A stretch of DNA of 64,000 nt from Arenicellales bacterium (GTDB lineage Bacteria > Pseudomonadota > Gammaproteobacteria > Arenicellales > JAJDZL01), in contig CBDAUJ010000005.1 in NCBI GenBank assembly GCA_965200545.1, positions 25,585-89,584 on the forward strand. Reading direction: 5' to 3'. The position numbers and the translations under genes are program-made. Shown here in pieces: positions 1-64,000 of the stretch. The notes below the pieces were generated by a model. The model searched no databases and had not been told where the DNA came from. It worked only from the letters and a program-made list of their open reading frames with translations. How positions within the stretch are numbered: position 1 is the first letter of the stretch; every line of letters starts with the position of its first letter.

Positions 1-2
1 TC

Positions 3-533
3 GCTGAGGACATTGTCCGCTCTATTCAAGCCCGCCGCTCGCCAATTGTGCTGACCGAACGGAAAGATCATCTCCAATATCTCACCGCCCGCCTGACAGG
101 GCTGGCCGATCATTTAATTGTCTTGCAAGGCGGCGTTGCCTCAAAGAGAAGGCGCGAAACCCTCGCTGCTCTTGATGCAATCGGCGAAGACGAGGAGCGA
201 ATCATACTCGCAACCGGCCGCTATATCGGTGAAGGGTTTGACGATGCAAGGCTCGACACCTTGTTTTTGACCATGCCAGTTTCATGGCGCGGAACCATCG
301 TGCAATATGCCGGCCGACTGAATCGCTTGCATCCTCGAAAGACGGATGTACGCATTTACGACTACCTGGATCGGCGTGTTCCGGTATTGGTGCGGATGTA
401 CGAGCGTTGTCTCAAAGGCTATCGATCCATCGGTTATTCTTCTGCAGACGATCAAGACCTGCCAGCGCTGCTGCCACGAGGCACAGCTCACCTCTGCGTG
501 TCACCTCGCAAACGAAACAATCCAGAAACCTGA
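3..533 (+). CDS. C-terminal part of an SF2 (ResIII/DEAD-like) helicase, 5'-truncated by the window edge
   Basis: Frame open from base 3; helicase C-terminal motifs ILATGRYIGEGFDDARLDTLFL and QYAGRL, followed by VRIYDY. Confidence 0.85.
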   Translation, partial: AEDIVRSIQARRSPIVLTERKDHLQYLTARLTGLADHLIVLQGGVASKRRRETLAALDAIGEDEERIILATGRYIGEGFDDARLDTLFLTMPVSWRGTIVQYAGRLNRLHPRKTDVRIYDYLDRRVPVLVRMYERCLKGYRSIGYSSADDQDLPALLPRGTAHLCVSPRKRNNPET

Positions 534-600
534 GCCAGAGGTCGATGATTGTGGAAACTGCGCCGCTCTCTATATCAGCTCGGATACTGCAAATTGGCGG

Positions 601-1923
601 TCATTCGCCTGCGGCTGATTTTCCTGAACCGTCGTCATTGAATGATGGCCCCGCAACTGCAGCTTGGATTTCTGCTATCGTCGATTCTGCAACCCAGTCA
701 TCGTTCTCAGACGGCGTTTCAACTGTGTATTCCGCAGGTTTCCATCCAGTGCTCAGTCCGACAAAATGCAAAAACCAAATATCAGTGACTTTGCCGTAAA
801 CTGTATCGATTCTCGGTTTCGGATACTTGAACTTGAACACTTTCTTTGTCAATTCCCAAATAACTTTTTTCACCTTGAACAGCATCATGAGCTGAAGCGG
901 ATACCTTTTTCGGAACTCATCGTTTTTTTCCGAGTCAGTTGTATGGACTGTGTTGTAACCAACATTGCCAAAACTGTAGATGTATTTTGTTCGCCCGTAT
1001 GGATTCCATATTTTGCTCAATCCCTGATAGCCAGGCCTGCGTTCCCGATACGTGAAATCCCAGCATCTGACCTCGCTGCTGCGCATGACTGCCGGGTCGC
1101 TGGGCACCATAAATTGACTCACGGCGAGGCAGCCAGGCGTTGGAGAATGCAATGTCTTGTCAAGATGCTCAAGTAAATTGCCTTTCGAAAGCATCAGATA
1201 TTCGTCGACATCAAAATTCAGACAGTAGCCGTCAGCAACTGCAAACCGCATTCGACAGTGATTCAATGACCCGATCTGGCAGTAGAAATAAGGCTTGAAC
1301 CCCCCATAGAGGAAGGGCCAGTCCACGAATACAATTTCCAAATTCAGTCTCAGCTGCATGAGAAACTCAATCACTTCTTTTCGGGACTGACTCTGGTTGT
1401 CGTAAAACACAAGCCGATTCACACCATGCATTCTGCTGTACCAGGCAACCCAGTCGGATATCCAAGGTATTGGGTTGTCTTTCTGTAAAGTAGTCAGCGT
1501 CAGTCGACGATCTTGACTTGAAATAAGCGTAGGGATAGAGTGACTCGATTCCAAGGGGACAGTGACGAAAAACGAAGTGAACTCAAACACCACATCGAAT
1601 CGATCAGGCAAGACAGTGTCAATGGATTCGGTGCGCAAAAAGACAAGTTCTTTGATTGACTGAATCCGATAGTTGACAGCTTGACCCAAAATACGAATCG
1701 TCAGTGGCCAAATATCTTTGCGCAAGTTGAGTAACTCTGGCCCCAGACCTACAACACAATTTTCTGTCTCATCAAAAAATACGTCATAGAATACCGTGAG
1801 CGAATCCAAGCTTTTCTTGTGCTCATCGGACAATTCTGAATATCGCGGAAACTCTCTTCGGACTGGTGCCGATTCTGGAATACAAACTGGACGAGGCTGA
1901 TAGATGATTACATTAGCCATCAC
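601..1923 (-). CDS. GT-A fold glycosyltransferase (GT92/GT2-like)
   Basis: TLQKDN..WI.DWV.WY...HGV....FYDN.S segment, Q...LNHC and the DxD motif FDVDEY. Confidence 0.7.
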   Translation of the reverse strand: MMANVIIYQPRPVCIPESAPVRREFPRYSELSDEHKKSLDSLTVFYDVFFDETENCVVGLGPELLNLRKDIWPLTIRILGQAVNYRIQSIKELVFLRTESIDTVLPDRFDVVFEFTSFFVTVPLESSHSIPTLISSQDRRLTLTTLQKDNPIPWISDWVAWYSRMHGVNRLVFYDNQSQSRKEVIEFLMQLRLNLEIVFVDWPFLYGGFKPYFYCQIGSLNHCRMRFAVADGYCLNFDVDEYLMLSKGNLLEHLDKTLHSPTPGCLAVSQFMVPSDPAVMRSSEVRCWDFTYRERRPGYQGLSKIWNPYGRTKYIYSFGNVGYNTVHTTDSEKNDEFRKRYPLQLMMLFKVKKVIWELTKKVFKFKYPKPRIDTVYGKVTDIWFLHFVGLSTGWKPAEYTVETPSENDDWVAESTIAEIQAAVAGPSFNDDGSGKSAAGE

Positions 1924-2123
1924 TGTTGTCTCGTTTTGAACGGAGATAGCTGCGCATCGAATTGATATATTTTGAATAAGGCTCTGTCTCAGGATGCTAG
2001 GATTGCTCCAAATGTCAATCAGATCAGTCTGCCTCGAAACAGAGAATCTTAGAAATTGAGAGTCTGCTTGCGATGAATAAAGAGCATTATGATTTTACAA
2101 ATCATAGCCGATAAATGTGATGA

Positions 2124-2766
2124 TTGGATTATTCTTTCAGCCAAAAATTATTGTCTGCACGATTTTGTTCTATCTGTTTGCGTTCGCTCATTGCTGTTGC
2201 ACAGAGTGCAAATCCCGACACATCGTATGTAAAGATTCTATTTCAAGAGCTGAGTAACACACTATGCGACTCAAACTCGGATAATCTGGATTTAGACTTT
2301 GATGGGATAGATTCGAAATATTCTGCTCAGCCTCTGACATTTGGATACAAAGTCGAGGCAGTCAATAAACAGCTGTTCGTTTCCAGCGACAACGGCGAAA
2401 GTCCTGAAAACTACATATACGCATATCGACCAGAATTAATCTGGCTGGCTTGGAATAGTTGAGAACATCTAGAAGTCCCAAGTTGTTGATTTAGAAACGT
2501 GGACAAAAGATCTGATCCAAGAAATTCCAACCACTTCAGACAAGAGCCTTGATCAGATATTCGTTATAGCCGGCGAGCATGAGCTGAATCACAGATGGTG
2601 GCGAGCAGATCAGTATTTCGGATTCAGATTTGCCGACTTGCCTTTAGCCGAATCTATAGCGAGTGCAGATCATGTTTCAGCTGGCGGTGAAATTGCTGAA
2701 AAAATAGAGCGAATTCTCAAATATAAGGCAGTTTCAATAGACAAGACAAACCTCAACCTTCCCTAA
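2124..2766 (+). pseudogene. Fragmented hypothetical gene, truncated by the IS1380 end
   Basis: ORF 2124-2462, then a second stop-free frame ~2473-2766 (VVDLETWTKDLIQE...) whose stop codon lies inside the IS inverted repeat. Confidence 0.4.
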
Positions 2767-4443
2767 ATCCGCGTTAGAGCGACATTTTCGCATCAATTGG
2801 TCGATTTCGGCCTTTTTCGAGCCCGATTTTGCCGTGTCGGTCAGCCGCGGTGAGAAAAATCGGGAATCGGCTTGTCCAAACGGCGCACTGGCGCCGCTTG
2901 GGCAGCCTTTCGGCCCATTCAGTACACGCGCAACCCTCAGCGGAGCGCTGATATCTGTCAGATTGAAAGCGCCGCCGGCAGCGGCGCCGAGTCAGGCGGC
3001 CGGCAGCAGCCGGTCAATGCCATCCATCACCCGATCCAGCAGCAGCCGGTGACGATGCCGCATCCGCAGCGCCGTCTGGCGGGCGTGATGCGCAATCCGG
3101 CCACAAATCGCAAACAGCCGACAGCGTACCGTCGAGGCCCGAGCGCTCTCAAACTCCTGCGGCAGCGTGAAGCGAAACAAAACAGACACGCTGCATGCAA
3201 ACGCACTGAGCGACAGCCGCAGCGCATTGGCCTGATGATCACTGCACGGCATCCGCCCGCTGGCGAAATCCTGCCTCATCTCGCGGATGCGATTCTCGCT
3301 GCATTCGCCACGCCGGCTGTACCAGCGCACGATGCCGCTGTCATCCCAGCCGTCCAGCACATCCAGATTGGTCCCAATCGCACGATACACAGACCGGTCG
3401 CAGTCAATCGTCTGATTGTCCACCCCGCACAGCATCTCCAGCCGCTGCTGAACCGGCCCGCCGTCATCGGCCTCATCTTTCAGACGACGCTGAATCAAAG
3501 CGGCGAGCGCCTCCTCAGCACCGCCCGTCACATGCAGCATGCGCAGCGTCGATTCTTTCTGTGACAGCGCGCCGTCGCGCCGGCGCAGCGGCTGCCAGCC
3601 GCTTTCTCGGCTGCTCGCAATCGCAAACCGAATGTCATCGCAGCTTTTCGCCCGAATCGCACAGCCAATGCCGTGCGCATGGCAATACCCGATGACCTGC
3701 TTTGACCAGCCGGCTGCATCAATGCGCACCCGGGTTACCTTCACCCCCGATGGCAAGGCCCGGATACAGCGCTTGATAAAACCTGAATTGTCATCGTTCG
3801 GCGGGCGATTGCCGCGCCGAAAATCACTCGCCGCCACCTGCCCGGTCTCAGCGATGCGGCCGACCATCGGCATATATCCTCGCTGTCCAAGATAGGTTCG
3901 CCGCGCATGCTTTTTGCCGCACAGCGCCGCGGTCGCATCGATGTCCAGCGTCACCTGACACCGGTCACCCAGCGCCATCTGGATGACTCTCGCATTCAGC
4001 CGCTCCAGCAGCTTGCGGCCCGCACCGCAGCGGCCCAGCGCGTCGGCTTTGGGAATCCGCCGGATGCCCGGCAGCGGCATCAAGCCCCGCTCGGCATGCA
4101 GATGGCGCACATCCTCCAGACACTGCCCGCCCTCAATGAACAGCAGCACAAACACATTGAGAAACTCGCTGGCGCGACAGCCCCGGCTGCTGCCGGCAGC
4201 TGGAAACAGCTGCTCGCACTGCTCGCTCAAACCCAGCTTGGCCATGAAATGCGCCAATGCCGTCAGTCCGGCTCGGGAGGTGAATTTCGCGCCGGTCGAT
4301 TCGCGTCGGTGTGGTACAATCCCCATCAGCCTTGCTCCGTATTCTGGTGATGTCTCACCCAATGGGTGAAACGGATTTAGTTTTCAACCTGTTATATTGG
4401 CAGGGCTTTTCTTGTTTTTGAGTTCTCTAAAGCGGATTTAGGG
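2761..4443 (-). mobile_element. IS1380-family insertion sequence
   Basis: 19-bp terminal inverted repeats ccctaaatccgcgttagag (2761-2779) and ctctaaagcggatttaggg (4425-4443), 1 mismatch; encloses the transposase; GC-richer than its flanks. Confidence 0.88.
2992..4362 (-). CDS. IS1380-family DDE transposase (possibly somewhat degenerate)
   Basis: TSRAGL N-terminus; TLDIDAT, RIDAAG and YSRRGECSENRIRE DDE motifs. Confidence 0.88.
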   Translation of the reverse strand: MGETSPEYGARLMGIVPHRRESTGAKFTSRAGLTALAHFMAKLGLSEQCEQLFPAAGSSRGCRASEFLNVFVLLFIEGGQCLEDVRHLHAERGLMPLPGIRRIPKADALGRCGAGRKLLERLNARVIQMALGDRCQVTLDIDATAALCGKKHARRTYLGQRGYMPMVGRIAETGQVAASDFRRGNRPPNDDNSGFIKRCIRALPSGVKVTRVRIDAAGWSKQVIGYCHAHGIGCAIRAKSCDDIRFAIASSRESGWQPLRRRDGALSQKESTLRMLHVTGGAEEALAALIQRRLKDEADDGGPVQQRLEMLCGVDNQTIDCDRSVYRAIGTNLDVLDGWDDSGIVRWYSRRGECSENRIREMRQDFASGRMPCSDHQANALRLSLSAFACSVSVLFRFTLPQEFESARASTVRCRLFAICGRIAHHARQTALRMRHRHRLLLDRVMDGIDRLLPAA

Positions 4444-4708
4444 GTTTTGAAACATACTTTTTCGAATAGCCGACATTCAGTTTCGCAAATCGACCATTTG
4501 AAGATAAACGCATTCGCGAAACTCGCCTTACCTCAACCATTTGAGATGTTGAATCATCACAACCGAATGCTTCTAACCAATTTACTGAGAGCCCTGATTC
4601 ATTCTCCCTGAGACAGAATGCTGTCCCTTCAACATGCTCTCCATCCATCTGCCTGGGCCTGATGTATCGCACAACATGATGGTCAGATGCTATCTTCTGG
4701 CTGCTCAT
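4427..4708 (-). pseudogene. Putative ART-fold toxin-like protein, C-terminally truncated by IS1380
   Basis: HVVRY...AF..R..E.GLSVNW pattern resembles ORF 10961-11437; the last codons and stop lie inside the IS inverted repeat. Confidence 0.5.
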
Positions 4709-5243
4709 ACATCATCCAATTGAGATTCAATGCCTTCAATTGACTTATTACTGCGCTGGAGTTTGCTACACCATAAGATCTGGATACGATTGATGACCTG
4801 GCTCCATCATCGCTGAACAACACATATTCGATTGAATCGCTGTTCATGAACTGCAATCCTATAAATGACTCACCGTCGCAATTCCAAACTGCGCGCAGAT
4901 TGCCGTTGTCTTTCAGCACAAGGGATCCTTTTTTGGTTGGCAAGAGTTGCCAAGTAAATTGCCTGAATCCTTCCATAGAGTCTGAATTAAACGGTTCGTT
5001 GTCGGCTTCGCTCTCTGTTTTCAAAAATTGCAGCCGTCTATCATACTGTTTTGCTACTTTTAGAAAACGCGAGAATAGACAATTACGCTCAGGTATACGA
5101 ATGTTTGAGTACGACATAAAGAAGCGCGAACTCTGAGTCGATCGATTTTGCACTTCACTTGTTGCATGAAAAAAGTTTCTGTCTGCATTCGCAAGAGAAT
5201 TTGGTGGAACCTCGATATTAAGAATCACGTCTCTCAAGATCAA
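4683..5243 (-). CDS. Hypothetical protein, partner of the downstream toxin-like ORF
   Basis: 186 aa; overlaps the downstream ORF; C-terminal LVLKDNGNLRAVW...FIGLQF...IEY resembles 10417-10980. Confidence 0.6.
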   Translation of the reverse strand: MILRDVILNIEVPPNSLANADRNFFHATSEVQNRSTQSSRFFMSYSNIRIPERNCLFSRFLKVAKQYDRRLQFLKTESEADNEPFNSDSMEGFRQFTWQLLPTKKGSLVLKDNGNLRAVWNCDGESFIGLQFMNSDSIEYVLFSDDGARSSIVSRSYGVANSSAVISQLKALNLNWMMYEQPEDSI

Positions 5244-6699
5244 ATGATCCTTAATTTTGGGTAAAAGTAGAGGAGTAAGCTTTCATTGGTTCTAACATCC
5301 AAAATTTTCCTTGTGATCGAAGTTATAGTTCATTTTTCGGGGTTGCCATCCGACCAAAATATTGAATTGATATTTACGGATTGTAAGGTACTGCAAGTTT
5401 TAACGGAAAAAGACAGCACACCATGCCAGGCTTATCAAGATGCTTGTAGACAGTGCTCGACAAAAAATCAAACTCTCTGATTTTCCGACCAACGTGATTA
5501 ACTGGCCAGCAATGTTGCATTGCCAGCACGAAATCTGTATTCCAGCATATCGGCGTAAAAACTGGAATAAAAATTTACAAGCCTGATATCAGTGCTGCAA
5601 ATGCATGAGTCGCTCAAGAAACCTGGGCTTATTTGCATGTTTTCTGCGAACCTTTTCCAGACGTATGAAGTATTCCTCAGCCGAGCCATTCCTATCAGCC
5701 AATGTCTTTAGATCAGACAGCAATTGAGCCGCGGCATCATAACTTCTGCCGCTTTTGATTTTGAGTTGCTTTTCAACATCTTGCCACGCAGATTCACCTT
5801 TGCGAAAGATTGCATCCAGTCGCTCTTGGTAAACTTGCTGTTCTCTGATTCTGCGCCGCTCTTGCTCGACTTCCCGCTGCTTGCGCTCAGCAACATGGCG
5901 CTCCTCACGAACCTGTTCCGAACGGATACGCAATTCCGATGCGGTTCGATAGGTACGGGCCGCCGAAGCAGAGGCTAGATCAGCATCATTCACTATTTTT
6001 CGAATTTCTAAAACGACATGAGGATCGCCGTCCGCGATCCGGCATAGCAATCTCGTCTTTTCATCATCAGGCATATCTTTGATCGCTGCGTGACTGACCT
6101 TCGCGCCTTTCTTATCATTGGAACTGCCAGCTGGCCCCTCGGCTGCGGCCGCAACCAGATCAGGATCAATTCGGAGAAAATTTGCAAAAGACTTCAGTGT
6201 TGCGTTCAGAGGCCCAATGCCAGGCAGCGGTTCTTTGATCTCATCTCGGAGTCCGCCCTGGTCAACCATCCAGAGCCATGCCAAATAGAGCGCTCGCAAA
6301 TCGCCGGAAAGAATGTCAGATCTGAGCATTGCCATACCTGCAAGCGAATAGGAATCCCCGTCTGAATCATCCCAATAATCGTCTTCTTCAGGACTAGAGC
6401 AGAAGTCAAGAAGCACATTACTCTCCAGCGTCGATTACCTTTAAAATTCCAAATTCATTCAAGAAAGGCTTGAACTGCGACTGATCGACCAGCCGCTGGG
6501 GCAATCGAATCATGAGCTGGCGCGTTCCCCAACTGTTCCAATACAGATGCAGATCAAACCAGCGTCTCATGAATTGATGCACACTGCCCTTAAAGTCTCC
6601 CCAGTGATATTCATTGGCAAAACTTGTTTCTGATATGTTTTAACCTGTTTGTCGTTTCCCGGATTCGTTCAATATACAATAATACTCTGATGAAGAAAA

Positions 6700-6882
6700 G
6701 CAGCAGGTGCGGCCTTGGCGGTGACACTGAGTTGACAATCTGATATGCGTGGGTTGATTACCACATGACTCTGTTGCGTCACGGATCTGCCTCAGTCTGA
6801 TTTCGTGGATCGCATTGGCCATATGGCCAATGCGCCGACCTAGAAACAACGAGGGTTTTTCCATAAGACCTGCACCTGCTGC
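6700..6882 (-). ncRNA. Predicted bridge/seek RNA of the IS1111-type element
   Basis: 11-bp closing stem (6700-6710 with 6872-6882), perfect 24-bp palindrome 6811-6834, and segments matching the element end (6739-6747) and the target flank (6842-6849). Confidence 0.7.
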
Positions 6883-6892
6883 GATTGATCGG

Positions 6893-8128
6893 TCAGCGCT
6901 CAGCCTCGACCTGCAGCCGGCGCAGCTCGTGGCAGCCGATGTCCCAGATGAAGCCGGCCAGCTCGCGGGCGATGGCGGTGACAACGGTTTTGGAGCTCTT
7001 GCCTTTGCGGCACAGCGCCAGATATCGGCCGCACAGTCTTTTCTGGGCCACCCAGGCGCGTTTCACAGCGTATTCGGAAGCGTGCTGCGCCTTGCGCTGG
7101 AGATGTCTGGTGCGGCGTGGCGGATGGCGGTAAGTCCAGGCGCTTTCGGTGAGGATTCTGCGCACTGCGCCATTGCCGGTCCGGGTGATGGCGCCGGTGC
7201 GCCGGCGCGAGCCGCTGCTGAACTCGCTGGGTGTCAGGCCGAGATACGCCATGAACTGTCCGGCGCTGCGGAAGCGGCGCAGGTCGCCGATCTCAGCGGC
7301 CACAGTGACAGCGGTCAGCGTGTCGATCCCGCGCAGGGCGCGCAGCGACTCGACCAGCGGATGGAGTGTCCACAGCTCGCACTGGGCGCCAATGTCGCGC
7401 TCCAGCTCGCTGAGGCGCTGTTCCTGCTGCTCCACAGTGTCCAGGGCGCTGGCCAGCGCAATCTGCTGCGCCGGATGGGAAAACTTCCGGTCTCGCAGCC
7501 AGCTGCGGTGCGCCCGAGTCCACTTGGTTCGGGACCATTGATGACCGTGACGCAGCACAAAATGATTCAGCTGCTGGCGCTGTTTTTGAATACTGCCCTT
7601 GAGGTCGGCGCGCAGGCGCACCAGATCCCGCATGGCCTCCTGCTCGGCATCCGGCACCCACACCGGCGTCAGGCTGCCCAGCGCGGACAGCCGCGCCAGC
7701 TCGCGCGCATCGCGCCGGTCGGTCTTGACCCGGACACCGGGCTTTTTCGGAATCAGCGAAGGCGCCGCCACCTCGCAGCTCACGCCCAGGTCCCGAAGCT
7801 GGCGCCAGATCACAAAGCCGCACGCGCCCGCCTCATACGCCGCATGCACCGACTCGCCGAATTCCTGCCGCAGCCCCTCGATCAGCTTGAGCAGCGCCCC
7901 CGGCCGGTTGGCCACCGTGCCGCGATCCTCAACCGACAGCGGCCGAGACGGATGCGGCCGATACGCCACCGCCACGGCCACCGTGTCCTTGTGAACATCC
8001 AGCCCCGCATGGACCAGCATCCGCCCCGTCGATTCCAAACCCCCGCTGTCACGCTCTCTATAATCTTTCATGCCTGCTCCTCTGGTGGTGGTGAAACGTT
8101 GGAAATACGCATATTCTATATCGCGCAC
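6893..8128 (-). CDS. IS110-family DEDD recombinase/transposase (true start may be downstream, ~8071 or ~8020)
   Basis: GLDVHKD, YEAG and KTDRRDA (DEDD RuvC-like domain); GLTPSEFSSG serine loop; AIARELA C-terminus. Confidence 0.95.
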   Translation of the reverse strand: MRDIEYAYFQRFTTTRGAGMKDYRERDSGGLESTGRMLVHAGLDVHKDTVAVAVAYRPHPSRPLSVEDRGTVANRPGALLKLIEGLRQEFGESVHAAYEAGACGFVIWRQLRDLGVSCEVAAPSLIPKKPGVRVKTDRRDARELARLSALGSLTPVWVPDAEQEAMRDLVRLRADLKGSIQKQRQQLNHFVLRHGHQWSRTKWTRAHRSWLRDRKFSHPAQQIALASALDTVEQQEQRLSELERDIGAQCELWTLHPLVESLRALRGIDTLTAVTVAAEIGDLRRFRSAGQFMAYLGLTPSEFSSGSRRRTGAITRTGNGAVRRILTESAWTYRHPPRRTRHLQRKAQHASEYAVKRAWVAQKRLCGRYLALCRKGKSSKTVVTAIARELAGFIWDIGCHELRRLQVEAER

Positions 8129-9001
8129 TCCCGATAATTTGTGCAGAACAGGTTAAAACATAGGGTCTGTGATATGGGCTCGGCTCGACACGCTTCGCAT
8201 CGCCTTCATATCCTCAGCACTCAGGATGTTGTCGATCGCTCGAAATTCCAAATATTGGTATTCGCTCATAATTGATTCAATCCATAAAGTTGGAGATGTT
8301 CGGATCTTTTTACCAAGACAGGCAAAATTTAATTCACTCGTTCCAGACAAGAAAACGATGGTTTTGCGCACCCAAATTTTGCGACTTGCCGAAATCAGAA
8401 GTCTTGAATGTTAGTTTAGCAAATGTCAATTCTGATTTTTTCACGCACACACCTTTGTTTGAATGACCCGGCCTCCTTAAGGGCCGAGAGAAGCTCAAAA
8501 AGCAAGCTCGCTGCACCACGGCAGAAGATGATCCGATACTATTGGGGTACGCTATAGTTTCTTGCCAAGCTCTGCGACTCAGCAGACCCTCAGGAAGTGG
8601 CCATGTTTTTCGCAATATCGGATTTGTATGGTGCACTCATGCTGAATGATCGCAGTTCCAGCTGCAAGGCTTCGGCAAGAAAGATCTCCATCGACTAGGC
8701 AACGCCTCCATGACCGCCCGCGCATTGGCGCAGAGCCGTATCCGAAAGCGAATGGACAGCATTGTGAATGATAATCCGGAACATCTTCCACAGCTGCGCG
8801 GCACAGCTCAGCCAGGTGACTCGCTTTATCAGCTCGCTGCCCGCAGCGCCGAGCATGGCATAGCGATCTTGGGTCAGCGCAAGGCGTACCAAAATCAGAT
8901 GGCACACCGCCGACAAGCACAGCAACGTATTGGGAGCGCAAAAGATCGCTGCCAATCAAGAGGCTCAATAGAACTCTTTATCGCCACTGTGTACCCTCCA
9001 A

Positions 9002-9120
9002 AACAGTCGGGAAGATATTTACTGTACGGGTTGGCAGCGCTGCGAGATTGGCCTCAAGAGAGCAACAGGCTCGATTGTTTGAATCAGGCGGAATACTTCA
9101 TACTGAAACGCTTCCAGTCT
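9002..9120 (+). repeat. ~119-bp direct-repeat copy of an internal segment of the AlbA_2 gene (12414-12531)
   Basis: Near-identical aacagtcgggaa.atattt...gaatcaggcggaatacttcatactgaaacgcttcc.gtct at both loci. Confidence 0.92.
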
Positions 9121-9604
9121 GCAAATCAGAGGACCCCGTAGCGCCTCCAGGATCGCCATGCGCTCGGCCTTACGCCTGATTCTCTGGCGATCGGCGAAAT
9201 TCTTCCCCGCGCCGCTGTACTTTCTTATGCCTTTGATGATTTTTCGCAGAACACTCATTCCAATAACCCAGCATCACGTACTTTCAACTGCAGATTTATC
9301 GCAGACCGTGAGTCAAAACGTCGGCCCTTACATTGTCATACCGTTCGTGAGCTTTCCAGACGAGATAATCTACACTCGGTGCCGATAAACAGCCAATTCT
9401 AGATCAATGCTTGCAATCAGGCAATCACGATGAATCAAGCTGTTAACCGAAGTAAGATGTCAATCAGATTCCAGCATCTCTTGTTGCAATAGCCGCAGAG
9501 CGACCCTGTCCGCCATATTCAAAATAAATTTGTTTGTAGTGCGTCGCGCTTGAATACAATAGAAAATTATTTTGGACAAGCGACATGAACGGTCGTGTGA
9601 AGTC

Positions 9605-10424
9605 TTGAGCATAGAAAAAATCAATCTTTTTGCCAATAAGCATGCGATTGAGGTTGTAAATTTTGTCGTATGCCTGTCTACGCCAATTGACAGCTCAGAC
9701 CTGCGGCGTTTTGCCGAAAGCATGGATAGCCTGAAGAAATGGTTTCCGGCAATCAGCGACCTTGCGACACTGCAGATCGAAATACCCAGCGGCTTGCATA
9801 CAAATTCATTGCCGCCGCCATTGCCAGTCAAAGAAATGGCTTATTTTGCCAGTGATGGCACCCGACAATGGATTGGGGAATTTGGCGTTAACCAAATCAT
9901 GGTCTCCTGTCGGCAATACTCAACTTGGAATCAAATATGGCCCGAAGCGAAAAATCGACTTGATGCCCTTCTGGCATGTATTGACCCCCTACAAGACGGT
10001 GCGTTCCGTCGATTACAGTGTTACTGACACGTTCAATGCAAAAAGGAGCGACGAAGCACTGACAGCGCTGAATCTTTTCAAACCTGTTCCGCTCATTCCA
10101 AAACACCTGCTCGATTACCATGATCCAAGATGGGATATCAGCCAAGGCTGGTTTGAGCAAAGTTCCGAAGGAGACCAGGTTTTAGTCAGATTTGACGCAA
10201 AAAGCGGAATTCATAACGACTCAGTATTGGCAAGCATAAGCAATCTGCATTCAGTGCAATTCAAAATGCCCGCCACTGTAAACGAGGTTGGCGATTCAGA
10301 AAGTCAAACAAATATGGAATCAATTTTCAATCACCTGCATGATAAGAACAAAATAATGATCCGAAAAATTCTTTCTGATGACTTGCTGTCACGGATGCAC
10401 TTGAAGGACGGTGTCAATGTTTGA
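9605..10424 (+). pseudogene. TIGR04255-like protein, frameshifted in a short C run near 9985-9988
   Basis: ORFs 9572-10027 and 9762-10424 join: HAIEVVNF...I.V.C..YSTW..IW / VRSVDYSVTDTF...F..LH..NK..I..IL...L..R, a pattern I associate with TIGR04255. Start uncertain. Confidence 0.65.
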
Positions 10425-10980
10425 GGGAACAACTGAATTCGTCTCGAATTATGGCAATATTGCGAAACACAGGTTTCCACTAATCGGTGAGCAATCAACA
10501 CCGTCCACAGCACTTCTGCCATTCAACGGCAGATATCAGAGCAATGAATTTGCGGATGAAACTGTCAGAAACAAACTAGCTGCTGACCCCACTTCGCATC
10601 GCTTGCGAGACAAAGTGCGAGAAGCGTTTCAATACGCCAGCCACACTTATACCGGCTTGGATAAAACTCAACTTCAGCACGCATACGCGGAGGCGCTTCG
10701 GCTCGCAGACAGTGGAATTTTTGAGGCAGAAATAACACCTGATATCTGCATTGATGTATACGGCGAGTTCATTTTCAGCCATAAGTCAGAGGCCGGTTAC
10801 ATTGATATTGGAGTCAGAGGAGAATATCAACTGTCCTATCACGTCAGGAATGATATAGAGCCTGAGAAAACGGCGTATGCCGACCTGGATTGGACGAGTG
10901 GCGGGATCCCGGAAGAATTGTATGCTGCACTGGCTGCATTAAGAAAAAATCTTGTATCAAGTGACAATCAGGTTGTGTAG
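10417..10980 (+). CDS. Hypothetical protein (candidate antitoxin/partner)
   Basis: ~187 aa; ATG overlaps the upstream gene end; low-structure N-terminus, C-terminal PDICIDVYGEFIFSH....YIDIGV.G...LSY. Confidence 0.7.
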   Translation: MFEGTTEFVSNYGNIAKHRFPLIGEQSTPSTALLPFNGRYQSNEFADETVRNKLAADPTSHRLRDKVREAFQYASHTYTGLDKTQLQHAYAEALRLADSGIFEAEITPDICIDVYGEFIFSHKSEAGYIDIGVRGEYQLSYHVRNDIEPEKTAYADLDWTSGGIPEELYAALAALRKNLVSSDNQVV

Positions 10981-11437
10981 CGTTAGCGATAGCGAGACAG
11001 TTGCGAGGCTTTTGTTTTTCCCGCAGATGGTCGTAGATGGAATGCTGATACCAGCAGCATTTCCAATGCAGGAGCTGCCACGCGAGAAAGGAAAAGATGA
11101 ATGTTCTGTTGATCGTTGCGATCTTTTATCAGATAGAAATAAGCTGCTGAAAGACAAAGCCTTTGAGATTGCAAACCCGTCTGGAAATCGTGAACCATTC
11201 GGTTATTCCGTTGGGAAAGCGGTCGATATCAGAAGCATCAAGTCAGATGTTATTTCCGCTCAGGCATTCGAAATTCAACCTGCCCCGATCACTGGGACCA
11301 GTGAAAACTCGAAGCCTTGGGATATGGCTCACGCACTGATTCGCAAATTTGATAGCAACTCCACTAGGAGCCGCCTTCGCGGCTCACGCGACAAGCTTAC
11401 GAATCTATTCTCTGTCTCAATCATGCGATTTGAATGA
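10961..11437 (+). CDS. Hypothetical protein with an R...S...H pattern; candidate ART-fold toxin
   Basis: ETVARL...PAAFP...CSVDR...AHALI; overlaps the upstream gene. The fold assignment is inference; start could be 10952 or 10961. Confidence 0.6.
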   Translation: MTIRLCSVSDSETVARLLFFPQMVVDGMLIPAAFPMQELPREKGKDECSVDRCDLLSDRNKLLKDKAFEIANPSGNREPFGYSVGKAVDIRSIKSDVISAQAFEIQPAPITGTSENSKPWDMAHALIRKFDSNSTRSRLRGSRDKLTNLFSVSIMRFE

Positions 11438-12078
11438 GCTTTGGCGAATCCGTGCTGATCGGTGACTATGTGCTGTATGGTGTCAGCAAACCAGCTCATA
11501 TAGTACTGTAATCGCCGTAAGCTTTTGAGTTGAAAAGCCGCCGCACTGCGAGCGGCCAAGACACTGCTTACGCCAGCAAACGAGCAATAAACCGTCCGTC
11601 TTGTTCGATGAAGCCGAGCTCTGAGCCATTTTTCTCTCTCATGCCCTTGATGAGGATGGCAGCCTCAGTGGATTCTTGACTTCTTGAAACTGAACAGCAA
11701 CCCGGCGCAAGGCCTGCCAGTTAAACATCGACACCGAACAGTCATCAGACTTCCTATGCAATATTTCATGGCAAATTCATATCAATAATATCCTTCATTC
11801 CAGAACTTCACCTTGGCAATGCGTGTGGTATATTTCGACTTGACTGAGCCACTTGTCCAGTGACGGCTGCTTTCAGTCGACGATGACAATAAGGCAATTC
11901 GAAAAGATTAAACAATTGATTCCTAAGCAAATCTTCATTCGGAACATCTGGTCCTCCGGCAGCCTTGACAGAATACAAGGCGCAGCGGCCTTTTCTTTTT
12001 GAGCACGGCGGGCTGTATCGACGACTCGAACAGAGCGCAACAGATTTTGAGATTGAATTTTTGAAAGAAGCCAGCATC

Positions 12079-13311
12079 ATGCTAAAAGCGGATTTATTGG
12101 AAATCATTGCCAATGGCGAAGGCTCTGCTGTTGAATTCAAACGTGATGACTGTCGGCCCGAGCAGTTAGCCAAGGAGATTGTTGCCATGGCAAGCCATCT
12201 TGAAGGCTTGATTCTGCTGGGTGTGGAAGATGATGGCAAAATCAGCGGAATTCACAAAGAAAAGCTCGAGGAATGGTCATAGATGCAGTGGTTTCGCGCA
12301 AAGTTCATCCGCAGCTTCTGCCCTCCTATCAAGAATTGGCAGTGGATCAGGACAAGCGCATTGCAATACTCTCGCTTACGCAAGGGATATCCAAACCCTA
12401 TGTGTTACGACACAACAGTCGGGAAAATATTTACGTACGGGTTGGCGGCGCTGCGAGATTGGCCTCAAGAGAGCAGCAAGCTCGATTGTTTGAATCAGGC
12501 GGAATACTTCATACTGAAACGCTTCCGGTCTCAGGCACATCATTTGAGTCCTTGGATTTGGAGAGAATCAAAGATTACCTGAACAACATTCTGCGAGACC
12601 CAGAAATTCCATCTTCTGACCAACAATGGATACGTCGCCTTTTGGATCTCGGGCTCCTCACCGATAGTGCATTAGAATCGGCAGTTTGCTCAATTGCCGG
12701 CTTGCTCGTGTTTGGACATAAACCAAGGAGATACCTCAAGCAGGCATCAGGCTGATGGCATTCGATGGATTGGAAAAAGATTGCCAGTCAAGACTGGAAG
12801 AAGTGCTTGGCGTACCGCTGGTCGGCCGCTGGCACACAGACCAGAACGGCGAGCGAATACGAGTCTCAAACGGTACAGTTGAGGACGCTATTCAGATTCT
12901 GAAACCGTTTATTACCGAAGAGGACAAAGAGATTGATCAGAGCATGCGCAGAAAAAGAACTTGGCACTATCCGATAGAAGCCGTTCGAGAAATGATTGTG
13001 AATGCAATTGTCCATCGTGCTGGACTCGGTTTATTGATATTGAGATTACCTGCTATGCAAATCGAATTGAGATCGTCAGCCCCGGAGCCATGCAAAATTC
13101 AATGACAGAAGAGAAAATGAAAGCAGGCCAGAGATTGCCGCGTAATATTCTTCTTGTCGACATCTTGAAAGGCTATGGGTATGCTGATGCCCGAGGCATG
13201 GGAGTACGGACAAAAGTTGTGCCGCTCATGCAGCGCATGAACGGCAGCGAACCCGAATTTGAATCCACAGACGACTATCTGAAAACTGTTCTTTATCGAA
13301 AAGTCGAGTAG
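12079..13311 (+). pseudogene. Schlafen/AlbA_2 plus HATPase_c_4-type ('RecG-like') gene in four frameshifted pieces
   Basis: GEGSAVEFKRD, GLILLGVEDDG, YP.EAVREMIVNAIVHR, RIEIVSPG and RGMGV spread across ORFs at 11965, 12273, 12755 and 12961. Confidence 0.85.
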
Positions 13312-13459
13312 CGTTTTTGCTGGTTCAAACCGCGCATCGGACTCACGCTTGTACATGAGTCTGCCGCTTCTTTTGCGGTCAAAATACTCTGATCTGGCAA
13401 CAGGGGATTTGGATTGCCCTCCCATGACGATATATTCGCAACCACGCCTTGTCAAATCG

Positions 13460-13535
13460 TGGTGGGCCGTGCAGGAATCGAACCTGCGACAACCTGATTA
13501 AAAGTCAGATGCTCTACCTACTGAGCTAACGGCCC
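13460..13535 (-). tRNA. tRNA-Lys(UUU)
   Basis: gggccgttagctcagtaggtagagcatctgacTTTtaatcaggttgtcgcaggttcgattcctgcacggcccacca; cloverleaf with encoded CCA. Confidence 0.97.
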
Positions 13536-13877
13536 GCTGGACACTGGCAATCAGCAAAAAGACGAAAGACAGCAAGTACATCGCCGTCGATGCTGATCGA
13601 ATGCCAGGTTGGGGGAGGAGACGCAATGGATTTGAAATGCGCCATGACTTGCCCCTCAAGATACTCAGATTATAGCAAAGACCAACAACCTGATCGCTCA
13701 GCAAAGAGGCGGAAATTGCTTAGACGCTGTCCACTGTCAAAGATGCGAATTAAACCAGGCGAGATGAACAAAACACCCCAAACGCAGCAGACGAAGTAAT
13801 AAAATACCGGCTTTCGCTTGTGTTCACTCAGGACACATCGTCCAACTTTTTGCACGAAATAACCCATACAGACAAAT

Positions 13878-14417
13878 ATGACTGATACTCAGTTTGCAAA
13901 AGCATTTTTTCAGATGATCATCTACCTCGTTGTCCTGGCGATCGTGCTGATGATAACGGGTGCATTCATTGGCGGCTCACTTGACGAAAAGCTTGAGACG
14001 CAGCGCGAAGAGTTCACGCAGCGTGTCATCGCGCAGCGGACTCAGCCAGTCGGAACACTCAATGTCGGCGCAATACCAGCCGCAGAACAGCCGGCATCGC
14101 CCATGATGACTGCAGAGCCGACCTCATCGGCCGAATCTGAACCGCTTCAAGTGGCCAGTGCCGACCACCCAGGCGCCGGTGTTTATAACTCCGGCTGTCA
14201 GATTTGTCATAACACCGGCGTAACCGGTGCGCCAAAACCCGGCGATGTCGATAATTGGGCGCCGCGCATCGCAAGAGGCATCGATACCCTATACAGCAAC
14301 GCCATCAACGGCTATCAGGGAGAGAGCGGAGTCATGCCGCCAAAAGGCGGACTTGTTACGCTTTCAGATGAAGATGTCAAAGCGGCAGTTGACTACATGG
14401 TCAGCACTGTTCAGTAA
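13878..14417 (+). CDS. Membrane-anchored cytochrome c5
   Basis: N-terminal TM helix, CQICH, GAPK.GD...W..R and MPPKGG. Confidence 0.92.
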   Translation: MTDTQFAKAFFQMIIYLVVLAIVLMITGAFIGGSLDEKLETQREEFTQRVIAQRTQPVGTLNVGAIPAAEQPASPMMTAEPTSSAESEPLQVASADHPGAGVYNSGCQICHNTGVTGAPKPGDVDNWAPRIARGIDTLYSNAINGYQGESGVMPPKGGLVTLSDEDVKAAVDYMVSTVQ

Positions 14418-14434
14418 TCACTGACATCACAATT

Positions 14435-14458
14435 GCGATGGGCGCGCCTGCCCATCGC
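14435..14458. terminator. Hairpin between the convergent cyt c5 and ubiK genes
   Basis: 9-bp stem gcgatgggc / gcccatcgc. Confidence 0.55.
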
Positions 14459-14464
14459 CAAGAT

Positions 14465-14734
14465 TCAGGAGCTTGACCGCTCTTTTCGCTCTTTTTCGAG
14501 CTGTTCGATCTGCTTTTCGAGTTCCTGGATTTGCTGGCGCGCGCGTCGCAGTGCAATTTCTTGAACTTCCATTTCCTGCCGCGTCACCAAATCCAAATTC
14601 TCAAGAGCTGCGCGGACTGAGCGAAGCGCATTGTCTCGAACGGACTCAGACACCCCCGAAGGTAGCAAAGAGGCGATTAGCCCGAGTATATGCTCAACGG
14701 GTGTCAGTGTGCTTGATTGTGAATTGGCAGACAT
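14465..14734 (-). CDS. ubiK: Ubiquinone biosynthesis accessory factor UbiK (BMFP family)
   Basis: LDLVTRQEMEVQ..AL.RAR followed by a coiled coil. Confidence 0.8.
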   Translation of the reverse strand: MSANSQSSTLTPVEHILGLIASLLPSGVSESVRDNALRSVRAALENLDLVTRQEMEVQEIALRRARQQIQELEKQIEQLEKERKERSSS

Positions 14735-14839
14735 TTTTTGCTACTGGCCGATTGCGGACAGGCCATACCCTTGCAGGCTGCCATCAGTGCATAGGCTGAA
14801 TAGAACTTTCACCTGCGTGACGGAAATATTGCGGCTGGC

Positions 14840-16177
14840 TCAGAATATCCTGCGATAGGCAATCGTCGCATCCGCCCGCAATGCGTCCAGCCATTTTGTC
14901 TGCTCGATGCGAACTTTATTCTCACGCAAAATATCGCGAATCGCAGCATGGATTCGCTCCGTCGTTCCCGCCTCGCGCACATCCCGAAATTGCAGAATAA
15001 ATACGCTGAAGCCGATTTGCTGCACTGTTGAAACTTCACCCACTTGCATTTCCGAGAGCAGCTGGCGGTATTCAAACGCCAGATTATCTTCCGGCACCCA
15101 GCCCATATCGCCGCCCTTTTGCTTTGTCTCGATATCTTGGGAATGCAATTTGGCCAGCGCCCCGAAATCGCCGCCTTGGGTGATATTGGTACGGATTTCA
15201 TTGAGCTCTTCAATCAGTGCGGCAGCGCCCGCCTCAGTTGTCGCATGCAATACGATACGCGCCAGCGAATACTCGAGCAGTGTCGGCAGACTGAGTCCGG
15301 TCCCCCGAGTACGCCGGCCCTTCGAAATCGCATAGATCGTATCACTTCCAATCAATATCGGACCGACAAACTGATTGTCCTCAGTGCTCGCAATGGCATT
15401 GATCACCGCAGGCTGAATCGCTTCTCTCGAAACCCAGCCGATGGCACCTGCGTCAATGCCGTCATATTGGGCATAGGCATTCGCCACAGTGAAAAAATCC
15501 CGGCCGGCGCGCAGCTCGCGTCGGATTTCGCCAATCGATTGGCGCAGCAGCTGCAAATATTCCGCATCGGCGCCGAGCGGAGTTGAAACGACAATCAACT
15601 CCAGATCAAACTCCTCCACCGCCGTCATAAACTGGTCTCGGTTCGCTTGTCGGAACCGCTCGATTTCCTCTTCACTGATGCGCACGCGCGGAATGATGAC
15701 TCGCTGAACAATGCGTTCCGCCAATAGATTCTGCCCGATCGTCGCGTAGACATCGTTTCTGCTCAAGCCCACGGTTTCGAACTGCTCAAGGAAAGCCTCC
15801 GGATCAAGCTGCGCCTGCGCACTCAGCTCAGCGATGCGCTGCTCCACTTCGCTGGCTGACACCAGAATGCCGTTGCTGGACGCAAACTGCCGCTGCAAGG
15901 AGAAGTTGATAGCATTTTCAGTTGCCATTCTTCGCACTGCGTCACCGGCCGGGACTGCCGAATTGTTCTGTCGCGCATCGTGTTGCAGGATGCGGATGTT
16001 GCGCTGGATGGTGGTTTCCGTAACCGCCTCGCCATTGACGACCACCACAATCTGATCCAATGCATCAGTCTGTCCGAATGCGTTCCCAGCAAGTGCCAGC
16101 GCCGCGAACGACAGCACTGAAGCCATCGCCAGCTTAAACACCATGCTTCCAATCTGTTGCGACAGTCTATTTTTCAT
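14840..16177 (-). CDS. surA: Periplasmic chaperone/PPIase SurA
   Basis: Signal peptide, DQIVVVVNGE, parvulin motif F..LAK.HSQD....KGGDMGW; downstream of lptD. Confidence 0.88.
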   Translation of the reverse strand: MKNRLSQQIGSMVFKLAMASVLSFAALALAGNAFGQTDALDQIVVVVNGEAVTETTIQRNIRILQHDARQNNSAVPAGDAVRRMATENAINFSLQRQFASSNGILVSASEVEQRIAELSAQAQLDPEAFLEQFETVGLSRNDVYATIGQNLLAERIVQRVIIPRVRISEEEIERFRQANRDQFMTAVEEFDLELIVVSTPLGADAEYLQLLRQSIGEIRRELRAGRDFFTVANAYAQYDGIDAGAIGWVSREAIQPAVINAIASTEDNQFVGPILIGSDTIYAISKGRRTRGTGLSLPTLLEYSLARIVLHATTEAGAAALIEELNEIRTNITQGGDFGALAKLHSQDIETKQKGGDMGWVPEDNLAFEYRQLLSEMQVGEVSTVQQIGFSVFILQFRDVREAGTTERIHAAIRDILRENKVRIEQTKWLDALRADATIAYRRIF

Positions 16178-16346
16178 TGATTTGCTGATGTAAAGATCAT
16201 GACCAGCCGTGACGGCCAAGCAGACTCGTCACGGATGTACAAAGCGGGACCTCAAAAATCTCACGCAAAGCTGCACTCATTATCGGCGAGTATCACAAAC
16301 TGATTTTTCTCAAGATGAATCATGCCGATCAATGCCCGCAGCGATG

Positions 16347-18734
16347 CTAGTTCACACCAAACCCTTCCACACGAAAAGTCAACCGAAATGACGTATCGCG
16401 TTTTTTGTTCTCAGGTTTCTCTTGGGCAATCTCAATGCCCATGGACCAGCAACATGAGATGTGCTCGAAATAGACACCGGACTCAAGCGACCGGTTTCGC
16501 TCCAGCGACCCGACGTGAAAGGCCGCCATTCTCCACTGTGTTTTCAAAAAGGTATTGATTGAGATGCCCGCCTGCTCATCATCATCTCTGAGGAATCGAT
16601 AAAGGCCTTTGACTTCAGTCAGCGGACCCACTCGCTGCGTGTAGCTGGCGTAGGTCTGCTCGATATCGTCGCCCAGGTCATCATCGTATACGATGCCTAG
16701 TCGACCTTCACGCACTGAATCCGCAAGAGTGATGCCAAATACAACATCCGATCGATCACGATTCCGGGTGACTTTGTTTTTCTTCTTATTCTCCTTATTC
16801 TCTTTCTTCGGATCCGGGTTTTTTACCTCTACTTCCTCGCAATCGTTTATGAAAAACTGCTCTACGACCTCCGTCTTTCTGTTCATGCCCAGACAGCTCG
16901 GGGTCTTGTGGTTCGAATAGTACACCCGTCCAATGCCGATTCTGCGAACCAGGTCAGGATTGTTAAAGTCGTCAAAACTCACAGAGACACCGACGCTCGT
17001 CTTGTCGGTATCGCGCAGCCGATCACCGCCCAAGTACGATGTTGTTCGAAAAATATCGGCATAGTTCTCAAAATTGGCAGCGGCCGTGTCAAAGATCGGC
17101 AATTCTGCTTGATCAATACGCTTGGTTCTCGACACCTGCACTCGCGGCTCAATCGTCCAGCGGCTGTCACTGTCGGTATAGTGATCGAAAAAAAGCCGAG
17201 CATCTGCGACCGAGTAGGTATTCGATATTTTCGGCTTCTTTGGCTCTTTTTGCATTGGGGGATCATCCATCGCATTTTTCATCGTCTTTGACAGATTGTA
17301 GCGCAAGGCTTCCGAGCCGGCTGTCACACTGAACTCGCCTGCCTGAGCTTCGTAGCGGTATTCCAAATACACATCCGACTTGGTTCTTGAGCCCTCGCGT
17401 TGATAGGCCCCGGAGCGCATCTTATGCATGCCTCCCTTATCTCTGCCGCGCAATTTTTTCGCATGCTTGAACTTCTCAGATCTGAATTTCAAGCCGGCCC
17501 GCAAATTTGAAACCAAAGGCAGACTGACATCCAGCCGGATCCAAGGAGTGCGATTCCAGATGCGCTCCTCTTCTTTCACATCAGGCGAGGAGATCACAAA
17601 CTTTTGCGCCCCCACCTGCGCTTTGTAATAGTTCCCCACCGCACTGAAGGCAACATTCTGCTCCAGATACTTGTCGTCAGCATCCAGGAACAGCCGATCA
17701 TAATCCCCCAGATAGTGCTTGTCAGAAACCCATCTTGAATCGATTTGCGAATAAAAGCGTGTGCCGTCATGCCATTCGCTCTCAAAAAAGGCGCCGTATC
17801 GATCATCAAGATGCTTTCGATTCTTGCCGCGCTCATCAAAAAGGTATTCACTTTGCAGCGTGGTCGTGGAGTGCTGGCCCAGATACCGCAGCTCCGAATC
17901 AACCATGACCCCGCGGCGGCCGTAGGCATTGAATCCCACCGTGGCATCGTAGTTGGGCGCGAGATTGAAATAATACGGAATTTCAGTGATTGATCCATAC
18001 TTGCTCGTATAGCCGATAACCGGGAATAGAAAACCGCTGCGTCTCTCATCGCCGATCGGAAATAGGAATGTTGGCAGGACCAAAACATTATGCCCTCTGA
18101 CCTCAACTGCGGCGCGCTGCGCCTTGCCTTGCCGGGTGCGCAGATTCAGCTCGATATTGCGCGCCGCAATCTGAACATCGCGCGCATCAGACTCGCAGTT
18201 CGAAAATGACGATTCACGCAGATACACCACCTGCTGCGCAAACTCAAGCTCCTCGGAACTGCCCTGACCAATCAGCTCGCGCTGCATCATCAGCTCGAGT
18301 GAATCCGAAAAGTAGACAAAATACTTGCTCTCTTCGGCAAACACCGTTTCCGCTTGGGTATCAATCCTGATCGTCTGCGCCTGTACCTCAATTGCACCTG
18401 TGAACACGATTGCATTGCCATCGTCATCGCTGAAGATCTCATAGATGCCCGTGCCAAGGTCGTAGTTGACGCGATCGGCAGTCATAATTCGCGCGGCATC
18501 GCGGACCACTACACTGCCGCGCATATAGAACTTGTCGCCGATTCTTTGCACAATGTCCGCCGACACCTCAATTTCGTCACCTTCGGCCAGCATGATCGGC
18601 TCAAGCGTATTCAGGATTTCCGGCGGGATTCGCGCGGGAGCTATGCATTGCTCCGGCATGGTTGCCTGCACAGGGCGCGCCAGCCCGCAAAGCAGTACCA
18701 AAACCGCAGGTATAATGCATCTTCTCAATTCCAT
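16347..18734 (-). CDS. lptD: LPS assembly outer-membrane protein LptD
   Basis: RRSGFLFP, PYYFNLAPNYDAT, SD..YL.D, GGDR..D and CCW; probable start MELRRC at 18734 with a signal peptide. Confidence 0.93.
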   Translation of the reverse strand: MELRRCIIPAVLVLLCGLARPVQATMPEQCIAPARIPPEILNTLEPIMLAEGDEIEVSADIVQRIGDKFYMRGSVVVRDAARIMTADRVNYDLGTGIYEIFSDDDGNAIVFTGAIEVQAQTIRIDTQAETVFAEESKYFVYFSDSLELMMQRELIGQGSSEELEFAQQVVYLRESSFSNCESDARDVQIAARNIELNLRTRQGKAQRAAVEVRGHNVLVLPTFLFPIGDERRSGFLFPVIGYTSKYGSITEIPYYFNLAPNYDATVGFNAYGRRGVMVDSELRYLGQHSTTTLQSEYLFDERGKNRKHLDDRYGAFFESEWHDGTRFYSQIDSRWVSDKHYLGDYDRLFLDADDKYLEQNVAFSAVGNYYKAQVGAQKFVISSPDVKEEERIWNRTPWIRLDVSLPLVSNLRAGLKFRSEKFKHAKKLRGRDKGGMHKMRSGAYQREGSRTKSDVYLEYRYEAQAGEFSVTAGSEALRYNLSKTMKNAMDDPPMQKEPKKPKISNTYSVADARLFFDHYTDSDSRWTIEPRVQVSRTKRIDQAELPIFDTAAANFENYADIFRTTSYLGGDRLRDTDKTSVGVSVSFDDFNNPDLVRRIGIGRVYYSNHKTPSCLGMNRKTEVVEQFFINDCEEVEVKNPDPKKENKENKKKNKVTRNRDRSDVVFGITLADSVREGRLGIVYDDDLGDDIEQTYASYTQRVGPLTEVKGLYRFLRDDDEQAGISINTFLKTQWRMAAFHVGSLERNRSLESGVYFEHISCCWSMGIEIAQEKPENKKRDTSFRLTFRVEGFGVN

Positions 18735-18827
18735 TTTCACAATCGATTTTCTTCGGTTAATCCTGATCCGGCGCACCAAACGCCGAAGCCATAATTCTGC
18801 CATGAAAATAAAGTCTGAAAGTATATC

Positions 18828-19844
18828 ATGATGGCCGATTGCAACTTCAAAGGCATCACCGCTTCCGATGACCGCGCCAATCAACTGGTCACCTGGCTGA
18901 CCGACACCCTCGGCAGCAGCATTCTTTCCCTTCAGTTCGCGTCCGAGGATGCCAGTTTCCGGCGTTATTTCAGGGCCATGGAACCCGGCCGCACGTTCAT
19001 TGTGATGGATGCGCCGCCAGACAAGATGAGCACCGAGCCATTCATTCGCATCGCGCGGAAATTCCGCGACCTGGGCATCAATACGCCGGAAATTGATCAC
19101 TTCGATGCGCAACAGGGATTCGTGATGATGACTGATTTCGGCAGTCAAACTTATTTTGATGCGCTCAATCCAGCCAATGCCGACACCCTGTATGCTGCCG
19201 CCTTGGATACCTTGGTTCAGCTTCAGGCAGCACCGGCGGCGCAGCTTGACGGCCTGCCGCTTTACGACACGCAGCTGCTGCGCAGCGAGATGGAATTGTT
19301 CCCTGACTGGTATTTGCCGCACCAGCTTGATACCGCCGAGATAACAGACCTCGACGCGACGCTGAATGCCATTTTTGACCAGCTGATCGCCAGTGCCCTC
19401 GAGCAGCCGCAAGTCTGTGTGCATCTGGATTACCACTCGCGAAATCTGATGCATTTGCCCGGTCAGCCCCCGGGTGTAATCGATTTTCAAGATGCAAGGA
19501 TCGGGCCTTTGACCTATGATCTGGTTTCACTGCTGCGCGACTGCTACATTGTCTGGCCGCGTGAAAAAGTCGCAGACTGGATTGCCCAGTATCTGCAAAA
19601 AGCCAAGCATGCGACAGCAATCGCCCTGCCCGACCGGCATCAGCTGATGCAGTGGTTTGACTGGATGGGCTTGCAAAGACACATCAAAGTCGCCGGCATC
19701 TTCACGCGGCTCCATGATCGCGACCAGAAGGCTCGCTATCTGCGCGATATCCCGACGGTGCTCAACTACATCGAGACGGTCAGTCGCCAGTACCGGGAAC
19801 TGAAACCGTTGCACGATCTCATCGTCAGGATAATCAGCCGCTGA
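18828..19844 (+). CDS. amgK: Anomeric MurNAc/GlcNAc kinase AmgK (APH family)
   Basis: DASFRRYFR, MDAPP, HLDYHSRNL and IDFQDA; divergent from lptD and followed by murU. Confidence 0.9.
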   Translation: MMADCNFKGITASDDRANQLVTWLTDTLGSSILSLQFASEDASFRRYFRAMEPGRTFIVMDAPPDKMSTEPFIRIARKFRDLGINTPEIDHFDAQQGFVMMTDFGSQTYFDALNPANADTLYAAALDTLVQLQAAPAAQLDGLPLYDTQLLRSEMELFPDWYLPHQLDTAEITDLDATLNAIFDQLIASALEQPQVCVHLDYHSRNLMHLPGQPPGVIDFQDARIGPLTYDLVSLLRDCYIVWPREKVADWIAQYLQKAKHATAIALPDRHQLMQWFDWMGLQRHIKVAGIFTRLHDRDQKARYLRDIPTVLNYIETVSRQYRELKPLHDLIVRIISR

Positions 19845-19851
19845 CGAGACT

Positions 19852-20571
19852 ATGGACGCAATGATTCTCGGTGCCGGCCTCGGCAAGCGCATGCGTCCGC
19901 TGACAGTCAGCACACCCAAACCGCTGCTGCGGGCCGGGCCGCACCGGCTGATCGAGTACCACCTTCACAAGCTGGCGCTCTGCGGCTTCGCACACGTGGT
20001 CATCAATACCTCCTACTGCGCCGATCAATTCATTTCGCTGATCGGCGACGGCCGTTCCTACGGGCTTGAGGTCTCCTTTTCGCATGAAGGTCCGGCGCCG
20101 CTGGAAACCGGCGGCGGCATCCGCAACGCGCTGCCACTGATTCGATCCGACGCGTTCGCGGTGGTCAGCGCTGATGTCTTCACCGACTTTGCTTTCGACC
20201 GGCTGTGCCAGCCGGCGCATTCGGGTGCGCATTTGGTCCTGGTCCCCAATCCGCCGCATCATCCAGACGGCGACTTTGTGCTCAATGATGATGCCCGGCT
20301 GCGCTGGGCAACCCCAGATTCAACTCAGCCAAGCCTGACGTACAGCGGTATCGCAGTCATGCACAAGCAGCTCTTCGCCGGCGTCCCCCAGGCGCCGTTT
20401 CCCTTGCGGATGCTCTTCGATCAGGCAATCGCCACCAAGCGGCTCAGCGGTGAGCGGTACTGCGGCGCCTGGCATGACATCGGCAATGTCGAGCGCCTCG
20501 AGCAGCTGAGCGCACGGCTGACTGCAGGCAGCCGCGGCAGCGCAGCCGCCAGCAAAACCGGTCAGTCATAG
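19852..20571 (+). CDS. murU: MurNAc-alpha-1-phosphate uridylyltransferase
   Basis: AMILGAGLGKRMRPLT..PKPL, LETGGGI, NPPHHPDGDF and W.DIG. Confidence 0.9.
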   Translation: MDAMILGAGLGKRMRPLTVSTPKPLLRAGPHRLIEYHLHKLALCGFAHVVINTSYCADQFISLIGDGRSYGLEVSFSHEGPAPLETGGGIRNALPLIRSDAFAVVSADVFTDFAFDRLCQPAHSGAHLVLVPNPPHHPDGDFVLNDDARLRWATPDSTQPSLTYSGIAVMHKQLFAGVPQAPFPLRMLFDQAIATKRLSGERYCGAWHDIGNVERLEQLSARLTAGSRGSAAASKTGQS

Positions 20572-21218
20572 ATCAGTTTTCGATACCCCAGCTGCACCCG
20601 CAGACACTCGACACAGCGGCTGGCGATCGCATCAAGGTCGGCATCCACGCCCAGCTCACGCAAAGTCGTGACTTGCAGGCCAGGCATGCCGCAAACAACA
20701 ATCTGCCTGAAAGCAGCAGTATCCAGATCCACATTCAAGCTGAAACCGTGATAGCTGCACCCCTGGCGGATGCGGATGCCAAGCGATGCGATCTTGTGAT
20801 TTTGCACATAGACGCCCGGCGCGCCGCGGCGCCGCGCGGCACAAATCGCGTACGAATCCAGCACCTCGATGATGACTGACTCGATTATTGTGATCAGATT
20901 GCGAATTCCCTGCCGCCGCCGGCGGATGTCGAGCAGCAGATAGACAATCAGCTGCCCCGGACCGTGGTAGGTCATCTGCCCGCCGCGATCGGAGGCAACC
21001 ACCGGAATCTGCGTTGGCTCAAGCGGCGTGTCGGTGCACGCGACGCCAAGGGTATAGACGGGCGGATGTTCCAACAGCCAGATCTCATCGGGCGTTGCGG
21101 CACTGCGCGCCGTCGAGAACTCACGCATCTGATCGAGCGCGGCTTGGTACGGCACCAGGCCAAGATTGCGGACAACCGCCGTCGCCGCCGGCTGCATCGC
21201 ATCCAATTTCGCAGACAA
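20562..21218 (-). CDS. lipB: Lipoyl(octanoyl) transferase
   Basis: EHPPVYTLG, RGGQMTYHGPGQ, KIASLG and HGFSLN. Confidence 0.95.
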   Translation of the reverse strand: MSAKLDAMQPAATAVVRNLGLVPYQAALDQMREFSTARSAATPDEIWLLEHPPVYTLGVACTDTPLEPTQIPVVASDRGGQMTYHGPGQLIVYLLLDIRRRRQGIRNLITIIESVIIEVLDSYAICAARRRGAPGVYVQNHKIASLGIRIRQGCSYHGFSLNVDLDTAAFRQIVVCGMPGLQVTTLRELGVDADLDAIASRCVECLRVQLGYRKLIYD

Positions 21219-21233
21219 TCGGGCAGCGCCGGG

Positions 21234-22022
21234 CTACTCGGCAACCAGGTAGGGTTTGTCCGGGAGCTTGGGGGTCAGCTGACGGATGATGGCATCAACT
21301 TGCTGCGTCGAGTCGATCGGCCCGATCCGCACTTGATACAGCCGACTGTTGCCAACGATGTGATCCCGGACTTTCACGTCGCTGAAACCCATGGACCGAA
21401 TCGACCGAAGCAGTTTGTTGGCATTGCTCTTGCTCGAGAAAGTGCCCGCCGACAGATAGAATTTGTCAGCGGCGACAGTCGCGCTCGCGCCTTGCGGCGC
21501 CGCCAGGACGGTGACTTCCACCATGCCGGTGCCGGCCTGCACCAGATCAAGTTTCTTGGCCGCCGCATAGGACAGATCAATGATGCGGTCGCCGATAAAC
21601 GGGCCGCGATCATTGACCCGCACGATAATACGCCGCTTGTTCTGCAAGTTTTTGACCGAAACATAAGTCGGCAGCAGCAGCGTCTTATGGGCCGCGGTCA
21701 TCTTGTACATATCGTAACGCTCGCCGCTTGAAGTCCGCTTGCCATGAAATTTCGGTCCGTACCATGAGGCAATGCCGCGCTCGGTAGAGCCGGCTGCCGC
21801 GTACGCCGGCACATACGTCTTGGCCTCGACAGTGTACGGGTGATTGCCGGTGCGGCTGATCGGCTGCGACGACGGCGCCGCATCCGGGATCGAGCCGATA
21901 TCTTCGGCAAGGCCGCTCAGATCGATCGACCGTCCAGACGAGCAGCCGTAGGATGCGGCCAGCAGCGCCAAGGCCGCCGCCAGGATAAGTTTGCGTTCAG
22001 CTGGCATCTCTTCTGGCGGCAA
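21234..22022 (-). CDS. rlpA: Septal lytic transglycosylase lipoprotein RlpA
   Basis: Lipobox, ASWYG..FHG, TAAHKTL and RVNDRGPF; C-terminal SPOR domain. Confidence 0.93.
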   Translation of the reverse strand: MPPEEMPAERKLILAAALALLAASYGCSSGRSIDLSGLAEDIGSIPDAAPSSQPISRTGNHPYTVEAKTYVPAYAAAGSTERGIASWYGPKFHGKRTSSGERYDMYKMTAAHKTLLLPTYVSVKNLQNKRRIIVRVNDRGPFIGDRIIDLSYAAAKKLDLVQAGTGMVEVTVLAAPQGASATVAADKFYLSAGTFSSKSNANKLLRSIRSMGFSDVKVRDHIVGNSRLYQVRIGPIDSTQQVDAIIRQLTPKLPDKPYLVAE

Positions 22023-23025
22023 TCAGTTCCGCAAACTCTGCCACAGCCATCGCATACAGCGTGCTTCTGTTGTATTTGGTGATGACATAAAAGTTCGGGT
22101 ATCCGGCACGGTAGCTGAAAACCCCCGGGCGGGTCTCGAACTTCAGCACCCCGAGCTGCATATCATCTGCGGGCACCTCAGTGTCAGCCAGCGCAACGCC
22201 AGCCCGCTTGAGATCAGCGTAGCGACGATCGCTGTCCAGCCCCGCTGTCAGCAAGCCATCCAAAACGGTCGCATCCGCCGCGCTGAGCACCGCGTGTGTT
22301 TTGCCATTCGGCTGCCAGCCGTGCTCAGCCAGATAGTTGGCGACACTGCCAATGGCATCGTCCACTTCGCCGATCAGATCACGACGGCCATTGCTGTTGA
22401 AATCCACGGCATAATGGCGGTAGCTGCTTGAGATAAACTGCGGAATGCCGATCGCACCGGCATACGAGCCCTTGACCTCAAGCGGATTGAGGCCTTCTTC
22501 ATCGATCAGCATCAGGAACTCGACGAGCTCCCGCTTGAAAAAGTCGCTGCGGCGGGGATAGCCCAGCGTCAGGGTCACCAGCGAATCGATCACCCGATGC
22601 CGGCCGGTGTAGCGGCCAAAGCGCGTCTCAACCCCGATAATCGCCACGATGACCGACGCGGCGACGCCATACTCACGCTCGGCTTCGGCCAGTGCCTGCG
22701 CATTCTGGTTCCAGAACTGAACCCCGGATATGACATTCGCCTCAGTCACAAAAATCTTGCGATAGCGATACCATGCGAGCCGCTTTTCTGCCGGCCGGGT
22801 GATGGCCTCCACGATGCTGTCCTGATAAACGGCATCGGCAAGCAGCGCCCGGATCCACTCGGCATCCAGCGCATGCTGCTCGACCAGCTCATCCGCCAGT
22901 GCCTTGGCTGCCGCATTTTGCTCGATATCAATCGCGTGGACAGGCTGCTGAGCCATTGACGCCGCCACCAGCAGCAACGCGGCGGTGGCCGCCGTCCTGC
23001 TGCGCTCACATACTTTTAGTCGCAT
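21997..23025 (-). CDS. mltB: Lytic murein transglycosylase B
   Basis: IIGVETRFG, GSYAGAIG.PQF.SSY, SVANYL and ITKYNRS..YA. Confidence 0.95.
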   Translation of the reverse strand: MRLKVCERSRTAATAALLLVAASMAQQPVHAIDIEQNAAAKALADELVEQHALDAEWIRALLADAVYQDSIVEAITRPAEKRLAWYRYRKIFVTEANVISGVQFWNQNAQALAEAEREYGVAASVIVAIIGVETRFGRYTGRHRVIDSLVTLTLGYPRRSDFFKRELVEFLMLIDEEGLNPLEVKGSYAGAIGIPQFISSSYRHYAVDFNSNGRRDLIGEVDDAIGSVANYLAEHGWQPNGKTHAVLSAADATVLDGLLTAGLDSDRRYADLKRAGVALADTEVPADDMQLGVLKFETRPGVFSYRAGYPNFYVITKYNRSTLYAMAVAEFAELIAARRDAS

Positions 23026-24103
23026 TTCGCACTCCCATAACCAAACCGAGCCCGATCAATACCGTCAGCATTGAAGTTCCCCCATAACTCAACAGGGGCA
23101 AAGGCACACCGACGACCGGCAGAATTCCAGAAACCATGCCGACATTGACAAACAGATGAGTAAAAATCAGCGCCCCGACACAGCCGGCAACGATCCGGCC
23201 AAACTCCGTATTGCACTGATAGCCGATTGCAAAACAACGATAAATCAGCAGCAGATAAACGGCAACAAGCACGATCCCGCCAATCAGCCCGAATTCTTCG
23301 GCAAATACAGAGAAAATAAAATCCGTGCTGCGTTCCGGGATGAAATCCAATTGCGACTGGCTGCCTTGCAGCCAGCCTTTGCCGAACAGACCGCCGGACC
23401 CGATCGCAATCATGGATTGAATCGAGTGGTAGCCCGCCCCCAGCGGATCAGTCCACGGATCGAACATGGTGATCACACGCTGGCGCTGATACGCATGCAG
23501 CAGCGGCCATGCCAGCGGGATGGCGCTGATGCAGACCACCGCACCGGCAATGAGGGTGCGCCAGCTGATGCCGCCCAAAAAAATCGCAAATGCGCCGACC
23601 GCAACCACGAGCAGGGCCGTGCCCAGATCCGGCTGCCGATACACCAAAAATGCCGGCGCCAGCACCAGTACGGCCGCCATCACATAGCTGAGTCGGCGAT
23701 TGAACATCTGCGAGCGCGTTAGCAGCCAGCCGATCATCATCGGCAAGATAATTTTCATCAGCTCAGCCGGCTGAAACCGAATCACGCCGAGATCCAGCCA
23801 GCGCTGCGCGCCGCGGCCGATCACACCGAATAACAGTACCAACACCAGCAGCGCAAACACGACGAAGTACAAATAGGGTGTCGACTGGTACAGCTTCTCA
23901 AGTGGAATGAATGCCACCGCAAACATCACCGCAAAGGCAAAGGCCATGCGCACTGACTGGCGCCCCAGCAAATCCCAATCCTGTGCGCCGGCGCTGAACT
24001 GCACCGCCAAACCCATCGCGCCCAGAATCAAGACCAGGCAGATGAGCTGCAGATCAAACTGCGAGCGGATTTGGATCGCGAGGTTCACGCTACTGCCCGG
24101 CAC
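23006..24103 (-). CDS. rodA: Rod shape-determining protein RodA
   Basis: GAQRW, FQPAE, QPDLGT, IGSGG..GKG and TDFIF. Confidence 0.95.
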   Translation of the reverse strand: MPGSSVNLAIQIRSQFDLQLICLVLILGAMGLAVQFSAGAQDWDLLGRQSVRMAFAFAVMFAVAFIPLEKLYQSTPYLYFVVFALLVLVLLFGVIGRGAQRWLDLGVIRFQPAELMKIILPMMIGWLLTRSQMFNRRLSYVMAAVLVLAPAFLVYRQPDLGTALLVVAVGAFAIFLGGISWRTLIAGAVVCISAIPLAWPLLHAYQRQRVITMFDPWTDPLGAGYHSIQSMIAIGSGGLFGKGWLQGSQSQLDFIPERSTDFIFSVFAEEFGLIGGIVLVAVYLLLIYRCFAIGYQCNTEFGRIVAGCVGALIFTHLFVNVGMVSGILPVVGVPLPLLSYGGTSMLTVLIGLGLVMGVRNATKSM

Positions 24104-25979
24104 TCAATGCGACCTGGTCCGCTGCGCCGTCCGGCGCAGCGCCCAAAAGATGATGATCCATGATTTCCTTGACAATGGGCGCGACCGCACTGCCGGCGCC
24201 GATGTTCTCAACCACGGCCGCGACCACGATCTGCGGATCCTCCGCCGGCGCAAACGCAATAAACGTCCCGTGCGGCTGAAATTTCTTCGCATACTTCTCC
24301 ACATCCCAATCTTCCGCCGCATCCGGTCTGCTGATTACTTGGACGGTTCCCGTTTTGGCCGCAACCGTATATTGCAGGTCCGGCGCGATCCGGCGCGCGG
24401 TGCCCTGTGCGCCATGCACCACATCAATCATCGCCGGAATGATGCGGTTATAGTAGGCGGGGTTGACATCAATCAGTCCGCGCCGCCGCGGCTCCAACTC
24501 AAGCGCCTGCCCGGTATTGGCATCAACGGTCTTGTAGATCAGTTTCGGACTGATCCACTCGCCCTGCGTGGCAATCAGCGAAGTGGCCTGCGCCAGCTGC
24601 AGCACAGTGGTCGTGAGCGCACCCTGGCCGATCGACAGCGACAGTGTCTCGCCGAGATACCAAGGCTCATTGAAAGTGCGCCGCTTCCAATCTCGGGACG
24701 GCAAAATGCCCGCATATTCATAAACCAAATCAATGCCGGTAGGCTGGCCAAAGCCGAATTTAGCCAGTTCCGAATTGAGACCGTCAATGCCAAGCGACTG
24801 CGAGAGGACATAAAAATAGACATCGCACGATTCGGCAATCGCTTTGCGCAGATCGACTTGTCCATGACCGGTCGACTTCCAGCAGCGATACTTGCGCTTG
24901 ACGCCGGGCAGCTGGTAATAGCCCGGACAGAAAACGGTCCGATCCGCCAGGTTGTATTCATGGATGGCCAGTCCCATAAAGGGCTTGATGGTCGATCCGG
25001 GCGGATAGCGGCCTTGGATGGCGCGGTTCAGCAAGGGACTGTCGGCGTTCTGCAGCAGCTCGCTGCGCAGTTCGCTGTCGCCTGCCAGCCCGAACTCATT
25101 GGGATTGAACGAGGGTTTGGAGACCATGGCGAGCACATCACCCGTCCTGGGATCAATGGCAACAACGGCGCCCGCCTGCTCGCCCAGGGCGTCGAACGCC
25201 CTGCGCTGCAGGCCGGCATCAATCGTCAGAAAAACATCATTGCCCGATTTCGGCAGCACACTGGAAACGGTCCGCACTCGATTGCCGTGCGCATTGGTCT
25301 CGACCTGCTGATAGCCGGGCCAGCCTAGCAGCGTATCTTCCACGGCGCGCTCGGCGCCGTATTTGCCGATGTGCTGGGTGCCGCGATAGCGCACCGGGTC
25401 AATGCGCGCCTGATCTTCAACCGACACGCGCTCAGTCCGTCCGACCACATGCGAGGCATACTCGTTCTGGACATAGACGCGATACAGATTGGTATCGATG
25501 TGGGCGCCGGGCAGACGGAACATGTTGACTGCCAGCAGGCCTACCTGCGCGTCGGTCAGGATATCTTTCAGCGTGTGGGGATCCGACCTGTTGCCGTTTC
25601 GGACCGATGCCTGAAAGGTTTTCAGCTCATGCGCATCCAGTTCAACGAGGGTGCTGAGATCCGCCAGCAGCTGATCCAAGTCATCCGCGTTCGCCGGCAC
25701 CACATCCAAACGGTAGGCGGTTTCGTTGCGCGCCAGAATCACGCCATTGCGGTCGTAGATTTGACCGCGAATCGGCGGGGTCGGCACGACCCGAATGCGA
25801 TTGTCCACCGATAGGGCGGAAAAATTATCATAGGCCACAACCTGCAGATAGACGAGTCGCCCGAGCAGCGCGATTGCCGCTGCACCCACCACCAAGGCGG
25901 CCAGCAGAATCCGATACTGGCTGCCGATCTTCAAGTGAATGACAGCCGGATGGTCGAATATGCTATTCCAGGATACCAT
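24090..25979 (-). CDS. mrdA: Penicillin-binding protein 2
   Basis: RG.IYDRNG, YPPGSTIK (SxxK), SCD and KTGT; start placed at MVSW overlapping the mreD end. Confidence 0.93.
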   Translation of the reverse strand: MVSWNSIFDHPAVIHLKIGSQYRILLAALVVGAAAIALLGRLVYLQVVAYDNFSALSVDNRIRVVPTPPIRGQIYDRNGVILARNETAYRLDVVPANADDLDQLLADLSTLVELDAHELKTFQASVRNGNRSDPHTLKDILTDAQVGLLAVNMFRLPGAHIDTNLYRVYVQNEYASHVVGRTERVSVEDQARIDPVRYRGTQHIGKYGAERAVEDTLLGWPGYQQVETNAHGNRVRTVSSVLPKSGNDVFLTIDAGLQRRAFDALGEQAGAVVAIDPRTGDVLAMVSKPSFNPNEFGLAGDSELRSELLQNADSPLLNRAIQGRYPPGSTIKPFMGLAIHEYNLADRTVFCPGYYQLPGVKRKYRCWKSTGHGQVDLRKAIAESCDVYFYVLSQSLGIDGLNSELAKFGFGQPTGIDLVYEYAGILPSRDWKRRTFNEPWYLGETLSLSIGQGALTTTVLQLAQATSLIATQGEWISPKLIYKTVDANTGQALELEPRRRGLIDVNPAYYNRIIPAMIDVVHGAQGTARRIAPDLQYTVAAKTGTVQVISRPDAAEDWDVEKYAKKFQPHGTFIAFAPAEDPQIVVAAVVENIGAGSAVAPIVKEIMDHHLLGAAPDGAADQVALSAGQ

Positions 25980-26436
25980 GACGCCGCCGTTCGACGATTC
26001 GCACACACGTGCTGCAGGCAAAGTAGATGAGCATGCCGCTGACCGGCGCAAGCCACAGCGCAACTGACCCGGCATTGCCGTGCGCGGCAAAATTGACCGC
26101 CGTAAGCACACCGGCGTTGACCAGCAGCAGCACAAACACCGCGCCTGCTTTCGCCTTGCTCGACAGATCCTCTCTGCCGCTGAACTTGATTGTCAGATAG
26201 ACAACCGTGACCTTCGCCAGCGCATGCTGCCCCAAGACACCGAAAGTAATCACATCAGTGAGCAGCCCGACCACGAACGCGGTAAAGATGCCTGCCCGGT
26301 GCGCGTGATGCCAGGCCCAGAAAATCAGTGCCAGCGTGACGACATCCGGCCTGAGCAGGGCGACCGCCTCGGGCAGTGGGACGACCATCGCCAGGAACGC
26401 CAGCACAAAAGTCAAATAGCAAACCGCGTAAACCAT
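25963..26436 (-). CDS. mreD: Rod shape-determining protein MreD
   Basis: Hydrophobic; RPD...L.L.FW and GL..D...G.LG.HAL; operon position. Confidence 0.9.
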   Translation of the reverse strand: MVYAVCYLTFVLAFLAMVVPLPEAVALLRPDVVTLALIFWAWHHAHRAGIFTAFVVGLLTDVITFGVLGQHALAKVTVVYLTIKFSGREDLSSKAKAGAVFVLLLVNAGVLTAVNFAAHGNAGSVALWLAPVSGMLIYFACSTCVRIVERRRHGILE

Positions 26437-26448
26437 GCTCGACCCAAC

Positions 26449-27315
26449 CTACTCTTCGCTTGATCGCTGCATGGCAATCTCGCCAGCCGACTCATCTTGC
26501 GGCGGACTCCAGACGATTAGAATTTCGTAACTGGGGTCAAGCTGCGCCAGCGGCTCTGCGGATACTTCGGCAAACGGCACATCGGGATTGCTGTCAACGC
26601 GACTGATTTCCGCCACCGGGTAACCGACCGGGAAGCGCTCGCCAAGCCCCGAGGTGATCAGCACATCACCAACCTGCACATCCTGATCAGAACGCACGCC
26701 GGTAATCTGCAGCTCATGCGTCTTGCCAATGCCATTGGCAACCGCGAGGATGCCATTGCGCTTGATTCTCACCGGCAGCGAGTGATTCGGATCCGTAATC
26801 AGGGTCACCGCACTGTCGGATCGTGTCGTCGCGGTGATCTGGCCGATCACCCCGCGGTGATCAACGACCGCCTGGCCGACATTGATGCGGTCCTCAGCGC
26901 CGCGGTCAAGCACGACTTTCTGCGCCGCGGGCTGCAGCTGAACGGATACGACTTTGGACGACAGGACGGGGTATTCGACCCGTTCCTGCGCCTCCACCAA
27001 TTCCGCCAGCCAGCGGCTGCGCAGCTCCTCTTGCTCAAGCGCAATGATGCGTTTTCTCAGAGCGCTGTTTTCCGCGACCACGGCCCGATTGCGCTGGCGC
27101 AGCGCCTCGCGCTCCTCAAACAGGCGCAGCACATAGTCGCGCGCATCGTGAATCAGCTGCGAGGTCTCCACTATCGGCTTGGCGATGGCAAATAGCGCTG
27201 TCCGCGAACCCGCAAGAAAAGTGGTATTGGAGTCCGTCGCGACGACAATCAATGCCAGCGCCGCCGCAATATAGAACTTCACAGTATTCTTATTGATCTT
27301 GGAAGCACCCATCAC
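26449..27315 (-). CDS. mreC: Rod shape-determining protein MreC
   Basis: Coiled coil, GD.L.TSGLG.RFP.GYPV. Confidence 0.93.
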   Translation of the reverse strand: MMGASKINKNTVKFYIAAALALIVVATDSNTTFLAGSRTALFAIAKPIVETSQLIHDARDYVLRLFEEREALRQRNRAVVAENSALRKRIIALEQEELRSRWLAELVEAQERVEYPVLSSKVVSVQLQPAAQKVVLDRGAEDRINVGQAVVDHRGVIGQITATTRSDSAVTLITDPNHSLPVRIKRNGILAVANGIGKTHELQITGVRSDQDVQVGDVLITSGLGERFPVGYPVAEISRVDSNPDVPFAEVSAEPLAQLDPSYEILIVWSPPQDESAGEIAMQRSSEE

Positions 27316-27370
27316 TCAGCCAGCCGCTGCGGCCTGATTGAACCAATCCCATCACCCGCTCCAGTCCACG

Positions 27371-28426
27371 CTACTCCACCGACGCCACCTTGCGCAGCAG
27401 ATCGACACTCTCAAGCGCCTTGCCGCAGCCGCGCGCCACGCACGACAGCGGATCTTCGGCAATGATGGTCGGGATTTTGAGCTCTTCGTTGAATCGCTTG
27501 TCGATATCACGCAGCAGCGCACCGCCGCCTGCCAGCAAGATGCCATGCTCGGATATATCCACGGACAATTCCGGCGGCGACCGCTCCAGAACAGTTCGCA
27601 CCGCATTGATGATTTCAGTAATCGAGTCGTTGAGCACCTCACAGATTTCAGCGCCATAAATCAGGTTCTTGCGCATCGTACCGCGATGATCGCGGCCGCG
27701 CACTTCCATCATCGTTTCACCGGATTTGCCCCACGCAGTGCCGATCAGCTGCTTGATGCGCTCGGCCGTCGGCAGCCCAATCTGAATGTCGAAGCTTTCC
27801 TCCACATACTGCTTGATGCGCATGTCAAACAAATCGCCGGCGTAGCGCAGTGTATCCGAGCAGACCAGGCCATTGAGGGAAATGACGCCAATTTCGGTTG
27901 TGCCGCCGCCGATATCAACGACCATCGAGCCGACCGGCTCGGAAATCGGCAGATTCATTCCAATCGCAACCGCCATGGGCTCTTCGAGCAGGAAAACTTC
28001 GCGAGCCCCGGCGCCGAGACAGGATTCGCGAATCGCTCTTCGTTCCACCTGTGTCGACTGGCACGGCACACTGATTACCGTACGCGGGCGCATGAACAGC
28101 CTGCGGGATTGCACTTTGCCGATGAAGTGCTTGAGCATGATCTCGGTTACCGAAAAATCAGCAATCACCCCGTCCCGCATCGGTCGAATCGCCTGAATAT
28201 TGGCCGGCGTCCTGCCGAGCATCTGCTTGGCCTCCTTGCCTACTGCCACCACCGAATCGGCGAGCCGCTTGCTGCGCTGGCGGCCATGATAGTCCGGCAC
28301 ATGCACCGCGACGACCGAGGGCTCATCCAAAATGATCACCTTGCTCGCGCGATCATAGATCAGCGTATTGGCAGTTCCCAAATCAATCGCCAAGTCTTGC
28401 GTAAAGTAATCCAGAAATTTCGCCAT
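27371..28426 (-). CDS. mreB: Actin-like protein MreB
   Basis: DLGTANTL, EPSVVA, DIGGGTTE and GGGALL. Confidence 0.97.
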   Translation of the reverse strand: MAKFLDYFTQDLAIDLGTANTLIYDRASKVIILDEPSVVAVHVPDYHGRQRSKRLADSVVAVGKEAKQMLGRTPANIQAIRPMRDGVIADFSVTEIMLKHFIGKVQSRRLFMRPRTVISVPCQSTQVERRAIRESCLGAGAREVFLLEEPMAVAIGMNLPISEPVGSMVVDIGGGTTEIGVISLNGLVCSDTLRYAGDLFDMRIKQYVEESFDIQIGLPTAERIKQLIGTAWGKSGETMMEVRGRDHRGTMRKNLIYGAEICEVLNDSITEIINAVRTVLERSPPELSVDISEHGILLAGGGALLRDIDKRFNEELKIPTIIAEDPLSCVARGCGKALESVDLLRKVASVE

Positions 28427-28567
28427 CTCGTTTGATTCAGGTGGTGAAGGCCGCCGGGTCCAGCCAAGGCCGGGAAATGCACAATGCAGCCTGCCGACAT
28501 ACTATATTTGCGCAGATAATTATCCAAAGCCATTATAATTTTGTCTGTGCGCTGATGGAGACTCGTA

Positions 28568-28858
28568 TTGATGCCAATTTCGAATTCAAATATTGTCCAG
28601 ATAACCGCCCTGGCGAATCTGGAAATTGATGCAGATCGCGAGCCGCAGCTCGAAGATGAGCTGCGCGGCATCTTGGAATTGATTCATCAGATGCAGCAGA
28701 TTGATACCGCCGATGTCGAGCCGATGTCGCATCCGCAGGACTTGCAGCTGCGCCTGCGCGCCGACCGCGTCACCGAGCCGGATCAGCGAGCCGGCTTGCA
28801 AGCGATCGCGCCGCACATCCAAGACGGCTTGTATATTGTTCCCAAAGTATTGGATTGA
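28568..28858 (+). CDS. gatC: Asp/Glu-tRNA amidotransferase subunit C
   Basis: VEPMSHP, LR.D.V and VPKV; upstream of gatA. Confidence 0.9.
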   Translation: MMPISNSNIVQITALANLEIDADREPQLEDELRGILELIHQMQQIDTADVEPMSHPQDLQLRLRADRVTEPDQRAGLQAIAPHIQDGLYIVPKVLD

Positions 28859-29027
28859 TTGCGCACCCTGGCGCGCCGCGGCATCTCCCAAGGCGTATGG
28901 CAGGCAAGCCGGCGACCGCAACGGCAAATCGGATCCATACGATTCCTGACAAAGATTGTTCGGTGTCGCCGTTCTGACCGACTGCACGGATTGTTTGAAA
29001 CCGGTGGAAACCACGACCAAAGCGCCC

Positions 29028-30488
29028 ATGCCCGAGTGGACATCTCTGACCCAGGCGCAAGCCGCATTGCGCAGCGGCGCCCTGTCTGCTGTCGAGCTGT
29101 GCAATTATTTTCTTGACCGGATTGACGGCGCAAGCCAGCTCAACGCTTTCATTTCGATTGATCGTGAAGGCGCGCTGCGTCAGGCCGATGCGATCGATGG
29201 CCGCAGGCGCGAGCAGCACGCGCTGGGGGCGCTGGCAGGCATCCCGATTGCGCACAAGGACATCTTTTGCACGGCCGGCCTGCGAACCACCTGCGCCTCG
29301 AGAATTCTGGCAGACTTCACTGCGCCCTACGATGCCACTGTGGTGCAAAAGCTCAAAGACTGCGACACCGTCATGCTGGGCAAAACCAACATGGATGAAT
29401 TCGCCATGGGATCATCCAGCGAGCACTCGCATTTCGGTTCCGTCAAGAATCCTTGGGACCCGGCGCGAGTGCCAGGCGGCAGTTCCGGCGGCTCTGCCGC
29501 AGCCGTCGCGGCCGGACTGGCACTGGCGGCCACAGGTACCGACACCGGCGGCTCAGTGCGGCAGCCGGCGGCTTTATGCGGCATCACTGGAATCAAGCCG
29601 AGCTATGGCCGCGTCTCGCGGTTCGGCATCGTCGCGTTTGCCTCATCGCTGGACCAGGCGGGTGTGTTTGCGGCCACCGCCCGCGACGCAGCGGTGATGC
29701 TTGATGCCATCTGCGGCCATGATCCGAGCGACTCCACCTCCTTGGATATCGCGCCGCCGCACTGCCAGCGAAGTCTGGATGAATCGGTGGCCGGTTTGCG
29801 CATCGGCGTTCCTGAAGAATACTTTACCGCCGGTCTTGATGCACAGGTCGGCGATGCTGTCGAGCGCGCCGTGGCCGCGTTTGAGGCTCTTGGCGCCAAG
29901 CGGGTCCGGCTGAGTCTGCCGAACGCCCAAGCCGCCATTCCATGCTATTACGTCATCGCACCGGCCGAGGCATCGTCGAATCTGTCACGCTTCGACGGCG
30001 TGCGCTACGGCTATCGCAGCGCGTCGGCAGACTCGCTGGAACAGCTCTACAAGCGCACTCGAAGCGAGGGCTTCGGTTACGAGGTGCAGCGCAGAATTCT
30101 GATCGGGACTTACGTACTCTCGCACGGCTACTACGATGCCTATTATCTGCAAGCCCAAAGAATCCGCCGCCTGATCGCAGATGATTTTGCGCAAGCCTTT
30201 GAGAAGTGCAATCTCATCATGGGGCCGACGACTCCGACCAGCGCGTTTCATATTGGCGAGAAAACCGCAGATCCAGTACAAATGTATTTGAACGATATCT
30301 ACACGGCCTCAGTCAATCTGGCCGGACTGCCGGCCATGTCAATTCCGGCCGGACTTGACCGTCAGGGGCTGCCGGTTGGATTGCAGATCATCGCCCCATA
30401 CCTGCAGGAAGAGCGATTGTTGCAGGCTGCGCACCAATTTCAGCTGCATACCCGCCATCACCTGAATCGTCCGGGACAATCGTCATGA
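29028..30488 (+). CDS. gatA: Asp/Glu-tRNA amidotransferase subunit A
   Basis: [30 protein letters not shown] and SSNLSRFDG. Confidence 0.97.
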
Positions 30489-31927
30489 GCCGCTTTGAAT
30501 GTGTCATTGGTCTGGAGGTGCACATCCAGCTGGCCACCGAGAGCAAGCTTTTCTCAGGCGCATCCGCAAGATTCGGCGCAGCGCCCAACGAGCATGCCTG
30601 TCTGATTGATGCGGCGCTGCCGGGCGTATTGCCCGTTTGCAATGCCGCTGCGGTGCGGATGGCCGTTACATTCGGACTGGCGATTGGCGCGCAGATCAAT
30701 CGCAGGTCCATCTTTGCGCGCAAGAACTATTTCTATCCTGACTTGCCCAAGGGGTATCAGATCAGCCAGTACGAAATTCCGGTGGTCGGCCGCGGCAGCC
30801 TGAACACCGAGGTCGATGGCAAAACTGTGCCGGTCGGCATCACTCGCGCGCACATCGAAGAAGATGCGGGCAAATCGCTGCACACCAATTTTGCGCAGGC
30901 CAGCGGCATTGATCTCAATCGTGCCGGAACACCGCTGCTGGAAATCGTCTCGGAACCGGATATCCGATCGGCGGCACAGGCGGCCGACTACATGCGCAGG
31001 CTGCATCGCCTGGTCACCTATCTCGGCATCTGCGATGGCAACATGCAGGAAGGCTCGATGCGATGTGATGCGAATGTGTCCATGCGTCCTGTCGGCACAA
31101 CCGAGCTGGGCACCCGCACTGAACTGAAAAACATCAATTCGTTTCGGTTTGTTGAGCGAGGCATTGTCTGCGAATGCGAGCGGCAAATCGAGATGCTCGA
31201 AAGCGGCGGTACGATCGTGCAAGAAACACGTCTCTACGACCCGGCGAAAAATATCACCCGCCCGATGCGCGGCAAGGAAGATGCGCACGATTATCGGTAT
31301 TTTCCAGACCCGGATCTGCCGCCGCTGGTACTCGACGACGAGCTGATCGAATCGATCAGGGGTGCGCTGCCGGAGCTGCCAGAAGCCAAGCAGCGCCGAT
31401 TTATGGATGAATATGGCTTAACCGCGCAAGACGCGGAGCGACTGACGCAATCGAGGCCTATTGCAGACTATTTCGAGAACGCGATCAGCGACCGAATCGA
31501 TGCCAATAAAGTCGCCAACTGGGTGAGCGGAGAGCTGTTCAGCTATCTGAACAAGCACGGACTTGGCATTGAGCACTCCAAAGTCAGCGCCCGGCAGCTC
31601 GGCCAGCTTGTGGCGCAAGTCGAGCAAGGCGCCGTGTCTGGCCGCAATGCCAAAGTCGTTTTCGAAATGCTGTGGGACAATCCGCAGCTCGAAGTAGATG
31701 CCGTCATAGCATCGAAAGGGCTCGGGCAGTCCATTGATGCCGGCGAGATCGGACAGCTCATTGATGATGTGATTGCGCTCCATCCGCAGCAGGCATGCCA
31801 GCTGCAAGACGGCCAGCACAAGCTGCTGGGATTTTTTGTCGGACAAGTCATGAAAGCGTCGAACGGGCAAGCCAACCCGAAATCGGTCAGCGAGATGCTC
31901 AAGCAAAAGCTTGGCTTGTCGACTTGA
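30485..31927 (+). CDS. gatB: Asp/Glu-tRNA amidotransferase subunit B
   Basis: [21 protein letters not shown] and YRYFPDPDL. Confidence 0.97.
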
Positions 31928-31991
31928 TGCGGAGCAACGGCCAAGCTTTCGGCAACGTGTCCAGCGAACCACTCTCACCTTGCAGCCTGAA

Positions 31992-32975
31992 ATGATGTCA
32001 GACTCCTCTAGCGACCAAGCTTTTACGGCCGGCATCGAGCATGCACTCGGACTTGAGGCAACCTACGCCGGCGCGGTCAGCTTGTTCCGCAGAACCTATT
32101 CGAAGCGCGTCGACAGTTCCGAAATCATTGCAAGCGGCGTACCGTTCGATTTGGCCGTCACCAACCGCCCCGGCACGCGCTTTGGCCCGCGCGGCATTCG
32201 CACTGCGTCATGTCATGCATCGTGGTCCGGAGCGACTTGGCCGTGGCAACTGGATCCATTTGAGCATCTGACGATGACGGACTATGGCGACTGTGAGATT
32301 GACCACGGCTTTCCAGACAGAATTCCTGAGCAGATCGAGGCACATGCCCGCCATCTGCTGTCGCATGGCGCCAAAATCATCACGCTTGGCGGGGATCATT
32401 TCATCGCTTATCCGATTCTGAAATCGGTCAGCGAGCGCTGCGGACCTGTCTCACTGATTCATTTTGATGCGCATTCCGATACCTGGAGCGAACCGCAAGA
32501 ACGGATTGATCATGGCACGATGTTCTACCACGCGGCCCGGCAGAAACTGGTCAATCCTGAACGGTCGATACAGATCGGGCTTCGCACTTGGAATCCAGAA
32601 AGCCACGGCTTTCAGATAATGGATGCCGAATACGTTCATCGACACGGTGTCGAACATGTGATCGAGCGAACCTTGGCGATTGTCGGTGACAATCCCGCTT
32701 ACCTGAGTTTTGACATCGATTGCCTGGACCCGGCGTTTGCGCCCGGAACGGGGACACCGGTTTGCGGCGGATTGTCAACTTTTCAAGCACAAAGCATTAT
32801 CCGCGGTTTGGCGCCGATCGATTTTGTCGGCATGGACCTGGTTGAGGTTTCACCCCCTTATGATCATGGCGAAGTCACATCCTTGGCCGGTGCGAGCCTG
32901 ATATTGGACTTTATTTGTCTGCTGGCGACCCGCAAATTGCGGCAGCAGCAGTCTTCGCAGCGCGAAGGCAAGTAA
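31992..32975 (+). CDS. speB: Agmatinase / ureohydrolase family protein
   Basis: RPGTRFGP, GGDH, DAHSD and SFDIDCLDP..APGTGTP; substrate not certain. Confidence 0.8.
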   Translation: MMSDSSSDQAFTAGIEHALGLEATYAGAVSLFRRTYSKRVDSSEIIASGVPFDLAVTNRPGTRFGPRGIRTASCHASWSGATWPWQLDPFEHLTMTDYGDCEIDHGFPDRIPEQIEAHARHLLSHGAKIITLGGDHFIAYPILKSVSERCGPVSLIHFDAHSDTWSEPQERIDHGTMFYHAARQKLVNPERSIQIGLRTWNPESHGFQIMDAEYVHRHGVEHVIERTLAIVGDNPAYLSFDIDCLDPAFAPGTGTPVCGGLSTFQAQSIIRGLAPIDFVGMDLVEVSPPYDHGEVTSLAGASLILDFICLLATRKLRQQQSSQREGK

Positions 32976-33060
32976 ATTCTAAAATTCTAGTGCCGACTCG
33001 AAAAAAATTCGTTAAACTAATTGCAATTGCCGCTGAAAATTGAGATTGGAGTCCACGGAT

Positions 33061-33137
33061 GCGCCCGTAGCTCAGCTGGATAGAGTACCAGGCTTCGAAC
33101 CTGGTGGTCGGGGGTTCGAATCCCTCCGGGCGTGCCA
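33061..33137 (+). tRNA. tRNA-Arg(UCG)
   Basis: gcgcccgtagctcagctggatagagtaccaggctTCGaacctggtggtcgggggttcgaatccctccgggcgtgcca; anticodon stem ccagg/cctgg. Confidence 0.95.
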
Positions 33138-33464
33138 ACCTCGCAGCATTTCCCTGGCGTACTGATATCGGGTAGAGGGATTTTGGCATCCAATCGATCC
33201 GTTCTTTTGCCCGGTTCGAGAGCATCTGACAACGCGGTGGCAAAGCCGATAGCCCAATCGCTCTCGAAATATTGCGTGGGTTCCGCGATTATGGAATCAA
33301 GTCACCGATAAAGGTCAGCGCGAGCATTGATACGCCGCCGGCGATACGAGAAATGGCTGGAGACGGGCACCAGATTCCGAGCGATTTCTCACACAATCAT
33401 TGCGATACTGCTTGATAATGGGCGAATCAGTCTAACGGTCTGCCACCGCGCAGGAGCGCCCGCA

Positions 33465-34462
33465 ATGAAACAAAACACCACTGCCCAAACCTTCGAAAAA
33501 GCCTCTGCCCGAATCAATCACGACCGCACCTTGAGAGGCCGCTTCGGCTCCAGCGATGCCTGCTGCGCAGAATGCCTGTCGGTGTTTTTCGATCCGTCGC
33601 AAGCGACGCTTCTCAACCTTGAGCGTACCCGGCTGCCTGCCGCTTGAGCACATTGATGCGGCGCATCGCGAGCTCCGACCTAATCGCGCGACACCGGCAA
33701 GCCGGTCAGCATCGTGTTTGCCGCCGAGCACAAAAGCGCCCATGGCGGTTTCGAAGCCGTACAGCAGCTGCTCGCGCAAGTCGCGCGCCTCAGCGAAAGT
33801 CATTCTGACAAGCTCGTCACCGGCGGCATCCTTTACAACGGCTCCGACCCCGACTATCGCGGCCCGGTGAGCTATTTCGACTCGAACCTGCTGCTTCGCA
33901 GCCTAAGCGACCGCCAGTGCGCGTTTTTGCGACCGCACCTGCTCGAGTTCAAGCCGTTTTTCGTCAACCTGTACGATGCGCAGGTGCAGCGTTTTGAGAC
34001 CTTGACTCCCGAGTCAAGAGCGACACTGGTGGCGTTGGCCGCAGCCTGGGAGCGGCGCACTCCGCAACAAATGGCCTTGCTGCGCCAGGTCGCAGACAGG
34101 CTAAAGCGGGTGTCACAGACTTGGGCATCACGCGATACCTGTTAAAATACTGGCCGGAGTGCACAATCGATATGATCGCTGAGTCAGAGAAAGCGGCGCT
34201 GCCGCAGGAGGCGAGAGTCATGGAACAGTTCAAAGACTTGCTTCGGCATGCAATTGTCAACGATGGCGTGACCCGGGAAGTTATCGAAGAGATGGCAGCG
34301 GATTTCGTTGAGGAAGGTATGGCGCAGGGGATTCAGCGGGGCGAGAAACAGGCGCAGCATGCGTTCGCTGAAAGGTCGCTGGCCAAAGGAATCGATGTGG
34401 CAACAATCGCTGAGAGTACGGGCCTCTCTCAACGCGACATCCAGCAGATCAGCTGCCGGTAG
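33465..34462 (+). pseudogene. Rpn/YhgA-like PD-(D/E)XK nuclease gene, multiply frameshifted
   Basis: HD...R near the N-terminus, EHKS, ILYNG, and C-terminal EEGMAQGIQRG...GIDVATIAESTGLS; spread over four ORFs. Confidence 0.75.
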
Positions 34463-34661
34463 AATCAGCAGAGCAGCGGCTGGGCTCACCGTTTTGCACC
34501 AGTGAATCCATTGCGACCGCCGATTCACAACTCCCCTCAGTCTCGAAACGCCTGTGGTTTTGGTGTATTTGTATCTTCAAAGGTCCTGCGCAATTGCATG
34601 GCCAAGGCTTTTGCGGCTTGCACAGCCAGCGTCCGAAATTACAGTCAAGCAGCAAAGCAAC

Positions 34662-35282
34662 TCACTGTAATTCGGCAATGCCCAGTTCTCTTAGAAGTTC
34701 CGCTGGAACCTTGCGATGTTTTGTCTGATGATTCGAAAGCAATTGACGCAAATCTTCCAGCGCTGTTGCAAAATCGTCATTGACAATCCAGTGATCGAAA
34801 TAGACACAGTGTTTCAAGTCCTCTTTGGCCGCTGCCAACCGCTGCTCAATTATCGCCGGCGCATCTCGCTTGCGCTCAATAAGTCGCTTGCGCAAACTTG
34901 CCAGTGACGGCGGCAGGAGAAAGACCTGCACCGTCGACGAAAATGTTTCGGCAACCTGCTGTGCGCCTTGCCAGTCAATTTCCAGCAGAACACTCTTGCC
35001 AGCCGCCAGGCTGGACTGCAGCGTATTTTTCGCGGTGCCGTACCGGTATCCATAGACTACGGCGTGTTCCGCAAACTGCCCGTCCGCCGCCATCGCGCTG
35101 AATTCACGCTCCGATACAAAGAAATAGTCCCGCCCATTGACCTCGCCATGACGCATATCGCGGGTGGTGTGCGAAACCGACAGCACGACTTTCTCGCAGC
35201 TTTCCACCAGTGCCCGGCTCAGACTGGATTTGCCGGTACCGGACGCAGCCGAAATCACGAGGATGACTGGCTTGTCAGACAC
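34662..35282 (-). CDS. gmk: Guanylate kinase
   Basis: SAASGTGKSS, SHTTR, GEVNGRDY.F and EIDWQGA. Confidence 0.96.
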   Translation of the reverse strand: MSDKPVILVISAASGTGKSSLSRALVESCEKVVLSVSHTTRDMRHGEVNGRDYFFVSEREFSAMAADGQFAEHAVVYGYRYGTAKNTLQSSLAAGKSVLLEIDWQGAQQVAETFSSTVQVFLLPPSLASLRKRLIERKRDAPAIIEQRLAAAKEDLKHCVYFDHWIVNDDFATALEDLRQLLSNHQTKHRKVPAELLRELGIAELQ

Positions 35283-35290
35283 AGAGAGAG

Positions 35291-36157
35291 TCAGGCAATA
35301 TTTTGGATTTGCTCGCGAATCTGCTCAAGTACAACTTTCATATCCACCATGAGTGAGTTCAGCGGATAATGCGTTGACTTGGATGCAAGCGTGTTCGCTT
35401 CCCGATTCATTTCCTGCAGCACAAACCCCAGCCGCTTGCCGGCTGCGGACTCTTTGTCGAGAATGCGCCGAAATTCGCTCGCATGCAAGCGAAACCGATC
35501 GAATTCTTCACTCACATCGGATTTAATCAAGAGCAAGGCGACTTCCTGCTCGAGCCGAGTCGGGTCCAGTTCCACCTCGACTTCATCAAGCCGTTCCGAA
35601 AGCCGTTCTCGGGCATTGCGCTGCGCCTCGGCAATCAGTCCCGCAGCCTGTTCGCTGCTTCGCAAAACCGAAGCAAGCTTCTGCTCGAGCACCGCTTGAA
35701 TCTGTGCCCCCTCACGCAGGCGGTCGCTTGCCAAATCTTCAAGCGCCTTGAGAAAATTCTCAAAAATGAACTCGTCGAATTCGGTATCCTGAGCACCCAG
35801 CGGCGCAATGACACCCGGCCAGTGCAGGAGTTCAGATGCGGACAAGCCCGCACAATCAGGAAATAACTCATGAATTCTTTCAGAAACTTCTGCAATCGAC
35901 TTGATTACCTTGTCATCGATTGAATCAGCGGTCAATTCCCGCCCGCAAAAATGAACTTTAACGGTCGCATCGATTCTGCCGCGTGAGAACTTTTTCGCTA
36001 GCGCCTGTCGGCATCTTTTTTCCAGATAGCGCAGCTGCTCTGGCATATTCAGGCTAATTTCCAAGGTGCGATGATTCAGCGACCGCAATTCCCAATGCAC
36101 GTCGCCCCATTGGGAATCTGAGCTGCGCCGGGCAAAGCCTGTCATGCTCGAAATCAT
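35291..36157 (-). CDS. yicC: YicC/YloC family endoribonuclease
   Basis: SMTGF, QEMNREANT..SK and EQIREQIQN. Confidence 0.95.
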   Translation of the reverse strand: MISSMTGFARRSSDSQWGDVHWELRSLNHRTLEISLNMPEQLRYLEKRCRQALAKKFSRGRIDATVKVHFCGRELTADSIDDKVIKSIAEVSERIHELFPDCAGLSASELLHWPGVIAPLGAQDTEFDEFIFENFLKALEDLASDRLREGAQIQAVLEQKLASVLRSSEQAAGLIAEAQRNARERLSERLDEVEVELDPTRLEQEVALLLIKSDVSEEFDRFRLHASEFRRILDKESAAGKRLGFVLQEMNREANTLASKSTHYPLNSLMVDMKVVLEQIREQIQNIA

Positions 36158-36689
36158 TGGATTTCAACCACTTCAATCTGAAGGAACTGTTTTATTATTC
36201 GGCTGATCAATTCAAAAAAACGGCAACTGCCCAAAAATTCGACCCGATGGAATCGGTGTGCGACCGAGTTTGTCTCTAAGTCGGTACCGCATTGCGCCAT
36301 ACCACTCTCGCATGTTGATTCGGCATGAGGCAATCGGTTCTTGATACAGCACATTGTAAACCAAACCAATTAAATGGATTATTTAGCATTCACAGCTTGA
36401 TCAGGCGCAGCGAATGATGGATGCTGGTTCGTTTTTCATGCGGACCGAATGTGATTTAGTAAAATAGCAACATTCTAGGATGCGATTGCAACGAGGCGCA
36501 GCGAGTGTGTTGCTTGCAGACGCTGCCTTAGAAAACCGTTATAAAGCCTACTCACACTGCAGCTTATTCTCTCATTGCGATCTGTGTGCTTGCGAGTAAC
36601 GAAGTGATGAACAGATTCGTAACTGAAGCAAAGCCAGCAATAACCTAAACTAAATTGACTAATCAGCATACAAATACATATCAATCAAC

Positions 36690-37007
36690 ATGAATTCTGA
36701 AAATACTTACTGTGTAGCGAAGCTTTCCGAATTGGAGCCAGAAGAACCTCTCGCTGTGGATATCGCAGGCGAAGAAATCGCCTTGGTGCTACTTGACAGC
36801 AAACTGTATGCGATCAACAACGTTTGCACACATGAATATGCATGCCTGTCTGATGGATACGTTGAGGATGGACGTATTGTCTGCCCTTTGCATCTTGCCG
36901 AATTCGACATTGCCACCGGCGCTGCCGTCGAAGACCCGGCTGAAGAAGATTTGCGAACCTATCCCATAACCATCATCGGCGACGATGTTTATGTGCAGGT
37001 TGACTGA
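36690..37007 (+). CDS. Rieske [2Fe-2S] ferredoxin
   Basis: CTH...CPLH motif and FD..TG. Confidence 0.92.
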   Translation: MNSENTYCVAKLSELEPEEPLAVDIAGEEIALVLLDSKLYAINNVCTHEYACLSDGYVEDGRIVCPLHLAEFDIATGAAVEDPAEEDLRTYPITIIGDDVYVQVD

Positions 37008-37109
37008 CCTTGCAGTGACTTAGTTTGCATCCGGAGGCCGATAACATAATTTTTGCGAGCAGACCCCACATTAGCAACCGAGTCAAATTCGAGTCGTGCC
37101 TGCTCGTTA

Positions 37110-37496
37110 CATGTGTGCATCAAGACGAGCAAGCCAACCTATCCAGGATCCGACTGTCGGCGGTGATGAGTCAACGCCCTTCGATCGCCATAGCGACAAT
37201 CAAACGATCAGCAAGATCAGCGTGAAAGCCGGCCAAATCAACCGCTTGCAAGCCGCTCGCGCCGTCGACAGGAATTTCAATCAGAGCCGTTTCTGACTGT
37301 GAACAGTGCCAGTGGTCAATGCTTTCATGCGGATCAATTCGATTTTTGCGGTTCAGCATTGCGATTGCCCAAAAAGAAATTGCAGCAATCGCCAGTTCAG
37401 AGACCTGCCTCGCATTGTCAATGACGCATTGCGGCCCAAACGTGCGTCTCCGCTGCGAAGCCACAAAAGGACGACATCCGTCTCAGGCAAAATCAC
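37110..37496 (-). pseudogene. PIN-domain (VapC-like) toxin remnant
   Basis: VILPETDVVLLW / ISFW.IAML..K.RI / H.D.ADRLIVA.A...*LITAD..I, with a frameshift and an in-frame stop. Ends approximate. Confidence 0.75.
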
Positions 37497-37523
37497 GTTT
37501 GCAACTATTCGGGTGGCATAAGG

Positions 37524-37766
37524 TTAGCCGCCCATTGTGTTCTCTATGGGAGACACGATAGCGCCATATTTCACGATTTTGCCTTGATCAACGCCGGAAA
37601 AGGCTGCCGGTTTTTGCTGACAGGCCGTCAACGCGCCACCGGAACTCCATTTTTGGCGATGATCAGTTCTTTTGCGAGTGACCAATTTCACCCATCAGTT
37701 TAAGGCGCTTGGGCTTTAGTTCAGAGACTTTGACCGTTTGACGAGCGGGATTGTGCAGGAATTCAT
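37524..37766 (-). pseudogene. Phd/YefM-like antitoxin remnant
   Basis: Piecewise translation VKVSELK.K.LKLM.E / ELIIAKNGVPVAR / G.I...G.IVSP, directly upstream of the PIN remnant. Confidence 0.65.
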
Positions 37767-38052
37767 ACTGTTTTCACGGTGCTTGATCAGTTGAACGACT
37801 TGTGATTCTGCCTTGGTTGCAACCTTAGTCATATCAAGAAATTGAGGCCTCATGTCATCAGTTGCTAAGACTTCTCTGCAACGACCCTGTCGCCAATATC
37901 CGATAATTCGAATTCCCCTGACGTGCATTTCTGATTGAACGAAATAGAATAATAGAAATAGTCTTGCCAGTCGGGACTGTTTCGCTGCGCATCCGGCATA
38001 ATCACTTTACTTTAAACCTGATTTGAGCGATTTTGGACCGAGTCCATCACTC

Positions 38053-39477
38053 ATGAAACCAGAACCCCGCAAAAGATTTCGCTTGACGCGCCTCGTCGTG
38101 CTCATTGGACTGGCGTGCCTGATGCTGCCGTCCATTCATGCGTTCAGTCAGGACACGGTGCGGACGAAACTGCTTGAGCGGCAGGCACGGCATTTTCTGC
38201 ACCTGGTGCAACGCGATGTGCAACTCGCTGAAGATGCCGAAATTGTCGAATACGTCCTCAATTTGGCCAATCATCTTGCCCAGCACGCCAATATGGATTC
38301 GGATCCGCTGCGCTACTTCGTTGTGGTCGACAGCGGCATCAATGCCTTTGCCGGCCCCGGCGCCACGTTCTTCATCAACAGCGGACTCATCGAAAAAGCC
38401 CATACCGAAGGCGAGCTGGCATCGGTGGTCGCGCACGAGCTCGCCCACTTCAAGCAAGATCACCTTAATCGCCTCACGCAAAATTACACGGCAAGCAGAG
38501 TGCCCCTCTTGATCTCGATTCTCGCCGGTATCGCCGTCGGCGGCGATGCGGGACTTGCCACCGTGGTCGGCGCTCAGGCCGCCGCTGTCGAGTCCATGAT
38601 TGAGCACACGCTCAGCTACGAGCGAGAAGCCGATGCCGTGGGCCTGCAAATTCTGACTGCTTCAGGCTATAGTCCAGAACACGCAGCCAATCTGATGCTG
38701 CGGCTTGAGAACTTTATTCGCGAACAAGGTGTCATCCAATCCAACATTCACAACACCCACCCCATTACACCGGAAAGGATTGCCGCAATCAAGCAGCGCA
38801 TCTCGAACTATCCGAACATTGAGGATCGGCACAGCAATGCTGACTTTTACTTCGCGCAGGCCAAAACTCGGGTGCTGTACAGCTTCGCGCCAGGCCAGAC
38901 ATACAAATTCTTCGAGCAGCGGCTCGCCGAAGGCACGGTCGAATTTCGCCTGGCGATGCGTTACGGCTTGGCGCTCTCTCTGGCGAAAGACGGCAAAACC
39001 GACCAGGCCAGAACATTGCTTGAGAATCTTGCCGCCGCGCATCCGAAAAATCCCTGGATCGTACTGGCGCAGGCCGACTTGGAACTTGACAGCCATAATC
39101 CTCAAGCAGGCGCTGCCGCGCTTGCAGACCTCGCACAGTCGGACCACCCCGGCAATGCTGTCATCGAAAAATACGCACTCGCTCTGGCATACGGCGGCGA
39201 CAGCGAAGAGGCAACGCGCTATATTCGAAAATGGATGGCGCTCAGGCCGCAACAAATCACTTTGCTGAGCGCCTATGCACGTATCGCAGCCGAATCCGGG
39301 CAGTTTGTGGACGGCAGCATTGCCGCCGCCGAGCGTGCCTACCAGACGGGCAACTTGCAAAGAGCGCATAAACTTCTAAAAGGCGCTCAGGCGAAATCTG
39401 TGAGTTTCTACTCCTCAGAACTGATTCGCGAAAAACTGCGGATCATTGAAGATGAGCTCGCTTGGCGCTCGTCCTAG
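38053..39477 (+). CDS. bepA: M48 metalloprotease with TPR-like C-terminus (BepA/YfgC-like)
   Basis: INAFA.PG, HELAH, EREAD..G and THP...ERI. Confidence 0.85.
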   Translation: MKPEPRKRFRLTRLVVLIGLACLMLPSIHAFSQDTVRTKLLERQARHFLHLVQRDVQLAEDAEIVEYVLNLANHLAQHANMDSDPLRYFVVVDSGINAFAGPGATFFINSGLIEKAHTEGELASVVAHELAHFKQDHLNRLTQNYTASRVPLLISILAGIAVGGDAGLATVVGAQAAAVESMIEHTLSYEREADAVGLQILTASGYSPEHAANLMLRLENFIREQGVIQSNIHNTHPITPERIAAIKQRISNYPNIEDRHSNADFYFAQAKTRVLYSFAPGQTYKFFEQRLAEGTVEFRLAMRYGLALSLAKDGKTDQARTLLENLAAAHPKNPWIVLAQADLELDSHNPQAGAAALADLAQSDHPGNAVIEKYALALAYGGDSEEATRYIRKWMALRPQQITLLSAYARIAAESGQFVDGSIAAAERAYQTGNLQRAHKLLKGAQAKSVSFYSSELIREKLRIIEDELAWRSS

Positions 39478-40826
39478 TCCCTAGCCGGCAAATCTGGCTG
39501 CCCCGATTCCAAATTCTCCAGCAGGTGCGCCCAGCTCAGGTGCGCCCGAGCATGCATCTCGACATTATGCACACGCAGGATATCAACCGACTGCGCACAC
39601 ATGTTCAGCGATGCTCCCAGCGTTTCGATATCAAGCTGATGGGTTTCGTGTTTCGAGAAAGTCTTGAGAATGCTTTTCCTCGAATGCCCGACCAGAACGC
39701 GATGGCCTGTTGCTCTGAGCTTTGAAATTGAGCGCATCAGACTGAGATTCTGCAGATTGCTCTTGCCAAACCCAATTCCCGGATCCACAATGATGCGATC
39801 GAAATCAATTCCGCAGGCATCCCATTCCATCTGTCTTTGCTGAATCCAGTCGCGAACCGCCTGCAACGCATCCTCGCCCGCATCCAGCGTGGCCTGACGG
39901 CTCGCGGGAACGGTGACGCTGTGCATGGCAACAAAAGCCTGATGACACGATTTCGCCAACGCCAGCATGGCGGGCTGAGTCAGGCCGGTCACATCATTAA
40001 TCATGTCAACGCCAAAATTGAGACACTTTTCGGCGGTTTCGGGATGGTAGGTATCAACGCTGATCTGCGGAGGCAGATGGGTTCCCTTGAACATTTCAGC
40101 GGCAACATCAAGCGCAACAGCGAGCCGTGCCCATTCCTGCTGATGATTCAGCGGCGTCGCGCCGGGGCGCGTTGACTCAGCGCCAAAGTCAATGATATTG
40201 GCTCCATGATCGACCAGCTCGGCGATGCGCTGGCGCAGTTTTTCAGCATTGCTGAAATCATTGCTGTCAGAAAAAGAATCCGGCGTCAGATTGATGATGC
40301 CCATCCAAAGCGGCACATGAAACGGCGCACTCCCAGCGCGGCTTGACTCCATCACGGTGGGCTGTATGCGATCCAATAGACGGCGGCTCGGTGACATATG
40401 CACCAGCGGCGAAAGCAGATAGGTACGGCGCACAAAATCCGGCGCTGGAATCCATTTTCCCATAAGCTTTGCCGGCGCGTCATTCCACCATAGAATGTCG
40501 ATGTCCATGATTCTCGGCTCATACGCATCGCGCTCAGACCCTTCCATTTCGAACTGGATCGCTTTCGTCAGTTTGTAAACGCCATCTAAACTGAAGCCGG
40601 TCTTGGCTTGGAGTACGAGATTCAAGAAGGGCTTATTCCAGTCCGCCGGCGAGTCCGCCAGCAGCTGCGCCGGTGTCTCGACGACTGGTGAGATTTGGGT
40701 AATATCAAGGCCGCCTTGACGCAGTTTCTCAACGCTCATTTCAAGATTGAGCCTGCGATTGCCAAGATTGGAGCCGAGACTCAGCACAACTGCAGATGTA
40801 GATGTCATCGAATGCGTTTCAATCAC
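39474..40826 (-). CDS. folKP: Fused FolK (HPPK) and FolP (dihydropteroate synthase)
   Basis: N-terminal LSLGSNLG...PR.MDIDIL; C-terminal MGIINLTPDSFSD, GAESTRPG, DPGIGFGK, GHSRKS and RVHNV. Confidence 0.92.
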   Translation of the reverse strand: MIETHSMTSTSAVVLSLGSNLGNRRLNLEMSVEKLRQGGLDITQISPVVETPAQLLADSPADWNKPFLNLVLQAKTGFSLDGVYKLTKAIQFEMEGSERDAYEPRIMDIDILWWNDAPAKLMGKWIPAPDFVRRTYLLSPLVHMSPSRRLLDRIQPTVMESSRAGSAPFHVPLWMGIINLTPDSFSDSNDFSNAEKLRQRIAELVDHGANIIDFGAESTRPGATPLNHQQEWARLAVALDVAAEMFKGTHLPPQISVDTYHPETAEKCLNFGVDMINDVTGLTQPAMLALAKSCHQAFVAMHSVTVPASRQATLDAGEDALQAVRDWIQQRQMEWDACGIDFDRIIVDPGIGFGKSNLQNLSLMRSISKLRATGHRVLVGHSRKSILKTFSKHETHQLDIETLGASLNMCAQSVDILRVHNVEMHARAHLSWAHLLENLESGQPDLPARD

Positions 40827-41230
40827 GCTCCGAGCCGCTGCCAGTCATAGCGGATGTAGCGAAAGCGGTCATCCTGCGGTGTTCCCTCCAATGCGCCCGT
40901 TTCTTGCTGCGGCTGCCAGTAGACAAATTCTTCAATCTTTTTTGCGAGTTCAAAGTCTTTTTCAGTGATCCCCTTGGCCGCATGATTCATCAGCCCAACC
41001 TCGACGAAGTTATACGATGCACGGATATCGGGATGATGCCAGGCGACTTCGCAAATATGCCCAACCGCATTGATCACCATCAGTGTGCCTTTCCAATTGG
41101 CTGTATTGAATCTGCGGCAGATCATCCCAGATTCATAACGCCAGTAAGGCAACTCATCCGCCAGTCGGGCCTCAACAGTACGGGCATCGAAAGTCACATC
41201 GGTTTCGGGGTTTTGATTGCTGCTTGCCAT
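40823..41230 (-). CDS. Pterin-4a-carbinolamine dehydratase family protein
   Basis: E.AWHHPD and H..KGIT.KDFELA; RBS GGAGGA before ATG 41230. Confidence 0.88.
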   Translation of the reverse strand: MASSNQNPETDVTFDARTVEARLADELPYWRYESGMICRRFNTANWKGTLMVINAVGHICEVAWHHPDIRASYNFVEVGLMNHAAKGITEKDFELAKKIEEFVYWQPQQETGALEGTPQDDRFRYIRYDWQRLGA

Positions 41231-41576
41231 AGTAATCCTCCGCTGAGTCGCTGCCACTTGATTGTACGCGATGTATCGGCGATAGTGTACTCGCTGCGGG
41301 GACTCGCCATGGAAGTATTCCCGTCATCGGCGCCGCATGACCGGTTTCGCTGAATCAACACCCCTGCCAAAAGCACCGCCCCAACCCGGAAGCATGAGTC
41401 ATAACCGAACTTACGTCAAAAGGTGTGAATGCACGGGCTCTCAGCACCCATGCGTCGGCAGCGGGCATCCTCAAGCTCGCAAGCTCGCCATCAATTGATG
41501 CGCCGCAACCGGCGGCAGATATAATCACGCCTTGAGTTCCGTCCAATAATGTCCTGTCAATCTTCATCTTCAGTCT

Positions 41577-42413
41577 ATGGCGAGTCTTCCACTCAGAATC
41601 AGCGACCCAGTCTATTTTCAATACCAGCATCAACGTATCCGGGGATTTGTCGCTGACATCCAAAAACGAACCGCTTTCATCGTCACAGACCGCGGCCAGG
41701 AGTTCAAAGTTCCCATCGCAATCATTCAGATCGACTCGCAGGCAAAGCCGAAGCGCGTCTATACCGGCAGTCAATTGCGACGCCTTGAATTTGAGACTGG
41801 CGACGAGGTGCAATTCTCAGCGGGCGACGGGCGCCCGCTGACCGGCGCCATCACCGTAATGAATCCAAAACGCGCCCGCATCAAGTGCGGACCCGAGCTG
41901 TGGGATGTTCCCTATGAAAAATTGCAAATGAAATCGCCCGTCAATCGCGGCCGGCAGCGCCAAGCGCAGTTAGACGAGATTGCCCGCATGGCCGATGAAC
42001 TGCTCGCGCGTCACCATTTGCGGCACTGGCGGTTTATTTTTGATGACGCCCGCACCCGCGGCGGCATGTGCTCAAGCCGCGATCAGATTATCAGCGTCTC
42101 CAAACAATTTTGCCTGAGCGGTGCCGCCGCCCAGATCAAAGATACCCTCTTGCATGAAATCGCGCATGCACTGGTGGGCCCAAACCATGGGCATGATGAA
42201 GTCTGGCGCGCCAAAGCGCTCGAAATCGGCTGTACCGCAGAGCGCACACTCAACGCAAAAATCACTCAGCCCCGCTTTATCATGTCATGTCATGTGTGCG
42301 GCTGGCACCAGACGCGTCACAAGCGCCAGCGGCTTGTCTGCAAGCACTGCGCCCGCGAGGTTGAATATGCGCACTACAGCGACGAGTTGTGGGCGCGATG
42401 CAGACGCAGATGA
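41577..42413 (+). CDS. SprT-like zinc metalloprotease with duplicated N-terminal beta-barrel modules
   Basis: HEIAH, H...W, C-terminal CxxC...CxxC. Confidence 0.8.
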   Translation: MASLPLRISDPVYFQYQHQRIRGFVADIQKRTAFIVTDRGQEFKVPIAIIQIDSQAKPKRVYTGSQLRRLEFETGDEVQFSAGDGRPLTGAITVMNPKRARIKCGPELWDVPYEKLQMKSPVNRGRQRQAQLDEIARMADELLARHHLRHWRFIFDDARTRGGMCSSRDQIISVSKQFCLSGAAAQIKDTLLHEIAHALVGPNHGHDEVWRAKALEIGCTAERTLNAKITQPRFIMSCHVCGWHQTRHKRQRLVCKHCAREVEYAHYSDELWARCRRR

Positions 42414-42467
42414 AAATGCTGTCAACGAAGACGCATTGCGCTGTTTTTGCGCTCGCCGGCGGACCTG

Positions 42468-43970
42468 CTAGGCCGCTTTGACTGACCAGTCGAAGTCGCC
42501 TACCGACACCTCAAATTGACGCACCCCTTCAGGGCTTTGAGAAAATCCAAAATTCAGACGCACGCCGTGTATGTCAGCAACCGCGTCTACAAAGCTCAGA
42601 CCCAAGCCGTTGCCCGGCAGCTGCTTGTCCCCGGTCTTGATGCGATAGCCCACAGCGCGGACTTTCTCATGATATTCCGCGGCGATGCCGCGGCCTTGGT
42701 CCGCAACCACAAACCGCAGGCCGCCGGTGTCTGCCACAGCCGCGCAAATTCGGATTTGACTGTTTTGCGGGGAAAACTTGATCGCATTGTCAATCAAGTT
42801 TGACAATGCCTGGCGAATATGGCTTTCGTGAGCGAAAATGGATTTACATTCTTGCGGCTTGCTTACCCAGATTTGAATTGACTTTTCGTCCTGCGCATAA
42901 GGCGAAAATGTCTCTGCCAGATCTTCAAGCAGTGCGACCGGATCCACTGGACCGAACTGTTCTTTGATGCTTCGCTGTCCGGCAGCGGTTCGCATATTTG
43001 CAATTTGCAACGACAGATTGAACGTATCAGAAATTGAGTCAACTTCAGCGATCACCTGCGCATAAACGGCCTTGAGTCGATCCGTGTCGGCGCCCGCTTG
43101 CGATTCAATCGCCTGCGCCTGCTGCTCCAGTCGAATGCGCATGTGATTCAATGGCGTCTTGACGTTGTGCACCGCATGGTCGGTCACTGATCGCACGTCG
43201 CCAATGTGTGTCTGCACCCGATCCAGCATTTCATTGACATTATGGGCGAGCTGATCAAACGCATCATGACTGTCATTGGTCTCCACCCGCTCATCATGTT
43301 TGCCGCTTTTCACTGAGTCGCAAGTCTCGTTGATCTTTTTCAGGCGCTGAGCGACAACCATTGAGAACACAATGGAACCGACAATGGCCAGAGCAATGGT
43401 ACCCAGTCCGCTCCAAAGGGTGATGGCTGGAAATCGCTCCAGCAGATCCACATCACTCATATTCCGTCCAACCAGCAGAATATGCTCTCCCAGCAGCTTG
43501 CCCGCCCGAGCGCTCACTCTTGATGGCTTGCCGCCATCGGACAGTGCTCCAGTGGCCGGGATTTCGAACTCAAAACGACCCTCTCGCTGAAATTCATCCA
43601 TCGCATCCGGTGTGACGATGGGCAGACCGGAAAGATTGCCAGCCAGCCGTCTGCCGTCTGGCGCCGTCAGCAAATAAACAAACGGATCGCCTGGCAATTG
43701 CGAATTGACTTTTTCGTTGACGGCAAGGCGGATGTAGTGCAGCGCGAGGCGCGGATGAGACCTGGCATCAATCAGCGTCTCGCGAAAAAATCTGATGATG
43801 TCTTCGGTTTCCCGGTCAACCTGAGCAACGCGTGACTGATAGGACGATTGATGGAAATAGAATAATACTGCAAAAATCGAAATGCAGAAGATCGTGGCAT
43901 AAATCGTTGCCAGAACAAATGAATACGACCGGACATAGCTTTTCAGATTAAACCGGCGCGGCTGCATCAC
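42468..43970 (-). CDS. Membrane sensor histidine kinase (HAMP, HisKA, HATPase)
   Basis: Two TM segments, H-box HNVKTPL, NLIDNAIKF, DQGRGI and GNGLGL. Confidence 0.9.
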   Translation of the reverse strand: MMQPRRFNLKSYVRSYSFVLATIYATIFCISIFAVLFYFHQSSYQSRVAQVDRETEDIIRFFRETLIDARSHPRLALHYIRLAVNEKVNSQLPGDPFVYLLTAPDGRRLAGNLSGLPIVTPDAMDEFQREGRFEFEIPATGALSDGGKPSRVSARAGKLLGEHILLVGRNMSDVDLLERFPAITLWSGLGTIALAIVGSIVFSMVVAQRLKKINETCDSVKSGKHDERVETNDSHDAFDQLAHNVNEMLDRVQTHIGDVRSVTDHAVHNVKTPLNHMRIRLEQQAQAIESQAGADTDRLKAVYAQVIAEVDSISDTFNLSLQIANMRTAAGQRSIKEQFGPVDPVALLEDLAETFSPYAQDEKSIQIWVSKPQECKSIFAHESHIRQALSNLIDNAIKFSPQNSQIRICAAVADTGGLRFVVADQGRGIAAEYHEKVRAVGYRIKTGDKQLPGNGLGLSFVDAVADIHGVRLNFGFSQSPEGVRQFEVSVGDFDWSVKAA

Positions 43971-44005
43971 CGTAATTCCACAAACCCTGAACGGCGACTG
44001 TCCAG

Positions 44006-44713
44006 CTAGTGCTCGCCAGCGCGGCTGATGTCCACCAGCTGGTAACCTTTGTGAACCGTTCGAATCATTTCCAGATTCTTCTTGCCTTGTGCAAACGGCT
44101 TATCGACTTTCGCTCGCAGTCGGGAAATATGGGATTCAATCACATTGCCCTCAGCATTGAAATCGCGCTTCCAGATTTTTTGCTGCAGCATTCGTTTCGT
44201 GACCACCTCGCCGCTGCTGCGCATCAGCACTTCGAGAATCTGGAATTGTTTCGACTCGAGCACAATCCTCTCATCATTGCGAGTCACCTCGCGCTTGATG
44301 CAATCGAGCGTGAGGTTGCCGACCTTGAGCACTGCGGCGGTCATGCTGGCATGGGCGCGCCGATAAAGCGCCTTGACGCGGGCATTGAGTTCAGCGATAT
44401 CGACTGGCTTGGTGAGGTAGTCGTCCACTTCGGCCTGATCGAAGCCCTCAAGCTTGTATTCGATATCCCCATAATTGGTCAGAATCAGAACCGGGGTTGT
44501 ATCGCCGGCATTGCGAAGCGCCCGCACCAGCTTGAGTCCGTTGAGTTTCGGCAGCTCAATATCGACAATCAGCACATCGAAACGCTCATCAGACGCCAAT
44601 TCCAGTCCATCCTGCCCATTGTCGGCGCACAGCACCAGATTGCCCGCCTGCGACAGTCCGTCAACCAAAAAATTCCTGACCTCATCGTCATCTTCAATAA
44701 TCAGGATGTCCAT
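44006..44713 (-). CDS. OmpR-family response regulator
   Basis: IIEDD, DIELP..NG, DDYLTKP; wHTH with HISRLR.K. Confidence 0.93.
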   Translation of the reverse strand: MDILIIEDDDEVRNFLVDGLSQAGNLVLCADNGQDGLELASDERFDVLIVDIELPKLNGLKLVRALRNAGDTTPVLILTNYGDIEYKLEGFDQAEVDDYLTKPVDIAELNARVKALYRRAHASMTAAVLKVGNLTLDCIKREVTRNDERIVLESKQFQILEVLMRSSGEVVTKRMLQQKIWKRDFNAEGNVIESHISRLRAKVDKPFAQGKKNLEMIRTVHKGYQLVDISRAGEH

Positions 44714-44828
44714 TCGCTTGCCTCTTTGATCATGATCGGCCGCAGTCCGTCATTGCAGCGATCAATGGTACAGTACCCCGGTTGCGCTTTTCTTGCCGAT
44801 GGCGCATGCCAAGACAATGGCGCTGTCA

Positions 44829-44873
44829 GAAAAACAAAAAAAAGCCGGAAATGCCGCATTGCACTTCCGGCTT
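44829..44873 (-). terminator. Rho-independent terminator after the degP-like gene
   Basis: Stem aagccggaa / ttccggctt followed by a T-run on the minus strand. Confidence 0.7.
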
Positions 44874-44908
44874 GTTTCACCGGGACAAAGTGACTCAATC
44901 CATAGCCG

Positions 44909-46495
44909 TCAAGACAGATTCACCACCGAGAAAAAACTTGACCCGTCACGCTCAATCAGAATCAGCACCGAATCATCCTCGCCGGCGGGCAGCTCATCGA
45001 GAATCGCGCGCACTTCGGACGTGGTCTTGACACTCTGGCGATTGATTGACTTGATCACATCGCCGTCGCGCAACTGCGCATCAGCGGCTGGACTGCCGGG
45101 CTGAACCTGCAGGATCAGCAAACCCTCGACACTTTCGTCGATGCCATAGGCGGATCGTGTTTCCTGATCCAGCTCGGCAATTGACACGCCCAGATTCGGG
45201 GGATTGCTCGCCTGCGAATCAAGTGCCGCAACTTGCGTGGGCTCATCGCCCGTTTGCAGCGGCGCAATGGTCGTTCGCAACGTGGCAAAGCCGCCGTCTC
45301 GAAATACCTTGATCGCAACATCGGTCCCTTGGACTGTGTTTTTGACCTGTCTGGAAAGCTCAATCACACTCGGGACACGATTGCTATCGAATTCCACGAT
45401 CACATCGCCGGGCTGGATGCCGGCCGCTTCAGCGGGTGACGATGCCGTGACATCGGCAACCAATGCTCCGTACTCGCCATCATCGCCTTTCGGCAGCTCC
45501 AAAGCCTCCGCGATTTCGTCCGTCACCGGCTGAATCAACACGCCAAGCCACCCGCGGTCAATCCGCCCGTCACTGATCAGACGGAATGCAATGTCTTGCG
45601 CCACGCTGGAAGGGATGGCAAACGAGATGCCGCTGTTGAAGCCGGACTGGGAAAAAATCATGGTGTTGATGCCGATCACTTCGCCGCTGGTGTCAAACAG
45701 CGGGCCGCCGGAGTTGCCTTTGTTGATCGCAACATCGCTTTGCAGCAGGGGAACATTTGGGGTGCCGCCGAGAAGATCCCGTCCTTTGGCAGAAATTATG
45801 CCCAGTGAAACCGACTTCGACAGCCCAAACGGCGTGCCGATGGCCAAAGCATAGTCACCGACACGCACACTTTCCGAATCTGCAAAGCTGACATAGGAAA
45901 GCTCGCTTTCGACGGGTATTTTCAACACAGCCAGATCGGTATCCTGATCGACGCCGACCACTTGCGCATCGTATTCAGAACCGTCGTTCATCGTAATTGA
46001 AATCCGGTCGGCATCTTCGACAACGTGATAGTTGGTCACGATGTAACCGTTCGGATCAATAACCACGCCTGAACCGACGCTGACTGGACGCTGACTCATT
46101 CTCGGCGCTTCCCCGCGGCGCTGTTCGGGCGTATTGAAATGATCTTTCCATTCGGGTCCGAAAAAATATTCGAATGGATTGACACCGTTCGGCCAATTGT
46201 TCGGCCCGCCCTCGCGCAACGAGAAGTTTCCGCCTGAAGTCAGTGTTTTTCGAAATATTTCGACTGAGACCACAGTCGGCGATACTGCATCCACAATTTC
46301 AGCAAAGCCGCCGCTTGCCACTTGCGGGGCAATACTTTCGCTGACCGGCTGCTTGCCGGATTCAGCGAAAACGGCGACATCACTGCGAAACACGGCCGCA
46401 GCGGCAAAAAGCAATCCAGCGCCAACAACAGCGAGCCCGATCATCAGCGTGCGCGGTTGCCGCAAAGATTGCATTCCAGTTGACATACTTCTCAT
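44909..46495 (-). CDS. DegP/DegQ (Do family) serine protease with two PDZ domains
   Basis: GSGV, TNYHV, DLAVLK and GNSGGPL; GGAGG RBS before ATG 46495. Confidence 0.93.
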   Translation of the reverse strand: MRSMSTGMQSLRQPRTLMIGLAVVGAGLLFAAAAVFRSDVAVFAESGKQPVSESIAPQVASGGFAEIVDAVSPTVVSVEIFRKTLTSGGNFSLREGGPNNWPNGVNPFEYFFGPEWKDHFNTPEQRRGEAPRMSQRPVSVGSGVVIDPNGYIVTNYHVVEDADRISITMNDGSEYDAQVVGVDQDTDLAVLKIPVESELSYVSFADSESVRVGDYALAIGTPFGLSKSVSLGIISAKGRDLLGGTPNVPLLQSDVAINKGNSGGPLFDTSGEVIGINTMIFSQSGFNSGISFAIPSSVAQDIAFRLISDGRIDRGWLGVLIQPVTDEIAEALELPKGDDGEYGALVADVTASSPAEAAGIQPGDVIVEFDSNRVPSVIELSRQVKNTVQGTDVAIKVFRDGGFATLRTTIAPLQTGDEPTQVAALDSQASNPPNLGVSIAELDQETRSAYGIDESVEGLLILQVQPGSPAADAQLRDGDVIKSINRQSVKTTSEVRAILDELPAGEDDSVLILIERDGSSFFSVVNLS

Positions 46496-47033
46496 CGTAT
46501 ATACCTCCATTGGGATAGAAAAGTCAATACGTCATGAATCTGCGCATCATTCTATTTGCCTGCTCAGGATGAAAAGGTTGAAAAAAATTAATTCGTCCCA
46601 GCGCCTGCACTGACGGTCTGCGGACGCTGAGCCGCAGCAATTTCAATGAAGTTCAGTTGCTGATCAAACAGCGGTCCCGCCTCAAATTGCCATCGCCGCG
46701 CTGCTCGCGAGTATCCGCTGATTTTCAGCCGACCGCCGGACCTGCTTGGGACAGGATGATTTTCAGGCGCCCGAAACACCTGAAGCGGGCGGCACGATGG
46801 CGATTTTCGGAATGTAAACATCGGTTTGTGTCATGCATATTGACCATCGGCCTGCGGCCGCGCCGCAGTGCAGGTTTTTACGGCAGCTGCATTTTCGGAG
46901 ATATTCTCAGCTTGCAGTCTATCCACTGACAGAAACATCTCATTGATAACAAAAACAAAGATGTATAATATGCGCCAATTCCTTTTCCTTATGCACCGCC
47001 GGTCAAGACGGCGGCGGCTATCGTTACAGTGTT

Positions 47034-50000
47034 ATGACGCATATTTTGCAACGCAAAAATCAATACCAGGGCCTCTGCAGCCCGCGCTTTGAGCGCGGCA
47101 GCTGCGGCTTTGGACTCATTGCGCATATGGATGGCTTCCCATCCAGCTGGCTGGTCAAGACCGCCATTGAGTCGCTCTGCAATCTGACGCACCGCGGCGC
47201 CATCGCTTCCGACGGCAAGACCGGCGACGGCTGCGGCATCTTGATTCGAATCCCCGATCAGTTTCTGCGCGCCCAAGCAACCGCGAATGAGATTGAGCTG
47301 GCCGGGAAGTTTGCGGTCGGCATGATTTTTCTCAGCCAGAATACAGCCAAAGCCGCACACACTCGCCGCGTCATTGAGTCTGCGGTGCAGCAAAGGAAGC
47401 TAGCCGTCGCCGGCTGGCGTCCAGTACCGACCGCAGACGATGCGCTGGGCGAAAGCGCGCTGCAAACCAAACCTAGAATCGAGCAAATCTTCGTCAATGC
47501 GCCGGCAGGACTGTCCACACAGCAGTTTGAGCTGCGGCTGTTCGCCGCCCGCAGAAGCGCCGAGCAGCAGCTGGCCGAGGAGGATCCGGACTTTTACATC
47601 TGCAGCCTGTCTTCGAAGATCATCGTCTACAAAGGCCTTTTCATGCCGAATAACCTCGTTCGTTTTTTCCCAGAACTGGGGGATTCGAGCCTCGAATCGT
47701 CACTGGCCATTTTCCATCAGCGTTTTTCCACCAATACGGCGCCGACCTGGAGGCTTGCGCAGCCATTTCGGATGCTGGCGCACAACGGCGAGATCAACAC
47801 CATTCAGGCCAATCGCAATTGGGCCATCGCCCGCAGCGGACAGTTTGCTGACTCGCTGCACGAGAATGTCGAAGAGCTGCTGCCGCTGGTCGATTTCGAT
47901 TCATCCGATTCGGCCAGTCTGGACAATATGCTGGATTTCTTTGTCAGCGGCGGCATGGACATTTTTCGCGCCATGCAGATACTGGTTCCGCCGGCATGGC
48001 AGAATGTGGACACCATTGACCCCAACCTGCGCGCATTTCATGCGTTCAACTCGCTGCACTCCGAGCCTTGGGACGGGCCGGCCGGCATCGTCCTGACCGA
48101 TGGGCGACATGCGGCCTGCGTCATGGACCGCAACGGCCTGCGTCCCGCCCGCTACGTCATTACCGCAGACCGGCACATCACACTGTGCACCGAGATCGGC
48201 GTGTACAGCTACCGCGAAGCGGATGTCATCGCCAAAGGCCGGCTGAAGCCGGGTGAGATGATTGCGGCCGATACCAAGACCGGCGAGCTCCTGAAGCCGG
48301 AAGATATCAACAGTCAGCTCAAGCGGCGCCAGCCGTACAACAAATGGCTGCAGCAAGGCCAGCGGCGCATCTATACCCGACTGCTCAACGATATCGTCAG
48401 CAGCAAAAAACTCAATCCGTTTGAGCTGGCCATCTACAAGAAACAATTCAACGTCTCGTTCGAAGAGCAGGAGCAGATTATTCGAGTGCTCGCGCAGATG
48501 GGGCAGGAAGCCGTCGGCTCCATGGGCGATGACACGCCCATGCCGGTGCTGTCCGAGACGCAGCGCTCGCTGTACGATTATTTCCGTCAGCAGTTCGCGC
48601 AAGTCACCAATCCGCCAATCGACCCGCTTCGAGAAAAGATTGTGATGTCGCTTGAGACCACCATGGGCCGCTCGTTTGGACTGTTCGAAGAAAATCCCGA
48701 GCATGCCAAACGCTTGGTGATCGGGTCGCCAGTGCTTTCCGGCCGCAAATTCTATACCTTGATGGAACAGGATGATCCCGACTACGCGGTGCATAAGATC
48801 GATCTCAACTTCGCCCGCGACGAAGGGCTGCGCAATGCCATCGAGCGGGTCTGCAATGAGGCCGTTGAGGCGGTGCAGGCTGGACATGCAATCATCGTGC
48901 TGTCCGACCGCGACATTGCCAAAGAGAAATTGCCGATGCATGCGGCGCTGGTCACAGGCGCCGTGCATCATCGACTGATTGCCGAGGGCCTGCGCTGCGA
49001 CGCCAATCTGATTGTTGAGACGGCGACCGCGCGCGACCCGCACCATTTTGCGGTCCTCATCGGTTACGGCGCAACCGCAATCTACCCGTATCTGTGCTAT
49101 GCGATCATTCGCGATATCATCAAGACTGAAAGCGCCCGCGGCGATTCAATGAAAGCGTTGCGAACCTATCGATCAGGGATCAAGAAAGGCCTGTTCAAGA
49201 TCATGTCGAAAATGGGCATCTCGACCGTCACCAGCTACCGCGGCGCCCAGCTGTTTGAGACGATCGGCTTGCACTCTGAAGTGACTGACCTTTGCTTCCG
49301 CGGCACCGTATCGCGCATCGAAGGCACAAATTTTGAAGATCTCGAAGCCGATTTGACTGCATTGGCGGATGCCGCCTGGGACCCGCGCCAGGCAGTCAGT
49401 CACGGCGGTATCCTCAAATATTCCACGGACGGCGAATACCATGCGTTTCATCCGGACGTAGTTCATGCCCTGCACGCGGCCGTCGAGAGCGGTGCGCAGC
49501 AAGACTACAGAACGTTCGCCGAACTGGTCAATGGCCGTCCGCCGACCGTGCTGCGCGACTTGCTGAAATTCGCAGCTCACAACCGTTCGCCGATTCCGCT
49601 GGATGAAGTGGAACCTGCCAGCGCAATCCTGTCGCGCTTTGACAGCGCCGCAATGTCGCTGGGCGCACTGTCGCCCGAAGCGCATGAAACACTCGCTGAA
49701 GCGATGAATGAACTCGGCGGACGATCCAATTCCGGCGAGGGCGGAGAGCATCCAGACCGCTATGGCACCATCCGCAGCTCGAAAATCAAGCAGGTCGCAT
49801 CCGGCCGCTTCGGGGTAACGCCGCATTATCTGGTGAACGCGCAAGTGCTGCAGATCAAAATCGCGCAGGGCGCCAAGCCCGGCGAGGGCGGACAGCTGCC
49901 CGGGCACAAAGTCAACGAAATGATCGCGTCGCTGCGTTTCTCTTCGCCCGGTGTCGCGCTCATCTCACCGCCGCCGCATCACGACATTTACTCGATTGAG

Positions 50001-51503
50001 GATTTGGCGCAGCTGATTTTCGACTTGAAACAGGTCAATCCGCAGGCGCTCGTATCGGTCAAGCTCGTTTCCGAGGCAGGCGTCGGCACAATTGCCGCCG
50101 GCGTCGCCAAAGCCTACGCCGACCTGATTACCGTCGCGGGCTACGATGGCGGGACTGGCGCGAGTCCGCTGACCTCGGTGAAGTATGCGGGCAGTCCCTG
50201 GGAGCTGGGGCTCGCAGAAACACAGCAGACACTGCGCATGAACGGACTTCGCCAACGCGTCCGGCTGCAGATCGACGGCGGCCTCAAGACTGGGCTTGAT
50301 GTTGTCAAAGCCGCCCTGCTCGGTGCCGATTCTTTCGGTTTCGGAACGGTGCCCATGCTGGCGATGGGGTGCAAATACCTGCGTGTCTGCCATCTCAACA
50401 ACTGTGCAACCGGTGTCGCCACGCAAAATGTTGAGCTGCGCAAAAAACACTACAAGGGGAACAAGGACAAAGTGGTGAATTATTTTCGCTTTGTCGCAGC
50501 AGAGGTGCGCGAGATCTTGGCACAGCTTGGCGCGCGCACCTTGGATGATATCATCGGACATGTCGAGTTCCTCGAAGCGCAACCCGGGACGACCGCAAGG
50601 CAGCAGCGTCTGGACTTGAGTCCTTTGCTGTCAGATGCGGGCGTAGCCGATGAGGTGCCGCGTCGCTGCCAGGCGGAACGCAATCAGCCATGGGACCAAG
50701 GGGAGCTGGCGGCACAGATGATTGCGGATGCGAAAAGTGCCATCGAGGCGCGCAGTGACGCTGAATTCAGCTATCCGATTCGCAATATTCACCGCTCGAT
50801 CGGGGCGCGGCTGTCGGGGGAAATTGCCCGGGTCAGCGTGCAGCCCGACTTTCGCATCCGCATGTATTTCAAAGGCATCGCCGGCCAGAGTTTTGGCGTG
50901 TGGAATGCAGCCGGACTTCATCTGCACCTCGAGGGTGATGCCAACGACTATGTCGGCAAAGGCATGGCGGGCGGCAAAATCGTTCTCAAGCCCGCTGTCG
51001 ACAGCACACTGGATTCGCGCTATACGCCGATTGCCGGCAATACATGCCTGTACGGCGCCACCGGCGGCAAATTCTTCGCCGCCGGCACTGTCGGCGAGCG
51101 GTTTGCGGTGCGCAATTCAGGTGCAACAGCCGTCATGGAAGGCTGCGGCGACCACGGCTGCGAATACATGACCGGCGGGGTCATCCTTTCGCTGGGCCGA
51201 ACGGGCGTGAATTTCGGTGCCGGCATGACTGGCGGAATCGCTTTCGTGCTGGATCTGGAGCGTATTTTCGTGGATTGCTACAATCATGAGCTGATCGACA
51301 TCCACCGTCTGACACACGAAGATATGGAACCGCACTTGAGCTACCTGCATGAGCTGATTGACGAGCATGTCGCCGAGACGCAAAGTCGCTGGGGACGCGA
51401 AGTGAGTCGTGACTTTATCGAATACGTCGGCAAATTTTGGCTTGTCATCCCCAAAGCGGCTGACATCAAGATGCTCATGGAAACGCTGCGTGAAGCGGCT
51501 TGA
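47034..51503 (+). CDS. gltB: Glutamate synthase large subunit
   Basis: CGFG, HQRFSTNT, EPWDGPA, QGAKPGEGGQLPG and the 3Fe-4S cysteines. Confidence 0.98.
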   Translation: MTHILQRKNQYQGLCSPRFERGSCGFGLIAHMDGFPSSWLVKTAIESLCNLTHRGAIASDGKTGDGCGILIRIPDQFLRAQATANEIELAGKFAVGMIFLSQNTAKAAHTRRVIESAVQQRKLAVAGWRPVPTADDALGESALQTKPRIEQIFVNAPAGLSTQQFELRLFAARRSAEQQLAEEDPDFYICSLSSKIIVYKGLFMPNNLVRFFPELGDSSLESSLAIFHQRFSTNTAPTWRLAQPFRMLAHNGEINTIQANRNWAIARSGQFADSLHENVEELLPLVDFDSSDSASLDNMLDFFVSGGMDIFRAMQILVPPAWQNVDTIDPNLRAFHAFNSLHSEPWDGPAGIVLTDGRHAACVMDRNGLRPARYVITADRHITLCTEIGVYSYREADVIAKGRLKPGEMIAADTKTGELLKPEDINSQLKRRQPYNKWLQQGQRRIYTRLLNDIVSSKKLNPFELAIYKKQFNVSFEEQEQIIRVLAQMGQEAVGSMGDDTPMPVLSETQRSLYDYFRQQFAQVTNPPIDPLREKIVMSLETTMGRSFGLFEENPEHAKRLVIGSPVLSGRKFYTLMEQDDPDYAVHKIDLNFARDEGLRNAIERVCNEAVEAVQAGHAIIVLSDRDIAKEKLPMHAALVTGAVHHRLIAEGLRCDANLIVETATARDPHHFAVLIGYGATAIYPYLCYAIIRDIIKTESARGDSMKALRTYRSGIKKGLFKIMSKMGISTVTSYRGAQLFETIGLHSEVTDLCFRGTVSRIEGTNFEDLEADLTALADAAWDPRQAVSHGGILKYSTDGEYHAFHPDVVHALHAAVESGAQQDYRTFAELVNGRPPTVLRDLLKFAAHNRSPIPLDEVEPASAILSRFDSAAMSLGALSPEAHETLAEAMNELGGRSNSGEGGEHPDRYGTIRSSKIKQVASGRFGVTPHYLVNAQVLQIKIAQGAKPGEGGQLPGHKVNEMIASLRFSSPGVALISPPPHHDIYSIEDLAQLIFDLKQVNPQALVSVKLVSEAGVGTIAAGVAKAYADLITVAGYDGGTGASPLTSVKYAGSPWELGLAETQQTLRMNGLRQRVRLQIDGGLKTGLDVVKAALLGADSFGFGTVPMLAMGCKYLRVCHLNNCATGVATQNVELRKKHYKGNKDKVVNYFRFVAAEVREILAQLGARTLDDIIGHVEFLEAQPGTTARQQRLDLSPLLSDAGVADEVPRRCQAERNQPWDQGELAAQMIADAKSAIEARSDAEFSYPIRNIHRSIGARLSGEIARVSVQPDFRIRMYFKGIAGQSFGVWNAAGLHLHLEGDANDYVGKGMAGGKIVLKPAVDSTLDSRYTPIAGNTCLYGATGGKFFAAGTVGERFAVRNSGATAVMEGCGDHGCEYMTGGVILSLGRTGVNFGAGMTGGIAFVLDLERIFVDCYNHELIDIHRLTHEDMEPHLSYLHELIDEHVAETQSRWGREVSRDFIEYVGKFWLVIPKAADIKMLMETLREAA

Positions 51504-52931
<1,428 letters not shown>

Positions 52932-52950
52932 ACGCAAAGAGCCATAGCCT

Positions 52951-53655
52951 GTGACCCCAGCGCCCCTTGATGAGCGACTGATTGTTGCCCTTGATTGCCC
53001 CAGTCAGGCTGACGCGTTGAATCTAGTCGATCGACTGCATGGGCACGTCAAGTTCTTTAAAGTTGGTCTGGAGTTATTTTGCGCGGGTGAAGGCATTGCC
53101 TTGATCGACACACTCGCACGGCGAAATTGCAAAATCTTTGCAGATTTCAAACTGATGGACATTCCCGCGACTGTCAGCCGCGCGGTACAGAATTTATCGC
53201 ATCTTGACATTCATTTCTTGACGGTTCACGCCTACCCCGGAGTCATGGAAGCTGCAGTAGAGGCAGCCCCGGACATTGCAATCCTGGCGGTCACTGTATT
53301 GACCAGTATGAACGATGACGATTTGCGGCAAGCTGGGATTGCCGGCGCTGTCAGCGAAACCGCCAGGCATCGCTCGCAGGCTGCGCTGCGCGCCGGCTGT
53401 GCCGGCGTAATCTGCTCCGGGCGCGAAGCAGCCTCTATTCGACATGCAACCGCCGATGATTTTCTGGTTGTTGCACCGGGCATTCGCAGCGGCAACCGCG
53501 GCTGCGACGACCAGAAACGCACCGTCACCGTTGCACAAGCATTCCGCAATGGTGCGGATTACATCGTCGTCGGGCGACCGATCCGAGATGCGCACTGTCC
53601 TGCTGAAGCCGCCGCAAAATATCAGTCTGAAATTGCGCGATCTGCTGGACCTTGA
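52951..53655 (+). CDS. pyrF: Orotidine-5'-phosphate decarboxylase
   Basis: IVALD, KVGLEL, DFKLMDIPAT, VTVLTS and VVGRPI. Confidence 0.96.
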   Translation: MTPAPLDERLIVALDCPSQADALNLVDRLHGHVKFFKVGLELFCAGEGIALIDTLARRNCKIFADFKLMDIPATVSRAVQNLSHLDIHFLTVHAYPGVMEAAVEAAPDIAILAVTVLTSMNDDDLRQAGIAGAVSETARHRSQAALRAGCAGVICSGREAASIRHATADDFLVVAPGIRSGNRGCDDQKRTVTVAQAFRNGADYIVVGRPIRDAHCPAEAAAKYQSEIARSAGP

Positions 53656-53656
53656 T

Positions 53657-54718
53657 TTGACTGCCGGCACGTTTTCCAATGACCGTCTGATCCGGGCGCT
53701 GCGACGCGAAAATGTCGATCGGACTCCGATCTGGATCATGCGTCAAGCCGGACGCTATCTGCCTGAATATCGCGCGACGCGCAAAAAAGCCGGCAGCTTT
53801 GTCAATCTGTGCCGCACACCGGAGCTCGCCTGCGAAGTGACACTGCAGCCGCTGGAGCGCTACCCGCTGGACGCGGCTATCATCTTTTCGGACATTCTGG
53901 TGATTCCCGATGCAATGGGCCTTGGCCTGGAGCTGGTCGAATCGGTTGGTCCGGTATTCCAGCGACCGATCGCCGCGGTCAGCGACATCAATCGCCTGCG
54001 GGTGCCTGATCCGCTTGATGAGCTCGGCTATGTGATGGATGCGGTACGCTTGACAGCACAGTCGCTTGATGGCAAAGTGCCGTTGATTGGATTTTGCGGC
54101 AGTCCCTGGACCCTGGCCGTCTACATGATCGAAGGCCGCTCCAAAACAAACTTTGAGAAAATTCGCTCGTTTGCGCGCCACCACCCCGCAGCGCTGCACG
54201 CCATGCTCGAGGTGCTTGCTGAGTCGGCAGCGGCATATCTGATTGCGAAAGTCGGCGCCGGCGCCTCAGCGCTCATGATATTCGACACTTGGGGGGGTCT
54301 GCTCGATACCGATCAGTATCACACGTTTTCGCTTCCATACATGCAGTATATTGTCAATGCAGTCGCTGATAAATTGCCATCGGTACCTTTGATTCTGTTC
54401 ACTAAAGATGCTGGAGATTGGCTTGACTCGATTGCCGCAACGGGCTGTTCAGCGATTGGTGTTGACTGGAATATCGATCTTGGAAAAGCACGCGAAGAGG
54501 TGGGAAGCAAAGTCGCCTTGCAAGGCAACCTGAATCCAGCGATACTGGAATTGAGCGAGCAGACTATTGTCACGCAAGCGAGCAAGGTATTGGCCAGTTT
54601 CGGATCTGGCAACGGCCATGTCTTTAACCTTGGTCATGGCATCACACCGAATATCGACCCTGGCAAAGTCAAAGTATTGATCGATGCAGTCCACGAACTC
54701 AGCGTCCAGTATCACTGA
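53657..54718 (+). CDS. hemE: Uroporphyrinogen decarboxylase
   Basis: W.MRQAGRYLPEY, FSDIL and FNLGHGI; start taken at the TTG right after the pyrF stop. Confidence 0.96.
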   Translation: MTAGTFSNDRLIRALRRENVDRTPIWIMRQAGRYLPEYRATRKKAGSFVNLCRTPELACEVTLQPLERYPLDAAIIFSDILVIPDAMGLGLELVESVGPVFQRPIAAVSDINRLRVPDPLDELGYVMDAVRLTAQSLDGKVPLIGFCGSPWTLAVYMIEGRSKTNFEKIRSFARHHPAALHAMLEVLAESAAAYLIAKVGAGASALMIFDTWGGLLDTDQYHTFSLPYMQYIVNAVADKLPSVPLILFTKDAGDWLDSIAATGCSAIGVDWNIDLGKAREEVGSKVALQGNLNPAILELSEQTIVTQASKVLASFGSGNGHVFNLGHGITPNIDPGKVKVLIDAVHELSVQYH

Positions 54719-55086
54719 AACCGCACGGCAGCGCCACTGACCCATAGCGACAAGCCAGACGCTTTCGCTTTTTGAAGGTTTCGATCAAGATGGCCTGCAA
54801 TCAGGCGCAGCATCGAGCACAACACGTCTGTCTTGCAAACCGATAAAACGGACCTTCAGATCGCCCGTGAATTGCGACAAAGTTGAGCCACGCAGCACAA
54901 TGGCCAGTGAGCCAATCAATAGGCTTGCACTTGTTTGGGGCTGAACACTGGAGAGCGACAGACGCTTGAGCCTGGCAATCATCTTGAACAAGAAGTTTGA
55001 TTGAACGCAGTCCTGCTGTCGGCCGGAAAACCGTCTCGGCATCAATGCTGACACCCGGAAAATCGGTCAGTCGAATGAGATTGAAT

Positions 55087-55473
55087 TTAACTGATCAACA
55101 AAGCCTGCAACGCGGCAAACGCTCCAACTGCCGCAACAATCATCGCTCCGGTACGAATTGTCAGTGTTTTTTCCAGATTGTCGAATCTGTTGTCTATCGC
55201 ACCAATTGCACCATGCAACTTGGCCATCTCGCCGTGCAACTCCGCCATCTCGCCGCGCAACTCCGCCATCTCGCCGCGCAACTCCGCCATCTCGCCGCGC
55301 AACTCAACACGAAGCTTTTCCAAATCGTCTTTCGTTGCAACATTGCTGACAAGATGCTCGTGAATCGTCCGTGCAATCCCTTCGGCCTGCTGCTTTTCGA
55401 ACGCATAATCATGCTCCAAATTCCGAGCAATCGAAAGCGTGTCATAGGCTTGAACTGCTAAACTTGATGCCAC
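55087..55473 (-). CDS. DUF1640/CCDC90-like coiled-coil protein with a C-terminal TM anchor
   Basis: DTL...L...F...QAE, VATKDDL, heptad repeats and a hydrophobic tail; AAGGAGG RBS before GTG 55473. Confidence 0.8.
   Translation of the reverse strand: MASSLAVQAYDTLSIARNLEHDYAFEKQQAEGIARTIHEHLVSNVATKDDLEKLRVELRGEMAELRGEMAELRGEMAELHGEMAKLHGAIGAIDNRFDNLEKTLTIRTGAMIVAAVGAFAALQALLIS
55215..55305. repeat. 21-bp tandem repeat (~4.3 copies) encoding LRGEMAE heptads
   Basis: gcaactccgccatctcgccgc three times exactly, plus one variant and one partial copy. Confidence 0.95.
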
Positions 55474-55713
55474 TGATTGCCTCCTTTGTTTCCAAAATAC
55501 GCCGTTCACGCGAACATCGCACCTTAACCCATGCGGGCTAGGCCTGCATCGCCCATATTCTACACAATTTGTCTGGACCGAATGCCAGTAGCAGATTTTT
55601 CTTTCCAGCGACCTTAAAGCGGACGCGATCGCAAAGGCAAAAATGATGAATGCGAAAAGAACTCAAATGAGCTTGCAGCCAAGATGCAGACAATTGCATC
55701 GCAAATCAGAGAT

Positions 55714-56628
55714 CTAAACTGAATGCAAATTGAATTCGCTTTCGGCTGCCGGCTTGCCGACGCAAACGACCCGACCTTCCTCAACCAGCTTGATGAGCGT
55801 CGCCTGCAATGTGCAGGCCGCCGCAGCATGCAGTGCAGTGTCAACATCAGCATATTGGACTGCCACCATGTCAGACACGGTCTTGAGCCCCTGCCTCAAG
55901 CTTGTGATCACTGCGTCTTCGCGCTCGCGGCGATGGGCGATCAGCGCATCGAGAAACTGCTCAGGTTCTGGAATCGGCGGGCCGTGCGTCGGGTAAAAAA
56001 TCTGATCACCGCAATGCTGGAGTCGCTTCAAGCTGTTGATGTACGCAGACATCGAACCATAGGGCGGAATGATTACTGTCGTTGACCATCCCATAACGTG
56101 ATCCCCAGTAAAAACGGCATTCTCCTCGCGCAGCCGAAAACAGAAATGGTTGGGCATATGCCCAGGCGTATGCACCGCTTCAAGTGTCCAGTCCGTACCT
56201 TTCAATACCTGTCCGTCTGCGAGTGCAATATCGGGCTGAAACAGATGATCAACCTCTTCTTCCACAATCGCCTCGGCGGGCGCATCGCTGGCCATGCCAA
56301 AATTGCTGAGTGCGCCATACACCGGCGCTTGGCATATTTTCTGCAGCACACGGGCAGCCGGTGAATGATCGTTATGGGTGTGCGTAACGACGATATGGGT
56401 GATGTTCTCATCCGCCAAACTGGCGACAATCGCTTCAATATGCTCGGTCTGCAGCGGACCCGGATCAATGACGGCCACATCGCCATGGCCAACGATATAA
56501 GTGCCAGTACCATGAAATGTGAATCGACTTGGGTTGTGCGCGACGATTCGTCGCACGCGCGGCGACACAAGAGAAATTTCACCGTAATTGAATGAATCCC
56601 GACGAACGAAGGGGATGACGGTTTTCAT
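55714..56628 (-). CDS. MBL-fold metallo-hydrolase (LACTB2-like)
   Basis: THTHNDH, HTPGH, GDHVM and P.HG. Confidence 0.9.
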   Translation of the reverse strand: MKTVIPFVRRDSFNYGEISLVSPRVRRIVAHNPSRFTFHGTGTYIVGHGDVAVIDPGPLQTEHIEAIVASLADENITHIVVTHTHNDHSPAARVLQKICQAPVYGALSNFGMASDAPAEAIVEEEVDHLFQPDIALADGQVLKGTDWTLEAVHTPGHMPNHFCFRLREENAVFTGDHVMGWSTTVIIPPYGSMSAYINSLKRLQHCGDQIFYPTHGPPIPEPEQFLDALIAHRREREDAVITSLRQGLKTVSDMVAVQYADVDTALHAAAACTLQATLIKLVEEGRVVCVGKPAAESEFNLHSV

Positions 56629-56691
56629 TATCGGGACTCTTGGCGGAGCCAGCGCGCTGCCGGGAGCTTTCGTCTGCCGCACATTGCAAAG

Positions 56692-57246
56692 CTACTCAAA
56701 GACGCGGTACAGCAAATGAGCGCGTCTTTTGGCACGTTTTTCACGCATCACTTCCCAAGCATCCGGAACCTGCAAACTTGCGCCCGATGTTTCGTATTCA
56801 ACATAAATCCTTGCGTCCAAATTGAGGCAGTGACCGCTGACAAGGCGATTTACGGCTTGCTGCAACAGATTCTGCGAGAACGGAGGGTCCAGAAAGACAA
56901 CGTCAAATCTTCGGTCACATGAGTACAGGTATCGCATTGCGTCACTGTATACGAATTCCAATGCATGCCCCTGCAATTGATCGGCATTGGTCTTGAGCTG
57001 CCTGATTACATGCGGCTTGTGATCCACGAAGACCACCGATTGCGCACCTCTTGAAGCCGCCTCAAAACCCAAAGCGCCGCTGCCGCCAAACAGGTCGAGG
57101 CAGCTTGCACCTTCTATGTTCGGGGCGAGCCAATTGAACAGTGTCTCGCGCAAGGCATCTGTAGTCGGCCGAATGCCTGAATTCGAATCGAACTCGATCA
57201 GCCGGCGGCGCCATTTGCCGCCAATAATTCTCAATTGCCCGCGCAT
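56692..57246 (-). CDS. rsmD: 16S rRNA m2G966 methyltransferase
   Basis: RIIGGKWR, RPT, RETLFNWL, GSGALGFEA.SRGA and DPPF. Confidence 0.95.
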   Translation of the reverse strand: MRGQLRIIGGKWRRRLIEFDSNSGIRPTTDALRETLFNWLAPNIEGASCLDLFGGSGALGFEAASRGAQSVVFVDHKPHVIRQLKTNADQLQGHALEFVYSDAMRYLYSCDRRFDVVFLDPPFSQNLLQQAVNRLVSGHCLNLDARIYVEYETSGASLQVPDAWEVMREKRAKRRAHLLYRVFE

Positions 57247-57717
57247 TGACTTGTCATTTTCTCAACTCATTTCGCATTCGGACGAGGTCGATGCGATCAA
57301 CTGCCGGGCCTGATGCAAGCGCCAGACTGCTGTCACCAAGATCAAAATTATAGAGCCGGGATATTTCACCTTTGCCGAATTCATTGCGGACTGTCATCCC
57401 GGCATGGGCCACATCCATTCACTTATTTCGCATCCAGCGGTGCAAGACATGTAACGGCGGCAATCAAAAACGATAAAATTACGCAATCAGCTGTTCTGCA
57501 AATTTCATTCGCTTGTTTCTGTCAGCCATGTATCAAAACCGTCCTGATGGCGGCACTGATACACGAATCGAGGATTCAGCAGAAAATGATTTCGGCTGAC
57601 AGGCACGACCGCAGCGCACTGTCTTTTTTTCACCCTGCAATGAGCGCGTCTTTTTGCGTCTTCGTCGGGCAGACCCCCTAAGCCGAACGACTCGTTGCAT
57701 CGCTCCCAGTTGCTTGA

Positions 57718-58659
57718 ATGACGGACTTTCCCTTGCCAGAGAAAGAAAAAAAGAAAAACCGCCTGTTTGAAGTTCTGGCTTCAACCCGCAAATCGATCAC
57801 CGCATCCGTGGCCGATCTGTTCACCGCTGGGAAAAAAATTCAAACCGTCGATTTTGAACGACTGCACGATACGCTGATTCTCAGCGATATCGGCATCGAC
57901 GCAGCCGATACGATCATGCAAACAGTCCAAGCTGCCAACAAAAGGTCTGCTTTCGACGGCGCTGCGCTTCGCGCTGAAGTACAGCAGGCAATCATCAATA
58001 TTCTCGAACCCTGTCAGCACCCGATCGATTTTGCAAAGCGCCGGGCGCGGGCCGTCGTCCTCATGGTCGGCGTCAACGGGGCCGGCAAAACCACAACCAT
58101 CGCAAAAATTGCCCGCTATTGCAGCCGCCAGAATCACAAAGTGATGCTTGCGGCCTGCGACACCTACAGACCGGCCGCGATCGAACAGCTGCAGCACTGG
58201 GGAAATCAGCTTGAACTGCCGGTTATCGCTCAATCGGCCGGTACCGACCCCGCCGCAGTTGCGCATGACGCCATGCATGCCGCGGCCGCGCGCGACTGCT
58301 CGATCCTGCTGATTGATACCGCCGGGCGACAGCAGACGCGTGATGACCTGATGCGGCAGCTTGACAAAATCCGACGCGTGATTGCCAAGATCGAGCCATC
58401 TGCACCGCATGAAACGCTGATCACCATTGATGCCGGCACCGGCCAGAATGGCTTCTCGCAAGTCGAGGCATTTCATTCTCACTGCCCGCTGACCGGTTTG
58501 TGTCTGACCAAGCTTGACGGCACTGCCAAAGGCGGCATTGCGGTCGCCTTGACCATGAAATATTCGCTGCCCGTGTATTTTGTCGGACTGGGCGAGAAAG
58601 TAGACGATCTTGAATTGTTTGATCCGCACGCCTACACTCATTCTCTATTTGATTCGTGA
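57718..58659 (+). CDS. ftsY: SRP receptor FtsY (NG domain, no long acidic N-domain)
   Basis: GVNGAGKTTT, DTAGR and TKLDGTAKGG. Confidence 0.95.
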   Translation: MTDFPLPEKEKKKNRLFEVLASTRKSITASVADLFTAGKKIQTVDFERLHDTLILSDIGIDAADTIMQTVQAANKRSAFDGAALRAEVQQAIINILEPCQHPIDFAKRRARAVVLMVGVNGAGKTTTIAKIARYCSRQNHKVMLAACDTYRPAAIEQLQHWGNQLELPVIAQSAGTDPAAVAHDAMHAAAARDCSILLIDTAGRQQTRDDLMRQLDKIRRVIAKIEPSAPHETLITIDAGTGQNGFSQVEAFHSHCPLTGLCLTKLDGTAKGGIAVALTMKYSLPVYFVGLGEKVDDLELFDPHAYTHSLFDS

Positions 58660-59348
58660 TGCGATCTTCCAAGACTTCAATCCTCCACTTTTCCAACGTG
58701 ACCAAGCAGTATGCAAACGGGCATCTGGCGCTGCGCAATGTGAACTTCATTCTAAACTCTGAACAGCTGGTTTTTCTGACCGGTCATTCGGGCGCTGGAA
58801 AAACCTCCGTGATTCGCCTGATTACACGCGAGGAGCAGCCGACCCAGGGACACGTATTTGTCAATGGCCAGAATCTGTCAACGCTTTCGCACCGCGCAAC
58901 GGCGCTGTATCGGCGAACCATCGGCGTCGTTCACCAGGACCATAAGCTGCTGGACGATCGAACGGTTCGCGAGAATGTCGCCTTGCCGCTGCTGATCGCC
59001 AATATGCGCATGGCAAAAATACAGCGCCAGATTTCAGCATCGCTGGAAATGGTCGGGCTTGAAGGCACCGAAGCTGCATTCCCGAGGCAGCTTTCTGGCG
59101 GGGAGCAGCAGCGCGTCGGCATCGCCCGCGCGATTGTCGGGCGGCCGCGCCTGATTCTTGCAGACGAGCCGACCGGCAACCTCGATGCAAATCTGAGCGA
59201 CGACATCATGGATATTTTTCGCAACTTGGTTCACTATCGAACCACCATTCTGATTGCAACCCATGAGTATCGACATTTCAGAAACAGAACCTCGCCGGTT
59301 CTGGAACTTGAAAATGGCAGTCTCAGTCCCGCCAGCCTGGGGCGTTAG
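58656..59348 (+). CDS. ftsE: Cell division ATP-binding protein FtsE
   Basis: [17 protein letters not shown] and ADEPTGNLD. Confidence 0.93.
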
Positions 59349-59351
59349 CGC

Positions 59352-60263
59352 ATGCTGAATTTTTTCCTTTCGCCTTTAGCCACTCTCGCACACTGCTGGC
59401 TCCGCATCTTCAAAGCGCCAGGCTCGACGATATTCACAGTCGTGACGGTGGGGGTCATTCTCAGTCTGCCGGCGGCATTTTTCTTGTTCTCCGCCAACTT
59501 GAAACAAATCACGGATGAACTGGAAGAAGCGGCAGAAATAACCTTGTTCCTGTCGAACGATGCGTCGCCCAGCGAGGTTGAGACATTGTTTCAGCAGATC
59601 GTGGCGCTGCCGCAAATCGATGCGGCTGAAATAATTTCTGAGGACGAAGCGCTGGAAAATTTCAAGACGCTGACCGGACTGTACTCCATAATTGAGTTCA
59701 TACCCGAAAACCCGCTGCCCAAAGCAATTGCGGCAAAACCTGCGGGCGACTTTTCGAAAGTTGAGAGCATCCAGCAGCTCAATCAGCAGTTTCTCGCCAT
59801 GCCGTTAGTGGATGCAGTCGATATCGATTTGCTGTGGGTTCAGCGGCTGTTCGCGATTGTCAAACTGCTGCGGATCGTGTTCTATTCCATTGCAGGACTG
59901 CTGCTTGCAATTGCTACGCTTTTGATATGCAACACCACTCGCATCGCAATCGCCTCACGCGCAGACGAAATTTTCATTCTTCAGCTGATTGGCGGCACCA
60001 GCAGGTTTGTCCGCCGCCCATTTATCTATACCGCGGTCATGCAGAGCATGATGGGCACTGCGCTCGCCTGCGGCATCGTCGAAACACTGCGACATTTCAT
60101 TGCCCAGCCGATCCAGGCTATTGCAACACTCTACAACAGTGATTTCGAATTGATTGGCCTTTCCCCGCAATTCATCGGCATTTGCGTCTTGTCGGTCGCT
60201 TTTTTGACGTGGGCATCGGCGCGGGTCGTCATCAGTTTTTACTTGCGTCAGTCGCGTGAATAA
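59352..60263 (+). CDS. ftsX: Cell division permease FtsX
   Basis: Four TM segments, ENPLP and L.G.T..FVRRPF.Y. Confidence 0.92.
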   Translation: MLNFFLSPLATLAHCWLRIFKAPGSTIFTVVTVGVILSLPAAFFLFSANLKQITDELEEAAEITLFLSNDASPSEVETLFQQIVALPQIDAAEIISEDEALENFKTLTGLYSIIEFIPENPLPKAIAAKPAGDFSKVESIQQLNQQFLAMPLVDAVDIDLLWVQRLFAIVKLLRIVFYSIAGLLLAIATLLICNTTRIAIASRADEIFILQLIGGTSRFVRRPFIYTAVMQSMMGTALACGIVETLRHFIAQPIQAIATLYNSDFELIGLSPQFIGICVLSVAFLTWASARVVISFYLRQSRE

Positions 60264-60524
60264 ACGGCGCCGCGAGCTTGCGATGCGCATCCCGCGCCGA
60301 TGCTGAATCGCATTTTGATTGATTTGCACTGGGTGCCGAACTTGCGCGGTCTCGCAGTGCGCCTGCCGCAGAATATCCCCGCTCTACAGGCCTGCTGCGC
60401 ACACCCCCAAGCACCTGCCTGCGAGCGCCGCGGGCGGAGCAGCTCATTGAGTCCGCTGTGATTTCTTTTGCGCCTTGAAGCCGCCGCCATTCACAGACAG
60501 ATCGGGATGAAACAAAATAAAATA

Positions 60525-60551
60525 TTAGCACTCTAACAGAATGAGTGCTAA
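60525..60551 (+). promoter_or_regulatory. CIRCE element (HrcA operator)
   Basis: Exact TTAGCACTC-N9-GAGTGCTAA, 43 bp upstream of the rpoH start. Confidence 0.95.
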
Positions 60552-60594
60552 AATAGGCATCGAAACAACAATACTGAATGTATAGAATTTTGTC

Positions 60595-61461
60595 ATGAGT
60601 GAGAGTTATCCAATTTCATTGACCGTCCGAAACGGTGAATTAGCGAGTTATTTCGATTCAATCAACGCGCAGCCGATGCTGACCGCTGAGGAAGAGTTTG
60701 ATTTGGCGACCCGTTATTATGAAAACGAAGACTTAGATGCCGCCCGTCAGCTGATCCTCTCGCATCTGCGATTTGTGGTCAAGGTCGCCAGAGGCTTCGT
60801 CGGCTATGGGATTCCTTTGGCTGACCTGATTCAGGAAGGCAATGTCGGCCTGATGAAGGCCGTCAAGCGTTACAACCCAAATCGCAACGTTCGACTGGTT
60901 GGATTCGCAGTGCACTGGATCAAAGCGCAGATTTATGACTTTATCCTGCGCAACTGGAAGATCGTGCGCATTGCAACCACAGCAGCCCATCGGAAACTGT
61001 TTTTCAACTTGCGAAAGTTTCGCTCCGGCCTGGACTCCATGAGCGAGAAAGAAGCGCAGAAGCTCTCAGAAGAGCTGGATGTGCCGATCGAAGCGGTGCG
61101 CGAGATGGAAATGAGAATTGACGGAACAGCGGTATCGTTTGATGCCGACTACGATGATGACGGCGACGAGACAAATTTTGCGCCGTCGGCCTATCTAGGC
61201 GACCGAACCTACAATCCCGAAGACGTTTACAGCGTCAACTGGGAAGAATCGAATCGTCAGCAGCAGATCGAGACGGCTATGAATTCACTGGATGAGCGAA
61301 GCCGCAGCATCGTGGCGCGACGCTGGATGGCTGAGGAGAAAGCCACTTTGCAAGAGCTGGCCGACGAATACGGCGTAACCGCCGAGCGTATTCGGCAGAT
61401 TGAAGACAAGGCCATGAAAAACATGCGTCGGTCAATCGAAAAATCACAGCTGGTGCACTAG
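60595..61461 (+). CDS. rpoH: RNA polymerase sigma-32
   Basis: DLIQEGNVGLMKAV, RpoH box RKLFFNLR and ERIRQIE; follows ftsYEX. Confidence 0.96.
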   Translation: MSESYPISLTVRNGELASYFDSINAQPMLTAEEEFDLATRYYENEDLDAARQLILSHLRFVVKVARGFVGYGIPLADLIQEGNVGLMKAVKRYNPNRNVRLVGFAVHWIKAQIYDFILRNWKIVRIATTAAHRKLFFNLRKFRSGLDSMSEKEAQKLSEELDVPIEAVREMEMRIDGTAVSFDADYDDDGDETNFAPSAYLGDRTYNPEDVYSVNWEESNRQQQIETAMNSLDERSRSIVARRWMAEEKATLQELADEYGVTAERIRQIEDKAMKNMRRSIEKSQLVH

Positions 61462-61506
61462 ATCTGATTCAGCATCAAGGCGATTGTCCAGCAAGCAAAT
61501 GAATAC

Positions 61507-61535
61507 AGCGCGGCAACCTCGCCGCGCTTTCATTT
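61507..61535 (+). terminator. Hairpin terminator between the convergent rpoH and argF genes
   Basis: Stem agcgcggc / gccgcgct followed by ttcattt. Confidence 0.6.
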
Positions 61536-61562
61536 ATGCGCTGTGACCACTGTTCGGCAAGC

Positions 61563-62462
61563 TCACTGAATCAACAATTCGATTAAAGCTTTTTGGGCGT
61601 GCAAGCGGTTCTCTGCTTCTCGCCAGACAACACTTTGCGGTCCATCAATCACTTGGGCATCAACCTCAAGTCCGCGATAAGCCGGCAGGCAATGCATGAA
61701 AACAGCGTCTTTTGCCGCGCCTGCCATAATTGCGCTGGTGACACGGAATGCCTCAAAGGCTTGCATGCGCTGGTGTTTTTCTTGCTCCTGCCCCATGCTG
61801 ATCCAGCAATCGGTGACTACCGCGTCGGCTCCGGCAGCTGCCGCTGTCGGACTGTCAACCACCTCCACCCAATTGGGATTCAGGTTGGAGACTAAAGACC
61901 ACTTGGGCGGGTACTCGGGCGGTGTGCAGATCTTCAGATGAAATCCCATCAGCGAAGCCGCCATAGCCCAAGTCACGCACATGTTGTTGCCATCGCCAAT
62001 CCATGCCACTTTCAGGTCATGGAGAGTTGTCCTTATTTCAATCAAAGTCAGCAGGTCAGCCAGCAGCTGACAGGGATGGTAGGCATCGCTCAAGCCGTTG
62101 ATCACAGGCACTTGGGACAATTGCGCATACGTTGCTGCGGTCGCATGCGCAGCCGTTCGGGTCACAACAATATCCACCATGGATGACAGAACCCGTGCGG
62201 TGTCCTCTGCCGACTCGCCGCGCTGCAGCTGACTGTCGGTTTGATTGAGAAACAGCGAGCGGCCGCCAAAATGATTCGCGGCGACTTCAAACGAGACGCG
62301 GGTGCGGGTTGAGGACTTTTCAAACACCAGCGCAAGCGTACGGTTGGCCATGATTTGCGGGCACTTCCGCTGTGTGCGCCACAATTGTTTCAGTTCAATG
62401 CTTCTGGCGAGCAGCTGCTGGATTTGCTCTGCTTCCAGATCGATGAGCGTCAGGAATTGCAA
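61563..62462 (-). CDS. argF: Ornithine carbamoyltransferase
   Basis: FEKSSTRTR, HPCQ, W.SMG and HCLP. Confidence 0.96.
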   Translation of the reverse strand: MQFLTLIDLEAEQIQQLLARSIELKQLWRTQRKCPQIMANRTLALVFEKSSTRTRVSFEVAANHFGGRSLFLNQTDSQLQRGESAEDTARVLSSMVDIVVTRTAAHATAATYAQLSQVPVINGLSDAYHPCQLLADLLTLIEIRTTLHDLKVAWIGDGNNMCVTWAMAASLMGFHLKICTPPEYPPKWSLVSNLNPNWVEVVDSPTAAAAGADAVVTDCWISMGQEQEKHQRMQAFEAFRVTSAIMAGAAKDAVFMHCLPAYRGLEVDAQVIDGPQSVVWREAENRLHAQKALIELLIQ

Positions 62463-62493
62463 TTGAGAGCGAATTTTCGAATTGAATAGAAAT

Positions 62494-62541
62494 GAAAAAG
62501 GACGCAGTCCGCGGCGCCGACCGCGTCAGACTGCGTCCTTT
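62494..62541 (-). terminator. Terminator hairpin after the PuuD-like gene
   Basis: 13-bp stem aaaggacgcagtc / gactgcgtccttt. Confidence 0.65.
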
Positions 62542-62563
62542 GAATCAAGTCGTATGTGTCGTT

Positions 62564-63055
62564 CTAGCTGAACATGCCCATGTGCGCCAGCGATCCGGTC
62601 ACCATGAAAAACAGCATCGGAATCGACAGCATGGTATTCGTTCGAGATGCCAGAAGCGCAATCCGCGCCGCTTTGGCTTTTTCCGCATCGGAGGCTTCGA
62701 CCATACCCAGAACTTTTCTCTGGTTCGGCCAGATCAGCACCCAGACGTTGAACAGCATGATGGTCCCAAGCCACGCTCCGATGCCAAGATAGGCATGCGG
62801 CCCCTGCAGCGTAAAGGCATCAGCGAACGTGCCGGTGCGCAGCAGATAGTAAGCTCCAGTCAGCCAAGTGGCGATCGCTGCCCATCGAAACCATAGCAGG
62901 GCTCGCGGTGCAATATGCTTGGTAATTCCGGCGGCGGTACCGTCCGCTTTCGCTTTAGCCAGCCCCGGAACTTGCACAAAGTTAAAGTAATACAGCAACC
63001 CGATCCACGTTATGCCAGCCAATATGTGCAGCCAGCGATCAATTAATAGATCCAT
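62564..63055 (-). CDS. PuuD/Urate_ox_N-like membrane protein (no cytochrome c domain)
   Basis: RWLH..AGI.WIG.LYYFN, WFRW.A..TW..G, NVW..IWPNQ and SR.NT.LS.P. Confidence 0.8.
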   Translation of the reverse strand: MDLLIDRWLHILAGITWIGLLYYFNFVQVPGLAKAKADGTAAGITKHIAPRALLWFRWAAIATWLTGAYYLLRTGTFADAFTLQGPHAYLGIGAWLGTIMLFNVWVLIWPNQRKVLGMVEASDAEKAKAARIALLASRTNTMLSIPMLFFMVTGSLAHMGMFS

Positions 63056-63115
63056 TTGAACACCTTAGATGATTTATCGTTCTACATCAATCAAGCATCA
63101 GCCAACACCCTGAAT

Positions 63116-63217
63116 CTAACCCAAAGGTAGAAAGCCGTTGGCAAACAAATACAGTATGAAAGTCAGTACAAAACCGGCAATAATGGTACCGGCTACCGAA
63201 TCTAGCGGATTTTTCAT
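63116..63217 (-). CDS. 33-aa single-TM peptide upstream of the PuuD-like gene
   Basis: MKNPLDSVAGTIIAGFVLTFILYLFANGFLPLG*; AGGAGA RBS; below the ORF-track cutoff. Confidence 0.7.
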   Translation of the reverse strand: MKNPLDSVAGTIIAGFVLTFILYLFANGFLPLG

Positions 63218-63532
63218 GGTTTTCTCCTGAGGATGATGAAGTTGGAATCACGTGCACTCAAATATGCACCGGACACACATTCATTAGGCTCAATTTTAAT
63301 TCAATTGGACCGCCTGCGAATAACATTCTAAACGTCAGAATCTTTTTTCCAGCGCTTTTGGCTCGCCTTGCATGAGTCAAAGCGGCTTGAGGGTGATTCG
63401 AGCCTCGCCTGCTGCAGCCTGTGCACTCAGTCTTTTCGTTCCAAGCAAAACTGTTAAAATCTAACGCTGAAATCAGGTTCTGTTGTCGGATTTCTTCTAT
63501 CTCAAATCAATGACTCGGAGCACGAGAACGAA

Positions 63533-63877
63533 ATGGCAGAAAAAAAGAAAAAAATGTATCGCATTGTGTTTCACAGCCAATCGAAAGTATATGAGCTGTA
63601 CGCACGATATGTACATCAAAGCGATATGTATGCTTTTATTGAAGTCGAGGAAATCGTGTTTGGCGAAAACTCGCAGCTGGTCGTCAATCCAGGCGAAGAG
63701 CAGCTGAAGAGCCAGTTTGGCGGTGTCAGCCGCACATATATTCCGATTCATTCGGTAATTCGCATCGATCAGGTCGAAAAAGAAGGCACGGCCAAAGTTC
63801 ATTCTGGTGTCGAAAAAGGGGTTGTGACACCTTTTCCCATGCAATTTCACCCGCCGGAAGGCATGAGCAAGGATTGA
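63533..63877 (+). CDS. DUF1820 family protein
   Basis: Y...F....KVYELYA, F.EVE...F, P.EE.LK..F.GV.R..IP...V.RID.V...G. Confidence 0.85.
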   Translation: MAEKKKKMYRIVFHSQSKVYELYARYVHQSDMYAFIEVEEIVFGENSQLVVNPGEEQLKSQFGGVSRTYIPIHSVIRIDQVEKEGTAKVHSGVEKGVVTPFPMQFHPPEGMSKD

Positions 63878-64000
63878 ATTTGCCGGCGTATCGGGCGGTC
63901 CTGGCGCTACTCGGATTTTTTGTCGGCACTGGCAGTCGCGTCGGTCAGCTGACCTAATGAGCGGGCGGTATTTTCCAAGAATATATTCTGGTCTTCCGAG

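Follow-up and report, generated by a model that had tools for sequence, protein, structure and literature searches.

Guide RNAs of IS110-family insertion sequences, termed bridge or seek RNAs, were described in 2024, and the recombinases that use them are under development as programmable genome-insertion tools. In the portions of two reports on which we draw here (PMC11187229 and PMC11208160), elements of the IS1111 type carry the RNA downstream of the transposase gene, with the segment matching the top strand lying 5′ of the segment matching the bottom strand (PMC11187229), and the right end of 93% of IS1111s is predicted to carry a bridge RNA (PMC11208160). The IS1111 group has subterminal inverted repeats of 7–17 bp (PMC11208160), and the transposases of the family are 330–350 aa long (PMC11187229). 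Natural redirection of elements through changed guides is known for ISEc11 and ISXne4 (PMC11187229). The locus described here adds no new principle to this picture, the predicted RNA being a clear natural example of a mechanism already known from that year.

The locus lies in a 64,000-nucleotide stretch of DNA from an Arenicellales bacterium (GCA_965200545.1), which we call the window and from whose first letter all positions are counted. In our assessment, positions 6630–8168 are highly likely to hold an active-looking IS110-family element of IS1111-type architecture, with a bridge (seek) RNA of two loops encoded in its right end of 261 nt. The region flagged in a preliminary description, 6633–6892, is the non-coding right end of this minus-strand insertion sequence, the left end being 95 nt long, and this tail very probably encodes a folded guide RNA that directs the recombinase to its insertion site. 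The bridge/seek RNA reading proposed in that description is borne out by several findings: the target guides and the core covary with the flanking DNA, the helices covary, the donor guides match the element’s own ends, and the protein matches the NCBIfam model NF033542. The features of the element are as follows.

6630..8168, minus strand: whole insertion, with a copy of the AG core at both junctions (8168–8167 and 6631–6630, minus strand)
6893..8071, minus strand: transposase / bridge recombinase gene, assigned by Pfam, NCBIfam and PDB sequence matches
8148..8163: left subterminal inverted repeat, 16 bp, exact reverse complement of 6634–6649
6634..6649: right subterminal inverted repeat, 16 bp, pairing with 8148–8163

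The ends were taken from seven copies of the element in the host genome (8 contigs, 3.4 Mb), which are 100% identical over 1532–1545 bp and lie in different flanks. The same genome holds three copies of a relative that is approximately 70% identical (IS-B) and one shortened fragment, the chimera L010. Read in the orientation of the transposase, the left junctions of the seven copies are flank-CAG|ACCCTATG..., while on the right five of the six intact copies have ...ACATATC|AGAAAC(A/T) and the sixth (L006) has AGAAAAGC (AGAAAA). In the remaining copy (L007) the right inverted repeat is broken by another insertion sequence, which encodes a DDE_Tnp_1_4 transposase. The insertion sites have C-AG-AAAC in common, again with AGAAAA at the sixth intact right junction. 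To place the core we compared relatives in which the left junction differs from the right beside AG, such as IS-B (left TT-AG-ACCC, right ATC-AG-AGC) and the relative of type E (left GAA-AG-ACCG, right ATC-AG-TATT). Judged from these junctions the crossover core is the dinucleotide AG, so that the element proper spans 6632–8166 and measures 1537 bp with one core. Between the core and the left repeat lies a 4-nt left-end extension, ACCC (8166–8163, minus strand), which overlaps the edge of the repeat. The insertion splits a host gene, uninterrupted homologues of which read ...SSRAQITSTSFVNEYH... in two genomes of the genus. The host fragments in the window (...SSRAHI and TSFANEYH...) align to these homologues without a gap and the host frame is continuous across the site, confirming a simple insertion at that point.

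The transposase gene likely starts at the ATG at 8071, which follows GAGGAG and gives a protein of 392 aa; relatives begin at the equivalent place, the reading frame is open from 8128, and the conserved core begins at 8020. The protein matches PF01548 (DEDD_Tnp_IS110, E 1.3e-11) and PF02371 (Transposase_20, E 2.7e-20), and scores 232.6 bits against NF033542, ‘IS110 family RNA-guided transposase’, for which the cut-off is 140. This last match covers profile positions 2–338 of 343, and with the frame intact in all seven identical copies it agrees with the preliminary reading of an intact recombinase. Sequence matches in the PDB were to the transposases of ISCro4 and IS621, both distant relatives. 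The segments KTDRRDA and GLTPSEFSSGS align to KTDAVDA and GLTPRRYESGS of ISCro4, with the E, D..D and SG residues paired. RuvC-like acidic motifs are found at GLDVHK, YEAG and KTDRRDA, and GLTPSEFSSG fits the serine motif GL-P----S(t)G as quoted in PMC11187229.

Family placement differs according to whether the layout of the element or its protein is considered. The 16-bp subterminal repeats, and a longer, RNA-bearing non-coding region downstream of the transposase gene, are those of an IS1111 element. The nearest named relative of the transposase is that of ISSso6 (43.8% identity over 96% of the query), and identity to IS4321 and IS5075, the IS1111-group elements of the plasmid collection, is 26.8–27.4% over 84%. 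ISSso6 stands apart from the IS1111A/ISEc11/ISPa11 block in the column order of the source data of PMC11187229, which is an order and not a tree. The label ‘IS1111-type’ used in the preliminary description thus holds for the architecture (subterminal repeats, right-end RNA and guide order); the protein, at 375–392 aa, is longer than the family range, is about 27% identical to IS4321/IS5075 and has ISSso6, and none of the core IS1111 elements, as its closest named relative.

Within the right end, the parts of the predicted RNA were assigned as follows.

6700..6882, minus strand: structured core of the predicted bridge/seek RNA, 183 nt, from single-sequence fold, consensus fold, covariance model and pair counts
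6842..6849, minus strand: putative 5′ target guide UUGUUUCU, pairing with the top strand of the core and right target flank (AGAAACAA)
6811..6834, minus strand: target-loop capping hairpin, a perfect 24-nt palindrome
6796..6803, minus strand: putative 3′ target guide AAAUCAGA, in the same sense as the left target flank and core, pairing with the bottom strand
6766..6774, minus strand: putative 5′ donor guide ACAGAGUCA, whose GAGUC is paired, but for a single A.C mismatch, to the core G plus the left-end extension ACCC
6749..6764, minus strand: donor-loop capping hairpin GUGG-UAAUCAAC-CCAC, the most conserved part of the RNA (helix 6, 97% paired)
6739..6747, minus strand: putative 3′ donor guide CAUAUCAGA, identical to the right-end terminus, core and first left-end base (the circle junction), 9/9

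The minimum free energy fold of 6900–6627 (minus strand) shows a closing stem that bears two arms, and at −87.2 kcal/mol is more stable than any of 200 shuffled sequences (mean −69.5, sd 5.3; z = −3.34). The closing stem is 11 bp long, 6700–6710 (gcagcaggtgc) being the exact reverse complement of 6872–6882 (gcacctgctgc), as had been proposed. What had been called a 24-bp hairpin at 6811–6834 is indeed a perfect palindrome of 24 nt, but as an RNA it forms a stem of roughly 10 bp capped by a loop of 4 nt. All four of the guide-like segments named in the preliminary description were found where it had placed them. Two match in full: 6842–6849 reads agaaacaa (RNA uuguuucu) and equals the minus-strand flank at the right end (6631–6624) at 8/8 positions, and 6739–6747 reads tctgatatg (RNA cauaucaga), which is also the sequence of 6630–6638, the element end plus core (9/9). 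The other two match less well, with aaaucaga (6803–6796) agreeing with the left flank at 5/8 positions in the window copy and at 8/8 in another copy (L004), and acagaguca (6774–6766) matching the donor at 6/9, a score that results from the single A.C mismatch of GAGUC to ACCC. The target guides UUGUUUCU and AAAUCAGA lie on either side of the hairpin and have AG(A) of the predicted target AAATCAGAAACAA in common, and CAUAUCAGA is kept together with the right end CATATCAG in relatives.

A search of 6000–8800 of the window against 4227 Rfam families gave no match at E up to 1. A promoter and terminator scan of 6500–8300 gave nothing on the minus strand, and the non-coding region has no terminator-like site on that strand. 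No sigma-70-like promoter was seen ahead of the RNA, within the left end or across the circle junction as computed; when this junction, the left end and the final 700 nt were scanned, the sole promoter-like match was a weak TTTTCT-17-TATATT, which sits in the right end on the downstream side of the structured RNA. For ISEc11, PMC11187229 likewise describes no promoter except one formed at the circle junction. None of the public runs listed as containing the window element is recorded as RNA.

To compare guides with insertion sites we collected relatives by a protein-based scan with one genome per species, which gave 13 loci in metagenome-assembled genomes (MAGs) titled Arenicellales or Gammaproteobacteria. 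A search with the donor-hairpin motif, allowing one mismatch, found 17 of 243 genomes of the order, compared with 2 for a reversed control pattern. The non-coding ends have a scaffold in common that reads CCUCG, an 8-nt guide, a hairpin, CCACG, a second 8-nt guide and CNGAGG, in which the guides differ. Each related type has a 5′ guide of its own, and the right flank follows the reverse complement of that guide, as shown by the following types.

IS-A (the window element), guide reverse complement AGAAACAA: right flanks AGAAAC(A/T)N in five of six, AGAAAAGC in the sixth
IS-B, guide reverse complement AGAGCATG: right flanks AGAGCATC, AGAGCATG and AGAGCGAC
D1, guide reverse complement AGATTCAA: right flanks AGATTCAC, AGATTCTC and AGATTCAG
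D3, guide reverse complement AGATTTGA: right flanks AGATTTGA, AGATTTTT, AGATTTCT and AGATTGTT
E, guide reverse complement AGTATTAT: right flank AGTATTCT
G, guide reverse complement AGAATGAA: right flank AGAATGTG
H, guide reverse complement AGTTTAAT: right flank AGTTTGAA
J, guide reverse complement AGCCCGAA: right flank AGCCCGGA

The association was put to a permutation test on loci L001–L068, in which guides and junctions were extracted with one regular expression, junctions fetched twice were collapsed, and rows without a recognisable junction were omitted on that side only, leaving 11 guide types. On the right side (six positions beyond the core, 11 types) flanks matched their own guide at 4.05 of 6 positions and the guides of other types at 1.88, the observed value being reached in 0 of 100,000 permutations. 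On the left side (five positions, 7 types) the own 3′ guide matched at 3.01 of 5 positions against 1.62 for others, which 3 of 100,000 permutations reached; on both sides these figures are not true probabilities, since the guide types are related by descent. As guide and flank go together in 11 types, the guide–flank matches are more than chance would give, and the covariation on which the guide-RNA reading depends is present for the target guides. Poor fits were noted for D2, whose own guide matches at 2.33 of 6 against 1.97 for others, and for the chimera L010 (2.0 against 2.4); in one D2 copy (L028) the D3 guide is a better fit to the flank than the copy's own guide. Every 5′ guide has CU as its last two bases, complementary to the AG core.

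Matching is uneven along the guides. Over 26 right junctions the guide agrees with the flank at positions +1, +2, +3 and +4 in 24, 22, 26 and 18 cases, and at +5 and +6 in 11 and 8, while over 22 left junctions it agrees at −1 and −2 in 21 and 18 cases and at −3, −4 and −5 in 9, 9 and 7. By this profile, natural insertions of the lineage agree dependably with the guides over only approximately 8 bp, from −2 to +4 on either side of AG. The suggestion in the preliminary description that the window insertion is an imperfect-target event does not hold as a peculiarity of this copy: six of the seven copies match the left guide at 5 or 6 of 8 positions, L004 alone matching at 8/8, so that an ‘imperfect target’ is the rule in this lineage.

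The pairing of the RNA is conserved along with its guides. RNAalifold on eight types predicted the closing stem and the target arm, with compensatory changes in 11 of 42 pairs. We then built a covariance model, R1 (193 positions, 51 pairs), and re-aligned to it 17 matches in 23 loci. In these 17 sequences 87.2% of paired cells are filled by pairs, compared with 76.1% in shuffles and 31–42% when the partners are slid, and double changes occur in 35 of the 51 pairs, compared with 10–13 when slid; none of 500 shuffles reached any of the measures, though the alignment used for counting is fitted to R1’s own structure and so favours it. Helix 4, the target-loop hairpin, differs in sequence among types while keeping its pairing (double changes in 10 of 15 pairs), and P7, the stem closing the donor arm, has double changes in 5 of 7 pairs.

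With a view to genome annotation, R1 also finds the RNA in 6 of 150 sampled genomes from other families of the class and in ISSso6. Two of these six genomes are flagged as unpublished, and only the tally of 6/150 rests on them. Inspected by eye and kept apart from the permutation test, six of these distant matches gave a 5′ guide agreeing with the right flank at 6/8 positions in L078, L080 and L081; L078 and L081 have an AA core, and their guides end in UU instead of CU. By the same inspection L077 and L083 showed no guide–flank match and L084 no recognisable right end.

It is possible, though we regard it as unlikely, that only the target arm (about 80 nt, 6803–6882) is the functional seekRNA, with the protein recognising the ends by way of their subterminal inverted repeats and the match of CAUAUCAGA being a mere DNA repeat of the end. 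In ISEc11 an 82-nt seekRNA alone supports transposition, and does so better than a 154-nt form (PMC11187229). In the elements studied here, relatives hardly vary in the 3′ donor guide or the right-end terminus, which thus show no covariation, and this limits the evidence from covariation in the donor loop to pairs of the 5′ guide and the left-end extension, and in the window element this 5′ guide carries its mismatch. Against this, the 5′ donor guide tracks the 4-nt extension in three variants: GGGUC occurs with ACCC (types D and H), CGGUC with ACCG (type E), and CUGUA with GCAG in ISSso6, so that ACCC/GGGU, ACCG/CGGU and GCAG/CUGU change together. The left boundary of ISSso6 was fixed independently of the guide, as the sequence common to other copies starts 4–5 bases before the core and the match to empty sites extends as far as the core. 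The strong conservation of the donor arm and the double changes in its closing stem P7 likewise argue for a donor loop that works as part of the RNA. This covariation of the donor guide with the left end is relevant to the question of whether, like IS621, elements of the IS1111 type recognise the donor by means of RNA.

A second alternative, that the element is a dead relic whose RNA signature is historical and whose seven copies were spread by other means, such as duplication or recombination, appears very improbable. Neither an empty-site joint nor a circle joint was seen in the contigs of four public runs, in which neither would show reliably, and one copy (L007) is interrupted while the shortened chimera L010 exists. 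Set against these points are seven copies that are 100% identical, with unrelated flanks, core-flanked junctions and a common target motif that fits the guide, and a reading frame that is full length by NF033542. In the contigs of the same four runs the depth of the element is about 4–5x that of its flanks. The remaining alternative, that the right end is nothing unusual, being a structured 3′ untranslated region, a terminator or an end to which protein binds, and that the flank matches are coincidental or reflect a target preference set by the protein, would be in keeping with the lack of Rfam matches and the shortness (8–9 nt) of the matches in any single sequence, but is scarcely credible when guides differ among close relatives and the flanks follow them (on the right side beyond all 100,000 permutations), when guide ends switch from CU to UU along with the core, from AG to AA, in L078 and L081, and when the non-coding region has no terminator-like site on the minus strand.

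Returning to the two-loop bridge RNA, which we prefer, a mechanism can be proposed by analogy with described systems. On excision the element would form a circle, its right end connected to its left end through one AG core, and the recombinase would bind the RNA. The donor loop would hold the circle junction, with CAUAUCAGA pairing to the bottom strand of the right end and core, while on the top strand GAGUC would pair to the core G followed by the left-end extension ACCC. The target loop would hold the insertion site, with UUGUUUCU pairing to the top strand AGAAACAA and AAAUCAGA to the bottom strand opposite AAATCAGA. Strand exchange at the AG core would then leave AG at both junctions. That the RNA is made and bound by the protein, and that the reaction passes through a circle, we infer from the published systems (IS621, and ISEc11 and its kin); the natural series of guides, together with published experiments on other elements, likewise suggests that changes in the guides would retarget the element.

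We also put forward, tentatively, that the ISSso6-like clade may be a separate lineage, one that combines a long IS110-like transposase with IS1111-like inverted repeats and a right-end two-loop RNA, and that reads about 8 bp (−2 to +4 around AG) of a guide capacity of 13 nt. If so, sister copies within one genome would be retargeted by 1–3 guide substitutions, as in the D1/D2/D3 series, and copies might move in trans by the RNA of a neighbour, as the fit of the L028 flank to the D3 guide could indicate. Whatever its standing as a lineage, the locus offers a natural series of at least 11 guide variants on a near-constant scaffold, with their insertion sites, in related marine bacteria, and this series shows which guide positions matter in nature, namely the core AG, +1 to +4 and −1 to −2.

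Among known systems, the window element can be compared with ISPpu9 of Pseudomonas putida, an IS110-family element which has an invariant AG recombination dinucleotide and a small-RNA gene downstream of the transposase gene (PMC12288879). ISPpu9 differs in that it is classed in the IS110 group without inverted repeats, targets REP sequences, and is described there as forming no junction promoter (PMC12288879). The RNA of IS621 (Durrant et al. 2024, PMC11208160; structures 8wt6 and related) has, as here, a target loop and a donor loop, each with left and right guides, around a core dinucleotide. The IS621 RNA, by contrast, is encoded ahead of the gene in the left end, and IS621 has inverted repeats of just 2–3 bp (PMC11208160). 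Its protein shares the DEDD/RuvC-like domain and the Tnp domain with the catalytic serine motif, although similarity to the window transposase is weak (E 1.6e-6 over 74 residues). The core dinucleotide of IS621 is CT, and that of the window element AG.

Similar in architecture are the seekRNAs of ISEc11, ISKpn4, ISPa11 and ISPst6 (Siddiquee et al. 2024, PMC11187229), which share with the window element an RNA downstream of the transposase gene and subterminal repeats, a top-strand guide 5′ of the bottom-strand guide, overlap of the two guides at the insertion point, a target arm of about 80 nt, and relatives redirected in nature by altered guides. These elements differ in having transposases of 330–350 aa and RNAs that co-purify with the protein, the RNA of the window element being a predicted one. 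The closest named relative is ISSso6 (ISfinder), found on Shigella and E. coli plasmids and annotated ‘IS110-like element ISSso6 family transposase’, with a 375-aa transposase, 14-bp subterminal repeats and an AG core. Our search for published experimental work on its RNA returned none; in the two 2024 papers, as far as their supplements were covered, ISSso6 is named solely in tables of sequences and source data. ISSso6 has other guides and another target, a left-end extension of GCAG where the window element has ACCC, and an enterobacterial plasmid as host, while the relatives of the window element are in environmental MAGs titled Arenicellales. Across this distance the non-coding region downstream of the ISSso6 gene matches R1 at 50.2 bits (E 4e-11), and its 5′ target guide UUAGCGCU fits its own right flank AGCGTTAA at 7/8 positions.

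Besides the seven identical copies of IS-A, the IS110-family insertion sequence studied here, its own genome carries a second related element, IS-B, which is approximately 70% identical and present in three copies (L008, L009 and L011). Guides specific to IS-B (CAUGCUCU and AUAUUAGA) were found, and copy L011 is missing 122 bp within the transposase gene. A truncated fragment was also located close to one of the IS-A copies:

L010 1493-1940 (own genome C3:456.3 kb): truncated fragment, 1.7 kb from IS-A copy L005

The transposase gene of L010 is reduced to its final 62 codons, which are accompanied by a chimeric non-coding end. In this end the target arm, with guide AAUUUAGA, is similar to those of IS-B and the related type H, while the sequence from the donor 3′ guide onwards is identical to IS-A; pairing of the closing-stem strands is lost. 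L010 looks like a recombination product of two element types.

Small guide differences were also observed between two other related types, as D2 (L028, L029, L058) and D3 (L047, L062, L065, L068) differ at three positions within the 5′ target guide and at little else. The right flank of D2 copy L028, AGATTTTT, is a better fit to the D3 guide than to its own. This would fit either a guide that drifted once the copy had inserted or mobilisation in trans by the RNA of another copy. In type-E copies (L030-L032, L046, L057, L061; genome G098), conservation of the flanks extends past 40 nt on either side, and the target of type E is therefore a repeated host sequence. IS-A copies, by contrast, lie in unrelated flanks.

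In the window, IS-A splits a host gene:

5589-6627 and 8170-8371, minus strand: host gene interrupted by IS-A

Proteins of this family are about 380-440 aa long, and a Pfam search with the three window fragments of the split gene gave zero matches. Members of the family were found in 9 of 30 further genomes from the genus, and some of these gave two matches with approximately 1 kb between them. The window gene has a further break, with a stop near 6418 and the frame picking up again at 6416; because this adds to the IS-A insertion, the gene is a pseudogene twice over.

A second mobile element has the terminus CCCGAATCCGAAAT and codes for a DDE_Tnp_1_4 transposase. The CCCGAATCCGAAAT motif has five exact copies in the own genome.

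L007 / L050 (own genome C2:186.7 kb): second mobile element inserted into an IS-A copy at its right inverted repeat
L034 2790-2830 (other genome): near-identical element end CCCAAATCCGAAATTAGG within a type-E copy's donor loop
L008, left flank: CCCGAATCCGAAAT motif at a distance of 20 nt from the left end of this IS-B copy

It may be that these IS110-family elements are preferred as targets of the second mobile element. The minus strand of the window also holds, at 2992-4362, a 456-aa ORF whose DDE_Tnp_1_4 domain (E 1.7e-34) marks another insertion sequence, 2.3 kb from IS-A.

One sequence variant of IS-A was noted just upstream of the transposase start:

Window 8083: 3-base deletion, seen in a single contig from run X3, which belongs to a different study

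At the bases corresponding to a TTGACA hexamer of its relatives, IS-A in the window has ACGACA, and the distance from there to the left-end TATGTT is too long. In several relatives (L042, L078, L080, L081, L094) the hexamer is perfect and occupies the right inverted repeat's inner edge, where the –35 half of a promoter formed at the circle junction is expected to lie.

Follow-up and report, generated by a model that had tools for sequence, protein, structure and literature searches.

Do three small overlapping genes of an Arenicellales bacterium form a toxin-antitoxin system with a third component, and if so, what could be the role of this component? The genes, designated g1, g2, and g3, are found at positions 9605-11437 (+) of the window, i. 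e. the whole stretch of 64,000 nucleotides that was analysed. They had been proposed in a first-pass annotation to encode a chaperone or sensor, an antitoxin, and a toxin related to the ADP-ribosyltransferases (ART), respectively, and thus to resemble the toxin-antitoxin-chaperone (TAC) operons such as CmdTAC.

Organization of the locus

The three co-oriented, overlapping open reading frames are indeed present in the window, g1 as two pieces (9572/9605-10027 and 9762-10424). The 5' part of g1 (9605..9989, +), which belongs to the TIGR04255 family, ends in a run of C residues, and the 3' part (9990..10424, +) continues in the +1 frame: It opens with YKTVRSVDYSVTD... and has its stop codon at 10422-10424. 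The second gene, g2 (10417..10980, +; alternative start at 10411), encodes a putative antitoxin of 187 amino acids, and g3 (10952..11437, +) encodes a putative toxin of 161 amino acids if translation starts at the TTG codon at 10952. The ATG codon of g2 precedes the stop codon of g1, resulting in an overlap of 8 nt, and the overlap between g2 and g3 is 8-29 nt, depending on the start of g3. Adjacent and overlapping small genes with the antitoxin gene upstream are the layout of type II toxin-antitoxin systems, and this layout is kept in 13 loci. A scan of the locus for promoters and terminators returned no more sites than expected by chance.

The likeness of g1 to TIGR04255 was confirmed by HMM searches: The N-terminal piece reached 31.5 bits with the NCBIfam model (E 1.5e-7, cut-off 30), the g1 fragment with its in-frame neighbours was found with 30.6 bits in a search of the genome, and the intact orthologue of locus L006 scored 43.1 bits and covers the profile positions 28-251 of 252. 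The reading frame opens at the TTG at 9572, and an orthologue of 272 amino acids (P0047) uses the start equivalent to the TTG at 9605. In the window, g1 is a split gene rather than a gene for one uninterrupted protein of about 250-290 amino acids that spans the TIGR04255 profile. The frameshift is due to a C run (9985-9989) that is one base longer than its counterpart, with five C in the window as compared to four in L006, and this is the sole indel across about 880 aligned bases that are 98% identical. The annotation had already noticed this base and had asked for a check at 9985-9988. The extra C is real, since it is also present in other assemblies of the same sample: The Logan contigs X1 (over 9500-12509) and X2 (same sample, over 9888-10320) align with the window without any gap, and both may come from the source sample of the window itself. 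The related strain X4 does not carry the extra C. The 3' part of g1 aligns collinearly with the C-terminal half of its intact counterpart from L006, and the dN/dS value between the two is 0.31.

The cassette is part of an islet that is bounded by a gene for tRNA-Lys (UUU) at 13460..13535 (-), in agreement with the tRNA link seen earlier, and the arrangement with respect to the tRNA gene is identical in L006. Between g3 and the tRNA gene, there is a decayed gene (11965..13311, +) for a protein with an N-terminal Schlafen/AlbA_2 domain and a C-terminal HATPase_c_4 domain. It is split into at least four frames here, and the corresponding gene of L006 is intact and codes for 439 amino acids. In comparison to X4, the region of this gene has six indels, at 11912, 12004, 12276, 12739, 13019, and 13351. 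Given that the +1 frameshift in g1 is real and that the gene adjacent to the cassette has decayed, the cassette of this strain is probably a two-gene remnant of the system, i. e. a decaying copy, and the full system is probably not working here because g1 is broken.

Distribution of the trio and of TIGR04255-led cassettes

The annotation had made the co-occurrence of the three families elsewhere a test of the proposed unit, and we found 12 further intact loci. A match for g2 is present in 15 of the 243 genomes of the order, ten of which have all three genes intact. As for the other five, the window's own genome has g1 alone broken, the loci L013, L015, and L023 are decayed, and L017 has an intact g2 alone; the two remaining intact trios are those of L008 and L009. 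All ten first genes that were tested match TIGR04255, nine of them with scores over the cut-off. At a larger scale the distribution of g3 is sporadic, with two carriers among 400 genomes of the class, and one related locus each was found in a metagenome scan with the family alignment A3 and in a single-protein scan. A tblastn search with g3 against plasmid and phage collections gave no match, and PHROGs contains no family for g1 (as read from L006), g2, or g3. The context of ten related loci is diverse: One is located in an island of toxin-antitoxin and abortive infection genes (AlbA_2, HipA N-terminal domain, PrlF-YhaV, Abi_2), one in an element that encodes an integrase and a capsid protein, and one adjoins an integrase gene; one lies by transposases and an AAA_21-RloB pair and another by a transposase, three are found between housekeeping genes, and two among open reading frames without Pfam match.

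Of 401 genomes sampled from the phylum, 32 (about 8%) encode TIGR04255 proteins. At 29 of the 31 loci examined, two abutting co-oriented genes follow downstream; one of the exceptions is cut by the end of the contig and the other has no downstream pair. The downstream pairs belong to at least seven unrelated types, and the third genes to at least seven types, one of which is PemK/MazF (E 1.5e-18). Moreover, a single strongly supported clade in the tree of the g1 proteins holds three different pair types, indicating that partners were swapped. In this respect the cassettes resemble the Panacea (DUF4065) or 'hyperpromiscuous' toxin-antitoxin systems, in which one conserved family is also paired with many unrelated toxin families. 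In the Panacea systems (PMC8832971), however, there are two genes, with the promiscuous domain acting as the antitoxin, whereas TIGR04255, the promiscuous protein of the present cassettes, forms a third component in addition to the pair, and every type of toxin is accompanied by a second gene of its own.

The annotators knew of no functional description of such a unit, and we did not find a catalogued one either. In PADLOC-DB 2.0.0 (2023), the g1 fragments, g2, and g3 of the window have no match at E 0.1. The same holds true at E 0.01 for 27 of 28 proteins from ten cassettes, one first gene having a weak match to PDC-S05 (E 0.0047). TIGR04255 is not mentioned in the searchable literature; supplementary tables are outside such a search, and a prior listing may exist there. 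Queries for three-gene toxin-antitoxin systems, for a third component, and for TBP-like proteins returned general toxin-antitoxin papers only, and the matches for 'Tse2-like' were unrelated.

The g3 protein as a candidate ART-type toxin

The product of g3 has 154-161 amino acids, with candidate starts at TTG 10952, GTG 10961, and TTG 10973. The N-termini of the homologues favour TTG 10973; residue numbers are counted here from 10952. The AlphaFold2 model (pLDDT 93.2, pTM 0.87) was compared to 48,161 PDB chains using VIA-align, and the result points to the ART-like fold that had been suggested by the sequence motifs: Judged from their titles, about 45 of the best 50 matches are proteins of the ART superfamily, all with middling Z scores below 8. 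The best match is the Tpt1/KptA-type protein 9ld3_A (Z 6.7, rmsd 3.2, 93 residues aligned), followed by the Pseudomonas aeruginosa toxin Tse2 (5ako_D; Z 6.2, rmsd 3.7, 113 of 153 residues aligned). Tpt1 7yw2_A (Z 5.0) and further Tpt1-type proteins (Z 4.3 and 3.7) were also found, as were Scabin, DarT, PltA, the pertussis and diphtheria toxins, SdeA, NarE, Arr, MbcT, and RES. A Foldseek search with the same model returned nothing in the PDB or BFVD at E 1e-3. At the sequence level, g3 has no Pfam family at E 0.1, with the models of the ART clan including ADPRTs_Tse2 covered, no solved ART chain matches the g3 family profile at E 10, and none of the 30 ESM Atlas clusters nearest to g3 has a Pfam family.

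The ETVAR, SVDR, and AHALI motifs, from which an Arg-Ser-His triad had been proposed, are present in g3, and their conservation is consistent with this proposal. An alignment of 22 homologues shows no variation at S52, R55, H127, and A128, and at least 90% of the sequences have E15 and R19. A larger alignment of 36 relatives has R19 in 34 sequences, S52 in all 36, and H127 in 34; the third triad position is His in these 34, Tyr in one, and Glu in none, and one of the two H127 misses is the truncated open reading frame at 4427..4708 of the window (see below). Position 111 is Ala in the window and in L006 and Asp in 26 of the 36 relatives. According to the strand order of the model, on which the placement rests rather than on a residue-by-residue superposition, R19 is part of strand 1 (16-21), S52 of strand 2 (51-55), and H127 is at the start of strand 5 (127-132). 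These are the strands that provide the triads of ART proteins, as described in the ART literature. With His rather than the catalytic Glu as the third residue, g3 is outside the R-S-E clade of cholera toxin-like enzymes. Since this Glu is present in the proven R-S-E transferases, NAD+ chemistry of g3 is not assured. One g3 homologue is fused to an MGMT-type DNA-binding domain.

The structural matches with Tpt1-type proteins, which are the best ones, and the triad without a catalytic Glu raise the idea that g3 might be an RNA or nucleotide 2'-phosphotransferase-type repair or modification enzyme with g1 and g2 as substrate-handling partners. The only named BFVD match with a TM score above 0.35, a putative phage RNA 2'-phosphotransferase, is of the same kind, although it is not significant (E 0.67). 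We consider this improbable: g3 corresponds to the NAD+-binding lobe of Tpt1/KptA only (chain ranges 86-180 and 109-216) and has no N-terminal RNA-binding lobe, and its Arg-Ser-His set differs from the His-His-hydrophobic set of this H-H-h clade. Moreover, g3 sits in a mobile three-gene cassette. The single lobe, the sporadic distribution, the frequent decay, the islet context, and the fact that the lead gene is followed elsewhere by MazF-type or other third genes in place of g3-type ones fit better to a conflict system than to housekeeping repair.

The likeness to Tse2, a small toxin of similar size (about 155 amino acids), suggests another possibility: g3 may be a secreted antibacterial effector, g2 its immunity protein, and g1 an adaptor to a secretion system. 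In a Ralstonia record, the cassette adjoins apparent PAAR and DUF4123 genes as judged by eye. The direct binding of Tse2 by a neutralizing protein that occludes its active site, as described in a review for Tse2-Tsi2, has a counterpart in the predicted binding of g2 to g3 (see below). However, searches for VipB/TssC and Hcp did not find a type VI secretion system in any of five carrier genomes, which are 94-98% complete. In addition, g3 has no sequence similarity to Tse2, i. e. neither a match to ADPRTs_Tse2 nor one in the PDB at E 10, g2 has no sequence relative in the PDB, and the cassette contains the extra TIGR04255 gene. Finally, the order of protector and toxin is that of toxin-antitoxin pairs, and a sister cassette ends in MazF, a toxin-antitoxin toxin that acts in the cytoplasm. 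A secreted effector is thus very improbable in our judgement, even less probable than a repair enzyme.

The g2 protein as the putative antitoxin

As judged from 21 homologues, g2 is variable at its N-terminus and conserved in a C-terminal core (YGEF.FSH.S.AGY.DIGVRG...LSYHVRND), and it has relatives among the second genes elsewhere, namely those of the 'WDGYG' type. It matches no known family, and a sequence-profile search of the PDB gave hits at chance level only. Structure prediction with custom alignments suggests that g2 binds g3 directly: The binding score was 0.83 as compared to 0.06 for the best of three controls, a mark that 58 of 80 solved complexes attained, as did 2 of 110 mismatched pairs. 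At least 49% of the contacts are common to the three runs, and the partner has a pLDDT value of at least 70. In the predicted interface, the conserved core of g2 (residues 109-156) contacts g3 residues 24-40 and the helix 138-147.

The distribution of the two genes points in the same direction. All 13 loci in which g3 is of full length have a full-length g2 as well, and in L015 and L017 g2 has persisted without a complete g3. The occurrence of g2 without g3 but never of g3 without g2 is the asymmetry that is expected of a toxin and its antitoxin. Thus, g2 is likely to be the antitoxin of g3.

The possible role of g1

The model of g1 (pLDDT 93.6) has a two-repeat alpha+beta fold that resembles TBP and AdoMetDC, with structural matches to RepDE (Z 7.0), TBP (Z 5.5), AdoMetDC, arginine kinase, and RnlA. 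SecB is absent from the best 50 matches of either structure search with g1, a sequence-profile search of the PDB returned chance-level hits only, and Pfam has no family for two other TIGR04255 proteins of the same genome. The comparison of 38 sequences revealed that only Y105 is invariant and that there is no conserved catalytic-looking set of residues. We therefore regard g1 as most likely a non-enzymatic input or control element that is common to many unrelated toxin-antitoxin pairs.

It is conceivable that this control is transcriptional: g1 might regulate the operon by binding the promoter via its TBP-like sheet, and g2 and g3 would then be an ordinary type II pair without any sensing. The gene order of accessory protein, antitoxin, and toxin is that of omega-epsilon-zeta and paaR-paaA-parE with the regulators omega and PaaR, three-component toxin-antitoxin systems with regulators are known from the literature, and both RepDE and TBP are DNA binders. 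Most second genes encode no DNA-binding domain (HTH_3 in one of 15 tested), and the loss of a repressor would be tolerable as long as co-expression of g2 and g3 continues, in agreement with their intact state in this strain. Yet the first genes of omega-epsilon-zeta and paaR-paaA-parE encode small DNA-binding repressors, whereas TIGR04255 proteins have 250-300 amino acids, a low conservation, and no recognized DNA-binding motif. Moreover, the fold is shared with AdoMetDC, arginine kinase, and RnlA, matches from the same list that do not bind DNA, and the promoter scan of the locus stayed at chance level. Taken together, we consider a mere operon regulator rather unlikely.

The analogy to a SecB-type chaperone, which was part of the initial proposal, was not supported. 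The cassette shares with TAC and CmdTAC the three genes, the cognate protein antitoxin, and a toxin that is possibly ART-like (that of CmdTAC is an mRNA ADP-ribosyltransferase), as well as a conserved third protein that is common to different toxin-antitoxin pairs and a proposed function in phage defence, according to the TAC literature. However, the third protein is a TIGR04255 protein with a TBP/AdoMetDC-like fold rather than an apparent SecB homologue, it is encoded first rather than last in the operon, and its gene is disrupted in this strain, with g2 and g3 left intact. A TAC system that loses its chaperone is expected to release the toxin, and the three genes would be expected to be retained jointly; here, g2 and g3 have been kept without a functional g1. 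Were g1 needed to keep g3 in check, one would not expect such a strain to exist. The broken g1 next to intact g2 and g3 thus argues against a SecB-like addiction role.

A model for the TIGR04255-led cassette

What remains of the proposed chaperone or sensor, antitoxin, and toxin unit once the SecB analogy is set aside is supported by the TIGR04255 assignment, the ART-like fold, the co-occurrence of the genes, and the predicted binding of g2 to g3. We favour the idea of a three-gene cassette that is led by TIGR04255, with g3 as an ART-type toxin, g2 as its cognate antitoxin, and g1 as the input or control element, and we hold this to be slightly more probable than an even bet. The gene order, the assignment to families, the similarity of the folds, the conservation, the co-occurrence, and the frameshift are observations; the chemistry of g3, the action of g1, and any function in defence are inferred, and so are the toxicity of g3 and its binding by g2 (predicted in silico). 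The small toxin g3 with its ART-type fold and unusual Arg-Ser-His triad would most likely use NAD+ to modify a nucleic acid or a component of translation. The g2 protein would neutralize g3 by direct binding via its conserved C-terminal beta-rich core, and g1 would most likely act as a sensor or adaptor that decides when g2 releases g3, e. g. upon phage infection.

It is tempting to speculate beyond this single cassette: TIGR04255 might be a hitherto unrecognized, universal third component, a non-enzymatic sensor or adaptor that arms unrelated toxin-antitoxin pairs in a new and widespread class of polymorphic, tripartite abortive infection systems, and the Arg-Ser-His proteins might be a new ART clade that modifies nucleic acids. 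The pairs armed in this way would include the Arg-Ser-His ART-like toxins, MazF, and several proteins with Cys motifs and unknown fold. We put this forward tentatively, as possible rather than probable; the modification of nucleic acids is hinted at by the fusion of one homologue to the MGMT-type domain. If true, the curated TIGR04255 family, for which no function has been assigned, would gain a concrete and testable role: It would provide the invariable first gene of a modular conflict system with three genes, in which the toxin-antitoxin pairs are swapped. The biology of toxin-antitoxin and defence systems would thereby gain a new logic of accessory proteins and several further toxin candidates without known fold, and the ART superfamily would have a new branch with an Arg-Ser-His set.

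A distant pair in the same window

A second partial copy of the cassette had been suspected elsewhere in the window (4443-5243). This could not be substantiated, since BLASTP searches of this region (4427-5243) against g2 and g3 found nothing, and we rejected it as a copy. It is a distant, truncated paralogous pair of another subtype without a TIGR04255 gene, and its kinship shows only by way of other subtypes. The second-gene-like open reading frame (4683..5243, -) encodes 186 amino acids and matches the second genes of L049 and L050 in BLASTP searches (E 1e-3 and 2e-3, in a set of 16 sequences). The third-gene-like open reading frame (4427..4708, -) is truncated to 93 amino acids; its product matches the third gene of L037 (E 1.8e-7) and a broad g3 profile (E 1e-5), both in a set of 18 sequences. 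The C-terminal half with the His is missing, and the remainder was not found elsewhere in the window. The truncated open reading frame keeps the motifs with the Arg (HHVVRY) and the Ser (LSVNW), and its end is adjoined by an IS at 2992-4362.

Organization of the locus

A toxin-antitoxin-type cassette is the best-supported reading of this locus. Its three overlapping, co-oriented reading frames occupy 9572-11437 on the plus strand and a tRNA-Lys gene lies downstream on the minus strand (13460-13535), which bears out the tRNA-linked setting described in the first-pass annotation. The first gene, g1, is found in two pieces (9572/9605-10027 and 9762-10424, plus strand); g2 runs on the same strand from an ATG at 10417, eight bases ahead of the g1 stop, to 10980, and g3 occupies 10952-11437 (plus strand) with candidate starts at 10952 (TTG), 10961 (GTG) and 10973 (TTG). 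The start at 10973 is favoured by the N-termini of the homologues, e.g. one beginning MCDVDD, and would result in an 8-nt overlap for g3 too; the residue numbers of g3 used here count from 10952. The public call for g3 in the same genome (P0001, 123 aa) begins at Met39 and is devoid of strand 1 and of the conserved Glu15 and Arg19, to which all homologues align. On the 3' side follows a decayed Schlafen/AlbA_2-HATPase_c_4 gene (11965-13311, plus strand), broken into four or more frames. Part of this gene recurs ahead of the cassette, as a direct repeat of about 122 nt (92-96% identity) at 8999-9120 and 12411-12531; one contig of the Logan assembly X1 leads from 12531 back towards 9500 across 379 other nt.

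The putative toxin g3

The g3 family is rare: A word-based search returned two proteins, the matches among 1.84 billion sequences comprise 24 representatives at E 1e-3 and 16 at E 1e-10, and g3 is present in two of 400 genomes of the class, the window's own included. S52, R55, H127 and A128 are invariant across 22 aligned sequences, and E15, R19, F37, P38, G84, D111, R143 and R146 are nearly so. Foldseek gave no match in the PDB for the AlphaFold2 model of g3 (pLDDT 93.2, pTM 0.87), and the Pfam models of ADP-ribosyltransferases (ART), ADPRTs_Tse2 included, do not match the protein. The rows returned by the exhaustive VIA-align search are almost all ART-superfamily proteins: a Tpt1/KptA-type enzyme (Z 6.7, rmsd 3.2, 93 residues aligned), Tse2 (Z 6.2, rmsd 3.7, 113 aligned), mouse Tpt1 (Z 5.0), and Scabin, DarT, AvrPphF, Tne2, PltA, the pertussis, diphtheria and heat-labile toxins, SdeA, NarE, Arr, MbcT and RES. 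Judged by their titles, about 45 of the best 50 rows are ART-fold proteins and three are ligase/NHEJ proteins; since each single Z is middling, it is this composition of the list that leads us to the ART-fold call. The model places R19, S52 and H127 on strands 1, 2 and 5, respectively, with H127 where strand 5 begins, in agreement with the earlier proposal of an ART-like protein with an Arg-Ser-His set; it is these positions that contribute the residues of the ART triad. Among 36 aligned third-gene products of TIGR04255 cassettes, the arginine is kept in 34, the serine in all 36 and the histidine in 34. The third triad residue in the g3 family is histidine and never glutamate, and g3 is therefore not an R-S-E enzyme; we infer that it acts by NAD+ chemistry. 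In one homologue, P0005, the C-terminal part is an MGMT-type DNA-binding domain (PF01035, E 5e-10), which is a single hint at a nucleic-acid target. That g3 might be a type VI effector is disfavoured, as VipB and Hcp are found in none of five carrier genomes. Two positions of g3 deviate from the family: Residue 111 (about 11282-11284) is alanine in the window and in the syntenic locus L006 and aspartate in 26 of 36 relatives ('DP' after strand 4), and Glu50, two residues ahead of Ser52, is unique to the window, close relatives having glycine.

The putative antitoxin g2 and its predicted pairing with g3

The alignment of 21 g2 homologues revealed a strongly conserved C-terminal core preceded by a variable N-terminus. 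In a search of a small set, the g2 profile also picks up second genes from cassettes that are more distant (1e-8 to 1e-11); in their products, a 'WDGYG' helix precedes the beta-rich unit that g2 has as well. Sequence searches with the g2 family gave no match in the PDB or in PHROGs, and Pfam gave just sub-threshold rows for two distant second genes (E 0.07-0.09); the homologue P0038 carries an N-terminal KTSC domain (PF13619, E 3e-21). Controlled complex prediction supports binding of g2 to g3: With our own alignments as input, the pair scored 0.83 as compared to 0.06 for the best of three controls; 58 of 80 solved complexes attain the mark for this score, as do 2 of 110 mismatched pairs, and the runs shared at least 49% of the contacts with a partner pLDDT of at least 70. 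The predicted interface would place the conserved g2 core against residues 24-40 of g3 and its helix 138-147, which bears the conserved R143 and R146.

The three families co-occur elsewhere, as had been asked of such a unit. The g2 profile matches 15 of 243 genomes of the order, and in ten of these g1, g2 and g3 are all intact, as judged by stop-free frames of expected length. In the window's genome g1 alone is broken, and four genomes are otherwise incomplete (a split g1 and truncated g3 in L015, fragments in L013 and L023, an intact g2 alone in L017). Further intact trios are present in another genome of the same order (L008) and on a metagenome contig (L009), and all ten first genes tested match TIGR04255, nine of them above the cut-off. 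A full-length g3 is accompanied by a full-length g2 in 13 of 13 loci, and g2 is kept without a full g3 at two loci; this asymmetry is that expected of antitoxin and toxin, the numbers being small.

The proposed role and the disruption of g1

The N-terminal piece of g1 matches NCBIfam TIGR04255 (31.5 bits, cut-off 30; E 1.5e-7), so that its assignment as a TIGR04255-like protein stands; neither Pfam nor PADLOC matched it. The extra base noted in its C run can be traced by comparison with L006, a locus on an Arenicellales MAG chromosome that was reached via its 94%-identical g3. The g1 of L006 reads through without interruption (272/283 aa), and downstream of it lie g2, g3, an AlbA_2/HATPase_c_4 gene that is intact (439 aa) and the tRNA. 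The two g1 genes are 98% identical at the DNA level, and a single indel separates them: The C run at 9985-9989 of the window is longer by one base. The Logan assemblies X1 and X2, the latter from the same sample, match the window without a gap across 9500-12509 and 9888-10320, respectively, and the short X2 contigs suggest short reads. Both may derive from the window's own source sample; they rule out a single-assembly artefact and not a shared sequencing bias. X3 stems from a different sample of that study and has the window's sequence wherever it covers it, and X4, from a related strain, does not have the extra C and differs by six further indels in the AlbA_2 gene (11912, 12004, 12276, 12739 (4 nt), 13019 and 13351). 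We read the frameshift as real, and g1 and the neighbouring AlbA_2 gene as pseudogenes in the window's strain, with g2 and g3 intact. Since dN/dS relative to L006 is 0.20-0.38 for all parts, with few substitutions, the g1 break is recent. In the same strain pair, synonymous divergence is 0.23 for g2 (10417-10980 vs 4466-5029 in L006) and 0.05-0.11 for g1 and g3, which suggests that g2 may be recombined or mosaic.

A SecB-like chaperone is needed to keep the antitoxin alive. The earlier analogy, with TIGR04255 in place of SecB, is thus unlikely, because g1 is dispensable in the window's strain: It is broken while g2 and g3 are intact. The g1 model, built from 38 sequences (pLDDT 93.6), was matched by Foldseek to AdoMetDC/prozyme (E 2e-5, TM only 0.28), TBP and RepDE, and by VIA-align to RepDE (Z 7.0), the spermine-synthase N-domain (Z 6.7), McsB/arginine kinase (Z 6.6) and, lower, AdoMetDC (Z 6.3), TBP (Z 5.5) and RnlA (Z 4.4). 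The predicted fold is a TBP-like two-repeat sheet-plus-helix fold with no close relative. Y105 is the sole invariant residue and no catalytic-looking set is conserved; we take g1 to be a binding protein. In the mechanism that we propose, g3 would be an ART-fold toxin and g2 its antitoxin, acting by direct binding, and g1 would be a constant accessory common to many different pairs, favoured as an input or adaptor that may, for example, sense infection and control the release of g3. The main rival is that g1 is an omega/PaaR-like repressor.

TIGR04255 cassettes in other genomes

TIGR04255 was found in 32 of 401 sampled genomes of the phylum. We inspected 31 loci, 29 from this sample and two from the window's genome, with L044 read by eye. 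In 29 of the 31, two abutting or overlapping co-oriented frames lie downstream; one locus is cut by a contig end and one has none. The third genes fall into mutually unrelated types, each with its specific type of second gene: Arg-Ser-His ART-like (seven loci by BLASTP and four joined via profiles), 'SNTCDM' (about 200 aa, six loci), 'GLTCATFV' (about 230 aa, four loci), 'SQCCDVV' (about 290 aa, three loci, four with L044), 'RKISxAKW' (two loci), a singleton and a PemK/MazF toxin (one locus each, the latter with E 1.5e-18). Among 30 second and third genes, Pfam matches above the cut-offs were limited to the MazF toxin and a single HTH_3, and one REV1_C row fell below its cut-off (E 0.005). For four of the other third-gene types, PHROGs contains matching families, whose function is unknown. 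In a tree of 37 first genes, which is descriptive only as kin share labels, the pair types are clustered (8 changes, where at least 6 are needed and shuffling gives a mean of 16.3); two of the pair types are split, and one clade with 100/100 support contains three different pair types, which suggests occasional cassette exchange.

The window's genome contains three additional TIGR04255 loci (C3:303290-305288, C6:79600-81390 and C2:336271-338385), and the two small genes downstream of each belong to other families. An intact one represents the 'RKISxAKW' type; another bears SVDR and NPYHAEI in its ART-like third gene, which is frameshifted; in the remaining one it is the TIGR04255 gene that is frameshifted, and an HTH protein is encoded next to it on the 3' side.

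No catalogued system was matched: In a PADLOC copy from 2023, none of 28 cassette proteins was recognised, bar one weak row. The literature searched holds no mention of TIGR04255, and a recent or tabulated listing may exist; related searches returned only general papers on toxin-antitoxin systems, TAC/CmdTAC and ARTs.

The truncated second pair

The first-pass annotation had also reported a second partial copy at 4443-5243. The two minus-strand ORFs concerned (4683-5243 and 4427-4708) have no BLASTP similarity to g2 and g3. The 93-aa product matches the third genes of L037 (E 1.8e-7) and L049 (E 4.5e-6) and the broad g3 profile (E 1e-5), with the arginine of HHVVRY and the serine of LSVNW aligned, and its partner weakly matches the second genes of L049 and L050. 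There is no TIGR04255 gene upstream, and the His-bearing half is missing where the pair adjoins the IS at 2992-4362; a search across the window did not find the remainder. The subtype matches, the lack of a TIGR04255 gene and the missing half thus identify a truncated pair of another subtype. It is contained in a mosaic of about 7.6 kb (1923-9572) between a 440-aa gene (601-1923) and g1 that is extra relative to L006; the IS, with a 456-aa transposase, is part of it, as is an IS110-type transposase (6893-8128) inserted in another gene (pieces 8153-8371, 6418-6582 and 5589-6416).

Genomic context of related cassettes

The context of ten related loci was examined with flanks of 6-8 kb. One lies in a toxin-antitoxin/Abi island (AlbA_2 with a Fic-like C-terminal domain, a HipA N-terminal domain, PrlF-YhaV and Abi_2), one in an integrase-AAA_25-HTH_17-capsid element, and one among transposases adjoining AAA_21-RloB; one adjoins an integrase and one a transposase, three are flanked by housekeeping genes and two by unknown genes. 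This is suggestive of mobile or defence islets. L060, a related cassette of another genus, likewise has an AlbA_2 gene at a distance of about 6 kb. A full TIGR04255/'WDGYG'/Arg-Ser-His cassette occupies 194-2061 of ON170239.1 (L067; labelled Ralstonia phage, UNVERIFIED_ORG), 193 bases from the record end; genes 3' of it resemble PAAR, DUF4123 and effector genes by eye, and this part may be prophage or host flank. Finally, an annotated TIGR04255 gene of the Thermus brockianus plasmid pTB1 (L066, 4016-4756) adjoins a CopG-VapC pair, a DNA methylase and cas6, and is followed by a 148-aa gene that does not match the g2 or g3 profiles.
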